A DNA stretch of 64,000 bases from Anaerolineaceae bacterium (lineage in GTDB: Bacteria > Chloroflexota > Anaerolineae > Anaerolineales > Anaerolineaceae), in the NCBI GenBank assembly GCA_040769645.1, contig JAXGKP010000002.1, positions 10,754-74,753 of the forward strand. Reading direction: 5' to 3'. Each line of letters opens with the position of its first letter. The stretch's first letter is position 1. The translations under genes were made by a program, and so were the position numbers. Below are positions 1 to 64,000 of the stretch, piece after piece. The notes below the pieces were generated by a model. It ran no database searches. It was not told where the DNA came from and saw only the letters and a program-made list of their open reading frames with translations.

Positions 1-774
1 ATAAGTCCCTTCAATATCTGTGTAGACCACCCCGGTTTGCTGATTTGTAAATGTATTTGCTTCCCGGTCGTAGACGAATAATGGCAGAAGTTCAGCCGCT
101 TCGGAAGGGCTGCGAACCTGGATTGTTTTTTCAGGGTTCCCAAACTTGATATTGGTCAGGTTTTTGTCAGTCGCCGCGGTGATGCGGTTGAGGCGGACGT
201 AGCCTTCAATGGTTTTTGGTACGCCGTCTTCATCCAGCTCACCAATGCCATTTTGCCCTGGTATCACTTCGAGGGTGTGATCTTCCGCGTTCGCATCCAC
301 CATACGCACAATGCTGGTGTGGCCTTCGGTATCTTTCAGCCAGAGCAGATAGGTATTTTCGGGAGAACGGAAAGCGACCCATTTATAGGCTTTTCCGGTT
401 TCAGGCAGGTAGGTTTGTGACTCAATCTGATTGATGGCTTGCGTTTGCGTAATCAGGTGGGCGTCGCCGTAGTTGGTGAAAGCGTTGTATATAGTATAGA
501 GAATCGGAAAGATGGAAAATAAAAGCCAGGCAGCCAACCCGACCGCCATCCAGCGGAACATATGGGCTTTTGGAATGAGGAACGAGAAGCTGATAAGCGC
601 GATAATCAAAATGAAAACAATCGCGAGCGGGATGTACCCCAGATTAATTAATCGATACGTGAAATATCCAAGGAGCGCATCAACGATGAGGACGATTATG
701 GTGGTGATAAACGAGGAAACTTCCAGAATCGTCCGCTTTGCAAACTGAGCTTTCGTGATAGTTGTTTCACCCAT
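1..774 (-). CDS. maltose/maltodextrin-type ABC transporter permease, MalF-like (N-terminal part only; gene runs off the left edge)
   Basis: Absent from the ORF track because no stop lies in the window. Reverse-strand ATG at 772-774 is preceded by AAAGGAG. My translation is MGETTITKAQFAKRTILEVSSFITTIIVLIVDALLGYFTYRLINLGYIPLAIVFILIIALISF...FSIFPILYTIYNAFTNYGDAHL, followed by a long hydrophilic loop, which is the MalF-type layout. It lies directly downstream of the MalE-like gene. Confidence 0.75.
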   Translation of the reverse strand, partial: MGETTITKAQFAKRTILEVSSFITTIIVLIVDALLGYFTYRLINLGYIPLAIVFILIIALISFSFLIPKAHMFRWMAVGLAAWLLFSIFPILYTIYNAFTNYGDAHLITQTQAINQIESQTYLPETGKAYKWVAFRSPENTYLLWLKDTEGHTSIVRMVDANAEDHTLEVIPGQNGIGELDEDGVPKTIEGYVRLNRITAATDKNLTNIKFGNPEKTIQVRSPSEAAELLPLFVYDREANTFTNQQTGVVYTDIEGTY

Positions 775-862
775 TACCTGTCACTCCTTTCTGTTTCCAA
801 GCACACTTTGTGTCGCGAAGCATACGTTGCACCCCGAAACACGCCTGGTATTAAATTGTTTG

Positions 863-890
863 GAGGAGACCAGGCATGCCTGGTCTCCTC
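863..890 (-). promoter_or_regulatory. intercistronic stem-loop between binding-protein and permease genes
   Basis: GAGGAGACCAGGCA|TGCCTGGTCTCCTC forms perfect 14-nt inverted arms. No T-run follows it on the minus strand, so it looks more like an mRNA-stabilising or attenuating hairpin than a full terminator. Confidence 0.5.
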
Positions 891-908
891 ATTAACTAAG
901 TAACTGAC

Positions 909-2447
909 TTATGGAACGATGATCTGGAGAGTTGTGGTCTCGGGATCAAAGATGAAGGTCACGTTGCCATCAGCGGCAACCGTGAACTTGTAATTGCCTT
1001 CGCCATCGCCGTAGGAAACAGCCCAGCCGCCGTCAAGGGCAACTTTGCATTCGTATTCGCCAGCGGGGATCAGGAAGGTGCCGGTGTATTTGCCGTCTTC
1101 GCCCTTCACCAGAGCGGTCTGAGCGCAGTAAGGCATCCAATCGGAGGCGCAGCCGACTTTGGTCTGGTAAGAACCAGGCACGTTGACCATGCCCTTGGAG
1201 GCAATCGCAATCTTGATGTTGTTGGCGGCATCGGTGTAAGCCTGTTCGGGGGTCTTATCGCCGTTGAAGATAAAGGTCAGGGCATTGCCCCAGTCAGACC
1301 AGACAGCGCCCATTTCGGGGATAGCGGGCATAGGCAGAGCGCCTTCGCCGGCTTCCGCAATCGCCTTCAGATCCGGGTCGTCCACTTTCTCGAGGGCGGG
1401 GATATAGGCGGGGCCGCGGGGGTCAGCTTCGTAGAGCTTGAGCATTGCGTCTTCGGTCGCGACGAATTCAGTCAGGAAGGTCTGCGCAAGCAGGATATTC
1501 TCGCTGAAGGCATTCACAACAAAGCCCTGGACGCCGAGGAAGGGGGTGCCGCCATCCGGGAACTTGGTGATGGCAAAGGGAGTACCAGCTTTGCGCAGGT
1601 TTTTAATTTCCCAGGGGCCATTCATGAAGAACGCCACGTTGCCGTCTTTGAACATGGATTTCGCGGTGGTGTTGTCAGTGTTGCTGGAAAGCGTACCGTC
1701 TTTGACCCAATCCAACGCCATTTGGCCGAACTTGATCATGCCTTCACCGCCGACGCCGATGTCTGCCGGGTTGTAATCGCCATTGGCATCCACACCAAAG
1801 ATATAGCCGCCCTGAGAGGTCATCCAGGGATAGGCGTCATAGGAGGTGCCGGCCAAAACAATGCCGTATTCCACTTTACCGTCAGCAATCAACTGCTGGC
1901 TGATATCGTGAACTTCCTGCCAGGTGGTGGGAGGCGTTGGGACGAGCTCGGTGTTGTAGAAGAAACCGAGGTTTTCCTGGGCATAGGGCATTCCGTAGAG
2001 CTTACCTCCGTAGGTAAAAGCTTTAATGGAGGACTCGACGAAATCGGATTTCTTTTCACCAAGGTCGATTTCGGCGGCCAGACCAGAGGCAACCAAAGCG
2101 GGCACCTGATCATGGGGAATCACGATAATATCGGGACCTTCGCCAGCGGGAGCGGCAACGGTGAATTGATCGCGAATACCGGAGATATTCTCAACGACCA
2201 CATCCACGTTGTACTCAGCCTTGAACTTCGCGCCCAATTCAGCAAGAACGGGAGCGCGCTGTTCGTCCGCCCAGATGCGCAGAGTGCCAGCGACGGCTTC
2301 GGTCGGAGCCTCAGTCGGGGCTTCGGTTACTACAGGAGCCTCAGTCGGGGCTTCAGTAACGACCGGGACTTCTGCTGCTTTGGCGCAAGCGCCAAGCACC
2401 ATACTTGCAATCAAAAAGATTGCGACGAGCATAATACTTTTCTTCAT
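909..2447 (-). CDS. maltodextrin-binding lipoprotein (MalE-like family-1 SBP) with an extra C-terminal glucan-binding-like beta-sandwich domain
   Basis: From ORF 909..2507. The likely start is MKKSIMLVAIFLIASMVLGAC at 2447 (AAGGAG upstream, lipobox LGAC). It has a VVTEAPTEAP repeat linker and a MalE-like core (RIWADEQRAPVL, NGPWEIKNLRKAG, GVQGFVVNAFS). About 95 further residues follow (GSYQTKVGCASDWMPYCAQT...AGEYECKVALDGGWAVSYG), resembling modules seen at the N-termini of pullulanases. Confidence 0.85.
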   Translation of the reverse strand: MKKSIMLVAIFLIASMVLGACAKAAEVPVVTEAPTEAPVVTEAPTEAPTEAVAGTLRIWADEQRAPVLAELGAKFKAEYNVDVVVENISGIRDQFTVAAPAGEGPDIIVIPHDQVPALVASGLAAEIDLGEKKSDFVESSIKAFTYGGKLYGMPYAQENLGFFYNTELVPTPPTTWQEVHDISQQLIADGKVEYGIVLAGTSYDAYPWMTSQGGYIFGVDANGDYNPADIGVGGEGMIKFGQMALDWVKDGTLSSNTDNTTAKSMFKDGNVAFFMNGPWEIKNLRKAGTPFAITKFPDGGTPFLGVQGFVVNAFSENILLAQTFLTEFVATEDAMLKLYEADPRGPAYIPALEKVDDPDLKAIAEAGEGALPMPAIPEMGAVWSDWGNALTFIFNGDKTPEQAYTDAANNIKIAIASKGMVNVPGSYQTKVGCASDWMPYCAQTALVKGEDGKYTGTFLIPAGEYECKVALDGGWAVSYGDGEGNYKFTVAADGNVTFIFDPETTTLQIIVP

Positions 2448-2514
2448 TAGTTTCTCCTTTGAAACACTCGAATGATTTGGCTGTATTTGCCATTGTTTTA
2501 CGGACATCCTGACC

Positions 2515-3036
2515 TCAATTGATGAACGTTGAAATGGGCCGCGCGTTTCCCAGGTGCTGCGCGGCTTTCTGGCTCACTGTATTTTTGGGGGCCAGGGTGT
2601 TTTCGATGTGACTGCTTACGGCGGTGTAACGGTTCAGCTCTTCTTCGCTAAAAAGTGACATCAGGTGGTCTACGAGTGCCAGATACTCCGGATAGACCCG
2701 TTCAAAAAGCATGCAGCCGGATTCGGTTAACGAAAGTTGGAAGCTTCGGCGGTCTTCCGGGTGCGCCTTACGCAATACCAGCCCATCTTTTTGCATTCCC
2801 TGAACGACGCGCGTGGTGTTGGACTTGGTGCACAGCATCAGATCACTCAGATCCATGTAAGTAATTCCGGGGTGATTTTGGATATGTAACAAGGCATAGA
2901 AACGGGGAATCGAAAGGTTGTACTGACTGAGAAAGGCTTTCTCATGGTTATCAATATGAAGAAAAATAGCCTTCAAAGATTCGTAAAAAGTCATGCCTTC
3001 CGGTACCATTTTCCAACAGACTAAGCGCTGCAGCAA
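2515..3036 (-). CDS. MarR-family transcriptional regulator
   Basis: Winged-helix region RFYALLHIQNHPGITYMDLSDLMLCTKSNTTRVVQGMQKDGLVLRKAHPEDRRSFQLSLTESG. It sits upstream of and on the same strand as the MalE-like gene. The start codon is uncertain (M1, M10 or M15). Confidence 0.8.
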   Translation of the reverse strand: MLQRLVCWKMVPEGMTFYESLKAIFLHIDNHEKAFLSQYNLSIPRFYALLHIQNHPGITYMDLSDLMLCTKSNTTRVVQGMQKDGLVLRKAHPEDRRSFQLSLTESGCMLFERVYPEYLALVDHLMSLFSEEELNRYTAVSSHIENTLAPKNTVSQKAAQHLGNARPISTFIN

Positions 3037-3280
3037 TTAGTTAACATATCAACCATTTTAGTATTAAAGTGATTTTTGTCAAGAATTAATCCAAGCTTAA
3101 CATTGTCATGCGTTGCACTTTAAGGAAACAGCAATACGGCTGGTCGGGTACATCTCCGCCGGCATTCACACCGACCGTGAACGGCGCTCTGCCGCCGCAG
3201 TGATGCTGATAGTTTTTATGCGGACTGCAAATGCCGGGGGTCTTCTTGACGTTTTACTGTCTGAATGTTAACCTTAGCCC

Positions 3281-4072
3281 ATGACAACAATATCCCTCAC
3301 AACTGACTTCGGAAACCTGAATGGTTTTGTCGGCACCCTGAAAGGGGTGATTTGGAACATCGCGCCAGGCGCGCAGATTGCCGATATTACCCACGATATC
3401 CCCGCCCAGGATGTTCGCCAGGGCGCGATCGCCCTCTGGCGGGCCGCGCCTTTCTTCCCGCCCGGCTCGGTACACATTGCCGTCGTTGACCCTGGCGTGG
3501 GTACTGACCGCCGCCCGATTGGGGCGCGCTTTGGAAACCAATTTTTCATCGCGCCGGATAACGGTTTGCTGACCCCGATGTTGGAGGATGCCGAGGCTGC
3601 CGGGGAATCCGTGCAAATTATCTGCTTGGATCAATCCCGATTTTGGCTCCCCAGCGTAAGCCGCACCTTCCACGGGCGGGATATCTTTGCACCTTGCGGG
3701 GCGCATCTTGCAAATGGTGTCCCATTATCCGAACTGGGCACGCCTGTAACCGAAATCGTACGCAAACCCCTGCCAAAACCCGAACAAACAGAACTGGGCT
3801 TTCGCGCTCATATCCTCCTGGCAGACGTGTTCGGCAATCTCACCACGGACCTGCCCGCCAGCTGGGTCAGAGACTACGAAAAGGTCACTTTCACGCTGCA
3901 CGGCAAAACAATTGAGGGTCTGACGCTCTCTTATGGACATAAGCAAATTGGCGACCTGGTTGCCCTGGAAGACAGCGAAGGTTATATTGAAATCGCGGTG
4001 GTTAATGGCAGCGCGAAAAACTTTCTTTCCGCCCAAATTGATGACGTGGTTGAGGTCTGCCTGAATGCCTGA
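3281..4072 (+). CDS. SAM hydrolase / SAM-dependent chlorinase-fluorinase family protein (DUF62, S-adenosyl-L-methionine hydroxide adenosyltransferase)
   Basis: N-terminus ISLTTDFGNLNGFVGTLKGVIWNIAPGAQIADITHDIPAQDV...IAVVDPGVGTDRRPI is typical of the DUF62 family. The last 8 nt overlap the ECF ATPase gene. Confidence 0.8.
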   Translation: MTTISLTTDFGNLNGFVGTLKGVIWNIAPGAQIADITHDIPAQDVRQGAIALWRAAPFFPPGSVHIAVVDPGVGTDRRPIGARFGNQFFIAPDNGLLTPMLEDAEAAGESVQIICLDQSRFWLPSVSRTFHGRDIFAPCGAHLANGVPLSELGTPVTEIVRKPLPKPEQTELGFRAHILLADVFGNLTTDLPASWVRDYEKVTFTLHGKTIEGLTLSYGHKQIGDLVALEDSEGYIEIAVVNGSAKNFLSAQIDDVVEVCLNA

Positions 4073-5687
4073 GCAAGACGCCCTGCCCCTCGTTATTCGG
4101 GACCTGTCCTTTCGCTACAACTCTCGCAGCGCGCCAGCCATTAAAAATATAAACCTGGAGCTGTACCCAGGGGAAGTGCTGCTGTTGGCGGGCTCGAGCG
4201 GCTGTGGGAAAACCACCCTGATGCGCTGCATCAACGGGCTCATTCCGGAAGCTTATCACGGCGAAATGACAGGCGACATCCTGCTTTACGGCGAAAGCGT
4301 GCGCGGGAAAAAACTCTCGGATATCTCTCAGCATGTCGGCACGCTGCTGCAAGACCCTGAGCGACAAATCCTGGGCACTTACGTGCTCAATGAAGTTTGT
4401 TTCGGGCTGGAGTGTCTGGGTTTGGAACGTTCGGAGATGATTCGCCGCGGAGAGGAAGCCCTGCGGCGGTTGAATATCCTGCACCTGCGCGATAAAGAAA
4501 CCTTCGGTACATCCGGTGGGGAAAAGCAAAAGGTGGCGCTGGCTGGCGTGCTGGCCATGCAGCCGAAAATCCTGCTTCTGGATGAACCGCTCGCGAGCCT
4601 GGACCCCGCCTCCGCGCGCGAAGCGCTGCTGGCTTTCAGGCAGCTGGCGGATGAAGGTCTGGCAGTCATGATCGTGGAACACCGCGTCGAGGATGTGCTC
4701 GCGATTCATCCCGAACGCGTTATCTATATGGAAGATGGCGAGATAACCTACCAGGGCAGTCCCGCCGGGCTAAGTCAGGTGGTGGATTATCACAAGATAA
4801 AACTGCCCGCTGAGGATATCCTCGCGCGGGCAAAAAAAGAGCCCGAAGCTGATTTTGTGCCGGCGGTGCCAAAACTGGATTACTCCAAACCCCTGCTTCA
4901 ATTCAATGAGGTCGGCTTTCACTATCATGAAGATTTGCCCGAGGTATTGCACGGGATTAATCTGAATATCTATACCGGCGAGGTAATCGCAATCCTGGGG
5001 CACAACGGCTCCGGGAAAACCACGCTCGTCAAACACGCGCTCGGTTTGCTCAAACCCACCCGCGGCAGCGTGCTGCTGGAGGGTATGAATTCCAAATCAA
5101 CAACAGTGGCCAAAGCCGCCCGCACTGTAGGTTACGTCTTCCAAAGCCCGACGCAGATGCTTTTTGCCGCAACTGTCGAAGACGAACTTTCTTTTGGACC
5201 GCAAAACCTGGGCTTTTCAAAAGAAACCATCGCGGAAAATGTGCGTTGGGCAATTCAATCTGTGCACCTCGAGGAAGAGCTGGGCACCCCACCGCTGGCG
5301 CTTTCTTTTGGTCAGCAAAAGCGGGTCAGCATCGCTTCCGTGCTTTCCATGCGCTCACGCATCCTGATGATGGACGAGCCCACCGCCGGGCAGGATTACT
5401 GGAACTACCAATCCTTTATGGACACTATCCTGCAAATGCCGGGCTTTGATTCAATTATTTTTATCACGCATGACCTGGACCTGGCGCTGACTTACGCGAA
5501 CCGCATCATTGTGCTCTTTGACGGCGAAATCGTGGCGGACGGCGCCCCGCAGGACGTGCTCCAGGATACCGACCGGCTGCTTCAATGGAGGCTGCTGCCA
5601 ACCAGCCTTCTCGAATTGAACTTCCGGATGCTCCCCCGGACGGGGAAGTTTCAGCGCGCTGAAGCGTTGGCGCGTTATGTCGGATAG
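4065..5687 (+). CDS. ECF transporter ATPase, fused EcfA-EcfA' (duplicated ABC ATPase)
   Basis: 540 aa with two Walker A motifs (GSSGCGKTT, GHNGSGKTT), two signature motifs (SGGEKQKV, SFGQQKRV) and two Walker B motifs (LLLDEP, LMMDEP). Confidence 0.9.
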   Translation: MPEQDALPLVIRDLSFRYNSRSAPAIKNINLELYPGEVLLLAGSSGCGKTTLMRCINGLIPEAYHGEMTGDILLYGESVRGKKLSDISQHVGTLLQDPERQILGTYVLNEVCFGLECLGLERSEMIRRGEEALRRLNILHLRDKETFGTSGGEKQKVALAGVLAMQPKILLLDEPLASLDPASAREALLAFRQLADEGLAVMIVEHRVEDVLAIHPERVIYMEDGEITYQGSPAGLSQVVDYHKIKLPAEDILARAKKEPEADFVPAVPKLDYSKPLLQFNEVGFHYHEDLPEVLHGINLNIYTGEVIAILGHNGSGKTTLVKHALGLLKPTRGSVLLEGMNSKSTTVAKAARTVGYVFQSPTQMLFAATVEDELSFGPQNLGFSKETIAENVRWAIQSVHLEEELGTPPLALSFGQQKRVSIASVLSMRSRILMMDEPTAGQDYWNYQSFMDTILQMPGFDSIIFITHDLDLALTYANRIIVLFDGEIVADGAPQDVLQDTDRLLQWRLLPTSLLELNFRMLPRTGKFQRAEALARYVG

Positions 5688-5891
5688 GGCTTGTTCTTTC
5701 AAAGTTCGGCGTTTGGTCTGCGGAGAAAGCAGAATTTTTGGCTGCTCAAAGCAATGCACTAAAATAACTGTGTTCATTTTCGGGTCAGTCAAAATGTTCA
5801 TTGAACAAGGTATAAGCCGCAGAGACCCGCAGCTGTTTATCGGGTAGAATTGCACTGTATTATTCGTGATTACTGATTCAGGAGGTTTTGT

Positions 5892-6446
5892 ATGCAAGAA
5901 AAGAAGTCTTTATGGAAATTTGGTACGAAGCAAGTTGTGTTTGCCGCCATTGGCGCGGCTTTGTATGCTGTCCTGGCATATGCCACCAACATGTTCCAGC
6001 TGCCCGGCGCTGGTAATGTGTCATTCAGACCTGCTGTCGTCATTCCGATGTTCTTCGGCATCGCGTTTGGACCGATTGTCGGTTTCATCGCCGGATTTGT
6101 TGGCAACATCCTGGCAGACCTGCTCTCCGGTTACGGCTTTTGGTTTTGGTGGGATCTGGGCAACGGTCTCCTCGGCCTGGTGCCGGGGCTTATCTATCCC
6201 CTCATTGAAAACTACAAAGCCGGCAAGTCTATCCTGCTCGCCGAACTTTTTGTAGTACTCGGTTCCGCGATTGGCATGGGCGTGGCATCTTTATCCGAAA
6301 TGTGGGTCTCCGGCGCGGATTTGAACACGGTCATTTTCGCGAATTTCGTGCCAGCCCTCATCCCCGATGTGATCAATGGACTGGTACTGGTTCCGCTTCT
6401 GATGATTGCCTACGCTGCCATAACCCAGCGCAGCGGTCGCAGCTAA
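5892..6446 (+). CDS. ECF transporter substrate-specific (S) component, specificity unknown
   Basis: 184 aa, roughly six hydrophobic helices, Gly/Phe/Trp-rich (GFWFWWDLGNGLLGLVPG). AGGAGG RBS upstream. Sits between the ECF ATPase and T component. Confidence 0.75.
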   Translation: MQEKKSLWKFGTKQVVFAAIGAALYAVLAYATNMFQLPGAGNVSFRPAVVIPMFFGIAFGPIVGFIAGFVGNILADLLSGYGFWFWWDLGNGLLGLVPGLIYPLIENYKAGKSILLAELFVVLGSAIGMGVASLSEMWVSGADLNTVIFANFVPALIPDVINGLVLVPLLMIAYAAITQRSGRS

Positions 6447-6500
6447 CTTTTGCTTCCCGGGCAGGCGGCAGTGCCGCCTGCCCAGTGATACCACCTTCCC

Positions 6501-7373
6501 ATGCTCGTAAGCTGGCACTACAAATATCGCGGCAGCCCGATGGATCAGATTGATCCCCGGGCGCGTTGGATTTTCTCCTTCGCTTTTCTGGTGGCCGCAA
6601 CCTCCACCTGGAACAGCGCCATGCTGGCAGTTCTGTTTGTCATTGCCATCATCTGGTACAGCCTGGGGAAAACCACCTGGAAAGAAACGCGCCGCGGCTG
6701 GACTCTGGTCTTAATCATGCTTTTTACCATGATTGTGGTCAACACCATCATTACCGGCGGTGGTGCAGGCGGCGTGGTACCCGAAGGCGGAAAATTGGTT
6801 TGGCCCGAAGGCATCCGTTTGTTTGGCAAGCTGCTGAGACCTGGCCTGACCGTTGACCGGATTTGGTTTGCCCTTTGTCAGCTGATGCGCATCGGCGGTA
6901 TCTCAATGTTTTTTATTCTGATCCCCTATACGATGGATTCACGCTCCTACGGCGCCACCTTCAGCAAGCTGGGGCTGCCAGACAAACTGGCATACACCAT
7001 GGAACTGTCCATTCGTTTCATTCCCAGCCTGGCGCGCAGTTTCTCAATCACCCTGGATGCCCAGCGCGCCCGCGCTTTCGAACTGGATGACGTAAAGGGC
7101 GGAATTATCCGGAAAATTGGCCGGATCGCGCCGCTCATCATCCCTGTGACGATGAATGCTATCCTCTCCAGCGAAGACATCGCCAACGCCATGGATTTGC
7201 GCGGTTTTGGACAGCGCAAACGCACCTGGCTGTTCGAGTTGAAATACCATTGGTGGGATTACCTGGTCATCGCGTTTGGTTTTCTGATAGCTGCTGGAAG
7301 TCTGATTTTGGTTTATGTCTACAAACTCGGTTCGTTTTCTGTTCCCCTGTTCTTCTATCAACTCTTTCAATAG
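6501..7373 (+). CDS. ecfT: ECF transporter transmembrane (T) component, EcfT/CbiQ family
   Basis: Polytopic membrane protein with CbiQ-like motifs (DPRARWIFSFAFL, LDAQRARAFELD). The start may instead be MDQIDPR at 6540. Confidence 0.8.
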   Translation: MLVSWHYKYRGSPMDQIDPRARWIFSFAFLVAATSTWNSAMLAVLFVIAIIWYSLGKTTWKETRRGWTLVLIMLFTMIVVNTIITGGGAGGVVPEGGKLVWPEGIRLFGKLLRPGLTVDRIWFALCQLMRIGGISMFFILIPYTMDSRSYGATFSKLGLPDKLAYTMELSIRFIPSLARSFSITLDAQRARAFELDDVKGGIIRKIGRIAPLIIPVTMNAILSSEDIANAMDLRGFGQRKRTWLFELKYHWWDYLVIAFGFLIAAGSLILVYVYKLGSFSVPLFFYQLFQ

Positions 7374-7482
7374 GATTCGTTCTTCCCGGCGGGACGACCC
7401 GAAAACCCTGATAACAGGGAGTGATTAAAACGCTGCGGTAAATAACTCGAATTGAAATGGGTTATCTCAGGAGACCCGCGTG

Positions 7483-8340
7483 TCAGGCATCATCTGGCAG
7501 CGGGGACAGGGCCGTCTGTTCAAATTCCGTCAGGATTTCTCGCAAATAAACACGGGGAGAAAGGGTTTTATCGCGCGCCAAAGGGTTCAGGTCCATTGCG
7601 TACGCCACGGCGCGAGCGTTATCCACGGCGTTGGGTTCATCCATGGTGGCGTTGGCGGCGCGCCTGCCCGGAATCGCACGATCATAGCGTTTGCCGCTCT
7701 CGACCTGGGTGCCAAATACTTTCAAAAGTTCGCGCTGCAGCTCCAGGCGCTCAGAACAATCAAAAGCTATCCGAAAGCGCTCTGGCAGCCATTCCAAACC
7801 GCGCCAGACCTCGCAGCCGAAGACTCTTTCCGGGAGCATCGCTGCCGGCAGGCCGCGCAGCGCCTGAATAACGCGCCAGGCAGCCGCGGTATGAGTCGGG
7901 TGCGAATCTAACAGGCTGTGGGTATAAACCCAGCAGGGCCGCGCCATGATCAGCAGGCTGGCGAGGCTTTGCACGACCGCGTTTCTCTGGCGAATATCCT
8001 GGCTGGCATAATTCATGAAGACGAGCGCCCCATACCTGCCAATCCGGGCTGCGGTCTTTTGCTCTTCCTTACGCAAGGCGGCCAGCTGGTCGTCGCTCCA
8101 GGCGGCAAACTTACCCGCGCGCGGCGCGCCTCTGCCATCCGTGAGCACCACACCGCCAAAGACGCTGCCACCTTTGGCGTATCCTTTGAGGATGCCGTCT
8201 ATTGCCATGATTTCCAGGTCATCCGGGTGCGCGGCAATCCCCAGGTGCGTGATTGAAGCCAATAACTCCTGTTCAGCCGCCGCATCGGAGACAAGCTCCC
8301 CTGTTTCTGGCACATAAACTTCAAATATCGCTGCGCTCAT
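7483..8340 (-). CDS. PIG-L/LmbE-family N-acetylglucosaminyl deacetylase
   Basis: Motif THLGIAAHPDDLEIMAIDG (AHPDD zinc-binding signature of the PIG-L family). Confidence 0.75.
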   Translation of the reverse strand: MSAAIFEVYVPETGELVSDAAAEQELLASITHLGIAAHPDDLEIMAIDGILKGYAKGGSVFGGVVLTDGRGAPRAGKFAAWSDDQLAALRKEEQKTAARIGRYGALVFMNYASQDIRQRNAVVQSLASLLIMARPCWVYTHSLLDSHPTHTAAAWRVIQALRGLPAAMLPERVFGCEVWRGLEWLPERFRIAFDCSERLELQRELLKVFGTQVESGKRYDRAIPGRRAANATMDEPNAVDNARAVAYAMDLNPLARDKTLSPRVYLREILTEFEQTALSPLPDDA

Positions 8341-8371
8341 CCACCTTTTCTTCCGGTGTCAGGTGAGAAAA

Positions 8372-8405
8372 GCCAGGCGTGGGAAGATCGCACCCCGCGC
8401 CTGGC
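8372..8405 (-). terminator. rho-independent terminator after the PD40 lipoprotein gene
   Basis: GCCAGGCG...CGCCTGGC stem, followed on the minus strand by TTTTCTC. Confidence 0.55.
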
Positions 8406-8420
8406 ATTGGTAAGTTGTGG

Positions 8421-9632
8421 TTATAGGCCCAGGTCTCCGATTGAAAGCCTGCCCCAATCTACCGCGCTGTCGGAATACGCGTCGATAACAAAGGGAAGCA
8501 AGGTCCGCGTTTCGGACACTCTGTCGTAGACATAGACTTGGCGCACGCCGCCAAATTCCCGGGAATAAAGAATCCGGCTGCTATCCGGCGACCAGGCCAG
8601 GAATTCCGCGTTGCCGCTTTCCACCAGAAGCTGTTCGTGCCCATCCGGACTTATGAGGATGACCATATGCTCTGTGGCGGTCCTTTGCACAGGGTCAATC
8701 TCGACCAGGGTAAAGGCTATCATGCTTCCATCCGGAGACCATTCCTGGCGGATAGGCGCGGTATCTGAGCGGTTGTAAATCGTTATGGGGCTGCTCAGGT
8801 TGCTGCCGGCGGTATAGAGCGCGCTTTCCTCATAACCGTACATCTGCCACTGTCCGAACACCGTCCGGGAGCTATCGGGGGAGAAATCAATCGCGCCAAT
8901 TTGGAAGCTGAACGGCGGGCTTATCTGGTTGAGAGTAGGCAGATGCCAGACTGATTCGCTGCCGCACTCGGAATAACAGCCGCAGCTGTTGGCAACCAGC
9001 CACTGCCCATCGTTGGAGATGGTATTGACGAACTTCAAACCTCCGCCGATGTTGCCCAGATTGGTCGAGCTGCTCAGATTGGTCTGGTCATAGCGCATGA
9101 CGTTAAAGTTCAATAAGGATTGGTCTTCCAGGTTCTCGACAGGCGGGCAGGTCATATTCCCAAGCATGGTGAAAAACTGTCGGCCAACCCCGTTCCACTT
9201 GATGAACTTGCCGTAGGCGCTCATATCAACCTTCGTTCCGCTGGTGAAATCATTCATATAGCTGTTCTCACCTTTGATATACGCCAACACTGCTCCGTCA
9301 GGAGAAATTTCCGCTTTATTATAGGCATTCCCGTAATCCCCCGGCACGCCATCAAAGGTCAACTGCTCCAGGGTTCCCGAATCAACCAGATAGCGCCAGA
9401 GGTTAGCGTTGTATCGGAAAATAATTTGACCGTTCGGAGGAGCCAGCGCCTCAGTTGGCTCGAGGGTGGGTGTGGGTTCCAGGGTTGGCTCCGAGTGTTC
9501 TGTCGGTATGGCGGGCGGCAGGGTCGGGGCTTCAGTTGGGAGTTTTGGGATGAAAGAGGGAAAACAAGCCTGCAGCAAAAGCAGGCAAACAATAATCAGA
9601 AAGATTTCCAAGGGTCGGCGGCTGCGCATCAT
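8421..9632 (-). CDS. secreted lipoprotein with TolB-like PD40 beta-propeller repeats
   Basis: Signal/lipobox LLLLQAC, a Pro/Thr/Glu linker, and repeated SPDG/SPDS motifs (SPDGAVLAY, SPDSSRTVF, SPDGSMIAF, SPDGHEQLL, SPDSSRILY). Confidence 0.75.
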   Translation of the reverse strand: MMRSRRPLEIFLIIVCLLLLQACFPSFIPKLPTEAPTLPPAIPTEHSEPTLEPTPTLEPTEALAPPNGQIIFRYNANLWRYLVDSGTLEQLTFDGVPGDYGNAYNKAEISPDGAVLAYIKGENSYMNDFTSGTKVDMSAYGKFIKWNGVGRQFFTMLGNMTCPPVENLEDQSLLNFNVMRYDQTNLSSSTNLGNIGGGLKFVNTISNDGQWLVANSCGCYSECGSESVWHLPTLNQISPPFSFQIGAIDFSPDSSRTVFGQWQMYGYEESALYTAGSNLSSPITIYNRSDTAPIRQEWSPDGSMIAFTLVEIDPVQRTATEHMVILISPDGHEQLLVESGNAEFLAWSPDSSRILYSREFGGVRQVYVYDRVSETRTLLPFVIDAYSDSAVDWGRLSIGDLGL

Positions 9633-10418
9633 TATCTCCTTTGCGAATTGATTTAATGGACGTGGTTCTAAGCGTGTGTAATCAGTTTGAAAGGTTTATT
9701 AATGCTTAGTGTTCATTCATTATACCCGGTGTGCCAGGTCAAAAAAATGGGCTGTAACAGCTTAATATCTCATAAATGAAATTCGCTTTTTAAACCACCC
9801 GACTCGGAAATTTAATCGGAAAAATTTCACTGCGACAGGAGCGGAGATCCGCGCAATTTCTTGGACCTAACTCAGGTGAAGGCAGCCCGAAAAAGACTCT
9901 GGATTTGGGTTTTCTTTGGTTATCCTGTTGTCCACCAGCTGTCCCCCGCGTGCTCTGGCTCAGGCTGGTAGTTATTTACCGCGACAAAAGCCAGGCCGTG
10001 CTAATCCGTCTGAACGCGATTTCCGAAAACTTTGAGAGACGAGTATAAGCGAATTAAACAAGGCATGTTGCCTAGGCAGGGGTAAGCAGGGTCGCCTTCC
10101 GCGGCATGAAAGAATTGCCGGGGTTCCGCAGCCAGCTTGCCGCTTGAGAATCCATAGACTGGCGTGCCTTCAATAGATTCAAGATTAGCTGTCGCGTACC
10201 CATCCGATTTTTACCGACGGCCGAACCTTGCCGCGCGGCGGGAATTTGCTGGCGATTCAGCGCAAAAGGTTTCTGGAAATAACCACGGCGGCAGGTATTC
10301 AAGGGAATAGGAACTGCAGCCCGCCGCGTTTTGGTTGGTCTCCTCCCCTCCCCTGCTTCGCGCGAATCAGCGCGGAGGGCTCCTATCGGTTATATCCGCG
10401 CTTGTTTTTCTTGAAGGG

Positions 10419-10458
10419 TAAGAAAAATACTCAGGCGCTCCGGAAAGGGAGCGCCTGA
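10419..10458 (-). terminator. rho-independent terminator downstream of bfr
   Basis: TCAGGCGCTCC-GGAAAG-GGAGCGCCTGA (11-bp perfect stem), followed on the minus strand by GTATTTTTCTT. Confidence 0.7.
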
Positions 10459-10555
10459 TTGATGGATTTGTGCAACGTAGACAACGACTGATTATTTGGC
10501 TACGCGCAACCGCGACTCTGCTGTTTCCTAACAAGGCCGCGGCTTTAGGGGCTAT

Positions 10556-11029
10556 TTAGTCTTCTTTGGTAAGGGTGGACAGATAGAAGGTCAGCCCCAT
10601 CTGTTCCATCTTGCTCATTTCGGTCTCGATATAATCGATGTGGTCTTCTTCTTCCACCAGGATGGAATCGAGCAGTTCCTTGGTGCCGTTGTCGCTGGCA
10701 TCCACGGCCACTTTAATTGCGGCGTTGTACTTATCGATGGCTTCCTGTTCGGCAGCGTGGTCATTCGCGAAAATCTTGGGGACGTCCGCGCCAATATGGA
10801 TTGCCTTTAGGTTGCTTACAATCGGCACGCCTTCCAGGAACAGGATGCGGGCGATGAGCTTTTCGGCATGGCGCATTTCTGTAATGGCACGTTTTTCAAT
10901 CGTTTCATGCAGCACAGGGTAACCCCAGTCTTCAGCCATCTCGCCGTGAACCATATACTGGTTGATGGCGGTCAATTCATCCGAGAGTAAATCATTTAAA
11001 ACTTCCAAAACTTTCTTATTACCTTTCAT
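10556..11029 (-). CDS. bfr: bacterioferritin
   Basis: 157 aa. MKGNKKVLEVLNDLLSDELTAINQYMVHGEM...EMRHAEKLIARILFLEG...EEEDHIDYIETEM is a classic Bfr di-iron and haem-Met pattern. Confidence 0.92.
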   Translation of the reverse strand: MKGNKKVLEVLNDLLSDELTAINQYMVHGEMAEDWGYPVLHETIEKRAITEMRHAEKLIARILFLEGVPIVSNLKAIHIGADVPKIFANDHAAEQEAIDKYNAAIKVAVDASDNGTKELLDSILVEEEDHIDYIETEMSKMEQMGLTFYLSTLTKED

Positions 11030-11225
11030 GTTCAGCTCCTTAAGTTAAACGTTTGTAGTGCTTATTATAGCATAGGCTGTCTGCAACGAATTTATCCCGA
11101 GAAGGCAAGGCATTATTCCAGGAAGCGCCTTCCCCGGGGATTCCCAACTTCCAAACCCTCCTTTGCAACCGCAATTTTTCCGGTTGTGTTTGTGGGTGAA
11201 GGCAAACAAGTAATATAATTCTGGC

Positions 11226-14048
11226 ATGGCAAATATCGCATTGCGCGTCAACGGCAGTCCCTATTCCCTCCCCGAAGTTCCCAACGAAACGCTCGCGTCC
11301 CTGTTGCGCGAGCGTTTGCGCCTGACCGGCACCAAAATTGGCTGCGGCGAGGGGCGCTGCGGCATTTGCACGGTGCTGGTGGAAGATCAACCGGTTAAGT
11401 CTTGCTTGTATCCCGTTAAAAAAGCCGCGGGCAAGTCTGTCCTAACGATTGAGGGGCTGCGCGCGCTCTCCCCCACCCCAGGCAGCCCGCATCCATTGCA
11501 AGAGGCTTTCCTTGCCTACGGCGCGATACAGTGCGGTTTTTGTACGCCCGCGCAAATAATCAACGCTTACGCTTACCTTTTGAAGCACCCGGACCCGGAT
11601 TACGAAGCGTTGAAAGCCGCGCTCAAGGATGTGCTTTGCCGCTGCGGCGCCTACGAGTCAATTCTCCAGGCAGTCCTCACTGCCGCTCAAGTGATGCGCG
11701 GCGGAGGTCCCCTGCCCCTTCCACAAATCAGCCTGACGTCAACCGAAACCCGAGCAATCGGCACCCTGCATCCCAGACCCGACGCGAGTGCGAAAGCTGA
11801 CGGTTCTGCTGTTTTTACCGATGACCTGAGCTTCCCCGGCATGCTCTACGCCCGCGTACTGCGCGCGAACACGCCCAGCGCAATACTGCGCTCGCTGGAT
11901 ATCACCCAGGCTTTGGCGCACCCGGGCGTACGCGCGGTTCTCACAGCCGAAGACCTGCCCGCGGCCCGTCGGCATGGTTTGTTCATCAATGACTGGCCGA
12001 TTTTGGTCGGACAGGGAGAACGCATCCGCACCATGGGGGACGCCCTGGCCTTAATCGCCGCGGAAACCCAGGCAGACGCCGACTCCGCGCTAAAGCTTAT
12101 TCGGGTGGAATTGGAGCCCCTGCCAGTGTTTTCCACGCCCCACCAGGCACTCGCTCCTGAGTCAGCCCCGCTGCACGAAAACGGCAACCTGCTGAAACAT
12201 ATCAAGGTGCGCAAAGGCGATCCCGGGCTGGGTTTTAAGGATGCGGAAATAATCGTTGAGCACAACTTCTACACACCATTTACTGACCATTTGTTTATGG
12301 AACCGGAATGCAGCATTGCCGTTCCCCTTTCAGACGGACGCATGGAAGTGTACGTGGGTTCTCAGATTCCCTATTCTGACCGCAGCCAGGTTGCAGCCGC
12401 CCTGGGCGTTCCGGAAGAGCAGGTGCGCATCCGCGGGCAGCTTACCGGTGGCGGCTTTGGCGGAAAAGAGGATATCGCCGGGCAGATTCACGCCGCTCTG
12501 CTTGCCCGGGCGGCAGGCAGGCCGGTTAAGCTGCTTTTTAGCCGGCGGGAGAGCCTGCTGGTGCACCCGAAACGGCACGCCACCCAAATCCGGGTGAAAT
12601 TGGGCGCGCGCAAAAATGGGGTGTTGGTTGCCGCGGAGACGGAGCTGTATGGAGATACCGGCGCGTATGCTTCGCTTGGCGAGAAAGTGATGACGCGCGC
12701 GACAACACATTCCACCGGGCCGTATGTCATTCCACACGTGAAAGCCGACTGTTTCGCTGTCTACACGAACAACCCGCCAGCCGGGGCGTTTCGCGGTTTT
12801 GGTGTTTTGCAGTCCGCCTTCGCGGTAGAAAGCACAATGGACATCCTCGCGCATGCGCTGGGAATGGACCCACTGGAGCTGCGTAAGATTAACGCTTTGC
12901 ATGAAGGCAGCCTGACCAATACCAATCAGCTGCTGGAAAACAGTGTTGGTTTACCAGATTGTCTTGAAGCGGTTGAACAAACCTTGCGTCAAGTGGCTGG
13001 TACAGAGCCATTTGCGCCCAAATCTCACACCCGCGCCGGAAAACAGTACTTGCGCTGCTGGGGGGTGGCGGCAGCTTACAAAAATACAGGTTTGGGAAGC
13101 GGCGCGGACGATGTCGGGGCTGCTGACGTTGAATTGCAATTGAACGGCAGGCTGCAGGTGCGCACTGCCGCGGCGGAAATCGGGCAGGGTTTGGTTACCA
13201 CCCTGCAGCTCATCGCGGCGGAGGTGTTCGCGCGAGACCCTGAAGACGTGGATGTGTTGGTTATGGATACCGACCTCACGCCCGACAGCGGCCCAACAAC
13301 GGCATCACGCCAGACGTTTGTGACTGGCGGGGCGGCTTTGCTTGCCGCTAAAGAGCTCAGGCAGCACATTCTGACGTACCTGGCTGTGCTCTGGAATGTG
13401 GAACCAGGGGTGATTTCCTTTAATGCTGAAGGCGCCCGTTCTGAGCTGCCTGAAATGACAGCCGCGGCTTACACGCATAGAATGCGCTGGGACGAAATCG
13501 CCGCGCTCATGGAGGCGAGCCCAGCCGGCCGGTCTATCCGCCGCGCGTATCACGCGCCGGAGACCAGCCCGCTCGGCGAAAGTGGGCCGATTCACTTTGC
13601 TTATTCATTCAGCGCGCAAGCGGTCGAGATTGAGGTGGAACTGGAGAGCGGCAGGGTACGGGTGCTACGGGTAATATCCGCCAATGACGCCGGGCGCGTG
13701 CTGAATCCCCTGGGCTTTCAGGGGCAGGTAGAAGGCGGGGTAATCATGGGTTTAGGGCACGCTTTGATGGAAGAATTCCGCGTGACCGGAGGCGTCATTG
13801 AATCCGATCGGATGGCACGCTGCCCAATCCCGCGCATGTCAGACAGCCCGCAGGTAATTTCCATCCCCGTAGAACATCCTACGGCCGAGGGTCCCTTCGG
13901 CGCCAAGGGCGTCGGCGAAATTGTTTGCATCCCGACCCCGCCCGCGATCGCAAACGCGCTGTACAACGCGATTGGGCTGCGGGTGTTCCGCCTGCCCATT
14001 CGACCGGAGGAAGTACTCGCTTTCCTGCAAGAGCACCCGCGAATTTAG
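11226..14048 (+). CDS. MOP-type aldehyde oxidoreductase / xanthine dehydrogenase family protein (fused 2x[2Fe-2S] + molybdopterin-binding domains, no FAD domain)
   Basis: 940 aa. N-terminal CGEGRCGICTV and CGFCTP...CRCGAY cluster motifs are followed directly by the aldehyde oxidase/XDH a/b-hammerhead and Moco domains (GGGFGGKE, GPYVIPH..., AGAFRGFG, GEIVCIPTPPAIANA). Length and layout match Desulfovibrio gigas MOP (about 907 aa). Confidence 0.85.
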   Translation: MANIALRVNGSPYSLPEVPNETLASLLRERLRLTGTKIGCGEGRCGICTVLVEDQPVKSCLYPVKKAAGKSVLTIEGLRALSPTPGSPHPLQEAFLAYGAIQCGFCTPAQIINAYAYLLKHPDPDYEALKAALKDVLCRCGAYESILQAVLTAAQVMRGGGPLPLPQISLTSTETRAIGTLHPRPDASAKADGSAVFTDDLSFPGMLYARVLRANTPSAILRSLDITQALAHPGVRAVLTAEDLPAARRHGLFINDWPILVGQGERIRTMGDALALIAAETQADADSALKLIRVELEPLPVFSTPHQALAPESAPLHENGNLLKHIKVRKGDPGLGFKDAEIIVEHNFYTPFTDHLFMEPECSIAVPLSDGRMEVYVGSQIPYSDRSQVAAALGVPEEQVRIRGQLTGGGFGGKEDIAGQIHAALLARAAGRPVKLLFSRRESLLVHPKRHATQIRVKLGARKNGVLVAAETELYGDTGAYASLGEKVMTRATTHSTGPYVIPHVKADCFAVYTNNPPAGAFRGFGVLQSAFAVESTMDILAHALGMDPLELRKINALHEGSLTNTNQLLENSVGLPDCLEAVEQTLRQVAGTEPFAPKSHTRAGKQYLRCWGVAAAYKNTGLGSGADDVGAADVELQLNGRLQVRTAAAEIGQGLVTTLQLIAAEVFARDPEDVDVLVMDTDLTPDSGPTTASRQTFVTGGAALLAAKELRQHILTYLAVLWNVEPGVISFNAEGARSELPEMTAAAYTHRMRWDEIAALMEASPAGRSIRRAYHAPETSPLGESGPIHFAYSFSAQAVEIEVELESGRVRVLRVISANDAGRVLNPLGFQGQVEGGVIMGLGHALMEEFRVTGGVIESDRMARCPIPRMSDSPQVISIPVEHPTAEGPFGAKGVGEIVCIPTPPAIANALYNAIGLRVFRLPIRPEEVLAFLQEHPRI

Positions 14049-14050
14049 CA

Positions 14051-14791
14051 TTATCCGTCCACTTTTTTCTTCCACTCAGCTTTCCATTCGGCATCGCGCC
14101 GGTGGGTGCCGTCGCAAAGCGGTTTATTGCTGGAATTCCCGCAGCAGCACAAAGTCACCCGGTTGCGCGCGACAAATGGGAGGCCGTCTGAACGTTTGAT
14201 GGCTAAATACCCTGTAACCCATAAGGGACCCCGGATTCGGCCTTGAGAAGTGACTTCAAAAGTCTCGGCAATTTCTTGCGGTAAGTCTGGTTCCACATCC
14301 GGTTCATCCGGGTCCAGCTGATAGGTCAGCGCGCCGGAAGGACAGCGTTCTATCATCGCAATAGCGAGAGAGCGCTTCAGCGTATCCTCAGATTCCGCCG
14401 TCAGCTGCACAATTCCGATGTCGCGCAGATTACAAAAACCCGAATTCATGCAGAGATCCCGTGATAGATGAACGATTATCTGTTTGCCGCCGGGGAGTAA
14501 CATAAAATCATCCGCGGTGCCATCGGTAACGGCTGTCTCTTTGCCATCAAAGGGTTTGAAGAGGTGGGTTTTATCGCAGAAAGGCATGTGTTTCGAGTTC
14601 CCACAGCGGCAGAGAGAATAGCGCTCACCTGGCAGCTGCAGCCGTTCGAGCAGCTGCCAACTCAGGGGTTCCCCATATTCTGAGACGATTTGAATCTTGC
14701 GAACGAGAGGAACCGCACCCTCAACGATATACGGACCCTTTTTCATAATAGAAATCCGCACGGGGTCTTTTTTGGCTGTTTCCTGGTCCAT
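14051..14791 (-). CDS. CDGSH-type iron-sulfur protein with two CDGSH motifs flanking a ferredoxin-like segment
   Basis: CRCGNSKHMPFCDKTH and CCCGNSSNKPLCDGTH. The ORF track gives 14051..14866. I prefer the MDQETAKK start at 14791 (AAGGA upstream). Confidence 0.75.
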   Translation of the reverse strand: MDQETAKKDPVRISIMKKGPYIVEGAVPLVRKIQIVSEYGEPLSWQLLERLQLPGERYSLCRCGNSKHMPFCDKTHLFKPFDGKETAVTDGTADDFMLLPGGKQIIVHLSRDLCMNSGFCNLRDIGIVQLTAESEDTLKRSLAIAMIERCPSGALTYQLDPDEPDVEPDLPQEIAETFEVTSQGRIRGPLWVTGYLAIKRSDGLPFVARNRVTLCCCGNSSNKPLCDGTHRRDAEWKAEWKKKVDG

Positions 14792-14984
14792 TAGTCCATC
14801 CTTTGTTTCCGGATATTCGGATAAATAATCATCTCCATTCTGAGAGTGCCTGCTTAATAATAGCAAGACTCCTGATTTTTAGAGTGTATAGTCTTTGTAT
14901 AGCCATTGCCTTGACAATAATAACTTGTGGAAGCTAAAATGTAAGCGGCATTAACAATGATCAATATTTAAATAGGAGCTTATC

Positions 14985-15155
14985 GTGAGACTCAATCAAC
15001 CCAAAGTGTTTACCTTTATCGTTTCTGTCGTGCTCGTCCTGATTGGCGTCATTGCTAAATTGGGAGTCATCGCCGCGCTGGCAAATTTCGCCTTCTGGTT
15101 TGTCTTGGTTGGCTTTATCCTGCTGGCTTTAGCTGTCCTCCTGAAGAATCTTTAA
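14985..15155 (+). CDS. small two-helix membrane protein (56 aa), GTG start
   Basis: Below the ORF-track size cut-off. AGGAGC lies 6 nt upstream of the GTG. Translation VRLNQPKVFTFIVSVVLVLIGVIAKLGVIAALANFAFWFVLVGFILLALAVLLKNL, followed by a strong hairpin. Confidence 0.45.
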   Translation: MRLNQPKVFTFIVSVVLVLIGVIAKLGVIAALANFAFWFVLVGFILLALAVLLKNL

Positions 15156-15170
15156 TCAACCGGTTTTGAG

Positions 15171-15200
15171 AATAATGGCTGCCTTGAGGCAGCCATTATT
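15171..15200. terminator. bidirectional terminator hairpin between convergent genes
   Basis: AATAATGGCTGCC-TTGA-GGCAGCCATTATT, a 13-bp perfect stem. Confidence 0.65.
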
Positions 15201-15215
15201 GTTTAATCCAGCCCT

Positions 15216-16376
15216 TCAGAGTTTTCGCGTATATTGCGCGGCGCCGGAACACCATACCTGGTTTTCCGGATCAATCCGATACCAGTTGTTCGTCACCTCG
15301 TAGACAGAAATCTGTTCACCTTTCCGCAGGTAGCCCGTAATGGCATAACTCGCGCTGGGTCCGCGCCGCTTATAAAGCGCCGTCACAATCACCTCTGCTT
15401 TGAACAGCGGTTGTTTCACCGGGTCGGGTTGACCTGGATCCAAGGGGCGCATGTAGCGCGCGTTTCCGGAACACCAAACGGAAGCCTGTGGATCAATCCG
15501 ATACCAATCTTCCTTAACCTCATAAACATCCACTTCTTCTCCCAGATTCAGCGAACCGACGACACTATATCGCGTGCCTGGACCTTCGCGCTTATAAAGC
15601 GCCGAGACTACGCAGCGGGCGCGGAATAGCACCTTGCCTGGTTCTGGTTGGGGTGGATTGGGCGTCCCATTGACCGGATAATTAAAGTAACGCAAGACAT
15701 CCGCCTTGCCGCCGTTCCAGCGGTCAAAATCCATATAGCGGCTGGCAGAGCCGATAGCTTTGTTTTTGTCGCCGGTCTGTTGAATCAGGTAAGTGTCGAC
15801 CCCTCTGGGTAAAGCGGGGGGCCCGGGGTGTTCCGGGGTGAAGCTGGGGTAAGGAAAAGGCTTTCGATAAGTTGCCAGCCACCAATCCAGGCGCGGCAGC
15901 TGTTCAATTTTGAGATAAGTGTCCACCCAGGACGCGCGCGAATAGCAAATCGGATACAAGCCGGTGCGCGCTTTGCAGATATCCAGGCATTTTTGGGTGG
16001 TTGAGGTAATGCGTTCGCGGGTATTGATTCCCGCCACTTCCAGGTCGAGAACCAGGCGGTCGTGAGTCCAATTTGCTTTGCCTTCAACAATCTTAAAGAG
16101 GGCGTCCATCTGGGATATCGCGCTTTCGCCGAAGTAGACAACCAGGTATGCCATGCGGCACACCTGAATGCGCGCCATTTCGCTCCAGTAATAATCAAAC
16201 TGGGGATCCTTATACCCCCAACACACCCCAGCCCGCGCGGCAATAAAGACCACCTCTTCGTTGTGAGCTTTCAAGGCATTAAAGTCCTGCCGTTTGGTAC
16301 CATCCTGGCTGGTTTGATATTTACTGATGTCTACACCAAATGCTCTGGTCATCGCGTCCTCCGGGGCGACCGGCAC
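15216..16376 (-). CDS. GH25 muramidase (lysozyme) with two C-terminal SH3b cell-wall-binding domains
   Basis: N-terminal FGVDISKYQ...VFIAARAG...LVLDLE resembles GH25. Two roughly 60-aa repeats follow (ALYKREGPGTRYSVVG...EDWYRIDP and ALYKRRGPSASYAITG...NNWYRIDP). No signal peptide. Confidence 0.75.
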   Translation of the reverse strand: MPVAPEDAMTRAFGVDISKYQTSQDGTKRQDFNALKAHNEEVVFIAARAGVCWGYKDPQFDYYWSEMARIQVCRMAYLVVYFGESAISQMDALFKIVEGKANWTHDRLVLDLEVAGINTRERITSTTQKCLDICKARTGLYPICYSRASWVDTYLKIEQLPRLDWWLATYRKPFPYPSFTPEHPGPPALPRGVDTYLIQQTGDKNKAIGSASRYMDFDRWNGGKADVLRYFNYPVNGTPNPPQPEPGKVLFRARCVVSALYKREGPGTRYSVVGSLNLGEEVDVYEVKEDWYRIDPQASVWCSGNARYMRPLDPGQPDPVKQPLFKAEVIVTALYKRRGPSASYAITGYLRKGEQISVYEVTNNWYRIDPENQVWCSGAAQYTRKL

Positions 16377-16578
16377 GCTTACATGGGATTGCTGGCGCCT
16401 GAATGCACGCCCAGCGAGCGGCGGGTCGTATTATCCTTAGAGTTGCAATAACAATGCCAGCACTGGAAGCTCATGTTTCCGCGGCTGGAGCTGGCATTTA
16501 GATACCTGGTAGGTTTTCACGACCTCCCTAGGCAGAATCAGGGAGTATCAAGGTCTCGCGAATAGGGGTCTTGCCCGC

Positions 16579-16704
16579 TTAACGCAGAAGTAAATACAAG
16601 GCGGCAAGCGAAAGGAACAGCGCAAGCTGAAGAACGATTATCCAATTCAGTTTCCGGTTGAGAATCTTACTGGGAATATGTTCGTGGTCGGATTGCTTTG
16701 GCAT
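16579..16704 (-). CDS. possible small membrane protein (41 aa)
   Basis: MPKQSDHEHIPSKILNRKLNWIIVLQLALFLSLAALYLLLR, with GAAAGG upstream of the ATG. No other support. Confidence 0.25.
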   Translation of the reverse strand: MPKQSDHEHIPSKILNRKLNWIIVLQLALFLSLAALYLLLR

Positions 16705-16813
16705 TCAATTACCTTTCTTCAATGCGGCGGATTAATCAGGGGGTTAGTTCGCACATTAAGAGTTCTTTATCCCACCGGGCAAACAAGCGGCATCCTGCTC
16801 GCGGTCTCCGCCT

Positions 16814-16848
16814 CAAAAATGACAGACCTCCCCAAAGGGAGGTCTGTC
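16814..16848 (-). terminator. rho-independent terminator ending the cytochrome/NOX-like transcription unit
   Basis: GACAGACCTCCC-CAAA-GGGAGGTCTGTC (12-bp perfect stem), followed on the minus strand by ATTTTTGAGG. Confidence 0.8.
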
Positions 16849-16863
16849 TCTTACGTTTAGGTT

Positions 16864-18156
16864 TTATGCCATCTCGTACTTTTCAGTTGCGATTTGGGCA
16901 TGGTCCACACCCATAGCTGCAAGGTGTTTATTCATCGCGTTCATCATAGGCATCGGACCGCACATAAAATAGAACAGTTCTTTGTAATTTTCCGGCAGGG
17001 TGCTGAGCAGCAGGTCTTTTGTGATGTAGCCCTTGTATTTACAGGCTTCAGGGCTTATCGGCTTCTCAAGCACTTTGACCACAGTCAGGTTCATGCGCGC
17101 TTTCAGCGCATCGAATTCTTGATCGAAAGCAGCGGTCTCCTCATTCAAGTCGCCGTAAAACACATACACAGGACGTTTATCACCGGTATCCGCGATGGTA
17201 TTGACCATACTCATCACCGGCGCGATACCAATCCCGCCGCCCATCAGAACCAGCCCCTTTTGCATACGCTCGTTCTTCAAATCAAATGTGCCGTGGGGAC
17301 CATCAATAAAGAACCGATCGCCAGGTTTCAGGTTCGGAATTGTATTGGTGAAGTCACCAGCTTTCTTGATTGAGAAGCGTACTTCGTCCCATTCCGTACT
17401 TCCGGAGTAAGAGAAGGGGTTTCTGCTGATTACAAAGGGCGAAGGTCCTTTGCTAATCCAGGCAACCTGACCCGCCTTGAAAGCAGGGCGTTTGAAGCCT
17501 TCCGGTTTCAAATAGACAGAGTAGGTGTCTTTGCCTTCTTCCACAACCTTGCTCACAGCATACGGATGTTTTCCAAGAATCAACGGACGAATCAACCGCA
17601 TGTACAACATAAGGCCGCCCCAGATAACGATCAACAGAATCCAGGCCGCAGCCATCGCGGGATCGCGCATATAGTAATTCCGCTTGAACATGTGCTGCAA
17701 ACCGAAAACCATGATCAATAGGGTGAGAAGATCATGCATCAGCAGCCAGGTAGTGTAACTGATTTTCAGCTGTTTACGGTAGATAGATGTAATCGCGATC
17801 AGAACCAAACCCGCCAAACCAATCCACCCGCCAATGATGAGGAAGCCTGAATAATATACGCTGCTGGTAAGCAACAGGATAAGTGGGTGCAGGGCAACCA
17901 GTAAGACCGAGGAAGCCGAGACAACATGGTGAATTTTGTACATCTTGTCCAATTCCACCACATCCGACAGCCAGGGGATTCTGGCAATGGGGAGAAATTG
18001 CATCCCCGCGATTGCCATCCCAAAGAATGCCAGCCCAACAGAGATATCCCGGATGGGCAGCGCCCAATTGGCTTTGACCAGCATGATTGCCAGGGGGGTC
18101 AGTGCGAGCGCAGCTGAAAGCGCCACAAATAATAGTAGTTTGGTTTTTAGGCTCAT
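16864..18156 (-). CDS. NOX/ferric-reductase-family flavocytochrome b (FRD transmembrane domain fused to FAD/NAD(P)H-binding dehydrogenase domain)
   Basis: 430 aa. The six-helix N-terminal half has two His pairs spaced 13-14 residues apart in separate helices (HHVVSASSVLLVALH; MHDLLTLLIMVFGLQH). FAD motif NPFSYS, NAD(P)H motif GGGIGIAP, C-terminal FMCGP. Confidence 0.8.
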   Translation of the reverse strand: MSLKTKLLLFVALSAALALTPLAIMLVKANWALPIRDISVGLAFFGMAIAGMQFLPIARIPWLSDVVELDKMYKIHHVVSASSVLLVALHPLILLLTSSVYYSGFLIIGGWIGLAGLVLIAITSIYRKQLKISYTTWLLMHDLLTLLIMVFGLQHMFKRNYYMRDPAMAAAWILLIVIWGGLMLYMRLIRPLILGKHPYAVSKVVEEGKDTYSVYLKPEGFKRPAFKAGQVAWISKGPSPFVISRNPFSYSGSTEWDEVRFSIKKAGDFTNTIPNLKPGDRFFIDGPHGTFDLKNERMQKGLVLMGGGIGIAPVMSMVNTIADTGDKRPVYVFYGDLNEETAAFDQEFDALKARMNLTVVKVLEKPISPEACKYKGYITKDLLLSTLPENYKELFYFMCGPMPMMNAMNKHLAAMGVDHAQIATEKYEMA

Positions 18157-18197
18157 GGTTGACGCGTCTCGATTTTTATAAGCGTTTCCGCGCCTGA

Positions 18198-19343
18198 TCA
18201 GGGGCGAACCAAACCCTTGGTGCTGACACCACTGAACTCAGACAGGTTCTCGATGGAGTCATACATCAACTGTAACGCGTATCTCGCGTTGTGAATGTAC
18301 GCAGCCGGATCCTTGGTAACGAACATCAGGTTGTAAGCCGCTTTGAGCATGCGGGGGGTGAAGGCTTTGAACTGATTCATGTATGCGGCTTCTTCTTCGC
18401 TAATGGTTCCGTCACCGTTCGTGTCAATGAAGGCGTATGGGTAGGCCATGGGGTTGAAGCCGAAGGTCGCGCCGGATTTGGCGGTGGAGTAGCCTGCGAG
18501 CGCTTTAACCAGAATGGCTTTCATGCCTTCGATTTCATCGTAGGTGCTCTCCACGGTCCCGTCACCGTCGTAGTCAACCTTTGCCAAAGAGATTTTCTTG
18601 TAATCCTGGTAGCTCTTGACATCGGAATGGCAGGTTGAGCACAGGTTGGCATCGCTGCCGGGGATTTTCTGCGTGTGCAGGCTGTGGGGGTCGTGGCATT
18701 CCGTGCAGGAATTCACAGGTTCGGCGTGCTTGAATGTACCAACATAGGATTTGCCTGGATATTGGAAGCCCATGCCGCCGTCAGCCCCAGCCATGGTAGC
18801 GGCCGCAGCCAAATAATGGTCAGCCATCATTTCCTGATCGGGCATGACATCATCTTCAGCCACACCCTTGACGGCATCGGTTACGTCCTTAGAAGAACCC
18901 AGACCGCTGTGGCAGGTGGCGCAAATCGCGCTCTTGCCAAGACCGGTCAATTGTTTTCCGTTGCCCAGGGTGGCGGCGTCCAGTTTATCTGCCGCATCGT
19001 TATGACATGCCGCGCAATTAATCGGATCCATCACCTTACCGGGCGCGTCAACTTTTCCAGCCTCGGAGCCATCGGCGCCCAGATAATCCCGGAAACCGGT
19101 GGTGCTGTGGCATTTTGCGCAGTACGTGGGGATTTCCTTAGGGTCTTCCGTGTTCCAATGATTAAAGGCATACGAGGACGCATCAGCATGTGCCGAACCA
19201 GCCCATTTCGCAGAAAAAGCATTCAGCTCCGCGGTAATTTCTTCAGCTGGTTCTTCAACTGCTGCTTTGGTAGTGCATCCGACCCAGGCGACCAGGGCCA
19301 ACGCGACTACGGCCAACAAAACGAACAACGTGCTCTTTTTCAT
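18198..19343 (-). CDS. pentahaem c-type cytochrome lipoprotein with EF-hand-like Ca-binding loops
   Basis: Signal/lipobox LVAWVGC. Five CxxCH motifs (CAKCH, CAACH, CATCH, CTECH, CSTCH). DTNGDGTISEEE is a canonical EF-hand loop, and DYDGDGTVES is a second, weaker one. Confidence 0.85.
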   Translation of the reverse strand: MKKSTLFVLLAVVALALVAWVGCTTKAAVEEPAEEITAELNAFSAKWAGSAHADASSYAFNHWNTEDPKEIPTYCAKCHSTTGFRDYLGADGSEAGKVDAPGKVMDPINCAACHNDAADKLDAATLGNGKQLTGLGKSAICATCHSGLGSSKDVTDAVKGVAEDDVMPDQEMMADHYLAAAATMAGADGGMGFQYPGKSYVGTFKHAEPVNSCTECHDPHSLHTQKIPGSDANLCSTCHSDVKSYQDYKKISLAKVDYDGDGTVESTYDEIEGMKAILVKALAGYSTAKSGATFGFNPMAYPYAFIDTNGDGTISEEEAAYMNQFKAFTPRMLKAAYNLMFVTKDPAAYIHNARYALQLMYDSIENLSEFSGVSTKGLVRP

Positions 19344-19391
19344 AAACCTCTCCAGTAATATTAAAGATATTTACGATATTAATCGGACATA

Positions 19392-19435
19392 ATTATAAAA
19401 CTAAGTGCCTGTTTGTCAATGTGATAAAAAGCACA
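19392..19435 (-). promoter_or_regulatory. sigma-70-like promoter with an adjacent CRP/FNR-type half-palindrome, upstream of the cytochrome gene
   Basis: Minus strand reads TTGACA (19419-19414), 16 nt, TATAAT (19397-19392). Immediately upstream lies TGTGA-N6-GCACA (19420-19435), one mismatch from TGTGA-N6-TCACA. Confidence 0.4.
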
Positions 19436-19445
19436 AATCGACCAT

Positions 19446-19607
19446 TTAATTTGCATTTTCCAAATGCGGTTGAACGCTGTCTTTTTTCAAAGACGCGAGA
19501 GCCCGCCCGATCTTCCGGCTTTGCAAAAAAAGAATCACACAATACGCTGCCAGAAGCCCAAGAATGACGGCATACCCGGCAATAAAATAATTCAAAGTTT
19601 GCGCCAT
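19446..19607 (-). CDS. ccmD: CcmD-like small haem-exporter subunit (53 aa)
   Basis: Below the ORF-track cut-off. GGAGAATGAGATA precedes the ATG. MAQTLNYFIAGYAVILGLLAAYCVILFLQSRKIGRALASLKK... has a single TM helix and sits in the expected position directly after ccmC. Confidence 0.5.
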   Translation of the reverse strand: MAQTLNYFIAGYAVILGLLAAYCVILFLQSRKIGRALASLKKDSVQPHLENAN

Positions 19608-19611
19608 TATC

Positions 19612-20322
19612 TCATTCTCCCCAGTCGTAATCGCTGTCTACGGCAGCCATTTGTTGATTGAGTTCCTCCTGCTGTGCCATCAAGCGGGCTCGCTGCAGCA
19701 GCAGAGCAATGTATAAGACCGTAAACGCCGCCAAGGATATAAAAAGCGTAGCCACCATTTGCGGGTTGAGGTTCATCTCAGTTTCACCACCTCCAAAGAC
19801 CACCGGATGAATCGTGCGCAGCAAACGGGCGGAGAAAAAAGTAAGCGGCACGCTGATAAATCCAATAATTGCGTATACAGCGCTGAAACGGGCTCGTCGA
19901 GCCGGGTTGTCCACTCCCCTGCGCAGCAGAATGAACGCGATGTAGGTGAAAGCCATGATCGTGACCGTGGTCAGACGCGGGTCCCAGGTCCACCAGGTAT
20001 TCCAGATAGGACGCGCCCAAATCATCCCGCTAAGAATGCAAATAATGGTAAACAACAGCCCGACCTCCACGCTTGCCGCGGTCAGGGTATCCCACTTCAG
20101 ATCCTTCCGCGAGAGGTACAGGATGCCAAACGCCGCTGCCGCGAGAAATGCCAGCATTCCCACCCAGGCAGCGCTCATGTGGAAGTAAAAGACTTTCTGG
20201 ACCAGACCCATGGTTTGTTCTACCGGCGTGAAAAAAAGCACCCGAACGAACGCAAACAGGACCAGCGCAAATGCCAGAATTGAAAGGTACGACAAGAATT
20301 TATTCCTGGATGACATATTCAA
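19612..20322 (-). CDS. ccmC: haem exporter/haem lyase subunit CcmC
   Basis: WWD motif WNTWWTWDPRLT, polytopic, 236 aa. Confidence 0.88.
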   Translation of the reverse strand: MNMSSRNKFLSYLSILAFALVLFAFVRVLFFTPVEQTMGLVQKVFYFHMSAAWVGMLAFLAAAAFGILYLSRKDLKWDTLTAASVEVGLLFTIICILSGMIWARPIWNTWWTWDPRLTTVTIMAFTYIAFILLRRGVDNPARRARFSAVYAIIGFISVPLTFFSARLLRTIHPVVFGGGETEMNLNPQMVATLFISLAAFTVLYIALLLQRARLMAQQEELNQQMAAVDSDYDWGE

Positions 20323-20974
20323 ACACCATGATTGACAGCATAGTAACTACGGCGTCATATACCAACAGCAGGTTGAGCCAGCCGTTGATATCCTGCCCGG
20401 CTACGGAGCCAAGCAGCACACCACAGGATTTTACCACTGCCATATTAACCGGCAGCAGCAGCGGGAAAAGCAGGACGGGTAAAAGCAGGTCCCGCATGCG
20501 GGTTTGTACGGTCATGCTGGAGATAAGGGTGCCAGCCGCGCTGTAACCCCAGGCACCCAAAGCCAGCACGCCAAAAAACGCCCAGTTAAACAGAGACTGA
20601 TTATAGAGAATGGAATAGATCGGGATGACGAGCACAGCCAAAAAGACCATCATCAAAAGGTTGGTGAGCAGCTTCGCGAAATAAATCGCGGAAAGATCCG
20701 GCACCGCCATGATGAGCCCTTCAAAGCAGCCTTGGTCCTGTTCGGCGGTAAAGGAGCGGTTCAAACCGAGCGTGCCCGCGAATACCATCACCACCCACAC
20801 GATTCCGGGGGCAATTTCCGACCGGTTTATCGGCGAAAGCTCCAGCGCGTAATTAAAGATGAACAGCGAGAGCACCGCGAACGCCAACATGGAAGTGAGG
20901 ATATCGCGGCTGCGCCACTCCTGGAGCAAATCTTTCCAGACCAAAACGCGCACGGAGTGAAGCCAGGCTTTCAT
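20300..20974 (-). CDS. ccmB: haem exporter permease CcmB
   Basis: 224-aa six-helix membrane protein between ccmA and ccmC, with overlapping stop/start codons on both sides. Confidence 0.8.
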   Translation of the reverse strand: MKAWLHSVRVLVWKDLLQEWRSRDILTSMLAFAVLSLFIFNYALELSPINRSEIAPGIVWVVMVFAGTLGLNRSFTAEQDQGCFEGLIMAVPDLSAIYFAKLLTNLLMMVFLAVLVIPIYSILYNQSLFNWAFFGVLALGAWGYSAAGTLISSMTVQTRMRDLLLPVLLFPLLLPVNMAVVKSCGVLLGSVAGQDINGWLNLLLVYDAVVTMLSIMVFEYVIQE

Positions 20975-21699
20975 AACCGCTCCATCAGGGGCTTTTTTTC
21001 AGCGCCAAGCGCCGTGCTGTATTGTTCCTGCAAAGCGTCCAGGCTGACCCCGGCGTTTGGAAACTCAGCGGCAATCCTGCCGTGATGCAGGATAGCAAAG
21101 CGCGTGGCAATCTGACGGATGAAACTCAGTTCGTGCGTGGTCAGCAGAATCAATTTGTTGCGGGCGCTTTCTTCCTGTATCAACTGGTTCAACATACCGC
21201 AGCCCTGTTGGTCGAGCCCGGTATAGGGCTCATCGAACAAGAGAATTTGCGGGTCACATAAGAGCGCCCGCGCGATGGTCAGGCGCTGTTTCATCCCGCG
21301 TGAAAAGGCGCGGACCGGAATCGGGCGGGTTTTTCCCAACCCGACCCTGCTCATGAGCCTGTGTAAATCCCCCTCGTCGAGCGCAGTTTCGTAAAGACGG
21401 GAATAGAAGCGCAGATTCTCCATTCCGGTCAGGTGCTCATATAAGAATGGTTGGTGCAAGATTATTCCAATGTTTCGGCGCAATTTCAGAATGTTTTCGT
21501 CCTCCGCTTCAACGCCGAATAGTACCTTGCCGCTGTCTGGTTTCTGCAGCCCGCTGAGCGTACGGATGAGGGTGGTTTTCCCGGCTCCGTTTGGACCCAA
21601 AAGGCAAACAACCTCCCCCGCGTCAATGGACAGGTCCAGCCTATCCAAAACGCGCTGCGCGCCGTACGCTTTAGAGACCTGCCGCGCTTGTAGTCTCAA
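20971..21699 (-). CDS. ccmA: haem exporter ATPase CcmA
   Basis: ABC ATPase with GPNGAGKTT, FSRGMKQRLTIA and LLFDEP. Confidence 0.8.
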   Translation of the reverse strand: MRLQARQVSKAYGAQRVLDRLDLSIDAGEVVCLLGPNGAGKTTLIRTLSGLQKPDSGKVLFGVEAEDENILKLRRNIGIILHQPFLYEHLTGMENLRFYSRLYETALDEGDLHRLMSRVGLGKTRPIPVRAFSRGMKQRLTIARALLCDPQILLFDEPYTGLDQQGCGMLNQLIQEESARNKLILLTTHELSFIRQIATRFAILHHGRIAAEFPNAGVSLDALQEQYSTALGAEKKPLMERL

Positions 21700-23710
21700 G
21701 AGTATCCTCCATCAGCCGTGTTTCCTCATCCTGATCCCCGCGTTTGCCGGGCAATGTGACAGCCAGCGCGCCGCCCAAGGTCATGAAAACCCCGCCAATC
21801 CACATTAAGTTGACCAGAGGGTTATCGGACAGGCGCAAAGTTATATAAGGAACATCAATGTCGTAGCCAGCCAACAGAGTATAGACATCTCCCTGCAGGG
21901 TGGCACGCGCGTCTGGGATGGTGATGTACTGTTGGCGGTCCGGATAGATGTGCTGCGCCGGGCTCAGGCGCGCGATTTCTTTACCGTCTTTATAGAGAAT
22001 CGTTTCAGCCTTGACGGTCTTGTACTCGGGATTTTCATAACTTTCGTTCACGGAGACAAACTCAATCTCGTAGCCGCGCAGGGGCATCTTTTCCCCGGGC
22101 AGCATAGTTCCCTCAATACTGGCCGAGAGATTTCCCATCCCGATAACCCCAAGGGCAATCAGAAGTATGCCGGCATGAACCAGCCAGGCGCCGTAGCGCG
22201 CGCGCTGATTCCACCAGAGGTTCGGAAAACGCTTTAAACCAACCGCTTTCGCATCCAGTGCGGTCAGGTAAATCAATGTGGTCAACCCCAGGATGACGAT
22301 AAAAACCCCTCCAAGCGCCCAAACCTGACGCACGCCGCTCAGGAAGACCGCCAATAGGCCCAGCCCGCCGGCGCTCAGTGGAATCCAAAACTTTTTTCCG
22401 AATTGCTTGAGTCTGGCAGCATTCCAACCCACCAGGGGGCAAACCGCCATCAGAACCACCAGCAGCGCGAAAAGCGGCGTGGTGCTGCGGTCATAAAATC
22501 CTCGATGCAGGGTCATCTCAACCCCGGATAGCGCGCCTTTAGCCATTGGGTAGAGCAGCCCCCACAGACAAATCAGTACAAGCGCGATCAGGATAATGTT
22601 GGTATAGAGAAATAAGGCTTCCCGACTGAAAGCCGAACCAAATTTCCACTCGCGGTCGAGCGCTTTCCAGCGCCACACCAACAAAATAGTCGAGCCAATT
22701 AACAGAATCAGCAAAAAGCCGAGCAGAGGGAGAGCGATACTGCTTTCTCCAAACGCGTGCACCGAGCTGACCAAACCCGACCTTGTGACAAAAATGCTGA
22801 AGACAACCAACAAATAGCTTAGCAGAACGAGCAGCAAATTAAAGCGTTGGAATATTTTTTGCCGCCTTTCCAACAGTAAGCTGTGCAGCAGCGCGGTGCT
22901 GGAAAGCCAGGGCAGCAGCGAGGCGGTTTCGACGGGGTCCCAGGCCCAATACCCGCCCCACCCCAATACATCATAAGACCACCAACTGCCCAGGACAATC
23001 CCGGCGCCAAGGAAGACCCAGGCGCCCAAGAGCCAGGCGCGGGATTGGTCCAGAAGCTGATCACCCTCAACGCCGCGGATGAGCCCAGAGATGCCTAAGG
23101 CAAATGGGACCAGATAGAGAGCGTAACCGATATAGAGCAGCGGTGGATGGATGACCATGCCGGGATGCCGCAGCAAAGGATTCAGGCCCATACCATTGTT
23201 AAGTTTTTCAACAAGCGCGCCCACCCCAGGCGCGAACAGACTTGTAGTCAGGCTGCCATCAGCCAGCGTCCAAATGCGGGTAAAAGGGTTGTCTGCCACG
23301 AGAGATAACCCGAGAAACAGGATTTGGTTTAAATTAACGACAAGAAAAGACCAATTATCCAGCAAAGGTTTCTTACCGGAAAGCGCCAAAAAGGCGCATA
23401 ATGAGACTATCCAACTCCAGAAGAATAGTGAGCCGGTCTGCCCGCCCCACAGGGCTGTAAGTTTGAGGATCCACGGCATCGCCGGGTTGATAACCGAGAC
23501 GACATGCATATTGGTGTAATCTTGTGTTACCTGCATGATCATCAGAGTAAGCAGCGCGGCGCTGTGAGTAAAGAAACCTAGTTTGGTCAGCAAAACAGCC
23601 GCGCCAGGCAGCCGGGTTTGTTTGCGAATTAGGGCAACAATCACCAAAACCAGCGCCACAGCGCTGGCAGCCATGGCGAAAGAAGACGTCAGAAAACCAA
23701 GATAGAACAT
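21671..23710 (-). CDS. ccmF: cytochrome c haem lyase subunit CcmF
   Basis: 679 aa, polytopic, WWD motif WGGYWAWDPVETASLLPW. Confidence 0.9.
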   Translation of the reverse strand: MFYLGFLTSSFAMAASAVALVLVIVALIRKQTRLPGAAVLLTKLGFFTHSAALLTLMIMQVTQDYTNMHVVSVINPAMPWILKLTALWGGQTGSLFFWSWIVSLCAFLALSGKKPLLDNWSFLVVNLNQILFLGLSLVADNPFTRIWTLADGSLTTSLFAPGVGALVEKLNNGMGLNPLLRHPGMVIHPPLLYIGYALYLVPFALGISGLIRGVEGDQLLDQSRAWLLGAWVFLGAGIVLGSWWSYDVLGWGGYWAWDPVETASLLPWLSSTALLHSLLLERRQKIFQRFNLLLVLLSYLLVVFSIFVTRSGLVSSVHAFGESSIALPLLGFLLILLIGSTILLVWRWKALDREWKFGSAFSREALFLYTNIILIALVLICLWGLLYPMAKGALSGVEMTLHRGFYDRSTTPLFALLVVLMAVCPLVGWNAARLKQFGKKFWIPLSAGGLGLLAVFLSGVRQVWALGGVFIVILGLTTLIYLTALDAKAVGLKRFPNLWWNQRARYGAWLVHAGILLIALGVIGMGNLSASIEGTMLPGEKMPLRGYEIEFVSVNESYENPEYKTVKAETILYKDGKEIARLSPAQHIYPDRQQYITIPDARATLQGDVYTLLAGYDIDVPYITLRLSDNPLVNLMWIGGVFMTLGGALAVTLPGKRGDQDEETRLMEDTLETTSAAGL

Positions 23711-23732
23711 AGAGGGTGCCTCGGGGTTTGCG

Positions 23733-24218
23733 TTAGTTGGGCTTATCGGGCAAATCAGCTTCGTATTTTGATGGACATTTCAGGAGCAGTTCGCTCACCT
23801 GAAAAACGCCATTTTTGTCCAGGGCGCCGGTCATAATCGCCTGGGCTTCGTCTTTCAGAAGGTCGGGCCGGGGTCCTTTGTAATGCACGGTCATCTTTGG
23901 CAGGTTTGGGTCATGCGCAGCCTGCGCGAGCACTACCGACATCCCACCCATTGCTTTAATGAGCTTGTGGTCACCCGGAATCTGGGCGACTTCAAAGCTA
24001 AGGTCCAACGTTTTTGGGTCATAAGAAATCGTATCGCCCAGCACAACCCCGGAAACGCGAAGGTTTTTTCCGACGAGTTCGGCTTGACCGGATTTCAGTT
24101 CCTCAACCGTCATAAAGTATTGCGACTGTGACAAAGTGGAACTGATAACAAGGTATAAGAGCGCAGCTGTAATCACCACAATGCCAATGATAAGCTTAAT
24201 ATTTTTCTTTGTTTTCAA
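23733..24218 (-). CDS. ccmE: haem chaperone CcmE, variant with Cys in place of the haem-binding His (CxxxY)
   Basis: The ORF track extends to 24383, but a TTG at 24218 preceded by GAGGTG gives MKTKKNIKLIIGIVVITAALLYLV (membrane anchor) plus an OB-fold region (NLRVSGVVLGDTISYD). The C-terminal motif is LLLKCPSKYEAD, with the CPSKY codons at 23763-23777. Confidence 0.8.
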   Translation of the reverse strand: MKTKKNIKLIIGIVVITAALLYLVISSTLSQSQYFMTVEELKSGQAELVGKNLRVSGVVLGDTISYDPKTLDLSFEVAQIPGDHKLIKAMGGMSVVLAQAAHDPNLPKMTVHYKGPRPDLLKDEAQAIMTGALDKNGVFQVSELLLKCPSKYEADLPDKPN

Positions 24219-24383
24219 GTAATTTAACACCTCAAATAAAATGGGCTTTATTGTAGTTGATATTATACATTTATGGGTGTCAACCCATATCCGTGTAGAC
24301 CTCTGAAAACAGTTCCGCGGCCCGCCCTTGCCCATTGAAGGCGGCGCTGGAACGCGCCCCAGGTCAAATCGCTTTTCGCGCAA

Positions 24384-24402
24384 GAATATGTCATTTTGAG
24401 AC
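24384..24402 (+). repeat. orphan copy of the 33-bp repeat core found at 29268-29422
   Basis: AATATGTCATTTTGAGAC lies in non-coding DNA between the parB terminator and ccmE. About 20 of 23 nt are identical to repeat 3 of the array. Confidence 0.7.
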
Positions 24403-24572
24403 TATAGTTTTTTGCAGGAATGCCTATGCGCATTATTCGTCGTTCAGCGGAATGCGCTTACCCGGGCTTTCAGTAGCTCCGGCCTACCGATACACCCGAT
24501 ATCCCGCACCCACTCTCAGTTTGTACGCAATGGGTTGAAAGAATACTCGTTCCAGCCAGAATGGGTAAATAA

Positions 24573-24605
24573 AATGACCGCGCTGGGGTTTCCAGCGCGG
24601 TCATT
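24573..24605 (-). terminator. rho-independent terminator after parB
   Basis: AATGACCGCGCTGG-GGTTT-CCAGCGCGGTCATT (14-bp perfect stem), followed on the minus strand by TTATTTACC. Confidence 0.7.
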
Positions 24606-24624
24606 ATGCCTTCAGAATTTAGCC

Positions 24625-25767
24625 CTATCGCAGGCTGCCCAGGCGCTGTTTAACCGCCTTGGTTAACTCCTCCAGATGCGTCATCAGGCGTTGGACCTCT
24701 TCTTTGTCGGATTCACTGACCAGCGCGTCCGCAAGGGAGCCGATTTTGTCATCCTGCGGCAGTTCATCCACGTTCAACAAAACGCGTTTGAGTGAGCGCG
24801 CCGATTTGGTCGCCGGGTCAGCTGGCAGTCGTACCGCGCGTTGTTTTTCGCGCCCGCAAGCACGTTCCAGGAAGGAATGCACATCCTGATAGGTGCGTCC
24901 TTCGTGTTCCGCGTAGTATGCCACCGCGCCCGCCCAGTATTGCGGGTCGTACGCCATAATTTCTCTTAACACTCTTTCCGGCATCTCGGCCCGGTCGCAG
25001 ATTTCCAAGAGGTTTTCCGGCAGTTCAAAAAACTTCATCAATCGTCCGTAGTAGGTGCGTTCCAGCTGCAGGGTTTTCATCAGCACATCGCGGGTCTCAT
25101 CACTCAGGCGCACCTCACCAATTTTCCGAAAGAAAGCAAACTCATCTTCCTCATTTCCGGGTTTGATGTTATTTGCCTCCAAGACCATACGAGCCGCCGC
25201 GCGTGCTTTGCCCACCGGAGTCAGAGCCTTATAGGCCATATTCTCCGCGATTTGCTTCTCGAGACTGGGCTGATTGTCAATCAGGGCGAGCACGTACGGT
25301 TCCTCTTCCAACCCTTCGCGCACCGACTTGAGGGCGGTGGCCCAGAACCGTCTTTCGCCGGTCAGCATCTGGAATATGTCCCTGCCCTGGATGTTGATTA
25401 CCTGCCCGGTAACCGGTTTGATTTGCCCGGTATCGTGAAGGGAGTCCCCCAACGCGATAAGTTCTTCAATTTCGCGTCGGATAAGTCGGTCGTGTTCAGC
25501 CAGCTTAAGCCACCTGCGCACGGTCTCCGCCCATCCGGCTTTTTGGGAAAAGAAATCTTCCCGCAATTCATACGGCAGCATAAAGCGCGCCTGAAAACGG
25601 TCCGGCCGGATCATGGAAAGCGGCACGCGGTATACACTTTGCCGGTTGTTCACCATCTTTGGAGCATCTTCCGGGTAAGACGCCTCAGATTCAGCCGTGC
25701 TGGCTCCAAACGCGGTGGTCGTAATATTAATTAAATCTCCAAAACCTTTTTTCTTTGGTTCAGCCAT
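24625..25767 (-). CDS. ParB/Srx-family N-terminal-domain protein (atypical ParB, 380 aa)
   Basis: VPLSMIRPDRFQARF plus the arginine-patch-like LTGERRFWATAL. AAAGGAAG RBS. Directly downstream of parA. Confidence 0.75.
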   Translation of the reverse strand: MAEPKKKGFGDLINITTTAFGASTAESEASYPEDAPKMVNNRQSVYRVPLSMIRPDRFQARFMLPYELREDFFSQKAGWAETVRRWLKLAEHDRLIRREIEELIALGDSLHDTGQIKPVTGQVINIQGRDIFQMLTGERRFWATALKSVREGLEEEPYVLALIDNQPSLEKQIAENMAYKALTPVGKARAAARMVLEANNIKPGNEEDEFAFFRKIGEVRLSDETRDVLMKTLQLERTYYGRLMKFFELPENLLEICDRAEMPERVLREIMAYDPQYWAGAVAYYAEHEGRTYQDVHSFLERACGREKQRAVRLPADPATKSARSLKRVLLNVDELPQDDKIGSLADALVSESDKEEVQRLMTHLEELTKAVKQRLGSLR

Positions 25768-25804
25768 TTTACAGCTTCCTTTCTAACTTTCTCGCTTTCC
25801 AAAC

Positions 25805-25820
25805 TGTGCCCATGGGCACA
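25805..25820. repeat. 16-bp perfect palindrome TGTGCCCATGGGCACA (copy 1), candidate parS-like site
   Basis: Located in the 87-bp parA-parB spacer. The 22-nt block CAAACTGTGCCCATGGGCACAC is identical to the one at 28015-28037. Confidence 0.6.
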
Positions 25821-25854
25821 CCCTCCGGTTTTGTACACGCTGCTCGCGTTCAGG

Positions 25855-26685
25855 TTATGCCTGCCCTAATTTACCCAGGACGGCATCCACCAGATTTGAA
25901 AAACAGCGGTAGGCTTGCGACTTTTCGGGACAATACGAAAACACATCAAACCCCGCTGTCGTTGCCGCCGAAATCTCCGCCAGATCTTTGATGTACGGCA
26001 AAAGCAGGTGCCCATACATGCGTTCCATATCGCCGATTACATCACGGGATTGCCGTCGGATCATCCGAAACCGGGAAGGAATAATTCCCAGAATTTTTAG
26101 GTCGGGATTGGTGTTTTTATGGACGCCTTCAATCATTCTCAGAATATCTGCCAACCCAATCAGACTTAAGCCGTCGGGTTCAATTGGAATTAAAACATGG
26201 GTGCTTGCCACCAGCGAGTTCATGGGCACAATCCCGGCTGATGGGGGGTTGTCGATGATGATGTAGGAGTATTCGTCCTTAATGGATTCCAGGAAATACG
26301 TCAGCTGGAAAGCAGAATCTTCACGGGTTTTCAAAGCGGCTTCCAAGCCTTCCATGCGGGTCTTGTTTGTGCGGAAAAGGCGGACCTTATCTTCACGCTT
26401 GCGCGGCAATAAGGAGTTGCTGATAATCGATTCAGAAGCTCCATACCCGTTTGCCAGGGCGTTCGGAAAGTTATTCTCCGCCGTGATCAGCGGGACAAAT
26501 TGGTCGTCCAATCCGCCTCCCATCGCGGTGATTGTGGCGCTCAATTGATCATCCATATCAATCAGCAACACCGGCCTGCTGCGCGCCTTGCGGGATTCGT
26601 AGATTGCCAGCCCAGCTGCCAGGTTGATGCTGATAGTGGATTTTCCGACGCCGCCCTTCCGATTAATCAAAGATATAATTGCCAT
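25855..26685 (-). CDS. parA: ParA/Soj-family partition ATPase
   Basis: Deviant Walker A NRKGGVGKSTISINLAAG, 276 aa, AAGGAG RBS. Confidence 0.88.
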   Translation of the reverse strand: MAIISLINRKGGVGKSTISINLAAGLAIYESRKARSRPVLLIDMDDQLSATITAMGGGLDDQFVPLITAENNFPNALANGYGASESIISNSLLPRKREDKVRLFRTNKTRMEGLEAALKTREDSAFQLTYFLESIKDEYSYIIIDNPPSAGIVPMNSLVASTHVLIPIEPDGLSLIGLADILRMIEGVHKNTNPDLKILGIIPSRFRMIRRQSRDVIGDMERMYGHLLLPYIKDLAEISAATTAGFDVFSYCPEKSQAYRCFSNLVDAVLGKLGQA

Positions 26686-26783
26686 AAGCGCTCGCGCTCC
26701 TTTTCCATGAAATCAAGCTCTTAGTTATTTTACATTACTTTTTGTCTTTTTCAAGTTATTCCTGAATATTGATTGTAATTTCC

Positions 26784-26812
26784 TTCTCAGTTACCTAAAG
26801 TGAGCATATAAT
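26784..26812 (+). promoter_or_regulatory. candidate promoter in the AT-rich divergent region
   Basis: TTCTCA, 17 nt, TATAAT, about 65 nt upstream of the AAA+ gene. Confidence 0.3.
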
Positions 26813-26877
26813 ATTATGCACTTGACTTAATTCAACGCGCATGCTAACCTGTTAGTACATATAAGGAGCCGCAGCCT

Positions 26878-27684
26878 ATGATTTCTTCAATGGATTTACT
26901 CTCTTCTGGTTTGCTTGAGCACCCGTTTTTATATTACCCGGATACCCGCTTTTTTTATCCACAAATTGCTGAGCAGCGCCGTGTTCTTGAAGTTGCCTCC
27001 AGCTTTATTATGGACGAAAAGGATCCTTCAAAGAACCTGGGGGTCATCGCTGGAACGGTAGGCAGCGGGAAAAGTATGCTGGCGATGAAACTCGCCGCCA
27101 CGCGTTTCCTTGCCAGTTCACGCGGCTCAGTCCTGGGTTTGTACATGAATACCAATACGGTGACCGAACCCCGTCATTTTCTGATGGCGGTGATTGAAAC
27201 CTTAGGTCTCCCCTCCGCGCGTTCCAATGCCAACCGGATAGACAGCATATTGGACTATTTGGATGAGCATGACGATGAGTTGCTGCTGGTATTAGACGGC
27301 CCGCCGGTGGATCAGGAATATCTGACCCAACTGTTGTCCTGGTCTGTGGAACACACAAAGAAAATCCGAACGCTTATTTTTCTGCAGGACCTTAATAACA
27401 CAACCAGCAACATTGGCAGTCTTAATCAATTCCTCGGCTTGTATGTTCCTTTTCGGGCTCCCAGCCTGCAAGAGATTGCCAGTCTGCTTTACGGTCGGAT
27501 GAAGATGGCCGGTTTATTGGACCCGCTGACGCTTCTGCCGGAAATTGCCGCGTTGGAAATCGCTGAACAAGCCCGGGGTTCGCTTACCAACGCGCTGGCA
27601 CTATCCAAAACGTATCTTGAGGAGCAAATTGAGCTTCGGAAAAATCGTCTGCTCATTCCGGATATCAGTTTACGCGGCTTCTGA
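26878..27684 (+). CDS. ExeA/TniB-like AAA+ ATPase (AAA_22-type)
   Basis: N-terminal HPFLYYPDTRFFYPQIAEQRRVLEV matches the ExeA-type lead-in. Walker A GTVGSGKS, Walker B LLLVLDG. Confidence 0.7.
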   Translation: MISSMDLLSSGLLEHPFLYYPDTRFFYPQIAEQRRVLEVASSFIMDEKDPSKNLGVIAGTVGSGKSMLAMKLAATRFLASSRGSVLGLYMNTNTVTEPRHFLMAVIETLGLPSARSNANRIDSILDYLDEHDDELLLVLDGPPVDQEYLTQLLSWSVEHTKKIRTLIFLQDLNNTTSNIGSLNQFLGLYVPFRAPSLQEIASLLYGRMKMAGLLDPLTLLPEIAALEIAEQARGSLTNALALSKTYLEEQIELRKNRLLIPDISLRGF

Positions 27685-27790
27685 TCCTCGTAATTTCTGT
27701 GTGTATTACTGGCGCTTTGGATTATGCAAAGAGCAACCTTACAAATATTCTTATGGACATCGGTAATCTACTGAAAGCAGCTAAAGGTTC

Positions 27791-29950
27791 ATGATGAACT
27801 CGGATGGTAATTCCTGGCCGGACATTGAAGCGGCGTTGATCGCGACGCAAGACCCTGATCTTGCCCGGTTGTTGGATTCTTCCGATGTTACCTATAACGG
27901 CGCCTATCAACTTTCCGCGCCTCCCAGGGTATATGCCAGCCTCTGCCGTTATTACCCTATGATTGAAACCGTAGTTCAAGACCTGACCGGGAAGCAGTTC
28001 CAGCTTTCGCTCTCTCAAACTGTGCCCATGGGCACACTTCCACCTGATTCTGATGAGGCGGTTGACGAAGGTTTGATGAGTTTTGATCTGAGCTCTGCGG
28101 ATGTGACCGAAGCCATCCTGGCACCGGAATCCATCGCTGCAATTCCATCGTACACACTGCGGTTTGTTCCTTATGTCGGGTCGAGCGCGGTGTTAATCGC
28201 GAGCGCCTTGCGGCAGGCTTTTTATCGGCGTTCCCGGGAACACGGCGCTGACCAACTTTATCCCCGTCAGGGAGACGCGGTCACCATTGATGTGGACAGG
28301 CTGTTACAAATGCTCGGACGCGTATTCAGCCGGGCGACCTTCTTTCGCGTCTTTAAAAGCGGGGCTATGGATTGGTTCGTTCGTCGGGCAGACCCCGTTC
28401 ATCGCTTTGTGAATGGCAAGGTAATCCGCCAGGCGAATACCTATACTTATCGCGGTCTTCTGCTGACCCCCGGAGACGCGCAGGACCTTTTTGAGTGGCT
28501 TGTGAAATCGGGCGCCACCGAGGAACCGGCCGAAGCCCTCAAATTATCCATAGAGACCCCCAGAGATCAGATTTTGACCTTTCCTTACCGGGTTCCGGAT
28601 CCATTGCGAGATAAACGATTTGATTCTGCGGTTTCGGTGCATGAGGTCCTTCAATCCGTCATGGGAGCCTCCCGCCTGACCCCCGCGCTGGCTGGATTGT
28701 GTGACCGGCTTTCAGTTCATCTTATCCGCCCCGAAAGCTTTTTGGCTGTTCCCTGGTATTGGTTTCATCGCGTGCTGCCGGATCTTGGCGCCGATCTTGG
28801 AGTGCTTTATTTGATGAGTAAAAACTGTTGTTATATTGACTGGGCGCGCGGAAAAGATCGCAGCACTTTTTGGGTTTCCGGAGGGATGACAACCCTTCAA
28901 AAGTGGATCGGTTCTGAAACTTTGCCTGCTCGTATTCCGCATCAAAATCCAAGTTCCCGCGGGCGGCCGCGTAAGGAACAAGTGAGCGTGGAGTCGCAGT
29001 ATACCCGCGATTGGCGCGCGGCAAACCGTAAACTTGCCAGCCAATATCTTTGCCGGGTGGCAACCCGAGCTGGTAATAACGGCACCGACTGGCAGCTTCG
29101 GGTTGAAGAGGTGCGGCTTACGGCTTCGGATGAAATTCTTAAAGGCGCTTTGTATAGTTTCTTGCTTGGGGAGCACAGCGTACAAGCCTTGGAGGCGATC
29201 CGCGCTTTTTCTGCCGAGCCGCTTCTCAGACAGCTTTTATTGAACGCTTTACGCCTTGATCCCGTTCAAATTAGTCATTATGAGACCTTAGTAAAGCACG
29301 ATATTTGTCATTCTGAGACCTTAGCTGCTGATCAAATATGTCATTTTGATACTTTGGCAGACAGCCTAAATTGTCATTTTGAGACCCTTGTCCGAGCCGA
29401 TATTTGTCAATTTGACACGATAATTAAAATACTTATCAGACTCAAAGATTCCGCATTATTTCCAAATATGGCTAACCAACCAGATACAATCGCGGATCAA
29501 TCGACCGCGGTAATTGAAACCAATGAGGTGGTGGGTTATTTTACCGGAGCTGAATGGGATTTTGGCGTGATTTTGGAGAGGATTAATCCCAAATTGCGTG
29601 AGAGATTACTTACACCCTCACATCAGTCAAGGTTTCTTTCCTGGCTCATTTACGGCTGCTTAACTGATTCCATACACAGTCCGTTGAGTTTTGCGGTAAG
29701 CCGCACTTTGGAAAGCGCGGGCGATGCTGGCGGACCTGCCGTACGTTTGGCTGCCTTGCCCGCCGCGCAATTAGCCGGCCTTCTTTGGGATGAGCGACTG
29801 CGCGTTCAGGCGGGATACATCGGCAGAAACGTTTTCGCCCAAACCGGCGCGGAGGACCTGGAAGCGCTGCTGCTTTCAGCACCCGACAGCGCTAGCCGAA
29901 GCCGACTGCTCCAACGCGCGCTGGATGCGCTGGGTGTTCGGGCAGCCTAA
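27791..29950 (+). CDS. large hypothetical protein with two RepA_N/DnaD-like winged-helix-looking segments and an 11-residue Cys-His repeat block
   Basis: 719 aa. FLAVPWYWFHRVLPDLGADLGVLYLMSKNCCYIDWARGKDRSTFWVSGGMTTLQKWIG and RFVPYVGSSAVLIASALRQAFY...VTIDVDRLLQMLG resemble replication-initiator N-terminal domains; this is pattern recognition only. The repeat block is ISHYETLVKHD ICHSETLAADQ ICHFDTLADSL NCHFETLVRAD ICQFDTIIKIL. Confidence 0.55.
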   Translation: MMNSDGNSWPDIEAALIATQDPDLARLLDSSDVTYNGAYQLSAPPRVYASLCRYYPMIETVVQDLTGKQFQLSLSQTVPMGTLPPDSDEAVDEGLMSFDLSSADVTEAILAPESIAAIPSYTLRFVPYVGSSAVLIASALRQAFYRRSREHGADQLYPRQGDAVTIDVDRLLQMLGRVFSRATFFRVFKSGAMDWFVRRADPVHRFVNGKVIRQANTYTYRGLLLTPGDAQDLFEWLVKSGATEEPAEALKLSIETPRDQILTFPYRVPDPLRDKRFDSAVSVHEVLQSVMGASRLTPALAGLCDRLSVHLIRPESFLAVPWYWFHRVLPDLGADLGVLYLMSKNCCYIDWARGKDRSTFWVSGGMTTLQKWIGSETLPARIPHQNPSSRGRPRKEQVSVESQYTRDWRAANRKLASQYLCRVATRAGNNGTDWQLRVEEVRLTASDEILKGALYSFLLGEHSVQALEAIRAFSAEPLLRQLLLNALRLDPVQISHYETLVKHDICHSETLAADQICHFDTLADSLNCHFETLVRADICQFDTIIKILIRLKDSALFPNMANQPDTIADQSTAVIETNEVVGYFTGAEWDFGVILERINPKLRERLLTPSHQSRFLSWLIYGCLTDSIHSPLSFAVSRTLESAGDAGGPAVRLAALPAAQLAGLLWDERLRVQAGYIGRNVFAQTGAEDLEALLLSAPDSASRSRLLQRALDALGVRAA
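28021..28036. repeat. 16-bp perfect palindrome TGTGCCCATGGGCACA (copy 2)
   Basis: Lies inside the 5' part of the 719-aa ORF, with the same 22-nt block as at 25799-25821. Confidence 0.6.
29268..29422 (+). repeat. five tandem 33-bp repeats (iteron-like) inside the 719-aa ORF
   Basis: GTCA(T/A) cores at 29274, 29307, 29340, 29373 and 29406 give an exact 33-bp period. The core is roughly AT(T/A)TGTCATTTTGAGAC. The stretch is locally AT-rich. Confidence 0.85.
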
Positions 29951-30570
29951 ACTGCTTGCGCGCATAAACCTCTTCGGTCAGATGGATGGATGGCCGGGGA
30001 GAACAACACCCTAGGTTTAATTAATATGTAAGAGGGACGACCCCGGGCGCGAGGTTTGGAAGACAAAGGCTGAATATCACCCGCCTGGATAAAACCGATT
30101 GGCAAAAAAACTGACGAGATAAATACGGAATGATAAGCTCTCATTCAGGGTAAACCAATGAGGTGGAAAAGATTGGGGCGTGCTTCATTGTAGGCTGCTG
30201 CCTCCCAACGTTTGATAAGCAGAGAATTACAATCCAGGCATAAGAGAGTGCGAATTGGATATCAATCAGGGGAGAGTCATCGAACCGGTGGACGTGCCCA
30301 ACCGCCTTGCAACAGGGCCACCAGCTGCCTGATGATTATCTAGTTTCATTCTCTATACGCATTGCGCGTAGAATAATAACAGATTACCTCCTTTACGAGG
30401 GGTGTGTCCATGAAGTATCAGCTGCCGCGTGCCACGAACGGTGATAAAAAAAGCATCACTGTAATAGGATTGCGCATAGCATAATATCCCGTCTCTTTGT
30501 CACGCAAACGCTGGGGTGGGGGAGGATGTATGCGCTATAATTCCACAAAACAAGAAATCTTGGAGGCAGT

Positions 30571-31641
30571 ATGAATTACGCAGTCATTATGGCTGGCGGC
30601 GCTGGAACCCGTCTTTGGCCAATCTCCCGGGAGCGATTGCCAAAGCCCGCGCTTCGCCTTTACAGCGATGAGAGCATGTTTCAGATTGCCGTGAAAAGGC
30701 TCTCGCCTTTGTTTACACCTCAACAGGTTATCGTGGTGGCTGGCGCCGGGCATACTGCCGTCCTCTCAGAACAAGTCCCTGAGATCCCGCCGGAAAACTT
30801 CATCGTGGAACCGGAAGGGCGCGGCACCGCTTCTGCGATCGCCTTGACAGCTGTCCATCTGGCGGCACGCGACCCGGAAGCGACTATGGCAGTTTTAACC
30901 GCAGACCACTTTATCGGCAACGAGGTCGTCTTTCGCGAAGCCGTCGCTGCCGCTCTGACTGCTGCGGAAGATGACTGCCTGGTGACGTTAGGGATCACCC
31001 CGGAATTTCCTTCCACCGAGTACGGCTACATTCAACAAGGCCAGGTGCTTCGGGAGATCGCGGGCCATAAAGTTTTGGAAGCGCTGCGCTTTGTGGAAAA
31101 ACCAGACTTGGAACGCGCCAAAGAAATGCTCCAGTCTGGTGATTACTCATGGAACAGCGGGATGTTTATTTGGAAGGTCAGCGTTATCCTGGACGAATTT
31201 TCGCGCCAGATGCCCGAGCTGTTCGATCAGATTACTTGTATCGGCAGGGCAGTCAATACGCACGCTTACGCTGTCACCCTGGGGGAAACCTGGCCAAAAA
31301 TCCGCAAACAAACCATTGATTACGGCATTATGGAAGGGGCGCGCAAGGTGGTTGTTATTCCCGTCGCGATGCAGTGGACGGATGTGGGTAACTGGAACAG
31401 CCTGAAAGCGCTTCTACCGGAGGACGCACGGGGAAACACCATCCGGGGAGATGCGTTCTTGCTCGACTGTGATGGATCGCTCATTGTCGGCGCTCAAAAA
31501 CTGATCGCGGGTGTGGGCTTGGAAGATCTGATTGTGGTGGATACCCCAGACGCGCTTCTCGTCTGCCGCAAAGACCGAGTTCAGGACGTCCGAAAAATCG
31601 CGGATACTTTGAAAGCAGCCGGGCGGCTGGATTTAATTTAA
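30571..31641 (+). CDS. manC: mannose-1-phosphate guanylyltransferase (GDP-mannose pyrophosphorylase)
   Basis: MNYAVIMAGGAGTRLWPISRE..., 356 aa, GGAGG RBS. Confidence 0.85.
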   Translation: MNYAVIMAGGAGTRLWPISRERLPKPALRLYSDESMFQIAVKRLSPLFTPQQVIVVAGAGHTAVLSEQVPEIPPENFIVEPEGRGTASAIALTAVHLAARDPEATMAVLTADHFIGNEVVFREAVAAALTAAEDDCLVTLGITPEFPSTEYGYIQQGQVLREIAGHKVLEALRFVEKPDLERAKEMLQSGDYSWNSGMFIWKVSVILDEFSRQMPELFDQITCIGRAVNTHAYAVTLGETWPKIRKQTIDYGIMEGARKVVVIPVAMQWTDVGNWNSLKALLPEDARGNTIRGDAFLLDCDGSLIVGAQKLIAGVGLEDLIVVDTPDALLVCRKDRVQDVRKIADTLKAAGRLDLI

Positions 31642-31647
31642 TTATCT

Positions 31648-31675
31648 AGCCGGCGGGGCGAAACGGCTGGTTTTT
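31648..31675 (+). terminator. weak terminator after manC
   Basis: AGCCG...CGGCT stem followed by GGTTTTT. Confidence 0.35.
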
Positions 31676-31879
31676 GATCTCACACTGTCTTTTCAGCAGG
31701 ATGCCGGATAGGAAAGCAGCCGCGGCAAGTCCCACAGACCATCAGCCGAAAATAATCCGCGCGGGTTGTTGAACTAACAGACCTAAACCCCGGGCATGTT
31801 CACGAAATGCCGCACAAGTGTGTACGTTAGCTTTCTTTTCAAACCTGAATATGTAAAAATTCCGCCAGTGAGAGGTAAA

Positions 31880-32344
31880 ATGCGGATACCAAATAAGCAA
31901 CTGAATAGAAAGAACAGCGCGCTGCCGGTGGTATTGTTTCTGTTTGCGGCGCTCATCAGCCTGGGGGTATTGGTTTATCGGGGCGCGCGTGCTCTCGGCG
32001 GCAACCCGATAGTTAAATCGCAGGATGACGTTCCCCGCCTGACTGTTCAGGAAGCGTATCAAGCTGTCCGGGATGGAAAAGCGATACTGGTAGACACGCG
32101 TTCCGCTGAACAATACGCGGCGCAGCACGCGGCCGGCGCGATCAGCCTGCCGGTCTCCAACCTGGAGGCTAATCTCCCGGCTTTAGACCCAGAGCAGTGG
32201 TATATAACCTACTGCACCTGACCGGCTGAAAATACGAGCGCCCGTGCGGCGTTCCTGATGCTGCAAGCAGGTTTTTCCAAAGTCAACCCGATAAAAGGCG
32301 GCTTTGAAGCCTGGATAAATGCCGGCTATCCTACCGAACCATAG
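31880..32344 (+). CDS. membrane-anchored rhodanese-domain protein interrupted by an in-frame TGA at the catalytic Cys position (candidate selenoprotein or very recent pseudogene)
   Basis: The ORF track stops at TGA 32219-32221 (...WYITYCT*). The same frame continues for 40 codons (PAENTSARAAFLMLQAGFSKVNPIKGGFEAWINAGYPTEP) to TAG 32342-32344, which completes the rhodanese fold. The likely start is MRIPNKQ at 31880. Confidence 0.55.
32236..32254 (+). promoter_or_regulatory. hairpin 14 nt downstream of the in-frame TGA (possible bacterial SECIS-like element)
   Basis: GAGCGCC-CGUGC-GGCGUUC, a 7-bp stem including one G-U pair, with G at loop position 2. Confidence 0.25.
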
Positions 32345-32469
32345 GACCGCGTCGCAATCAGTTGAGCCTGTTGTGTAATCCTTTTCGCCCTGGATAACAA
32401 GCTGCTCTGATGTAATTTGCATCAGGGCATTATAAAATCGGGAAATCACCCCTGAAGGCACAACGGAGC

Positions 32470-33200
32470 ATGGATATGAAACGCAGGGCGCGAAGAATTA
32501 CGGCTTTCATTAGTTTCCTTCTATTTCCAATTACCCTGAATTTCTTTTCTTCTTATGTCAGGATTGACGGCGCGTTGAACGGGATTATCTAGGGCAGCCT
32601 GATCGTCTTCCTGATCATGTTTTTGACCGGTTTGTTTTTAGGACGTGCCGGTGTTCATATGTTTGTCTGTGGGCGGCGCCCTCGGAATATCTTCAAGCAG
32701 TCAATAACCGGCCCGTAAATCGCAAACACCTGGCAGTCCTTCGCTATGCGATCTTTGGTTTCTGGTTTGGGGCTGTGATTGTCTCGTTTCTCCTGGCAGG
32801 CGGGATTCGCGGCATTAATCCGCTTCACCTGACTGAGACAGGCGTTTCTGTGGACGTCCCGCTTAAGTATATAACCTATTACATGGTTGTCCTCCTGCTT
32901 TTCTTACTGACCTGGTTGATCGGCAGACGGGGCGCTTGCCATGCCATATGTTGGATGTCACCCTTTCTCGTTGCGGGTACCTGGCTTGGCCGGAAGCTGC
33001 GCATGCCGCAGTTTAAGGTGTATTCAGAGACTGAAAAATGTATCGCTTGCGGTAAATGCACGCGCGATTGCCCGATGAGTATTGATGTAGAGCAGGAACA
33101 AAAGGCAGGCTTGGTGGCAAGTTTTGATTGCATTCTCTGCGGTAATTGCGTGGATGTATGCCCGAAAGACGTTCTAAAAATCAAAGCAAGCCGACACTAA
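32470..33200 (+). pseudogene. decayed membrane-bound 4Fe-4S-binding protein gene (NapH/polyferredoxin-like)
   Basis: MKRRARRITAFISFLLFPITLNFFSSYVRIDGALNGII runs into TAG at 32590-32592. The reading frame then shifts at least once before the intact tail (ORF 32775..33200), which carries CIACGKCTRDCP and CILCGNCVDVCP. Confidence 0.6.
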
Positions 33201-33255
33201 GGGCAGGCTCTCTAAGCTGCCGGCCGCTTTCTGACTTCTCATTAATCGAGATTAG

Positions 33256-33310
33256 CTTAAAAACACTGCACCCCCTCGTTCGGTTTTGATGCCGACTTTG
33301 GGGGTGCAGT
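33256..33310 (-). terminator. terminator after glnA
   Basis: ACTGCACCCCC...GGGGGTGCAGT (11-bp stem with an internally paired loop), followed on the minus strand by GTTTTTAAGC. Confidence 0.6.
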
Positions 33311-33338
33311 TGGTTAGGCGAACTTTATATCAGGCTGA

Positions 33339-34757
33339 TTAGCAGTCGTAATAAGTTTCAATCTCAAACGGGCTGGGACGCTGATTAACCTGGTCTGCCT
33401 CTTTTCTTTTGGCATTAACCCAGGTTCGAATCAGAGTCTCGTCAAAAATCCCAGATTCCGTGAGGAAAGAAGCACCGTTTTCCAGAGCGCTCATGGCCGC
33501 ATCCACCGAGGTAGGAAGAGACTTAATCGTTGCCCGCCGCTCTTCAGACCAATCAAAGATATTGTCGTAAATCGGTCCAAAGCCCGCTTCGGTCGGATCG
33601 ATGCCTGCCTGGATACCAGCCAGCCCAGCCATCAGCATGGCTGCCATAGAAAGGTAGGCGTTGCCGGTGGCATCGGGTGGCCGAAATTCCATCCGGACTG
33701 CATCAGGGGCGGTGGCATATTTCGGGATACGGATGGCCGCGCTGCGGTTGGCAACGGAAAAAATGGCTTTGATTGGCGCTTCGAAGCCGGGCACCAACCG
33801 GCGGTATGAGTTGGGGCTGGGGTTGGTGAAGGCCATCACCGCCGGGGCGTGCGTGAGCAGCCCTCCGATATACCGCAAGGCAGTCTGGCTGAGCAATGAC
33901 AAGCCGTCAGGGTCATAAAACTGGTTTACGCCGTTTTTGGTCAGCATCTGATGATAGTGCGTGCTGCTGCCAGCCAACCCGTAAATCGGCTTGGGAAGGA
34001 ATGTGGCGGTTTTTCCTGCGCGCATGGCTATCATCTTGACGACGTACTTCACAAGCAATGCAGTATCCCCCGCCTCGGTTATGCCCAGCAAAGGCGTTTC
34101 AATTTCGGATTGTCCGGGACCGCCAACTTCGTGATGATGGTATTTGACGGGGACACCGAGTTTTTCGAGGGTGACGACGATTTCGTCCCGGATTTGGTAG
34201 TAGTTATCGCAGGGTGGTGCGGCTTGATAGGCCTGATTATCCGGAAGGGAGTAACCATTGGGATTGATGAAGGTGCCCCAGTTTGCCTCCCCAGAGTCTA
34301 TCTGACACAAGGTGTATGCGGGACTGTTTTTCAGGGTAATCCGGTCAAAGATATAGAACTCAAACTCCGGACCCCACAGCGATTTATCCGCGATGCCGCT
34401 TGAAATCAGCTTTTGTTCAGCTCGGCGGGCAATTTCGCGCGGGTCAAACAGATATAGCTCCTTGGTATCTGCCTCATATACGCTGCACAGGCAGGCAAGG
34501 GTGGGCTGGCTGTGGAAAGGGTCCACAAAGGCTGTACCCAGGTCAGGGATAAGCACCATATCGCCGGCATTCACGTGTTTGAACCCCACGCTGGAACCGT
34601 CAAAGCCGACGCCTTCTGTCATCGCTTCCTGAGTGAATTCTCTGGATGTCAGGGTGACGTGGTGCAGGTTCCCCCACAGGTCGCAGTACAGCAAGTCAAT
34701 CAATTCGATGTGTTGTGCGCGGACAAAATCGCGCGCTTCTTTGAATGAAGAAAACAT
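33339..34757 (-). CDS. glnA: glutamine synthetase, type I
   Basis: 472 aa with GS-I beta-grasp and catalytic-domain motifs (GFDGSSVGF, PEFEFYIF, KYHHHEVGGPGQSEIE, NSYRRLVPGFEAP). GAGGAG RBS. Confidence 0.9.
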   Translation of the reverse strand: MFSSFKEARDFVRAQHIELIDLLYCDLWGNLHHVTLTSREFTQEAMTEGVGFDGSSVGFKHVNAGDMVLIPDLGTAFVDPFHSQPTLACLCSVYEADTKELYLFDPREIARRAEQKLISSGIADKSLWGPEFEFYIFDRITLKNSPAYTLCQIDSGEANWGTFINPNGYSLPDNQAYQAAPPCDNYYQIRDEIVVTLEKLGVPVKYHHHEVGGPGQSEIETPLLGITEAGDTALLVKYVVKMIAMRAGKTATFLPKPIYGLAGSSTHYHQMLTKNGVNQFYDPDGLSLLSQTALRYIGGLLTHAPAVMAFTNPSPNSYRRLVPGFEAPIKAIFSVANRSAAIRIPKYATAPDAVRMEFRPPDATGNAYLSMAAMLMAGLAGIQAGIDPTEAGFGPIYDNIFDWSEERRATIKSLPTSVDAAMSALENGASFLTESGIFDETLIRTWVNAKRKEADQVNQRPSPFEIETYYDC

Positions 34758-34801
34758 AGGCTCCTCTACGCAATGGATTGGGTGAGTGTCATCGCGTTTG
34801 A

Positions 34802-34830
34802 ATTATAACAAGAAGCAGGTGTTGAATGAA
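34802..34830 (-). promoter_or_regulatory. candidate glnA promoter with extended -10
   Basis: Minus strand reads TTCATT, 17 nt (ending TGT), TATAAT. Confidence 0.35.
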
Positions 34831-35152
34831 TGGGTTTTTCCAACCGCGTGCGCTTCAAATCCGTAATCTAGGAAAACCAATCAAAATGCTTTGCTGTGTT
34901 TGGCAAATTAGCCCCAAGGCGGCTGAGAGATACCCTTGCCCCTGTCGTTATTTGGCGGCTCTGTTGGGGGCTGAAGGCCAAAACCCGCGCTGCTGCTCGT
35001 GACCGCTTTTCTTCCACAGGTAAAACCCAGCCCCAGAAGGCAAACTATTCAAGCGCTGATTGAAGACACCCAAATTCTTTTAATTCACGGAATTTCGACA
35101 GGGGTGCTGACTATGGAATTGAATTGGGGAGCGGATTCGATGAGGCTCAGAC

Positions 35153-36253
35153 TCAAGCAGCCCAACACAGGAAGGGCAGCTTTTTGAGACCATAAATCAC
35201 GCCAGCGCTGAATAAGAAAACCAACAGCGTCAGCACTGGAACAGACAGGATCGGGTTGAACGACAACAAGGTAAGCCCGAATGTTTTGCCAAGAAAAAAG
35301 GACACCAGCGGATGAATCAGATAAACACCCAGGGTAAGCCGGGAAAGATTCGCAATAAGGCAGCGTGCCCGTTCAGAAAAGTGGACCTGACTCACCTGAA
35401 ATCTGAAAAATGTGAAGATTGAAGCAGCCACAAAAAAGGTCATCAGGGTGAGCGGGTCCGAAAAGCGCAAATCCGTCGCCCCAACTCTTTGGGAGGCAAG
35501 CAGCGTCACCGCGGCATTGGCAAGCATACCCAACAGACCTAGAAGGTAAATTATCGCGCGGGTTTTACGGTCTGTTAAGAAATAAAAGAGCAAATAATTG
35601 CTTATGAGGAAATAACCGGCGAAGAGCAAGACCTTTCCGACCGGAAATTTCTCCGCGATGGAACTGACCCAATCTGCCATCGGGAGGAAATCACCGCTCA
35701 GCACCAAAGTATGCCCCAGAAGACCCAACACAAGCAGGACAAGCGCGTACTTGAGGGTTTGTTCTCCGCCGCGGTCCACAATAAGCTGAAGAAAGGGAGA
35801 GAGCAGGTAGAGACTGATCAGGACAGGCAGAAACCAAAGGTGATAGTGACTGTTAACCACCAGGGCCGCGAAGCGCGCGACCAGGGGGCCAGGGGCGGCA
35901 GGCTCAGAAAGCAAGCTGAACAAAGCGTAGAGAATTGTCCAAAAAACGTAGATGATTCCAATTTTCTTTACAGGACCACTCAGGAGCTGCTTAAACGTGC
36001 GCTGCTTTCCCAAACCGAGAAACAGAATGCCGCTCACCAGTGTGAACAGAGGGGTTGCGGCGCGCGCCGCCCCCATATACAGATTAATTGCCCGCCAACC
36101 CGACGCGTTTACGGGCAGGGTTCTAAGCTGAACCGAGCTCAGGTTCAACATCACGATCAGGAGCGAGGCTGTAATACGCAGCAGGTCAAGCCATACCAGG
36201 CGGTTTGGGTCCCCGGAAGACGGTTTAGCGAGGGTGGTGTCTGGTTGGTTCAT
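35153..36253 (-). CDS. acyltransferase family 3 (OafA/YrhL-like) membrane protein
   Basis: RLVWLDLLRITASLLIVMLN lead motif followed by about 10 TM helices. The ORF track extends to 36388, but the N-terminal 45 aa look non-genuine. Start uncertain. Confidence 0.7.
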   Translation of the reverse strand: MNQPDTTLAKPSSGDPNRLVWLDLLRITASLLIVMLNLSSVQLRTLPVNASGWRAINLYMGAARAATPLFTLVSGILFLGLGKQRTFKQLLSGPVKKIGIIYVFWTILYALFSLLSEPAAPGPLVARFAALVVNSHYHLWFLPVLISLYLLSPFLQLIVDRGGEQTLKYALVLLVLGLLGHTLVLSGDFLPMADWVSSIAEKFPVGKVLLFAGYFLISNYLLFYFLTDRKTRAIIYLLGLLGMLANAAVTLLASQRVGATDLRFSDPLTLMTFFVAASIFTFFRFQVSQVHFSERARCLIANLSRLTLGVYLIHPLVSFFLGKTFGLTLLSFNPILSVPVLTLLVFLFSAGVIYGLKKLPFLCWAA

Positions 36254-36437
36254 AAGGCTGTGATTTCCAAGGCGGGATTGTAGAGGATAACCCAATAAAA
36301 AGCCAATCTTTGTAAAAGAAATCGTTCCCCCGGGGCAGATACCCCTTGGTCTGAATGCCATTAATAATCTTTTCATAAGCCCAAACACAACCGCGGAGAG
36401 TCCGTATTCATCAGGGTTGGCTGGTGAACGAGCGGAT

Positions 36438-36900
36438 ATGCAATCCGGTTACTTTGATGACAAAGCCCGGGAATATGTAATTACCCGACCGGATACACCC
36501 CTTCCCTGGATTAATTATCTCAGCAGCCGGGTTTTTTTCAGTTTAATTTGCAACACCGGCAGCGGCTACTGCATTAATAACGACGCGCGTTAGCGCCGGA
36601 TAACCCGCTACCGCTACAATAACGCGCCATTGGATATGGGTGGGCGCTGCCTCTGCCTGCGCGACGATGAAAACGGGCAGCATTGGCCTGTGGGGTGGAT
36701 GCCGGAACCTTCCCAACTGGACGTGTATGAATGCCGCCACGGGCCTGCGGATCCAATCGAAATCCATGGGGATTGATGCAAAGGTCAGATTCTTTGTGCC
36801 CTTGGACGCTCCCATAGATATCTGGGGTCTCACGCTCAGGAACCAACGCGAAACGCCGGCTGAAATCAGCTTGTTTTCCGCTTTTCAGTTGAGCCCCGCG
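36438..36900 (+). pseudogene. N-terminal remnant of a GH94 (cellobiose/chitobiose phosphorylase-like) gene
   Basis: [30 protein letters not shown]...NNDAR then TAG, then RRITRYRYNNAPLDMGGR. Homology continues in other frames (MGIDAKVRFFVPLDAPIDIWGLTLRNQRETPAEISLFSAFQ) and stops after about 0.5 kb of an expected 2.4 kb. Confidence 0.6.
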
Positions 36901-37140
36901 AGGAAGATTATGTTGAAGTCCGGTTGGGCATGCCGGCGGCTTAGCGTTGCAGCTGTCCGGAGAGTTGGAACGCGGCCGGAGATGGCAGAATAAAGGACAG
37001 ATAATGGAAAACCCTTCCGGCGGCTAAATGACCGGCGCGCCTCGGCTGGTTGTTTCACAGGGGGTCGATAGAGCCGGTTTTAATACTATTCCTTACCAAA
37101 AAAAGAGGAGGCTCTTGGCCTCCTCTTCATGTCAAAAAAC

Positions 37141-38103
37141 TCAGCGCCTTTCTCCGCGAATATACGGAACGGCAAGCGCGCCAGGCGCTCCAATGCGCTG
37201 CCTGCGCGCGGAAGCTGAACCCCACACCAGCGCGATGATTGTCAGCAAAAATGGCATCATCTGCAGGAAAAAAACCAGGTTATGATTGTAGAAGAAAGGG
37301 TTGCGCAGCCCAAATATGAGCATTGGACCCTGTAAATCGAGCATGAAACGGCGGAGCATCCCGAATAGATAGCCGCCCAAAGCCGCCCGCAGAGGGTTCC
37401 ACTGCGCGAAAATAACCAGTGCCACCGCAATCCAACCTTGCCCGGAGGTGGTCAGGTTGCTATACCATCCCGGGGAAATCGCGATGCTGATTGATGCTCC
37501 TGCCAGGCCAGCCAGGCAGCCCCCGATAAACGTGTAAAGGTAGCGCACTCCATAGACATTAATGCCCAGGCTGTCGGCTGCCGCGGGTTTTTCGCCAACA
37601 GCGCGCAAATGCATGCCGGGGCGGGTTTTGTTGATATACCACCAGGAAAAGGGTATCAGCAGGTAGCCCAGAAACACCAAAACGTTCAGGTCAGAAAAGA
37701 AAACCCGTCCCAGTATAGGAATATTTGAAAGCAGAGGAATAGACGCGTTCGGGATAAGCGGGGCGTTTTGGCCGGACAAACCCTCACCCAGAACAAGCGC
37801 GAGTCCGGTTCCCAAAAAAGTGAGCGATAAACCGCTGACCACCTGGTCGGCCTGAAAGTGAATGGTCACCAGGGCATGCGCGAGGCTGAGCAGTCCGCCC
37901 GCGGCGATACCCGCCAATAAACCCAACCAAGGGCTGCCTGTCAGGAGGGAGGTTTTGAAGGCTGCCATGGCGCCCAAGAGCATCATGCCCTCCACGCCGA
38001 GATTCTGAACACCGGAAAGTTCGGTTAATATTTCGCCGATTGCCGCGAACAGAAGAATTGTGCCGGTGGAAAGACCGGATCTGAGGATGATTTCTAAGCT
38101 CAC
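37141..38103 (-). CDS. ABC transporter permease (BMP/nucleoside uptake family, second permease)
   Basis: 320-aa polytopic protein. Its start overlaps the stop of the upstream permease. Confidence 0.8.
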   Translation of the reverse strand: MSLEIILRSGLSTGTILLFAAIGEILTELSGVQNLGVEGMMLLGAMAAFKTSLLTGSPWLGLLAGIAAGGLLSLAHALVTIHFQADQVVSGLSLTFLGTGLALVLGEGLSGQNAPLIPNASIPLLSNIPILGRVFFSDLNVLVFLGYLLIPFSWWYINKTRPGMHLRAVGEKPAAADSLGINVYGVRYLYTFIGGCLAGLAGASISIAISPGWYSNLTTSGQGWIAVALVIFAQWNPLRAALGGYLFGMLRRFMLDLQGPMLIFGLRNPFFYNHNLVFFLQMMPFLLTIIALVWGSASARRQRIGAPGALAVPYIRGERR

Positions 38104-39227
38104 TTGCGTTCCTCCGGAGCCGCGCGGACAAGCTCAATTTTGTAATGCAGCAAAACATCACTGCTGATAACCAGGAAAAGTATCATTCCCTGGATGAAGA
38201 AATACAGACCGGAAGGTTGGATTTCCCTTCCGGCGACAATCAACGCACCAAACAGGAAGGAAACCAGGATAGTGGCAAAGGGATTGAGTTTTGACAGCCA
38301 GGCCACAATCACACCGGAGAAGCCATAGTTGGTGGAGATGCGCTCTTGCAAGCGGTGCACCACGCCGCTGACCTCGGACATGCCCGCCAGCCCGGCTAAG
38401 GCACCAGAGAGCATAAAGACCAGGATGATATTCCGGGAAATATCAATGCCGGCGTAGCGGGCGGCCTGTGGGTTATCACCAACCAGGTTGATTTCATAAC
38501 CCCAGCGGCTGCGGGTAATAATTACCCAGATAATGACCGCGGCAACCAGGCCAAACACGACGCCAAGGTGCAGCGTGATTCCGGAGAAAGCTTTTACTTG
38601 CCGGGCATAATCCGCAAGGCGCGGAAGCCAGGCGGATTTCGGGAACATGGGGGTCATCTGAAAACCCGCGTCGCTGAATTTGCTGTATATCCAGTAATTA
38701 TTGAAAAATACCGCTACATAGTTCAACATCAAGGTGGAAATAATCTCACTTACCTGGAATTTTGCTTTCAACCAACCGGGGATTAAGCCGTACAATCCGC
38801 CGCCCAGCATTCCAAGCAGCCCCATAATCAGCAAAATGACAAACTTGGGCGTCGTTTCCATATTCACCAACGGCACCAGGGGTACCAGGCTGGCAAAAAA
38901 CGCGCCAATATAGAATTGACCTTCCGCGCCAATGTTCCACAGACGCATGCGGAATGCCAGGCCGCAGCCCAAGCCAATCAGCAGCAAAGGAGTGGCCTTC
39001 ACAACCACATCCGAGAGGGCTCCCCAGCTGCCGAAAGCCGCGTTGAAGAAATATCCGAATGTCCGGATTGGATCCCCGCCGATCAGGAGGAGAATCAACG
39101 CGCTGATGAGGAAAGCGAGGACAATCGCGCCGACCGAAGTCGCCAGCGGCAGCCAACGCGAGACTTCATCAGTGCGTTTCTGAATGTGAAGCTTATAAGG
39201 AAGGAAACGTGCGAAGCTGAAACTCAT
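38100..39227 (-). CDS. ABC transporter permease (BMP/nucleoside uptake family, first permease)
   Basis: 375-aa polytopic protein. Its start overlaps the stop of the ATPase gene. Confidence 0.8.
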   Translation of the reverse strand: MSFSFARFLPYKLHIQKRTDEVSRWLPLATSVGAIVLAFLISALILLLIGGDPIRTFGYFFNAAFGSWGALSDVVVKATPLLLIGLGCGLAFRMRLWNIGAEGQFYIGAFFASLVPLVPLVNMETTPKFVILLIMGLLGMLGGGLYGLIPGWLKAKFQVSEIISTLMLNYVAVFFNNYWIYSKFSDAGFQMTPMFPKSAWLPRLADYARQVKAFSGITLHLGVVFGLVAAVIIWVIITRSRWGYEINLVGDNPQAARYAGIDISRNIILVFMLSGALAGLAGMSEVSGVVHRLQERISTNYGFSGVIVAWLSKLNPFATILVSFLFGALIVAGREIQPSGLYFFIQGMILFLVISSDVLLHYKIELVRAAPEERK

Positions 39228-40759
39228 TCCTGCCTCCGTAATTCTCCCGTCATCAGTAAGCCGATGGTTTTTACGTCAGCCTCTTCCGTGGGGAATATCC
39301 CGGCTAATTCGCCCTCAAATATCACCGCGATCCGGTCGGAAAGATCCAGCAGTTCATCCAATTCCTCTGAAATTAAAAGCACCGCCGCGTCCTTCTCACG
39401 CTGCTCTAATAACAGGTTCTGAATACCCTCAATCGCCCCGACGTCCAATCCGCGCGTCGGTTGGACTGCCACGATAAGAGTAGGTCCGCAGGATATTTCC
39501 CGCGCGAGGATGACTTTTTGCAGGTTACCACCCGAAAGCTTATTTACCTGCGTGGAAAGGCTGGGCGCCTGGATGTTGTATTTTTCTTTGAGGTTGCTCG
39601 CGAACTCCCGTGCGGCTGTGTAGCTGATGCGCCATTTCTGACTGATTGGGGCATGATCGTAAGATTTCATAATCATGTTTCCTGTCAGCGCCATTCCCGG
39701 AGCCGTCCCCACGCCTGTGCGGTCTTCGGGGATATGCGCGGTGCCCTGCTCAATCGCGCGTTTGGGAGACTGATTGGCAACCTGTTTACAATTCACCAGG
39801 ATATTACCCTGGCAGGCGCGCAATCCGGTGATGACCTCTGCCAGTTCGCTTTGACCATTCCCCGCGATACCAGCAATTCCCAGTATCTCGCCTTTGCGGA
39901 GTTGGAAAGAAACGTTTTTCAGGGCTGGCAGACCGCGGTTATTCAACGCAGATACGTTTTGAACGTCCAGAACGACATCTCCCGGGGTGTGAGGATTTTT
40001 ATTTAATTGAAACAGGACTTTACGTCCCACCATTAATTCAGCCAAAGTTTCTTTGGTTATGTTTTCAAGGCCAATCCCGTCCGCGGTTACCTTGCCTTTG
40101 CGAAGCACTGTCAATCGATCCGCTACCCGTTTGACCTCATTCAGTTTGTGGCTGATAAACACAATGGATTTTCCCTGTTGAACCATCAGGCGCATCGTTT
40201 CCATCAGCTCCTGAATTTCCTGCGGGGCAAGCACGGCGGTTGGTTCGTCCAATATCAGGATTTCCGCTCCGCGATAGAGTGTTTTCAAAATCTCAACCCG
40301 CTGTTGTTCCCCCACGGAGAGCTGCCATATTTTAGCGGTCGGTTGAACTTTGAGCCCGTATTTCTCAGCCAGGTCGGCAACTTTTTGGTCATAGCGAGGC
40401 AGGTGCATGATGAATCCGGGGTCATTCAGTCCTAACAGGATGTTTTCGGTTACAGTTTGGGTTGGCACGAGCATAAAATGCTGATGAACCATACCGATTC
40501 CGCGGTTGATTGCGTCTTTGGGAGAGTTGAAAACCGCGCGATCTCCGTTTACCAGGATCGTGCCAGATTCGGGTTTATAAATCCCGGCGAGGATGTTCAT
40601 TAAGGTGCTTTTGCCCGCGCCGTTTTCCCCCAGGAGCGCGTGGATTTCTCCGCGCCTGAGCGTAAAGTTGACGTGGTCATTGGCAAGCACGCCCGGAAAG
40701 CGCAATACAATATCACGCATTTCGACCGCGTTGGTTTGTTCCTTGGATGTAATCGTCAT
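39224..40759 (-). CDS. ABC transporter ATPase, duplicated (sugar/nucleoside type)
   Basis: 511 aa with GENGAGKSTLMN, LSVGEQQRVEIL, ILDEPT and a degenerate second half (LSGGNLQKVILA). Confidence 0.88.
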   Translation of the reverse strand: MTITSKEQTNAVEMRDIVLRFPGVLANDHVNFTLRRGEIHALLGENGAGKSTLMNILAGIYKPESGTILVNGDRAVFNSPKDAINRGIGMVHQHFMLVPTQTVTENILLGLNDPGFIMHLPRYDQKVADLAEKYGLKVQPTAKIWQLSVGEQQRVEILKTLYRGAEILILDEPTAVLAPQEIQELMETMRLMVQQGKSIVFISHKLNEVKRVADRLTVLRKGKVTADGIGLENITKETLAELMVGRKVLFQLNKNPHTPGDVVLDVQNVSALNNRGLPALKNVSFQLRKGEILGIAGIAGNGQSELAEVITGLRACQGNILVNCKQVANQSPKRAIEQGTAHIPEDRTGVGTAPGMALTGNMIMKSYDHAPISQKWRISYTAAREFASNLKEKYNIQAPSLSTQVNKLSGGNLQKVILAREISCGPTLIVAVQPTRGLDVGAIEGIQNLLLEQREKDAAVLLISEELDELLDLSDRIAVIFEGELAGIFPTEEADVKTIGLLMTGELRRQE

Positions 40760-40903
40760 GAGTTCTTTCCGATAAGCAATGCGCTTGGTCTAGAACAGCC
40801 GTGTAACTCCCGGAAGAGTGGGGAGTTTGGTTTTGGCTGGCAGATAGCATGACAAACCAGGAGATGATCAAAAGATCATCTCCTGGAATCACGCTCAAAA
40901 TTT

Positions 40904-42136
40904 CTATAGGTCAGGCAGTTTTGCGGAAATATTTTCGTTCCACCAATACATGCAGGTCTTGCATTCGCTGCCGAATTGTTTAAACCCATCCAGATCCAGC
41001 TGCTCCATGCTGACGCCGTCCGGCAGGACCAGGTTGCCCTGATTATCAGTAATCGGACCTTTGAAGACGTCGAAACGGGTAAATTCGCCCTTGAGCATCT
41101 TATCCAGAGTTTCGCGCACCAGCTGCAGGTCAGCTTCGGGAAGGTTTGCCACGCCGGGCATCATCGTTTCGCCTTTCATGAAACCATACAGACCCAGACC
41201 GCCGGAATCGCCATCGAAGTATTCCCAACCGCCCTTCCAGGTGCCAGCGCGGCATTTATCCACGATATCCGCATAAATCACGCCCCAGTTCCAGTACATA
41301 GAGGTAAGGCAGCTATCCAGCGTGCAGTTGCCAACATAGTCATAGGTGATGCCCCATTTTCCTGCGGGAGCAGCCAGAGCGGGGGCGGGGGTATCTGCGC
41401 CAGTCATGACGACCTGCGCGCCAGCGTCAAAGAGTGATTTTGCGCCTTCCTGTTCAAGGATTGGGTCGTGCCAGGTGTTGATGAAGCGTACGTCAATGGT
41501 GCATTCAGGGCAGGTCTTCTGCACACCAAGGGCGAACGCGTTCCCCAGGCGGAACTCTTCGGGGATTGGGAAAGTGGCCATGTAGCCCAGTTTCGGGTTT
41601 CCGTCAACTTTGGCGCGGGAACCAGCCAACATGCCTGCCAGGTATTTAATGTCTTCCATGGCACCCATCACGTTGCCAAAATTCGCGCCGTTGGCTTTGA
41701 AACCGCTGACGTGGATGATGTCCACATCCGGAAATTCATTGGCAACTGTTTCGGAAGAATCCATGAAACCGAACGAGGTGGTGAAAATCACATTGAAGCC
41801 TTTGCGCGCCAGAGAGCGGGTAACCTGCTCGGAGTCCGCGCCTTCCGCCACGTTCTCAACGTAGGCAGTATGAACGCCTTCCATGTGTTGTTCCACATAA
41901 ATACGCCCTACATCGTGCGATTGCGACCAACCGCCGTCGTCATGAGGTCCGACATAAACAAATGCGACATTGTAGCATCCTTCGATAGGCGCCGGCACCT
42001 GATAGGAACCGACTGCTTCGGAGGTGGTTTGCGCCCGGCAATCGACAGCTGGGGCTTCAGCCGGGGTCTTGGCACAGGCGGCAAGCACCAGCGCGAGGAC
42101 CAGGAACAAATTAAACAGCCAAATACTTTTTTTCAT
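40904..42136 (-). CDS. BMP-family (PnrA/Med-like) ABC substrate-binding lipoprotein
   Basis: MKKSIWLFNLFLVLALVLAACAK (AGGAGAAAAG RBS; the ORF track extends to 42262). BMP-like core VAFVYVGPHDDGGWSQSHD...FTTSFGF. Confidence 0.8.
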   Translation of the reverse strand: MKKSIWLFNLFLVLALVLAACAKTPAEAPAVDCRAQTTSEAVGSYQVPAPIEGCYNVAFVYVGPHDDGGWSQSHDVGRIYVEQHMEGVHTAYVENVAEGADSEQVTRSLARKGFNVIFTTSFGFMDSSETVANEFPDVDIIHVSGFKANGANFGNVMGAMEDIKYLAGMLAGSRAKVDGNPKLGYMATFPIPEEFRLGNAFALGVQKTCPECTIDVRFINTWHDPILEQEGAKSLFDAGAQVVMTGADTPAPALAAPAGKWGITYDYVGNCTLDSCLTSMYWNWGVIYADIVDKCRAGTWKGGWEYFDGDSGGLGLYGFMKGETMMPGVANLPEADLQLVRETLDKMLKGEFTRFDVFKGPITDNQGNLVLPDGVSMEQLDLDGFKQFGSECKTCMYWWNENISAKLPDL

Positions 42137-42445
42137 CTTTTCTCCTGAATAGTTTTGTGGGTGGTGTAGGAAGAGTAGCGTTTTAATGAAGTCACCTGCT
42201 CCTTTCGGTAAACATAACGACGCTTGCTTAATTGTACTGCAAACGAGCGAAAAAAATGCCAAAATGGGGCGAACTTAAATATGAACCGATTGCAAAAATG
42301 CAAGGCTGATTTCAGGTGGATGATTCGTTCGGGCGGAGGAACCTCCGCCCAACCGCCCAAACCCAGCGCGGGAAAATAATGCATCTGCGCTCCATTCCAT
42401 GGATACGCCGGATACAGGCTTTCCGAATTGCGCATAGCCACCCTA

Positions 42446-43216
42446 TTAATGAAGTCGAGCTGATTTAATCACTGGCCCATCGCTGCAAATCAGAAAACCA
42501 GAGGGAACGCCAAGCTGTTGACAAGTTTCTTCGCTCAACTCGCACGAACCACACAGACCGATGCCGCAGCGAATCAGGGCTTCAAAAGAGAGCTGCGCAG
42601 AGAGGTTGACGCGCCGGCACAGCGTGTGAACGGCCAACAGCATACCGGTTGGTCCGCACGCGTACACTTCAGCCCTCAGGTTCTGCTCCAGCGCCTGCAG
42701 CAGGGGCAGGCTGACCAAACCCTGCGCGCCGGCGCTGCCGTCTTCGGTGGCAAGTAAGACTCGGCATCTCAACGCCTCAAATTGGTCCAGCAAAATCAGG
42801 TCAGCCCGGGTCTTCGCGCCAAGGCAAAGGGTCACTTCATGATTCAGCGCGCGAGCCTTCTTAGCCAGAAAGTACAACGGCGCTGCCCCATACCCTCCGC
42901 CCACCAGGATATGTGTCTCGCCAGAAAGGACGAATCCTTTCCCAAGGGGGCCGCGTACCCAAAGCTGGTCTGCGGGCTTAAGTTCGCATAGGGCGCGGCT
43001 GACCGGACCAACCGCGCACACGGTCAGGGTCAGCGGGTCGTTTCCACTGATGCTGAAGGGCTTTTCGCCAACGCCCGGCAGCCATGCCATCACGAATTGC
43101 CCGGGGGCGGCGTCTGGCAGGCTGGCATCCAGAAACAGGGTCAGGGTGTCAGCATTTTCTTTACGAACGCGGTCAATGCGAGAGGCTTGAAAGAGTCCAT
43201 TTACTTTATGAGGCAT
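42446..43216 (-). CDS. pyrK: dihydroorotate dehydrogenase electron-transfer subunit PyrK
   Basis: FNR-like FAD/NAD fold plus a C-terminal 2Fe-2S motif CGIGLCGSCEL...C. Its ATG lies inside the last codons of abiEii. Confidence 0.85.
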   Translation of the reverse strand: MPHKVNGLFQASRIDRVRKENADTLTLFLDASLPDAAPGQFVMAWLPGVGEKPFSISGNDPLTLTVCAVGPVSRALCELKPADQLWVRGPLGKGFVLSGETHILVGGGYGAAPLYFLAKKARALNHEVTLCLGAKTRADLILLDQFEALRCRVLLATEDGSAGAQGLVSLPLLQALEQNLRAEVYACGPTGMLLAVHTLCRRVNLSAQLSFEALIRCGIGLCGSCELSEETCQQLGVPSGFLICSDGPVIKSARLH

Positions 43217-44048
43217 TTTTTACTAACTCCAACAAATAGCTGCAGGCTTGAATGGTGTCCGCGAATGGTATTCCGGAAACGAAAGGATTATTTCTCGAGA
43301 AAGCAATCCAGCGCGTGTTCATCAGGGGGTTTTCCCGTATTGTGATTAATAGTTGGGAGAATTGATCGAAATGGATTGGTGTTTTTCGATAGGCAAATGT
43401 ATTTTCAAAGGCTGCCTTCAGAATCTGTCTGTCTATTTGATTTTCTTTCAATCTGACGATCGCGTACATGTCATAAAAATCTTTGCTGCGGCTGTTGGCT
43501 AAGCCCCGAGAAATGATCGTGTGAAATTTTTCAGCCAGGATCGTTTCAATATTCACGCTGAGGAATGAAAAAATCTCTTTGTTAAATAACGGTTGATAGA
43601 CGTAATTCTCTGCGCCGGGTGTGATAGGGTCGCCGGCAGCGATGTCAATCGCCACAGATTGTTTCATGTTTTCCAACGAACAAACGATTTTACAGCGTAA
43701 ACCACCGTAAGGTTCCAACTCACGGATGGGCTCGCAGCCGATGATTTCATAGGAAACCCGGTCATCAAGTTCCAGCTTCAGGATATCCCCCAGCGCGTCA
43801 AGCAAAGTTGCAGGCTCCAGATCCATACTCTGAACCTGAAGATCCAGATCTTTGGTCGTGCGCAATCTGATTCCCAGAGAAGATGAAAGTAAAAAACCGC
43901 CCTTAATAACAAAGACAGCCTTCTTTTCACTCAATGAAATTCGCCGCAATATTGATTCCAGAAAATACAGGGTCAGAATAGTATTGGAGCTTGCGCCTGT
44001 TTCTTCCCTGAGGGCGTGAATGCGGTTCCTGAGTTGGTCTTTATTCAA
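43206..44048 (-). CDS. AbiEii/AbiGii-family nucleotidyltransferase toxin (type IV toxin-antitoxin / abortive infection)
   Basis: 280 aa. FVIKGGFLLSSSLGIRLRTTKDLDL resembles the AbiEii NTase signature. Visibly more AT-rich than the flanking pyr genes. Confidence 0.8.
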   Translation of the reverse strand: MNKDQLRNRIHALREETGASSNTILTLYFLESILRRISLSEKKAVFVIKGGFLLSSSLGIRLRTTKDLDLQVQSMDLEPATLLDALGDILKLELDDRVSYEIIGCEPIRELEPYGGLRCKIVCSLENMKQSVAIDIAAGDPITPGAENYVYQPLFNKEIFSFLSVNIETILAEKFHTIISRGLANSRSKDFYDMYAIVRLKENQIDRQILKAAFENTFAYRKTPIHFDQFSQLLITIRENPLMNTRWIAFSRNNPFVSGIPFADTIQACSYLLELVKNAS

Positions 44049-44646
44049 TCAACACCTCGAGCAATTCCTGTGTTGCTTGTAAGATTTTAATCCTGGCGGC
44101 ATAGTCAAACAGCTTGGGCAGGTCTTTTTCGGGGTGTCTGACATAGTTCCGCAGAGCTTGCGAGAAAACTTCGCCTTCAATGTCCGCCCTGTTCTTAATA
44201 AGGTCGCACAGTGTTCTTTCCCGATCGTAAACTTTCACCGGGTTTCCGAATACCGTCAGAGCCTGTGTAATGCCGAGGGGATAGATATCTTTATTAACAT
44301 AGTGAACGCGCACATGCTCCGGGATGCGATGCGCGTTGTAGCCGCGGTAGACCGTCACATCCATTCTGCCGGGCAGACGGTCGGTCAGTCCATGCAGACT
44401 GAGAGCGGAGTGGTAGGAAAAAATGCAGCGTTTGTTTCTGGACTGAAAGATAAATTCTTCATCATGGGCAAGCGGCGCGGAAGCATAAACCCCCCTGCCA
44501 ACTCTGTGAATAGAGCCTTCACGCACCAGTTGTGTCAGGTAAATGGAAGGAATGCCGATACGTCGGCAGTCAGCCGCGGTGATATAAGCGCCCTTTTGAG
44601 TTAGCAGGCTCATTATTTGTTGTTTATAAGGCACAGTGTTTTTCAT
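44041..44646 (-). CDS. AbiEi-family antitoxin / transcriptional regulator
   Basis: 201 aa. N-terminal wHTH ITAADCRRIGIPSIYLTQLVREGSIHRVGRGVYA. Overlaps abiEii by 8 nt. Confidence 0.8.
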   Translation of the reverse strand: MKNTVPYKQQIMSLLTQKGAYITAADCRRIGIPSIYLTQLVREGSIHRVGRGVYASAPLAHDEEFIFQSRNKRCIFSYHSALSLHGLTDRLPGRMDVTVYRGYNAHRIPEHVRVHYVNKDIYPLGITQALTVFGNPVKVYDRERTLCDLIKNRADIEGEVFSQALRNYVRHPEKDLPKLFDYAARIKILQATQELLEVLIE

Positions 44647-44688
44647 TAGTGCTTACATTATATCATATTGTACGCATATAAAGAAATA

Positions 44689-45621
44689 TTACCAAGCAAT
44701 CGCCCTTCCGCGCAGGTCCTTGACCGTGCCATACCCGGCCCTCTGCATAAAGGCCAGCAGTTCGGCACCAATGCGGGCAAAAGCCGCCGGCCCATCCTGC
44801 CAAACGGCCGAGCCAACCCCGACAAGGCTGGCGCCAGCCATGAGCATTTCCGCGGCATCAATCCCCGTGGAAACGCCGCCAGTTCCGATAATTGGCAGGC
44901 TTACCGCCTGGGCAATTTCGTACACGCAGCGCAGCGCGATGGGTTTGAGCGCGGGCCCGGAAAGCCCCCCGCTGCGGTTATGCAGAACCGGTTTGCCAGC
45001 CGCCGCGTCAATCAGCATGGCGGGCATGGTGTTAATCGCGGTAATGGCGTCCGCGCCTTCCTCCGCGGCGGCTTTGGCAATCTGGCCAATATTCGCCACA
45101 TTTGGCGCCAACTTGATACTAATCGGCAGCCTTACCGCCCGGCGCACGACACGCGTGACGGCAGCCGCGCTGGCGGCAGCAGCAGAGAAGGGGGTGCCAA
45201 ACTCACTGGCGACGTTTGGGCAGGAGATATTTACCTCAATCAGGTCTGGTTCCGCTTCGGCGATGATACGTGCCACCTCGCCGAATTGCTCAGTGGTGGG
45301 AGCGAAAATACTGGCGAAAACCGGCACGCCCAGCCCCGCGAGCCGCGCTTTGGCTGCCCACAGCAGGGGTACTTCCTCCTGCGCGCCGGGGTTAGTCAGC
45401 CCCACCGCGTTAATAACCCCGGCATCCCACGCCAGGGCGACCGGGTTGGGGTGCCCCGCCCTGGGTTCCGGCCCGCAGCTCTTGGTTGTGACAGCCCCCG
45501 CGCCTTCCCTTGCCGCTCTTTCCAGCAGGCTGGCGCTGGTGCCAAGAATTCCCGACGCCAGCACGAGAGGATTTGGCAGGTTCAGCCCAAGAAATTCACA
45601 AGACAATCCGGGATCAGTCAT
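44689..45621 (-). CDS. pyrD: dihydroorotate dehydrogenase, class 1B catalytic subunit
   Basis: 310 aa with [25 protein letters not shown] overlap with the upstream pyrF/E gene. Confidence 0.9.
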
Positions 45622-47012
45622 GCCGCTCCGTCGAGATACTGCTTTACTTCCAGAAAGGTGCTTTGGTCAATCAGATCCTGCGCCTGCAGGCGCTCGAGGA
45701 TCTGGCGCATGCTGAGCACCGCGCGCGCGTTTATCCCCTGAGCCGCGAGCGCGGCCACCCCGCCTTGTTCCCGGTCTACCAGTACCACCGCGTCCCGCAC
45801 GGTCAGACCAGCCGCGCGCAAAGTTTCAGCGGCTGTGAGGATGCTGCCGCCGCTGGTGATAACATCTTCCAGCAGCAGCGCGCGCTGCCCTTGCTGAAAC
45901 ACGCCCTCAACCATCTGCGAGGTGCCGTGCGTTTTAGCTTCTTTACGTGGATAGATCATCGGGCGCTTAAGCCTCGAAGCGGCAATCGCGGCAATAGGCA
46001 GCGCGGCATATGGAACGCCTGCCAGGCAGTCGTAGTCAAGCGAAATCAGCCGGTCAATATAGGCTTCTACCGCCATATCCAGCACATCCGGGTAAGAAAC
46101 CAGGCGGCGCAAATCCAGATAAACGGGCGATCGCTGACCTGACGCCAGGGTGAAGCTGCCAAACTTAACGCAGCCAGATGAGAACAAACCGTTAACCAGC
46201 GCGCGGAATGGGTCAAGCGGGCTGGGCGTAATCTCCGCGATGGCGGTATTGATTTGTTCGCGCAGGGTTTCCGCGGCTTTTCGCGGTGAAGCGGCAGCAA
46301 TAACGGCGCGGGAGACAGGCACAAGGATGCCTTTTTTATCCGCGCGCAAACCTGCCGTCAAGGCAGTATTTAAGTCCGCTCCCTGCGCCCCGACCCCCGG
46401 CGCCAGGAACCAGGCATCCGGGCAAATCGCGCGCACGCGCTGGAGCGCTTCGGGCTGGGTTGCTCCGATGACCAACCCAATCTGCCCGGGGGAACCCCAG
46501 GTCTGGCTGACCCGGGCGACATATTCATACAGATCCGGCGTGCCGTAGCCTTGTATCTCGTTCGCGGAGGGATTGGAAGTCTGGCACAGAATGAAAGCGA
46601 ACTTTTCCGGATCCGCGAGGAAGGGTTTAATGCTGTCCTGACCAAGGTAAGGGCTGAGGGTTATCGCGTCGGCGTGGAATTGTTCATAGGCGGCGCGGGC
46701 GTAGGCTTGCGCGGTGGAACCGATATCTCCGCGTTTGGCATCCAGCAGGACAGGAATGTCAGAAGCTACTGCCCCGACGGTTTCCTGAAGCGCCCGCAGA
46801 CCGGCTGGTCCGTACTGCTCATAGAATGCCATGTTAGGCTTATAGCCGCAAACAAGGTCGCTGGTTTGTTCAATAACCGCTTTCCCCCAATCCCGCAGGC
46901 GCGTGTAGATATCTCCTGTAGAAGGCAGGAATTCCTCCTGCGGATCCAATCCAATGATGAGCAAACTGCGGTTCTTTTCAACAGCGTGTTCCAGTTTTTC
47001 CAGAAATTTCAT
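45618..47012 (-). CDS. bifunctional OMP decarboxylase (N-terminal) - orotate phosphoribosyltransferase (C-terminal) fusion
   Basis: 464 aa. The N-terminal half is LLIIGLDPQ...[12 protein letters not shown] (type-2 PyrF). The C-terminal half is [19 protein letters not shown]...[12 protein letters not shown] (PyrE PRPP motif). Confidence 0.85.
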
Positions 47013-47124
47013 TTTGCCTCCTGTCGCGCGGGGCGCTGAATGCTTTATATCAGCAGTATAAACCGGTTGGCATCGTTTTCCGCTTTTTAGCGGTTACCTA
47101 ATCGGAGAAACGCTTCCGCTTTGG

Positions 47125-48120
47125 TCAAGCTTGACCTAAAACGGCTGCCAGGAGCGCCATGCGGATGTACAGGCCGTTTTGCACCTGACGAAAGTACGCG
47201 GCGCGCGGGTCGCGGTCTACCTTATAGTGAATTTCGCCAACGCGCGGCAGGGGATGCATCACAACCATCTTTTGTTTAGCGCGTTCCATCAGCTCGGGGG
47301 TAATCTCGAAGTAGTTTTTAACTTCCTCATACTGCGCCAGGTCCGTAAAGCGCTCTTTTTGAATGCGGGTCACATAAAGCACGTCCGCGTTTTCAATCAC
47401 GTCTGCCACCTTGTTGGTCTCGCGGACTTTCACGCCTTTGTCTATCAGGTCATTCATCAGGTCCAAAGGCAGGCGCAATGTGTCGGGGGAAACAAAGCGC
47501 AGGGAAACGTCGTATTGCGAGAGCAGGCGCGTCAGGCTGTGAACAGTACGCCCGAAGCGCAAGTCACCAACCATCGCGACTTTCAACCCATCCAAAGTGC
47601 CCATCTCGCTCTTGATAGTATACAGGTCCAGCAGGGCCTGGGTGGGGTGTTCGCCCGCGCCGTCACCCGCGTTGATAATCGGCACCTGCACGTATTTTGC
47701 GGCTGTGGCGGAGGAACCAATCTCGGGGTGGCGCAAAACGATGACATCGCAGTACTGCTCGAGGGTAATCATACTGTCAATCAGCGATTCACCTTTGGAG
47801 ACGGATGAAAACTGAATACCTTCGGTGATTGGAATTACCCGGCCGCCCAGACGAACCATCGCGGAGATAAAAGAAGAGCTGGTGCGGGTGCTTGGTTCGT
47901 AAAAGACACAAGCCAGGGTGTAATCCTTGAGCAGGTCGCAAGTACCCCGGCGGCGGCACATACCCATCATTTCATCCGCCCGGTGAAAAATGTAATCGAT
48001 TTCATCCTTGCTGAACTGGCTTACTGAAAGGATATCCTGCTGGTAAAACGGACTCTCGAATTTTGCGGCGCGTTGGTATTTATCCAGCTTGAAGAGAGGT
48101 TCGGGGTTTTCGGTCATCAT
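47125..48120 (-). CDS. pyrB: aspartate carbamoyltransferase catalytic subunit
   Basis: 331 aa with [26 protein letters not shown]. Confidence 0.9.
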
Positions 48121-48144
48121 GTTGTTTGCTCCAAAGGTGAAAAA

Positions 48145-49197
48145 TTATAATTTTTGATAGTTCAATACAATGCCATCGCGGACGACTTCCCGCCCGCGCA
48201 GTACAACGCGCGTAATTCTGCCGCGCAGGCGCATTCCTTCGAAAGGAGACCAGCCGCATTTGGTGTAGAGTGGGTGTTCCGGGAAAACAAACTCAGCCTC
48301 CGGATCCACCTCTACCCAGGTCTCCGCCTGTTCCGGCAAATTAAAAATCCGGCGCGGGTTGCGCGCGAGCAGCTCCTCCAGGCGGCCGGCGCTCAGGCGG
48401 CCCTGGGCTACAGCTGTCAGCATCAGCGGCAGGGTGGATTCCAAACCCGGGACGCCAGGCGGCGCGCCTTCGGGGCGTTCCTTTTCGGCGCGGGTATGCG
48501 GGGCATGGTCGCTGGCGATACAGTCAACCGTGCTGTTGATGTGCTCCCAGAGCGCGGCCTGGTCGCCGGAAGAAGCCAGGGCAGGGCGCATGTCCCCGTA
48601 GGGTCCAAGCCGGCGGGCATCGTTTTCATTCAGGAACAGGTGGTGCGGTGTGACCTCGCAGGTGACGGGTAAGCCGCGTTCTTTCGCGCGGGCAATCAAT
48701 TCAATTTCGGACCGGCGTGAGACATGACAAAAATGGATGTGCCGGCCGAAAACAGCTGCCAGCGCGATGCCGACCGCGACGGATTCTTCTTCCGCGTGCA
48801 AGCAGATGGGTTTATCAACGTTCCAACCTGCCATAACCTCCTCAAGGGCGTTCAACCCACGCACCCGCAGCGGCCCATAGGTTTGATCCAGGTAGATTTT
48901 GAGGGCTGGAGCGCGCGCGGAAAGAAGGGGCAGCTGATCGAGGTGTTCGGCTGAGGCGCCCGCGTATAAAAAAACATCGCACAGACTTTGCGAAATTGCT
49001 TGGTTCTGTGCGACGCGCCAATAATCCAAACTGACCAGGGGCGGCTGCGTGTTGGGCATTGCCAGGAGGGTGGTGAAACCACCAGCCAGCGCCGCGGCGC
49101 TGCCGGTACGGAAATCCTCTTTATGCTCACCGCCGGGGCTGCGCAGGTGAACATGCACGTCAACCAAGCCCGGTAAAATCATCAGACCGCCTGTCAT
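48145..49197 (-). CDS. pyrC: dihydroorotase (short form)
   Basis: LPGLVDVHVHLR metal-binding motif, ...HAEE..., ...ASDHAPH. 350 aa. Confidence 0.8.
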   Translation of the reverse strand: MTGGLMILPGLVDVHVHLRSPGGEHKEDFRTGSAAALAGGFTTLLAMPNTQPPLVSLDYWRVAQNQAISQSLCDVFLYAGASAEHLDQLPLLSARAPALKIYLDQTYGPLRVRGLNALEEVMAGWNVDKPICLHAEEESVAVGIALAAVFGRHIHFCHVSRRSEIELIARAKERGLPVTCEVTPHHLFLNENDARRLGPYGDMRPALASSGDQAALWEHINSTVDCIASDHAPHTRAEKERPEGAPPGVPGLESTLPLMLTAVAQGRLSAGRLEELLARNPRRIFNLPEQAETWVEVDPEAEFVFPEHPLYTKCGWSPFEGMRLRGRITRVVLRGREVVRDGIVLNYQKL

Positions 49198-49417
49198 TAA
49201 ACTAATAAATTATACGAACGCAAGCGCTCTTCCGTCAAGTATTTTTGCCCGTGGATTTGTGCGCAGGTCAGCAGAGCGCATACACTTTATGAATTGGACC
49301 GATAAAGGATGCCGCACCTGATGTCCGGGGTTATGGGGGGTATCAGGTGAGGATATCGCGGTGTAAATTGATTAAAGAAATCAACCGACGATGGAACAGC
49401 GGCGGTGTCCGTCAATT

Positions 49418-52400
49418 TCAAGCATGTCCCATTAATTCAGTAAACAGCGTCTGGGTCTCCGCCGAAACCCCACTGCCAATTTCCCGGTTCAGGGTTTGCT
49501 GGCACTGCTGAAAAACTTGCAGCACGCTGCCCGGGTTTCCCATCCGGTGGTGAATGAGCATCAGACTGCGGTATGCCGGCTCCCAGAGCGCGTCCCGGCT
49601 GAGCAGAGTCCGGCTGTAGTTCAGCGCTTTCTCCCATTCATCGGACTTTATCGCGACCTGAATTAGCTGGTCCATCGTGTGCAGATAACGCTCGTGGTAA
49701 TACTGCCCTTCCGCGACAAAATATTGCCCGACTGCCTCGTTCTCAAAATAGCGCCCATGGTAGAGCTGGACGGCTGATTCCAGCAAGCTCGTGACCCCCG
49801 ACCGGCTAAGTTGGTCAAAGCGTACGGCATCGATGCTGATGCCAGCATTCGGGTTGAGCATATATTGGCTTCCGCGCCGCAGAACGAACACCGGCTTTTT
49901 CCCTTCCGGCCTGTCCGGTTCGAGCGCCTGATTCAGACTGCTAAGAGTTACCTTCAGATTATTTGAGGCGGTGGCTGGTTCTGCGTCGGGCCAGAGGAAC
50001 AGGGTCAGTTGGTCGCGGCTCAACCACCTGCCAGCGTTGCCAACCAGAATCTGCAGAAGCTGGCGCGCTTTTTCCCGCTTCCAGTCGGCGGTATCCAATA
50101 GTTTACTGCCGCGCCAGACGGAAAATTCGCCGAAAGTTCTGATGCGCAGGGTGTAACCCGGGTGATAATCCAGGTTTTCTGCTCCGATTTCCTCCAGAAT
50201 TTGCTGCGTGAGGGCTGGTTGAATTCCCTGCAGCCTGGCTTGCAGCAATAGTGGCAAAAAGACCATCGGGTTATCCCCGCCGAGCATGGTTGGTTTTGTC
50301 AGCAAGAATTGATAATGATGCTGATTGATCAGCGCCAATCCTTGTTCCAGGTAAAGCCACAGCGAGCTTTCGTAGCCCTGATGGAGCGAACAGTACCCCA
50401 ACCACAACAGCGCGGCCGACCGGGAGAGGTCATCGCCCGCGCGGGCGGCAATCGATTCCGCGATTGAAAGCTCCAGATTGGCAGCCTCATATTGACCGGA
50501 TAGCGCCAGACTGGCTCCCAGCGAGAGCCGGACCAACATGCCTATCCAGATATCCCCGGAACTGTTGGCGATGGAAAGAGCTTGCTCCGCGACTTTGCGG
50601 GCCTCTTCCTGCCGGCCGGAAAAGCCAAGCAGGCGGCACATTCCCCATAGGGGTTCCACATGGATGCGGGCGATATCCACACCAACCATGGATTCCTGGT
50701 ACAGGCTGATGATTTTCTTATACTCATGCTCATCTTCGTCAAACGAGCGGCTAAGCTGGAGCGCGTGTCCGAGGCGCATAAAGCCGACGCTGCGCACAAA
50801 CACAGACCGGTAGTGATGCCCGAGTTCAATTCCGCGCCGTGCATAGTTGAGGGCGATATCAGGTTCGCCGCAGAATGAATAGAACAATGAGAGCAAGAGT
50901 GAGGCCTCACGGTGAAACCGCTGTGGTCGGCTCATTTGATCAAAATCGGCTGTGGGTTCCAGCTTTTGCAGGAGCTCTATGCCTTCGGGGATGCGTCCGG
51001 TGCGCAAAAACAGGCGCGCCTGGATGAAATCGTTTTCATCTGAATCGCCGTGTGAAAGCTCCCTGGAACGCTGCAGGCTTTGCTCCGCCTGTTCCATATC
51101 GCCCTGGTTAACCTGATTCTCTGCCATCTGCGTCAGCAATTCCGCCACCTCCAGCCGGTTCTCCGCCGGATCCAGAAGGGCAAGCGCGCGGTGTAAAAGC
51201 TGGTTGGCATTGATTGGTCGGATAGTGTCCAGATAGACTTGCGCTTGCCCGCGCAGGGCAAGGCTGATGCCCCATTGGTGGTTGTCCCGCTGATAAGCAC
51301 GCTGGGCGGTGCGATAATCCTCCAGCGCGAGTTCAAAGAAACCGTTGTATCGGTTCACTTCGCCCAGGAGGAAGTTCACGTAAGGGTACAAAGCCCGCTG
51401 GGATTCCGGAAACTGTTCAATCCAATAGCGCAGGCTTTCATGGCGGTTTGTGAGAATAAAATCCTTCCCGACGTTTTCCAGAATGAGATTAATTTGCGGA
51501 TAGTCCCCAACCTTCAGGAGATGCCCGACAGCGCTTTCCCAATATTGATGCGCGGCGAAGTAGCTGCCAATTTTCCGGTGCAGCTCGCGCTCCAGGCCGG
51601 CATTTTTACTCAGACGGCTCTCCAGAAACTCCCGGAACATATGGTGATAACGATAAACCCCCGGGCGCAGCTGCTCCAAAAACAGACCTGAGCGGTAAAG
51701 CTCGTTCAGGATGTCAATGCTGTTCTGGCTGTCCATCAGAAAATCACAGGTTTCGGTATCCAGGAATGACAGGATAGAGGTTCTGACCAGAAAATTCTGG
51801 TACGCGGGCGCCTGGTTTTCCAGCACTTCCTCCGCCAGATAGGCAAAAAGGTTTTTGCGCGATTCGCTTTCCTCTCTAAGCGTTTCCATAACCGTCCCCT
51901 GCGTTTGCCCCTTGATGGACTGCCAGACCATCTGCAAACCGATAACCCAACCCTCCGTGCGTTGGATGAGCTGTTCCACTTCTTCCTGGCTTAGCTGCAG
52001 TTGATATTGGGAATGGAACAGCGTTTCCACTTCTTCGGGGGTGAAGGTCAGCTCGCGCTTGCCGAGTTCGAGCACGGTGCCCTTGGCGCGCCAGCGATGA
52101 ATGGAAGGGAAGTCGAGCGCGCGGCGCGTGGAGAGGATGACATGTAAAGAACGGGGCAAATGATCGATAAACCAGTTCAGCAGGTTCAGAATTGCCGGGG
52201 AATTATCAATGTATTGCACATCGTCCAAAATCAGGAGGCAGCGGTCGGGTATCCGGTTGGCAATCGCGTTCACGAGCGCGATAAGTCCATCCGTAGGTTC
52301 CGAATCTGGCGTGTTCAGGATGCGCAGAGCTTCCGCACCCATTCCATAGGAATGCTGATTGAAGGCTGTATAGAGGTTCATCAGGAACAAGGTAGGGTCG

Positions 52401-52624
52401 CGGTCATCGGCAGACACGGAAAACCAAAAAACCGGGAAATCTAATGGTTCAATGAACGTCAGCAGAGAGGTGCTTTTGCCGTAGCCTGTACCGGCCTGAA
52501 GGATGGTAAGCGGGTATTGCAGAGAGCCGCTCAGCAGCGAGGTGACGCGCTCCCGGGGGAGGATGTTTGAGCGCTGCGCGGGCGGCGCCAGCCGGCTGAG
52601 GATGATAAGGCTGCGGTTGCTCAT
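49418..52624 (-). CDS. STAND (MalT-like) NTPase - TPR - C-terminal winged-helix/BTAD transcriptional regulator
   Basis: 1068 aa. Walker A GTGYGKST and Walker B LILDDVQ, then long TPR-like helical repeats. The C-terminus has IRTFGEFSVWRGSKLL (OmpR-type wHTH) plus a BTAD segment (WEPAYRSLMLIHHRMGNPGSVLQVFQQCQQTL). Confidence 0.8.
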   Translation of the reverse strand: MSNRSLIILSRLAPPAQRSNILPRERVTSLLSGSLQYPLTILQAGTGYGKSTSLLTFIEPLDFPVFWFSVSADDRDPTLFLMNLYTAFNQHSYGMGAEALRILNTPDSEPTDGLIALVNAIANRIPDRCLLILDDVQYIDNSPAILNLLNWFIDHLPRSLHVILSTRRALDFPSIHRWRAKGTVLELGKRELTFTPEEVETLFHSQYQLQLSQEEVEQLIQRTEGWVIGLQMVWQSIKGQTQGTVMETLREESESRKNLFAYLAEEVLENQAPAYQNFLVRTSILSFLDTETCDFLMDSQNSIDILNELYRSGLFLEQLRPGVYRYHHMFREFLESRLSKNAGLERELHRKIGSYFAAHQYWESAVGHLLKVGDYPQINLILENVGKDFILTNRHESLRYWIEQFPESQRALYPYVNFLLGEVNRYNGFFELALEDYRTAQRAYQRDNHQWGISLALRGQAQVYLDTIRPINANQLLHRALALLDPAENRLEVAELLTQMAENQVNQGDMEQAEQSLQRSRELSHGDSDENDFIQARLFLRTGRIPEGIELLQKLEPTADFDQMSRPQRFHREASLLLSLFYSFCGEPDIALNYARRGIELGHHYRSVFVRSVGFMRLGHALQLSRSFDEDEHEYKKIISLYQESMVGVDIARIHVEPLWGMCRLLGFSGRQEEARKVAEQALSIANSSGDIWIGMLVRLSLGASLALSGQYEAANLELSIAESIAARAGDDLSRSAALLWLGYCSLHQGYESSLWLYLEQGLALINQHHYQFLLTKPTMLGGDNPMVFLPLLLQARLQGIQPALTQQILEEIGAENLDYHPGYTLRIRTFGEFSVWRGSKLLDTADWKREKARQLLQILVGNAGRWLSRDQLTLFLWPDAEPATASNNLKVTLSSLNQALEPDRPEGKKPVFVLRRGSQYMLNPNAGISIDAVRFDQLSRSGVTSLLESAVQLYHGRYFENEAVGQYFVAEGQYYHERYLHTMDQLIQVAIKSDEWEKALNYSRTLLSRDALWEPAYRSLMLIHHRMGNPGSVLQVFQQCQQTLNREIGSGVSAETQTLFTELMGHA

Positions 52625-52881
52625 GGCCTTATTTTACCAGCCAGAGAAGCCTGCTTCCTGAACTGAAAAACTCCATTTGTCGGGTTTAGTTGACTCAGGC
52701 GCGAAAAAACAAAAGAACACTAACTTTTTCCGGCGGTCTCTGAGGAGAACGATTTTACTGATGGGCATCGGCAGATGACACACCATCAAGAAAGTTGTTA
52801 TTTCGGAAATGAAAAATCAACAAAAACTGCCGGATGGGCGTTTCACATCCGGCAGTTGGTCTTGATGCTTGGTTTGCGCGT

Positions 52882-53103
52882 TTATTTCTTTTGGTTGATT
52901 TCAGCCAGAACCTTGGTGACAATCTCACTGGTCAGCCCGGCGCTTTTGGCTTGAGGCAGCTCCAACAGGGACTGCAGCGTTTTGCCCTTTGCCAGCAGTA
53001 CCAGCGGATTTTTGCTTATTCCGGGCACGTAACGTTCAACCACTTCCACTGCGTGGGGGTCTTTTAATAAATCGCCAACTTTGGATAAAAGTGTGTAAAC
53101 CAT
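52882..53103 (-). CDS. small hypothetical protein (73 aa)
   Basis: AAGGAGAAG RBS and clean helical-looking sequence. No family recognised. Confidence 0.5.
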   Translation of the reverse strand: MVYTLLSKVGDLLKDPHAVEVVERYVPGISKNPLVLLAKGKTLQSLLELPQAKSAGLTSEIVTKVLAEINQKK

Positions 53104-53603
53104 GCTTCTCCTTATCTCTAATTTGTGCCATTGTAACGTATTCCAAGAGCCTTCCGAAAGAACGTACTACCCTCACACGCGCTTCACAAGCTATGGGGTA
53201 GGGCAAACCAACTAAAAACTCAGCTTTACGTCCTGTTCTGTTGGCTCCTAGAAAATGTGAATTTCCCCCGGTGTTTTGCGGCGGCCCTGAAAGGGTGCGG
53301 ATGCAGGCAAACCCGGGCTTTTCCCGTGCCGCTTTGCTACTCGCGATAACATCTTCCACCCTGGCTCCTTTAGGTCAATCTAACCCGGCTCTGACATAAG
53401 AACACCTGTTTCGCCTGTCAAACTATTCAGGGCGGTCATGGAGCGCGATTTGGCTCTGTCAAATATATACACAAAAAAAGGAAACTGATGCATTATTCGC
53501 GGAAAGCCTCAGGGATTAGGCGGCGTGAATCCACCCTCCCTGATGTGGGTGCTTCACCCAGGACAACATTATACAATTCAGCTGGTTTAATTAAAATAAA
53601 CTA

Positions 53604-53632
53604 TTGACTTTCATCCGCATTAGTTCTATGAT
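53604..53632 (+). promoter_or_regulatory. candidate promoter for the paralog pair
   Basis: TTGACT, 17 nt, TATGAT in a strongly AT-rich stretch. It would give a leader of about 150 nt. Confidence 0.35.
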
Positions 53633-53788
53633 GTATATTATTAACTGACAGTTTATTGTCCTTCGTTCGAGTTAGTAATTTATTGCCTACTTATTGTTAA
53701 GCACGCATTATTTGAGTTCAGTTTAGCAATTCCGACTCGTACACAAAAAGCCGGATTGCGATGACCTACTTAGAATATCGGAGGAAAA

Positions 53789-54532
53789 ATGTCAGCAAAG
53801 CGAATTTGGATTTTGATCGCGTCCGTGGTAATCCTGGGGGCATTGACAGTAGTCACTGTCATGGCAAATCCGTTCTCACAAGCATCCAGTGAGGATGGGG
53901 TGGTTACCCAAGAATGGAAAGGCGTTGTGGATACCGTAATCGGCGATGACCCCGACGAGAACGGCTACACAGGCCCAGTTATTAACAGCTCAGGTGTTGA
54001 GGTTCTTTCAGAGGGAACGAACGACCTGGAAACCTTGCCCGCTCAACCTGGAAACGAAGGTGAAATTCGCCCGGACGAAATCCAACCCCTGACATTGGAA
54101 GCTGAACCGCAGTGGACTGGTTTCTACTATGATTACTCTGCCGGCTCGACGATGCGCCCGCGCAGCAGTCTGACCAATTGGGCTTATAGCGGTGGAGGCT
54201 GTATTTATCCCCCAAAAGGCGGTGAGCTGTTCACCCTACCACTTAATCTGCCCCAAGGAGCCCGCATAGATTACCTGAGGCTCTTATTTTATAACAGCTC
54301 TGTCCTAGGCCATGTCCAGGCTTGGATCACTACCTATGACGGCGCTGGTGGTATCACTGATTTAATCTCAGTTACATCCAGTGGCACCGCCGGTTATGGC
54401 TTTGTCGTTAGCAACTATTTGGGGCACGTGGTGGACAATGTGAATAACGCCTATGTTCTGAATGTGGACTTCGGAGTTAATGATGCCAGCAATAGACTCT
54501 GCGGCCTGCGCGTAGCTTATATGTTGCCCTAG
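53789..54532 (+). CDS. exported/membrane-anchored hypothetical protein, paralog 1
   Basis: GGAGGAAAAATG. N-terminal hydrophobic helix WILIASVVILGALTVVTVMA. The C-terminal roughly 130 aa align with the next gene (ARIDYLRLLFYN...AWITTYDGAGGITDLISVTSSGTAGYG...HVVDN...YVLN...RLCGLRVAYMLP). Confidence 0.7.
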   Translation: MSAKRIWILIASVVILGALTVVTVMANPFSQASSEDGVVTQEWKGVVDTVIGDDPDENGYTGPVINSSGVEVLSEGTNDLETLPAQPGNEGEIRPDEIQPLTLEAEPQWTGFYYDYSAGSTMRPRSSLTNWAYSGGGCIYPPKGGELFTLPLNLPQGARIDYLRLLFYNSSVLGHVQAWITTYDGAGGITDLISVTSSGTAGYGFVVSNYLGHVVDNVNNAYVLNVDFGVNDASNRLCGLRVAYMLP

Positions 54533-54570
54533 GTCTGGTTCACATTACCTGGAAAAGGATGAGGTGAACC

Positions 54571-55155
54571 ATGAAACAGACAACACACGGAACACAACGG
54601 GTGGGATGGCGGATACTGGTAGTCGGGATTTTGCTGGCAGTCCTGCTGAACGCTGTTCCAACTGGTACGGTCAGCGCATCGCTGACCTCTTATGAGATAT
54701 TCTCTCTTCAGATCCATTTGCCGGAAGGGGCTCGCATTGAATGGCTGCGGCTGTATTTTTATGACAGCAACCCTTCCGTGGACAGCATTGCCTGGATTAC
54801 CACTTATGATGGAGCGGGAACCACAACTGACTTGATCAATGTTACATCGTCCGGGTCCGGTGGGTACGGCCAGGCGCTCAGCGCCTATTTCGAGCATGTT
54901 GTGGATAACGAAGCGGCAACGTATGTGCTTAACTGGCGGCCGATGGTATTTGATTCGAGTATGCGTTTGATGGGTATGCGCGTCGCATATCGACTGCCTG
55001 ACGGGGCTGGCGGTTGGTCAGCAGCTTACAGTTACTTGCATGTAGCGGGGTGTACCTTTACCCCGCGTTCCAGCAGCGCGGAATGGCGGTATCCAGGAGG
55101 TGGTGGAGTGTATGCCACCAGTTGGGATCACTTCCTGCCCTTCCTGAGGAAGTAA
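54571..55155 (+). CDS. exported/membrane-anchored hypothetical protein, paralog 2
   Basis: GAGGTG RBS and N-terminal helix ILVVGILLAVLLNAV. ARIEWLRLYFYD...AWITTYDGAGTTTDLINVTSSGSGGYG...HVVDN...YVLN...RLMGMRVAYRLP, followed by a segment matching the N-terminal part of paralog 1. Confidence 0.7.
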   Translation: MKQTTHGTQRVGWRILVVGILLAVLLNAVPTGTVSASLTSYEIFSLQIHLPEGARIEWLRLYFYDSNPSVDSIAWITTYDGAGTTTDLINVTSSGSGGYGQALSAYFEHVVDNEAATYVLNWRPMVFDSSMRLMGMRVAYRLPDGAGGWSAAYSYLHVAGCTFTPRSSSAEWRYPGGGGVYATSWDHFLPFLRK

Positions 55156-55223
55156 AATTTCCCGGAAGAACCGAAAGCGCTTTGTCAGGCTTTTTGGTTG
55201 TCAGTTGGAATTCGATGAATGAA

Positions 55224-55255
55224 AAAACAGCGGTCCGCAACAGGACCGCTGTTTT
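55224..55255. terminator. terminator after the paralog pair
   Basis: AAAACAGCGGTCC-GCAACA-GGACCGCTGTTTT, a 13-bp stem including the A/T run. Confidence 0.75.
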
Positions 55256-55345
55256 CATCAGGGTTCCCTGCAATTCCGTCAGCGCGCCGCTTAAGACCAA
55301 GCGCGGGGGTATGTTTCGTATAAAATAGATACAAAGGAGCTTGTA

Positions 55346-55585
55346 ATGGCGATAATCATTGTCATATCGGTCCTGGTCCTCAGTATGTTCAGCTCATTAC
55401 CCTTTCAGGCGGACCCCAACGGCTTGCCTTGGTGCGGCTGGGCTCTGCTTGGCTTTCTGGCAGCCATAGCGCTCAGCCTGGCCCTCAAGAAGCAAGCACC
55501 GGAAGGACATACCTTGCATCCGGGAACAGAAGAAGCCAAGGCGGAAGGTCAGACGGAGGATAATGAACGCGCTGACCGGTTGTAG
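55346..55585 (+). CDS. small membrane protein (79 aa)
   Basis: AAAGGAG RBS, two hydrophobic helices, then an acidic/lysine-rich tail. Confidence 0.5.
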   Translation: MAIIIVISVLVLSMFSSLPFQADPNGLPWCGWALLGFLAAIALSLALKKQAPEGHTLHPGTEEAKAEGQTEDNERADRL

Positions 55586-55842
55586 CAAGCCAAGGCGTTG
55601 GTTGATGAGAACCCAGGAAAGATACTGAACGACCAAACCGGGGGAGCTTCCCCTGAAGAGGGCAAAGGTAAAACAACGGACAATGCCCCGGGCGCAGAAA
55701 CGGGAGAAGGGGGTTAAGTCCGGCTCCTGGGCATTTGTACAAACTCCCAGGCGGCAGGTCATTGGTTTTCCGCCTGGTTTTCTTTATAATTCGTCAGCAC
55801 TTGGAACCGAAGCGGTGATGCGGCACAAAGTGCTGTATTTTT

Positions 55843-56310
55843 ATGATGCAAAGAGGACCCTCAGTGAATACCAGGAAACACACCCCAAAACCCCGTCGCA
55901 CAAAAACCCCTGCCTGGGCGTGGCTTTTAGTGGTCGCGGCTGCCGCGCTGCTGGTATATTTTTTAATTCCACAAGGGTACGCCAGCAGCCAGAAATTGAA
56001 GCGGGAGCTGAGCCCGGCAGAAGTCATGGCGCTGCGGGAGGGGGGCGCGTTTATTGTGGATGTGCGTGAACAGAGTGAATGGGAGCAAGGGCATATCGAA
56101 GGCGCAGCGCTGATTCCCCTTGGTCAGCTTTTACAGCGCTCGGGCGAACTGCCCACAGACCGGACGATCGTGGTGGTCTGCCGCTCCGGGAACCGCAGCG
56201 CGCAGGGCAGGGATATTCTGGAAACAGCAGGCTTTAAGACTGTCAGCTCCATGCGCGGCGGGATGAAAGCTTGGCAGGCGCAAGGTTACCCGGTGGTCAC
56301 AGGGCCATAA
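55843..56310 (+). CDS. membrane-anchored rhodanese-domain sulfurtransferase
   Basis: TM helix AWAWLLVVAAAALLVYFL, then a rhodanese domain with an intact active-site loop VVVCRSGNRSAQ and GGMKAWQAQGYP. The start may instead be the downstream GTG (AGAGGA RBS). Confidence 0.8.
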   Translation: MMQRGPSVNTRKHTPKPRRTKTPAWAWLLVVAAAALLVYFLIPQGYASSQKLKRELSPAEVMALREGGAFIVDVREQSEWEQGHIEGAALIPLGQLLQRSGELPTDRTIVVVCRSGNRSAQGRDILETAGFKTVSSMRGGMKAWQAQGYPVVTGP

Positions 56311-56499
56311 TAACTGCCGCAAGAAAAACAGCGGGAATCCTTGCGCGGCTATGCTGCCTGACCTCTTGCGGATAGGGGTGAAGCAACCCGTCCGGAAAAA
56401 TAATAAAAACATGAACGCGTTTACCGGATGACTCATCCGTACGCCTGAAAATCTCGACTGTGGGCGGCGTTCATCCCGCGGGGCTTGTGCCGCGTTTGA

Positions 56500-58449
56500 T
56501 CAACCAAACACCGAAAAATCGTAAGGAGGCAGGCTTAAAGTCCCGTTATCGTGCATCTGCCCCCTGCCAAACAGACGCTCTTTCCCGCTCAAATTGCATT
56601 GTCGGGCTGATAATGCGGAAATCACCTGCTCTTGTTCGCAAAAATTCGCGATAAGCACCAGACGGCGTGAGCCTTGGCTCGCGCGGGCAGCCATTAATAC
56701 CGCGCGGCTGCCGCTTTCAAGCACTTCCAGCTCCCCGCCAGCTAATTCGGGGCGCGCCTTGCGGAAGTTGATTGCCGCGCGCAGGTTGCCATAGACGCGG
56801 CCTTCCAGGCTCTGTGGGTCGTGCCGGCGCGCGTAACTTGCCGGGTCAGCTGCCACGCGGTGCACCCAGCGGCTGTCATCTTTGCGCGTCGGGTTATCCA
56901 GGTAGCTGTAGTCGTTAAGCGTGCCGATTTCATCACCCAGGTAAATCAGCGGGATCCCGCCGAGCATGAGCGTGAGGTCGTACAGCAGCGCGATACGGCG
57001 GACAGCCAATTCCACCTCGTTTGGACCTTCTTCCGCGAGCGCCTTCTCCAGCCCTGCCAACGAAGCGCAAGTGCCCGAGATACGGCAGTCGCCAGTTTTG
57101 GGGTTTTCCTGAAAAGGCAGCCCGCGCGCGAAACTGCCGGGGAAGCGCCCGCGGTAGAACGCGTTCAGAAATTGTCGGTGGTCGCTGCCGTTCACTCCCA
57201 GGCTCGCGGCATCCGCGTCATCAAAAGTCCAGCCGATGTCATCGTGACAGCGCACGTAATTGACCCAGGCGGTATGGGGATGGATGGCAAACCGGCGGCG
57301 CAGCGCCTGCTGCAGCAAATCGATATTGCGCGTAGCCATTGTGTTCCACAGCAGCGCCATGACCAGCGGATTGTACGAGAGCTGGCATTCCTCCGGTGAG
57401 ATGTAGCGCGCCACCTCGTCCGGGTGGACGATCGCTTCAGATTTAAGCAGGATGCAAGGCGCCGCGATCCGGGTGAGGGCGTTGAAAGCTTGCAAAATCA
57501 GATGCGCCTCCGGCAAATTCTCGCAAGTTGTGCCGAGCTCTTTCCAGATGAACGCGACCGCGTCCAAACGGAAGATTTCCACACCCTGGTTTGCCAGGAA
57601 AAGCAGCTCGCCCGCCATGCGGTTAAAGACATCCGGGTTGGCATAATCCAGGTCCCATTGATACGAGTGAAAGGTGGTCCAAACCCACTTACCCGGATCC
57701 TCAAACCAGGTAAACGCGCCGGGGTGTTCGTCCGGGAAGATTTCGCGCAGGTTGACCTCATACAAATCCGGGATAGTCCGGTCGGGGTAGATGCCATACA
57801 TCGCTTCATAGCGAGCCTCACCTGCCTTAGCGCGCCGCGCCCACGCGTGCTCGTCAGAAGTGTGGTTGATGACCAGGTCCAGCACCAGGCTGATACCTTC
57901 CACTCGCAGCGCGCGGGATAGCTCTGCCAGCTGAGCCATATCGCCGAGCGGCGGGTGCACCTCCCGGAAGCTGCTGACAGCATAACCGCCGTCATTTTCC
58001 CCGGCGGGCATACTGAAAAGCGGCATCAGGTGCAAATAGGTGAGCCCCAGCTCTTTGAAGTAGGGAATTTTGGCGCGAATACCTTCCAGATTCCCGGCAA
58101 AGAGGTCCACGTAACATACGCCGCCAAGCATTGTGTTGGATTGGAACCAGAGCGGGTTTTCTTCGCGGTTTGCGTCCAGCGCGCGTAAATCTGCTGGACG
58201 GGCGAATACGGCGCGTGCCAATTCGCTGAGGAGATCTTCCAGGTGATAGAAAAAGTCGTAGTGAGCGGCATAGAGGCGGTGGTACAAGCCAAACAGCCGG
58301 GGGAAGTGAAGGCTCAGACGCTGCGTGAAAACCAGCCAGGCTTGTGGATCGGCTGCGATTTGGTCAGCAAATGCCGCTTTTAGGCGCGGGAGGAGTTTTT
58401 CCAGGCTCTTCGCGGCTTCAACACTCAGGTTGATTTCACCGTGGATCAT
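56500..58449 (-). CDS. amylosucrase (GH13 subfamily 4)
   Basis: Near-colinear with the Neisseria polysaccharea amylosucrase as I remember it: [91 protein letters not shown]. The likely start is MIHGEINL at 58449 (the ORF track extends to 58497). Confidence 0.88.
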
Positions 58450-59360
58450 CTGGCAGCCTCGGCTGCGGCTTGCTGTGCCAGCGCAAAGGCTCCGCAAACC
58501 CCGGCGCGGGCGCCTAATCCGGGTGAGACGATGTAAGTATCCATATATGAGAGGATTGTTTCAGAGCTGATGTAATTATTCAGATAAGTCAGAACCTTGG
58601 CGCGCACCAGTGGCAAGAGAACGGGCTGCTGCGCGACGCCGCCGCCCAGGATAATGCGCTGTGGAGAAAAGCTGCAAATGAAGCCTTGCAGCGCCCGGGC
58701 GATATAGTGCGCTTCAAGCTCCCAGGCGGGGTGGTCGCCGGGCAGGTGCTCGGCAGGCCGACCCCAACGCTTTTCCATCGCCGGGCCGCTTGCCAGACCC
58801 TCAAAACAATCGCCGTGGAAAGGGCAGGACCCGGGGAAGGGGTCCTGCGTGAAAGAATGAGGGAGGGGGATGTGACCCATTTCAGGGTGGATTAATCCGT
58901 GTAAGAGCTTTCCTTCCACCATCGCGCCGCCGCCGATACCGGTGCCGACCGTGAAATACAGGAAGGTGGACAGGTTCTGTGCCGCGCCCCAGCGCCATTC
59001 GCCCAACGCCGCGCCGTTCACGTCGGTATCAAACGCGATTGGAACTGGCAGGGCTGATTGCAGCGCCCCGACAACATCCGTGCCAGCCCAGCCGGCTTTT
59101 GGCGTTGCCAGAATGCGCCCGTACGTGGGGGAAGCCGGGTTTGGGTCCAGCGGGCCAAAGCATGCGACACCCAACCCTGCGAGGGGGCCAAAGACGCGGG
59201 TCTGGTCCCTGAAAAAGTCGAGCGCGCGGCTGAGCGTATCTTCCGGGGTCGTGGTGGGGAAGCGTGTTTCTGCCAGGCTTTTTCCTTCCGCGTCACCTAT
59301 CGCGCACACAAATTTGGTGCCGCCGCCTTCAATGCCGCCATATAAGGGACTATTATTCAT
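58446..59360 (-). CDS. ROK-family sugar kinase, probably fructokinase
   Basis: [22 protein letters not shown] (GGAGGAGAATCG RBS; the ORF track extends to 59420) and ROK Zn motif HGDCFEG-like CPFHGDC. ATGA overlap with the amylosucrase gene. Confidence 0.75.
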
Positions 59361-59498
59361 CGATTCTCCTCCAAAAAACAGCAGGGCGACCCTTCTTTTT
59401 TGAGAAAACCGCACCAACAACCGCCGCGCGTGTTAACACTAATTCGCGAACAGAAGAACCGTCCATGCCGCGCCGCTTTGAGAGAACGCCTGGCTGGA

Positions 59499-61190
59499 TT
59501 ATTCCTTATCCGAGCCAAGATAATCTGGGCGGGGGGCGTTGGGTCCGTGCGGTTTGTTAGGCAGATCCGGGCCAATGGGCTTGAGCCAAACAAAACCGTA
59601 GGGCGGCAGGATGTAATCCCCTGGAAGAACGCGCGTGCCTGTCAGTAAGTCCTCAAAGGCGGCGGCCGTTTCAGGGATCCAGCCGTGAACCTCGGCATCC
59701 GTCAGGTTGTTCAGGACAACCACGCGCTGACCTTCATATTTGCGCTGGTAAGCCGCGACAGACTTCGCGTCATACGAAAAGTCCCGCCAGGCAAAGTCGC
59801 CCCAGCCAAACAGGGGATGCTGCTTCCGCACAGCAATAAGATGGCGGATGCGATGAAGCAGGGAGTCCGGGTCAGCCATCTGCGCGGCAACGTTCACCCG
59901 CGCGCTGCCGTATTCGGGGTCAGAAATGACCGGCGCAAAAAACTTCTCAGCCGGCGCTTCCGAAAAACCGGCGGAGGGGCTGTCATCCCATTGCATAGGG
60001 GTGCGCAAGCCGTTGCGGTCGTCCAGCCAGATGTTATCGCCCATGCCGATTTCATCGCCGTAATACAGGAACGGCGAGCCGCCCATGGTCAGCAGCAGGG
60101 AATACATCAGCAGGATTTTGCGTTTGTCGTTGCCCAGCAGGGGTGCCAGGCGGCGACGGATGCCCATATTAAGGCGCATGCGCTCTTCTGGCGCGTAAAT
60201 CTCCCACATCCACCGGCGTTCCTCGGGGGTGACCATTTCGAGAGTCAGCTCATCGTGGCAGCGCAGGAAGGTACCCCATTGGCAGTTGGCAGGCAGTTCT
60301 GGCGTGCGTGCCAGGATTTTCTCAATCGCGGTGCGGTCGCCCTGGGCCAGCGCCATGTAAAGATGCGGCATAAGCGGAAAATGGAAGTTCATGTGCATTT
60401 CATCGCCGCTGCCGAAGTAATGAATAACGTCCTCCGGAATTTGGTTGGCTTCTGAGAGGAGCAGAATACCCGGTTTATATTGGTCCACAAAAGCGCGCAG
60501 GCGTTTGAGGAATTGGTGCGTTTCGGGCAAATTCTCGCAGTTGGTGCCTTCGCGCTCAAACAAATACGGCGGGGCGTCCACGCGAATGCCATCGGCGCCC
60601 TGATCAATCCAGAATTTGACGGTTTGCAGCATAGCTTCCTGCACAGCCGGGTTGTCATAGTTCAGGTCTGGCTGATGATGGAAGAAGCGGTGCCAGAAAT
60701 ATTGTTTACGCACCGGGTCGTAGGTCCAATTAGACTTTTCGCTATCCACAAAGATGATGCGCGCGTCCTGATACTTCTGGTCTGTATCGCTCCAGACGTA
60801 GTAATCGCGATATTTATTGTGTTCCGGATGCTGCGGGTCGCGGGAAGCCTGGAACCAGGCATGCTGGTCGGAGGTGTGATTGGGCACCAGTTCGACCAGA
60901 ATTTTGAGAGAACGCTGATGCGCCTGGGCGACCAGGTCCTGAAAATCCTCTAAGTTCCCATACATAGGGTGAATGCCGCAATAATCGCTGACGTCGTAGC
61001 CGTCGTCGCGCAGCGGGGAAGGAGAAATTGGCAGCAGCCAGATGGTGTCCACGCCGAGAAAACTCAGATAGTCCAGTTTTTCGGTGACGCCTTTCAGGTC
61101 TCCCCATCCGTCGCCGTTACTGTCCCGGAAGGCGCGAACGTACAGCTCATAAAAAATATCGTTTTTGTACCAGTGGGCAGGGTTTGTCAT
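59499..61190 (-). CDS. treS: trehalose synthase / maltose alpha-D-glucosyltransferase (GH13)
   Basis: WYKNDIFYELYVRAFRDSNGDGWGDLKGVTEKLDYL, ARIIFVDSEKSNWTYDPVRKQYFWHRFFHHQPDLNYDNPAVQEAM, LFEREGTNCENLPETH, HDELTLEMVT, GIRRRLAPLLGND and LYYGDEIGMG are all TreS hallmarks. Confidence 0.85.
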   Translation of the reverse strand: MTNPAHWYKNDIFYELYVRAFRDSNGDGWGDLKGVTEKLDYLSFLGVDTIWLLPISPSPLRDDGYDVSDYCGIHPMYGNLEDFQDLVAQAHQRSLKILVELVPNHTSDQHAWFQASRDPQHPEHNKYRDYYVWSDTDQKYQDARIIFVDSEKSNWTYDPVRKQYFWHRFFHHQPDLNYDNPAVQEAMLQTVKFWIDQGADGIRVDAPPYLFEREGTNCENLPETHQFLKRLRAFVDQYKPGILLLSEANQIPEDVIHYFGSGDEMHMNFHFPLMPHLYMALAQGDRTAIEKILARTPELPANCQWGTFLRCHDELTLEMVTPEERRWMWEIYAPEERMRLNMGIRRRLAPLLGNDKRKILLMYSLLLTMGGSPFLYYGDEIGMGDNIWLDDRNGLRTPMQWDDSPSAGFSEAPAEKFFAPVISDPEYGSARVNVAAQMADPDSLLHRIRHLIAVRKQHPLFGWGDFAWRDFSYDAKSVAAYQRKYEGQRVVVLNNLTDAEVHGWIPETAAAFEDLLTGTRVLPGDYILPPYGFVWLKPIGPDLPNKPHGPNAPRPDYLGSDKE

Positions 61191-61446
61191 TTCAGTTCCT
61201 TATGGAGCATTTTCGTAATATTTTTTTAGAATTTTTCTGGCTGCTGGGTTCGGACTAGGTAATCCGAATGATCTTATGCACAGCCAAAACAACACGCATC
61301 GGGTTGTGTGCGGTGGTAAGCCCTTAAATTCTTCACCGCGTTCAGAATGGCAGCGCTTATGCACCCTGAGCGGAGGTGAAGGGTCTTGCCTGTTCAGGCA
61401 ACTTCGGTTGCGCGCCTGGCTGCAGACCAGATGCCAATCGCGGTTG

Positions 61447-62547
61447 TTAGCCCTTGACGGAGCCAGCCATCAGCCCGCGTACAAAGTAGCGCTGCAGACT
61501 GAGGAAAACAACCAGCGGCAAAATCATGCTGACGAACGCCGCCGCTGTCATCAGGTGCCAGTCCTGTCCTTTTTCGCCAACTAACTGCGCGACCGCGATG
61601 GTAACCGTCTGGTTCTTTTCACCGAGGAACACTAATGCGACCAGATAGTCATTCCACAACCACAGGAACTGGAAAATCGCGAAGGATGCCAGCGCGGGCA
61701 CAGAAAGAGGCAGGATAAGGTTGGTAAAGATTGTGAAGTTCGAAGCGCCGTCAATGTACGCGGATTCCAGCAGCTCCCGCGGTATCGTGCTGATGTAGTT
61801 AAAGAGCAGGTATGTTGCCAGGGGTAGACCGAAGCCTGTGTGAGCCAACCAGATTCCCAGGAAAGTCCCGTTCAGTTGTAATTTAACGTAATCCCGCAAA
61901 ATGGGCACCAACGCGATTTGCAGCGGTACCACCAGCAGGGCGACGATAATCGTAAACACGAGGTTTCTCCCCGGGAATTCCAGCCAGGCGAAGCCAAACG
62001 CGGCAAAAGCCGCGATAAGAATCGGGATAATCGTGCCCGGGATGGTAACTGCCAGCGAATTTAAAAATGCGCCGCTCAGATTATTGCCTGTTCGGGTGAT
62101 GGTCTGCCCCTGCGCGTTCTTGTAACTGATGGTCTTACCAGTCAGCACATCTTTGTAGTTCTTCAATGTCAAATTTGTAGCGAATCCGACCCATTCGTTT
62201 CCGGTAATGATTATCGTGCGTGTGCGTTTGTTACCGTACCAGGTGCCTTTTGCGCCGTCCTCCAATTGAACGCCGCGCTGCCATTCCTGGAACGTTGCGG
62301 TCCTTCCGCCGTACGTAATTGGCCCATCCAGGTTCACACCCTCTGGGAATGTGTAACGGTCGATTTCCAGGTCTTCCTTGTGGGGGAAAACGTTCCACCA
62401 ACCATTTCTGAAGATTTCTTCACTGGGGCGGAAAGAAGTAATCAGAATTCCCAGGATGGGTATCATCCACATTGCGCAGATGAAAATCAGAACGAAATTC
62501 GTCCAGAAGCTTTGGGATGATTTTTGGGATTTTTGACTCTTTGCCAT
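61447..62547 (-). CDS. carbohydrate ABC transporter permease (MalG-like, with enlarged extracytoplasmic loop)
   Basis: 366 aa with an EAA-type loop ESAYIDGASNFTIFTNLILPL. Confidence 0.85.
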   Translation of the reverse strand: MAKSQKSQKSSQSFWTNFVLIFICAMWMIPILGILITSFRPSEEIFRNGWWNVFPHKEDLEIDRYTFPEGVNLDGPITYGGRTATFQEWQRGVQLEDGAKGTWYGNKRTRTIIITGNEWVGFATNLTLKNYKDVLTGKTISYKNAQGQTITRTGNNLSGAFLNSLAVTIPGTIIPILIAAFAAFGFAWLEFPGRNLVFTIIVALLVVPLQIALVPILRDYVKLQLNGTFLGIWLAHTGFGLPLATYLLFNYISTIPRELLESAYIDGASNFTIFTNLILPLSVPALASFAIFQFLWLWNDYLVALVFLGEKNQTVTIAVAQLVGEKGQDWHLMTAAAFVSMILPLVVFLSLQRYFVRGLMAGSVKG

Positions 62548-63683
62548 TAGAACCCCCTTCGCTGTTGATTGAACGAGCGGATGTTATTAATAATCACCGG
62601 GGTGACCAACAGCAGCAAGATGATGGCGATTGCTGAAGCCCGACCCGCGTGGTTATAAGTGAAACTTTGCAGGTAGAACTCGTTGGCAATCACATTTGTG
62701 CCGTTATTCCCACCGGTCATTACACGAACAATATCAAAGGTCTTCAGGCTAAAAATTATGATGGTGGTCGTAACCGTCAGCAGGGTACCCTTGATATAAG
62801 GAATGATTATGCTGAAGAAAATTTTAAATTCGTTCGCGCCGTCAATGCGCGCTGCTTCAAGCAGTTCCGCGGGGACACCTTTAATCGCGCTGGATAGAAT
62901 CACCATGGCGTAACCTGTCTGCAGCCAAACCATGATGACAATCAGGAAAAAGTTGTTCCAGGGTGTCAGGTTCAGCCAGGGCTGCGGCGTACCTCCGAGG
63001 GCTGTCACCACAGCATTCAGCAAGCCAATTTCCCGGATGCCGACGCCGGTGCCTTTATAGGTATAGATGAATTTCCAAATAACGCCAGCGCCCACAAAAG
63101 ACAAGGCGTAGGGCGTGAAGATGATAGATTTATACAGCACTTCCGCTTTGGACCGGTCTGCCAGGGTGGCAATCAGGAGCCCGAAAGCCACGCTGAAGAA
63201 CGTTCCGAACACCAGCCAGAGCAGATTGTTGCGGAAGGTCTCTAGCATGCGCGGGTCGGTGAACGCGAATTTGTAATTCTCCAACCCAACCCAGGCTGTG
63301 CCGAGATAGTTGCGGAAGCTGGCAATCAGCGATCGCACCACCGGAACAGCCAGGAACCAACCCATAATGACCACGGCGGGCCCGACGAACACGAAAGGCT
63401 GTAATTTCCTCGCGATTTTGGTGGGAAGTTTAACAACCAGCCAGTTGGTTACGGTGAATAACAAAGCAACGCCGCCAACACCCCAAACAATCGCCACGAG
63501 CACCTGAACAATTTGGGGCGCTGCCGCCCGCTGCAAGAATATATAGCCTTGCCATAAAACCAAAAACGTAAGCGCTGGTATGAGAACTGAGATAAACAAT
63601 TGTCCGAGCGTGGTTCCGAACCAGGCAATGACTTTCGCAATCGGATTATTGGCGCCGGGGCTATTGGTTTGAGAAATATTCAT
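62547..63683 (-). CDS. carbohydrate ABC transporter permease (MalF-like)
   Basis: 378 aa with an EAA-type loop EAARIDGANEFKIFFSIIIPY. GAGGAGG RBS. Confidence 0.85.
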   Translation of the reverse strand: MNISQTNSPGANNPIAKVIAWFGTTLGQLFISVLIPALTFLVLWQGYIFLQRAAAPQIVQVLVAIVWGVGGVALLFTVTNWLVVKLPTKIARKLQPFVFVGPAVVIMGWFLAVPVVRSLIASFRNYLGTAWVGLENYKFAFTDPRMLETFRNNLLWLVFGTFFSVAFGLLIATLADRSKAEVLYKSIIFTPYALSFVGAGVIWKFIYTYKGTGVGIREIGLLNAVVTALGGTPQPWLNLTPWNNFFLIVIMVWLQTGYAMVILSSAIKGVPAELLEAARIDGANEFKIFFSIIIPYIKGTLLTVTTTIIIFSLKTFDIVRVMTGGNNGTNVIANEFYLQSFTYNHAGRASAIAIILLLLVTPVIINNIRSFNQQRRGF

Positions 63684-63811
63684 ACAAACACCTCCTCAGC
63701 AAGCTTCAATAGGAGTGGAGAGCAGGCAGGGTTTCCACCTGCTCTCCTTGCGCGGCATGTTTCGAATTAGGGAGCCTGCCGCGCGTTTTTAGCCTAGTTC
63801 AGCCTGGCTGG

Positions 63812-64000
63812 TTACCTTGGCCAGGATGCGTCAATTTGTTTCAGGGCCTCATCACGGGTGATGGTGCCGCTGACGTAGTCGGTCATATACTTCCAGAATG
63901 TACCAGCGCCAACCGCACCGGGCATCATATCCGAGCCGTCGAAGCGGAAGGTGGTCGCATTGCGGATGGTTTCAGCAACACCGCGTGTCACTGGATCCAC
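63812..64000 (-). CDS. carbohydrate ABC substrate-binding protein, C-terminal end only (gene runs off the right edge)
   Basis: The frame is open to the window edge. The tail ...FRFDGSDMMPGAVGAGTFWKYMTDYVSGTITRDEALKQIDASWPR is typical of trehalose/maltose-type SBPs. Confidence 0.7.
   Translation of the reverse strand: MDPVTRGVAETIRNATTFRFDGSDMMPGAVGAGTFWKYMTDYVSGTITRDEALKQIDASWPR

Follow-up and report, generated by a model that had tools for sequence, protein, structure and literature searches.

Comparative evidence for a probable selenocysteine codon at the active site of a predicted membrane-anchored rhodanese in Anaerolineaceae

Positions 31880-32344 of the window (the whole 64-kb stretch of Anaerolineaceae DNA analysed here) are best explained as one unbroken gene that encodes a selenoprotein of 154 residues, in which UGA codon 114 would be read as selenocysteine (Sec) by means of a bacterial SECIS (bSECIS) hairpin. 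We put the probability of this reading, which rests on comparative sequence analysis, at about 0.9. That the TGA is a defect is all but excluded; most likely it specifies Sec at the active site of the product, which is predicted to be a rhodanese of one domain behind an N-terminal membrane anchor or signal peptide. A Sec codon at this site had been proposed from the DNA of the window (henceforth the original prediction), and that interpretation is supported by the conservation of the TGA, by purifying selection past it, by the hairpin that follows it and by Cys/Sec pairs among homologues. It is refined in one respect: the site is a Cys112-x-Sec114 pair and not a lone catalytic residue. The features that enter the argument are these.

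31870..31875, + strand: GAGAGG, a Shine-Dalgarno-like motif read from the sequence, 4 nt 5' of the ATG
31880..32218, + strand: coding sequence part 1, codons 1-113, giving 113 residues to ...QWYITYCT that include the first two thirds of the rhodanese domain
31919..31978, + strand: residues 14-33, ALPVVLFLFAALISLGVLVY, a putative transmembrane anchor or signal-peptide h-region, read from the sequence
32213..32215, + strand: Cys112 codon TGC, the C-x-U partner, two residues before codon 114
32219..32221, + strand: in-frame TGA, proposed Sec codon 114 in the place of the rhodanese catalytic residue, from conservation and catalytic-Cys alignments
32222..32344, + strand: coding sequence part 2, codons 115-154, completing the rhodanese fold, and the stop, in a frame open in all orthologues
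32236..32254, + strand: candidate bSECIS-type hairpin whose 7-bp stem is capped by the loop CGUGC (32243-32247), from folding and comparative data
32470..33200, + strand: pseudogene of a NapH/MauN-like polyferredoxin membrane protein, with a TAG stop in frame at 32590-32592 and one nucleotide lost near 32649
55843..56310, + strand: Cys-containing rhodanese paralogue (VVVCRSGNRSA) with an N-terminal hydrophobic segment, used as comparison sequence

The original prediction described an annotated reading frame that ends ...WYITYCT-TGA and stays open beyond, and this is confirmed: the TGA is followed by 40 further in-frame codons (PAENTSARAAFLMLQAGFSKVNPIKGGFEAWINAGYPTEP) and then by a TAG at 32342-32344, the segments C-terminal to codon 114 including AAFLMLQAGFSK and GGFEAWINAGYPTEP. 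The stretch past the TGA had been taken for the remainder of a rhodanese fold, and indeed the Pfam Rhodanese model (PF00581) matches residues 55-147 over model positions 1-101 of 102, running uninterrupted across the TGA with 53.6 bits against a gathering threshold of 22.2. Because orthologues begin at the aligned Met and have stops immediately 5' of it, we place the conserved start at 31880 and not at 31796. The N-terminus so defined is rich in Lys and Arg and continues into the hydrophobic residues 14-33 and a possible A-R-A cleavage motif after them; homologues have a comparable hydrophobic N-terminus. By the positive-inside rule, the rhodanese domain is probably located outside the cell, on the far side of the cytoplasmic membrane. 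Scanning 31600-32520 for promoters and terminators gave nothing exceeding shuffle expectation.

In alignments with three PDB entries, codon 114 falls on the catalytic Cys of GlpE (1gmx; a residue we take to be Cys65), of 6mxv and of domain 2 of 1yt8. The original prediction had arrived at this column through an ungapped alignment to the paralogue at 55843-56310. Its count was right, and the three PDB alignments likewise identify codon 114 with the catalytic Cys, but BLASTP prefers a different pairing for the paralogue, setting its Cys against Cys112 by way of a 2-residue gap. Cys112 as the catalytic equivalent, with an enlarged loop, is the less likely reading, since the PDB alignments and a naturally occurring S-T-C form favour column 114. 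This form is seen in the Cys-containing homologue P0009 (locus L015), which has TGT at column 114, Ser at column 112 and thus its Cys at column 114 only. Two further Cys-form relatives, P0026 and P0028, have C-T-C with a Cys at column 114, so that the Sec/Cys pairing invoked in the original prediction is found at this very column. More widely, the pattern Y-C-x-[C/W]-P-x-E is found in 36 of 64 single-domain representatives of full length; the forms listed are 30 C-x-C, one S-x-C and six with "W", and five of these six "W" gene calls are TGA in the DNA.

Sec114 is thus predicted to stand at the catalytic-Cys position, heading a six-residue loop (U-PAENT-S) in which a Glu is invariant and basic residues are absent, with Cys112 two residues earlier completing the C-x-U motif. 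Sulfurtransferases of the GlpE/PspE type have a catalytic Cys heading a six-residue basic/polar loop, with the signature C-R-x-G-x-[RK]-[ST]. Because the loop PAENT is acidic and without the basic residues of characterised sulfurtransferases, the chemistry is uncertain: the protein probably acts by way of a selenenylsulfide/selenol couple of Cys112 and Sec114, or of a persulfide bound to Sec114, in sulfur or selenium transfer or in thiol-type redox chemistry.

Translation of UGA as Sec in bacteria calls on a hairpin in the mRNA, and the element at 32236-32254 would recruit SelB with Sec-tRNA(Sec) by this canonical mechanism. It had been described as a 7-bp stem with loop CGUGC that starts 14 nt past the TGA, in the SECIS distance range, and each of these points is upheld; the loop begins 21 nt past the UGA and the free energy is -10 kcal/mol. 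The bSECIS model specifies a loop of 3-9 nt, a stem of 4-16 bp, a spacing of 16-37 nt and an energy of -7.5 kcal/mol or lower, together with a G within the first two loop positions that is followed by G or U (PMC13188914). With its 5-nt CGUGC loop, 7 bp, 21 nt and -10 kcal/mol, the hairpin agrees with this model on every point. Its stability is unremarkable compared with shuffled sequences (z = 0.10 in a 72-nt and z = -0.63 in a 42-nt context), and what speaks for the hairpin is therefore the comparison among homologues.

This comparison indicates that the hairpin is under constraint at the RNA level. It is the RNAalifold consensus structure, and synonymous entropy drops to 0.08 bits in the five hairpin codons as against 1.18 and 1.26 in the flanks. 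Across 38 sequences, pairing holds in 92.5% of cells, compared with 32-53% in slid controls. The core stem, from pair 30:42 to pair 33:39, hardly varies, for which reason covariation is modest: only 27:45 and 30:42 show compensatory changes, G-U and G-C alternate at 29:43, and 11 of the 38 sequences have the basal pair open. The loop follows the pattern C/G-G-[U/G]-G-N family-wide. Rfam searches, run at gathering threshold over the whole window and permissively over 32150-32350, detected no SECIS or other RNA family (a chance lncRNA match had E = 1.9), a null result from which nothing follows, given the diversity of bacterial SECIS elements.

Could a conserved UGA be decoded otherwise, by near-cognate tRNAs as Trp or Cys, or could it close a functional 113-residue fragment, with the hairpin in another regulatory role? 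Of the alternatives this one fares best, and we still hold it to be improbable. It draws on a genuine TGG at codon 114 in one contig (L075), and on the window itself, where neither Pfam scans (30 long ORFs) nor ARAGORN nor tblastn with the SelD of L015 located selA, selB, selC or selD. Against it, homologues have Cys in the column of codon 114, the spacing and the loop G[U/G] of the hairpin suit the SelB-type model, and a protein ending at residue 113 would have its rhodanese fold broken off at the active site, leaving out a remainder that is under purifying selection (see below). Moreover, relatives possess components of the Sec machinery. The L011 contig has a tRNA-Sec 8.6 kb away from its orthologue of the rhodanese gene (ARAGORN; Rfam RF01852, 68.2 bits), six-frame translation of the last 1.4 kb beside it giving no sel genes, and the syntenic Anaerolineaceae contig L015 carries a SelD gene that itself has an in-frame TGA at the column of E. 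coli Cys17.

A Sec codon at position 114 is also what the distribution of the TGA argues for. The original prediction raised a recent pseudogene as a real alternative, in which a nonsense mutation from TGC or TGT, each one substitution away from TGA, inactivated the rhodanese, and pointed to the state of the next gene downstream. We consider this very unlikely. At codon 114, TGA and neither TGC nor TGT is present in 13 of 13 members of a species set (the window and 12 species-level genomes of Anaerolineaceae and Brevefilum), and the same holds for each of the 38 distinct sequences in the wider hairpin alignment of Sec-form loci, which span separate genera. All orthologues examined, metagenome contigs included, combine the TGA with an open downstream frame, down to about 36-40% protein identity. 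The neighbouring Cys112 column is TGC or TGT in 13 of 13 orthologues, and a further locus, L048, has TGA at that column.

The region past the TGA evolves as coding sequence, contradicting inactivation. Its 40 codons are ungapped among orthologues, without frameshift or extra stop, and end right after ...GYPxEP, at a true terminator that varies (TAG in 4, TAA in 5 and TGA in 4 sequences). The dN/dS ratio is 0.085-0.15 after the TGA versus 0.084-0.11 before it, or about 0.09 on each side, so the TGA-bearing orthologues do not show the accumulating downstream decay that a pseudogene would have predicted.

The adjoining NapH-like gene is truly decayed in the same lineage, as the original prediction had it. 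Its lesions, the TAG and the 1-nt deletion, were judged relative to the intact copy in L020, whose product matches NapH models, all below their cutoffs; the same lesions are found in L018 and L021, and L045 is identical (100%) to the window across the pseudogene. This gene is, however, an insertion specific to the lineage and missing from L001-L005. A link between its decay and the rhodanese was therefore rejected, and the downstream decay is unrelated to the selenoprotein gene.

A sequencing or assembly error at 32221, likewise put forward at the outset, would need just a single base to turn a Cys codon into TGA, in an assembly of the uncultured type. The probability is minimal, as the same TGA recurs in independent assemblies: L045, which is 100% identical to the window over 32178-33442, and L018, L020 and L021, at 96-98% identity. 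Genome-wide reassignment of TGA to sense (genetic code 4 or 25), which the Trp placed at codon 114 by some public gene callers (P0022 and others) might suggest, is equally negligible, given that 17 of the window's 46 other long ORFs terminate in TGA, that read-through there yields no plausible coding sequence, that GC content is 53.5% and that the "W" calls are TGA-translation artefacts. Read-through beyond each TGA-terminated ORF in the window also brought up no convincing further selenoprotein candidate.

With Sec at codon 114 as the preferred reading, genomic context offers a lead on function. In the Brevefilum-like sister clade, the rhodanese gene lies directly 3' of copA, part of a copZ-copA copper-ATPase pair, on the same strand at 16 loci, and the gap between copA and the rhodanese gene is about 18-22 nt where measured (L011, L070, L071 and L073). 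The copZ-copA adjacency, which is seen in that clade alone and is missing in this window, hints at thiophilic-metal handling. A more speculative proposal, to which we give little credence for now, would be that Y-C-x-[C/U]-P-x-E rhodaneses are not classical sulfurtransferases but a separate class of exported proteins with a vicinal thiol/selenol pair that handle thiophilic metals such as Cu(I), or else sulfane sulfur or selenium, extracellularly, the Brevefilum-like Sec forms acting as dedicated partners of a CopZ-CopA copper exporter and L048 representing a possible double-Sec (U-x-U) variant.

The family is subject to a systematic annotation error, truncation at the predicted Sec codon. Public gene calls end at the TGA (...YCT) in 16 of 18 homologue matches, and at least 19 of the best 150 clusters at 50% identity hold a fragment of about 110-113 residues cut at the Sec codon, all of them ending ...YCT. 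A few public entries hold a false Trp at the Sec position.

The gene adds a well-supported predicted selenoprotein to Anaerolineaceae and Brevefilum (Chloroflexota), groups that are common in anaerobic digesters and sediments, and a literature search found no paper on a rhodanese selenoprotein in either of them. Our understanding of Sec decoding is left unchanged, the proposed mechanism being canonical. To our knowledge, the Cys-x-Sec rhodanese class has since about 2005 been known through computation only, and no function has been assigned to it. Handles for experiments are now provided by the anchor or signal segment, by the acidic loop, by the series of C-x-C, S-x-C, C-x-U and possible U-x-U forms and by the copZ-copA linkage of the sister clade.

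How does the predicted protein compare with known systems? By its sequence, it belongs as a fresh member to the already predicted CxU type of rhodanese. CxU rhodanese selenoproteins (NF041203, rhodanese_LYCAU) are themselves a computational prediction (PMC13188914, PMC9312934), and CxU is the motif given for rhodanese-related (seleno)protein form 3 in a review listing. The original prediction had stated that rhodaneses are among the reported selenoprotein families, and the best NCBIfam match is indeed NF041203, at 71.9 bits (U entered as C), in an alignment that takes in model positions 15-124 of 126. Like the window protein, this model describes a single rhodanese domain with an active-site Cys-x-Sec (LYCAU, as against TYCTU in the window protein) and a bSECIS within the gene. 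The score is below the cutoff of 115 bits, which places the window protein outside the equivalog, as are the Cys forms P0026 and P0028, at only 74-78 bits. What sets the window clade apart from NF041203 is the N-terminal anchor or signal, the loop U-P-x-E-x-[TS]-S and its occurrence in Anaerolineaceae and Brevefilum.

GlpE and PspE (PDB 1gmx and 2jtq) share the PF00581 fold with the window protein, codon 114 falling on the GlpE catalytic Cys with equal loop length. By contrast, the window protein would have Sec in place of Cys, an additional vicinal Cys at -2 and a membrane anchor, and its acidic PAENT loop differs from CRSGNRS in the window paralogue and CYHGNSS in GlpE. With the bSECIS of the E. 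coli fdhF type, the window hairpin has in common its place within the coding sequence just 3' of the UGA and a small apical loop with a G followed by U or G. It differs in its short stem (5-7 bp) and is without sequence similarity to the fdhF element or an Rfam match.

Two other selenoprotein families bear on the setting. TsoB (NF045694), a rhodanese/DsbD fusion-like selenoprotein, has Sec in a rhodanese domain tied to membrane thiol chemistry; the likeness is weak and at the level of the domain (24 bits against a cutoff of 805), and the window protein has no DsbD domain. The HMA-type metal-binding selenoproteins (NF041115, UxxU) have an HMA domain that the window protein lacks, and they set a precedent for Sec in partners of heavy-metal P-type ATPases.

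The original prediction, that an in-frame TGA is the selenocysteine codon of a rhodanese, is in our judgement right: a conserved TGA, a 3' frame that appears translated and a SECIS-like hairpin together give a probability of roughly 0.9 that UGA at codon 114 is decoded as selenocysteine (Sec114). The gene is laid out as follows.

Layout of the rhodanese gene in the window
31880, + strand: start ATG, with a GAGAGG Shine-Dalgarno-like motif 4 nt 5' of it
From 31880, + strand: first part of the CDS, 113 codons, ending ...QWYITYCT (read from the sequence)
32219-32221, + strand: in-frame TGA (read from the sequence)
Up to TAG at 32342-32344, + strand: second part of the CDS, 40 codons (PAENTSARAAFLMLQAGFSKVNPIKGGFEAWINAGYPTEP), in the same frame as the first part
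32236-32254, + strand: 7-bp hairpin GAGCGCC-CGUGC-GGCGUUC, the minimum-free-energy structure of the stretch

The ORF thus ends at the TGA and its frame stays open beyond, as had been claimed. With the TGA entered as Cys, the protein matched the Pfam Rhodanese family (PF00581) at 53.6 bits (cutoff 22.2), residues 55-147 aligning with model positions 1-101 of 102 and spanning the TGA. Because this match runs through both halves they form one domain, and the stretch after the TGA is indeed the remainder of a rhodanese fold.

A protein search with the read-through product as query found 18 relatives, of which 16 are public gene calls of ~110-141 residues, all ending ...YCT (50-98% identity); one (P0008, 114 residues) diverges shortly before the ...YCT point, and one (P0009, from an Anaerolineaceae MAG) is full-length, with 153 residues (...WYITYSTCPNEENSARAAF...) and Cys at the TGA column. 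When 50%-identity cluster representatives were searched, at least 19 of the top 150 clusters were fragments stopping exactly at ...YCT. Species-level genomes, sampled with a single representative for each species, yielded 12 loci (L001-L012, from MAGs of Anaerolineaceae, one Chloroflexota MAG and Brevefilum spp.) with 48-78% protein identity to the window product. Each of the 12 reads TGA at the codon 114 position and continues in frame and gap-free for 40 codons, to ...GYPxEP and then a stop. Metagenome contigs extend the lineages, three of them (L048-L050) at only 36-41% identity, and all carry the TGA. Six database proteins have Trp at this column, and in five (L074, L076-L079) the DNA reads TGA. 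Locus L075 has a true TGG there (520-522) and retains the downstream hairpin; either a recent mutation of TGA to TGG or an error in sequencing may account for this.

A sequencing error in the window itself, raised as an alternative, is excluded because independent assemblies of the same lineage share the TGA: L045 at 100% identity over 32178-33442, and L018, L020 and L021 at 96-98%. The next gene downstream, encoding a NapH/MauN-like polyferredoxin membrane protein (32470-33200), is decayed as had been noticed: a TAG interrupts its frame at 32590-32592 and one nucleotide is deleted near 32649. L018 and L021 share these lesions and L045 matches the window at 100% throughout this gene, so they are real and not assembly errors; L020 has an intact copy (243 residues; 96.5% identical), and the ~1-kb segment holding the gene is missing from L001-L005. 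The window copy is a recent pseudogene. As a hint that the rhodanese might be one too, however, its decay is not relevant, the rhodanese gene being perfectly conserved in the same lineage.

Among the six closest genomes, dN/dS was 0.084 for the 66 codons before the TGA and 0.085 for codons +11 to +40 after it; across all 13 genomes the values were 0.11 and 0.15. The internal TGA is invariant (13/13 sequences), and the real terminator varies (TAG 4, TAA 5, TGA 4). By these measures the segment 3' of the TGA is very probably translated. Because this genome uses TGA as a normal stop codon, terminating 17 of the 46 long ORFs in the window, and reading past the TGA-ended window ORFs gave nothing resembling coding sequence, genome-wide reassignment of TGA is excluded.

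The predicted hairpin is present, and in spacing and fold it agrees with the published bacterial SECIS consensus model (PMC13188914, Fig. 2) in every listed respect: the apical loop has 5 nt (CGUGC; model 3-9 nt), the upper stem 7 bp (4-16 bp), the G required at the first or second loop position, as a rule with G or U after it, stands at position 2 with U after it, the apical loop lies 21 nt from the UGA (16-37 nt), and the free energy is -10 kcal/mol (at most -7.5 kcal/mol). Its stability in context is unexceptional (z = -0.63) and no Rfam family matches the region; the case for a SECIS element is built on comparative data. The five hairpin codons, Ser-Ala-Arg-Ala-Ala (AGC GCC CGT GCG GCG), are each 4- to 6-fold degenerate and nearly frozen: their codon entropy averages 0.08 bits, against 1.18 bits upstream and 1.26 bits downstream for conserved residues outside the hairpin. 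Such synonymous freezing is the signature of a constraint on RNA, not on protein. Across 38 distinct Sec-form sequences (TGA at the codon 114 column), standard pairs occupied 92.5% of cells, compared with 32-53% in controls in which the partner strand was slid by 1-3 columns. The basal pair varies on both sides (GC 13, CG 7, AU 4, UG 2, GU 1; unpaired 11), pair 29:43 is either G-U or G-C, 37 of 38 sequences have C-G at pair 30:42 and L074 has U-A, and the loop is kept as C/G-G-[U/G]-G-N; the core stem varies so little that covariation is modest. In the Cys form, encoded on L015 with TGT at codon 114, the hairpin is less stable (-6.2 kcal/mol) and its loop, CGCGC, has another base in place of the U. 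We regard the hairpin as a probable SECIS element.

Within the 64-kb window no tRNA or Rfam family was detected, and SelA, SelB and SelD were absent among the 30 long ORFs scanned with Pfam. On L011, a Brevefilum locus within a 1.97-Mb contig, ARAGORN detected a tRNA-Sec (anticodon TCA) at a distance of 8.6 kb from the orthologue; it scores 68.2 bits on Rfam RF01852 (gathering score 47). Adjoining this tRNA gene, at ~19100-19500, is a short run of tandem repeats in whose translation peptide-like strings recur; it could be a repeat array of some kind. The Anaerolineaceae locus L015, partly syntenic with the window, encodes SelD (396-1457; TIGR00476 344.7 bits, cutoff 125), whose true frame opens 99 nt before the start of the public gene call and holds an in-frame TGA, missed by that call, aligned with Cys17 of E. 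coli SelD (structure 3u0o). Cys17 is essential for catalysis, and its place is taken by Sec in some other bacteria. A Sec-containing SelD implies an active Sec-decoding system in the L015 lineage. The 9.5-kb interval on L015 between SelD and the Cys-form rhodanese includes a CoA-disulfide-reductase/rhodanese/TusA/DsrE fusion gene, MTHFR and a xanthine-dehydrogenase-like molybdoenzyme.

The TGA had been placed on the active-site Cys by comparison with the Cys rhodanese paralogue at 55843-56310 (+). The placement stood. BLASTP aligned the paralogue Cys (VVVCRSGNRSA) with Cys112, with a 2-residue gap, whereas alignments to GlpE (1gmx), 6mxv and 1yt8 domain 2 put codon 114 on the catalytic Cys. 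Codon 114 also preserves the standard six-residue loop (U-PAENT-S versus C-RSGNR-S), and P0009 has Cys only at column 114, in the motif S-T-C. Y-C-x-[C/W]-P-x-E occurs in 36 of 64 full-length single-domain relatives; relatives of this type comprise 30 C-x-C forms, one S-x-C (P0009) and six 'W' forms, and the second motif position is Cys or Sec in all but the true Trp form L075. Because structure alignments, loop length, P0009 and the motif survey all favour codon 114 and disfavour Cys112 as the catalytic equivalent, we conclude that Sec114 is probably the primary nucleophile and Cys112 a conserved vicinal partner. The claimed Sec/Cys pairing is borne out by P0009 and the C-x-C relatives. One soil or sediment contig (L048, 658-666) reads TAT TGA ACG TGA CCG (Y-U-T-U-P), with TGA at both positions; this single contig may represent a double-Sec variant or an error. 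In the active-site loop, U-P-x-E-x-[TS]-S, the Glu is invariant and basic residues are missing, whereas the loops of characterised sulfurtransferases are basic or polar. The most likely chemistry would be a Cys112/Sec114 selenenylsulfide-selenol cycle, or a Sec-bound persulfide.

Lys and Arg abound at the N-terminus (MRIPNKQLNRKNS); next come 20 hydrophobic residues (ALPVVLFLFAALISLGVLVY) and then an A-R-A motif, a layout shared by the homologues. The positive-inside rule predicts that the rhodanese domain lies outside the membrane, anchored or released after cleavage. The paralogue, with its canonical CRSGNRS loop, likewise combines a basic N-terminus with a hydrophobic segment, so this genome encodes a Cys and a Sec rhodanese that both appear to be exported or membrane-anchored. 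Gene order in the window's clade is manC-like gene, rhodanese, convergent glnA; in another clade the rhodanese gene adjoins a rubredoxin-reductase-like gene. At 16 Brevefilum-like loci (L006-L009, L011, L029-L031, L036-L039, L046, L070, L071, L073) it directly follows, in the same orientation, a copZ-like HMA gene and the gene for a copper-type P-type ATPase (~807 residues; 608 bits on TIGR01511, cutoff 397), with an ATPase-rhodanese gap of ~18-22 nt in the four loci measured (L011, L070, L071, L073). This arrangement suggests a copZ-copA-rhodanese operon in Brevefilum-like bacteria and offers a lead to extracytoplasmic handling of thiophilic metals, the pattern being absent at the window locus. 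The window also holds a cytochrome c maturation cluster (CcmF, CcmE, CcmC-like) beside a multihaem cytochrome c gene (19612-24383 and 18198-19343), notable for an Anaerolineaceae-type genome; no conserved synteny joins it to the rhodanese.

Computational predictions of rhodanese-type selenoproteins date back to 2004-2005 (PMC1088965), and reviews list several forms, including a CxU form; our literature search found no paper linking Anaerolineae with a rhodanese selenoprotein. Because the decoding mechanism is canonical and the family type already predicted, the surprise to a specialist is moderate. New are the lineage, the systematic mis-annotation and the C-x-C, S-x-C, C-x-U and possible U-x-U series, together with the predicted extracytoplasmic location and the copZ-copA linkage in a sister clade. 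The best NCBIfam match of the window protein is the CxU family NF041203, over nearly the full model, at 71.9 bits against a cutoff of 115; its C-x-C relatives P0026 and P0028 reach only 74-78 bits. The window protein shares the Cys-x-Sec motif of the CxU form, is homologous to it and probably works alike, yet falls below the curated membership threshold, and we class it as a putative divergent, membrane-anchored Chloroflexota branch of the CxU-type rhodanese selenoproteins.
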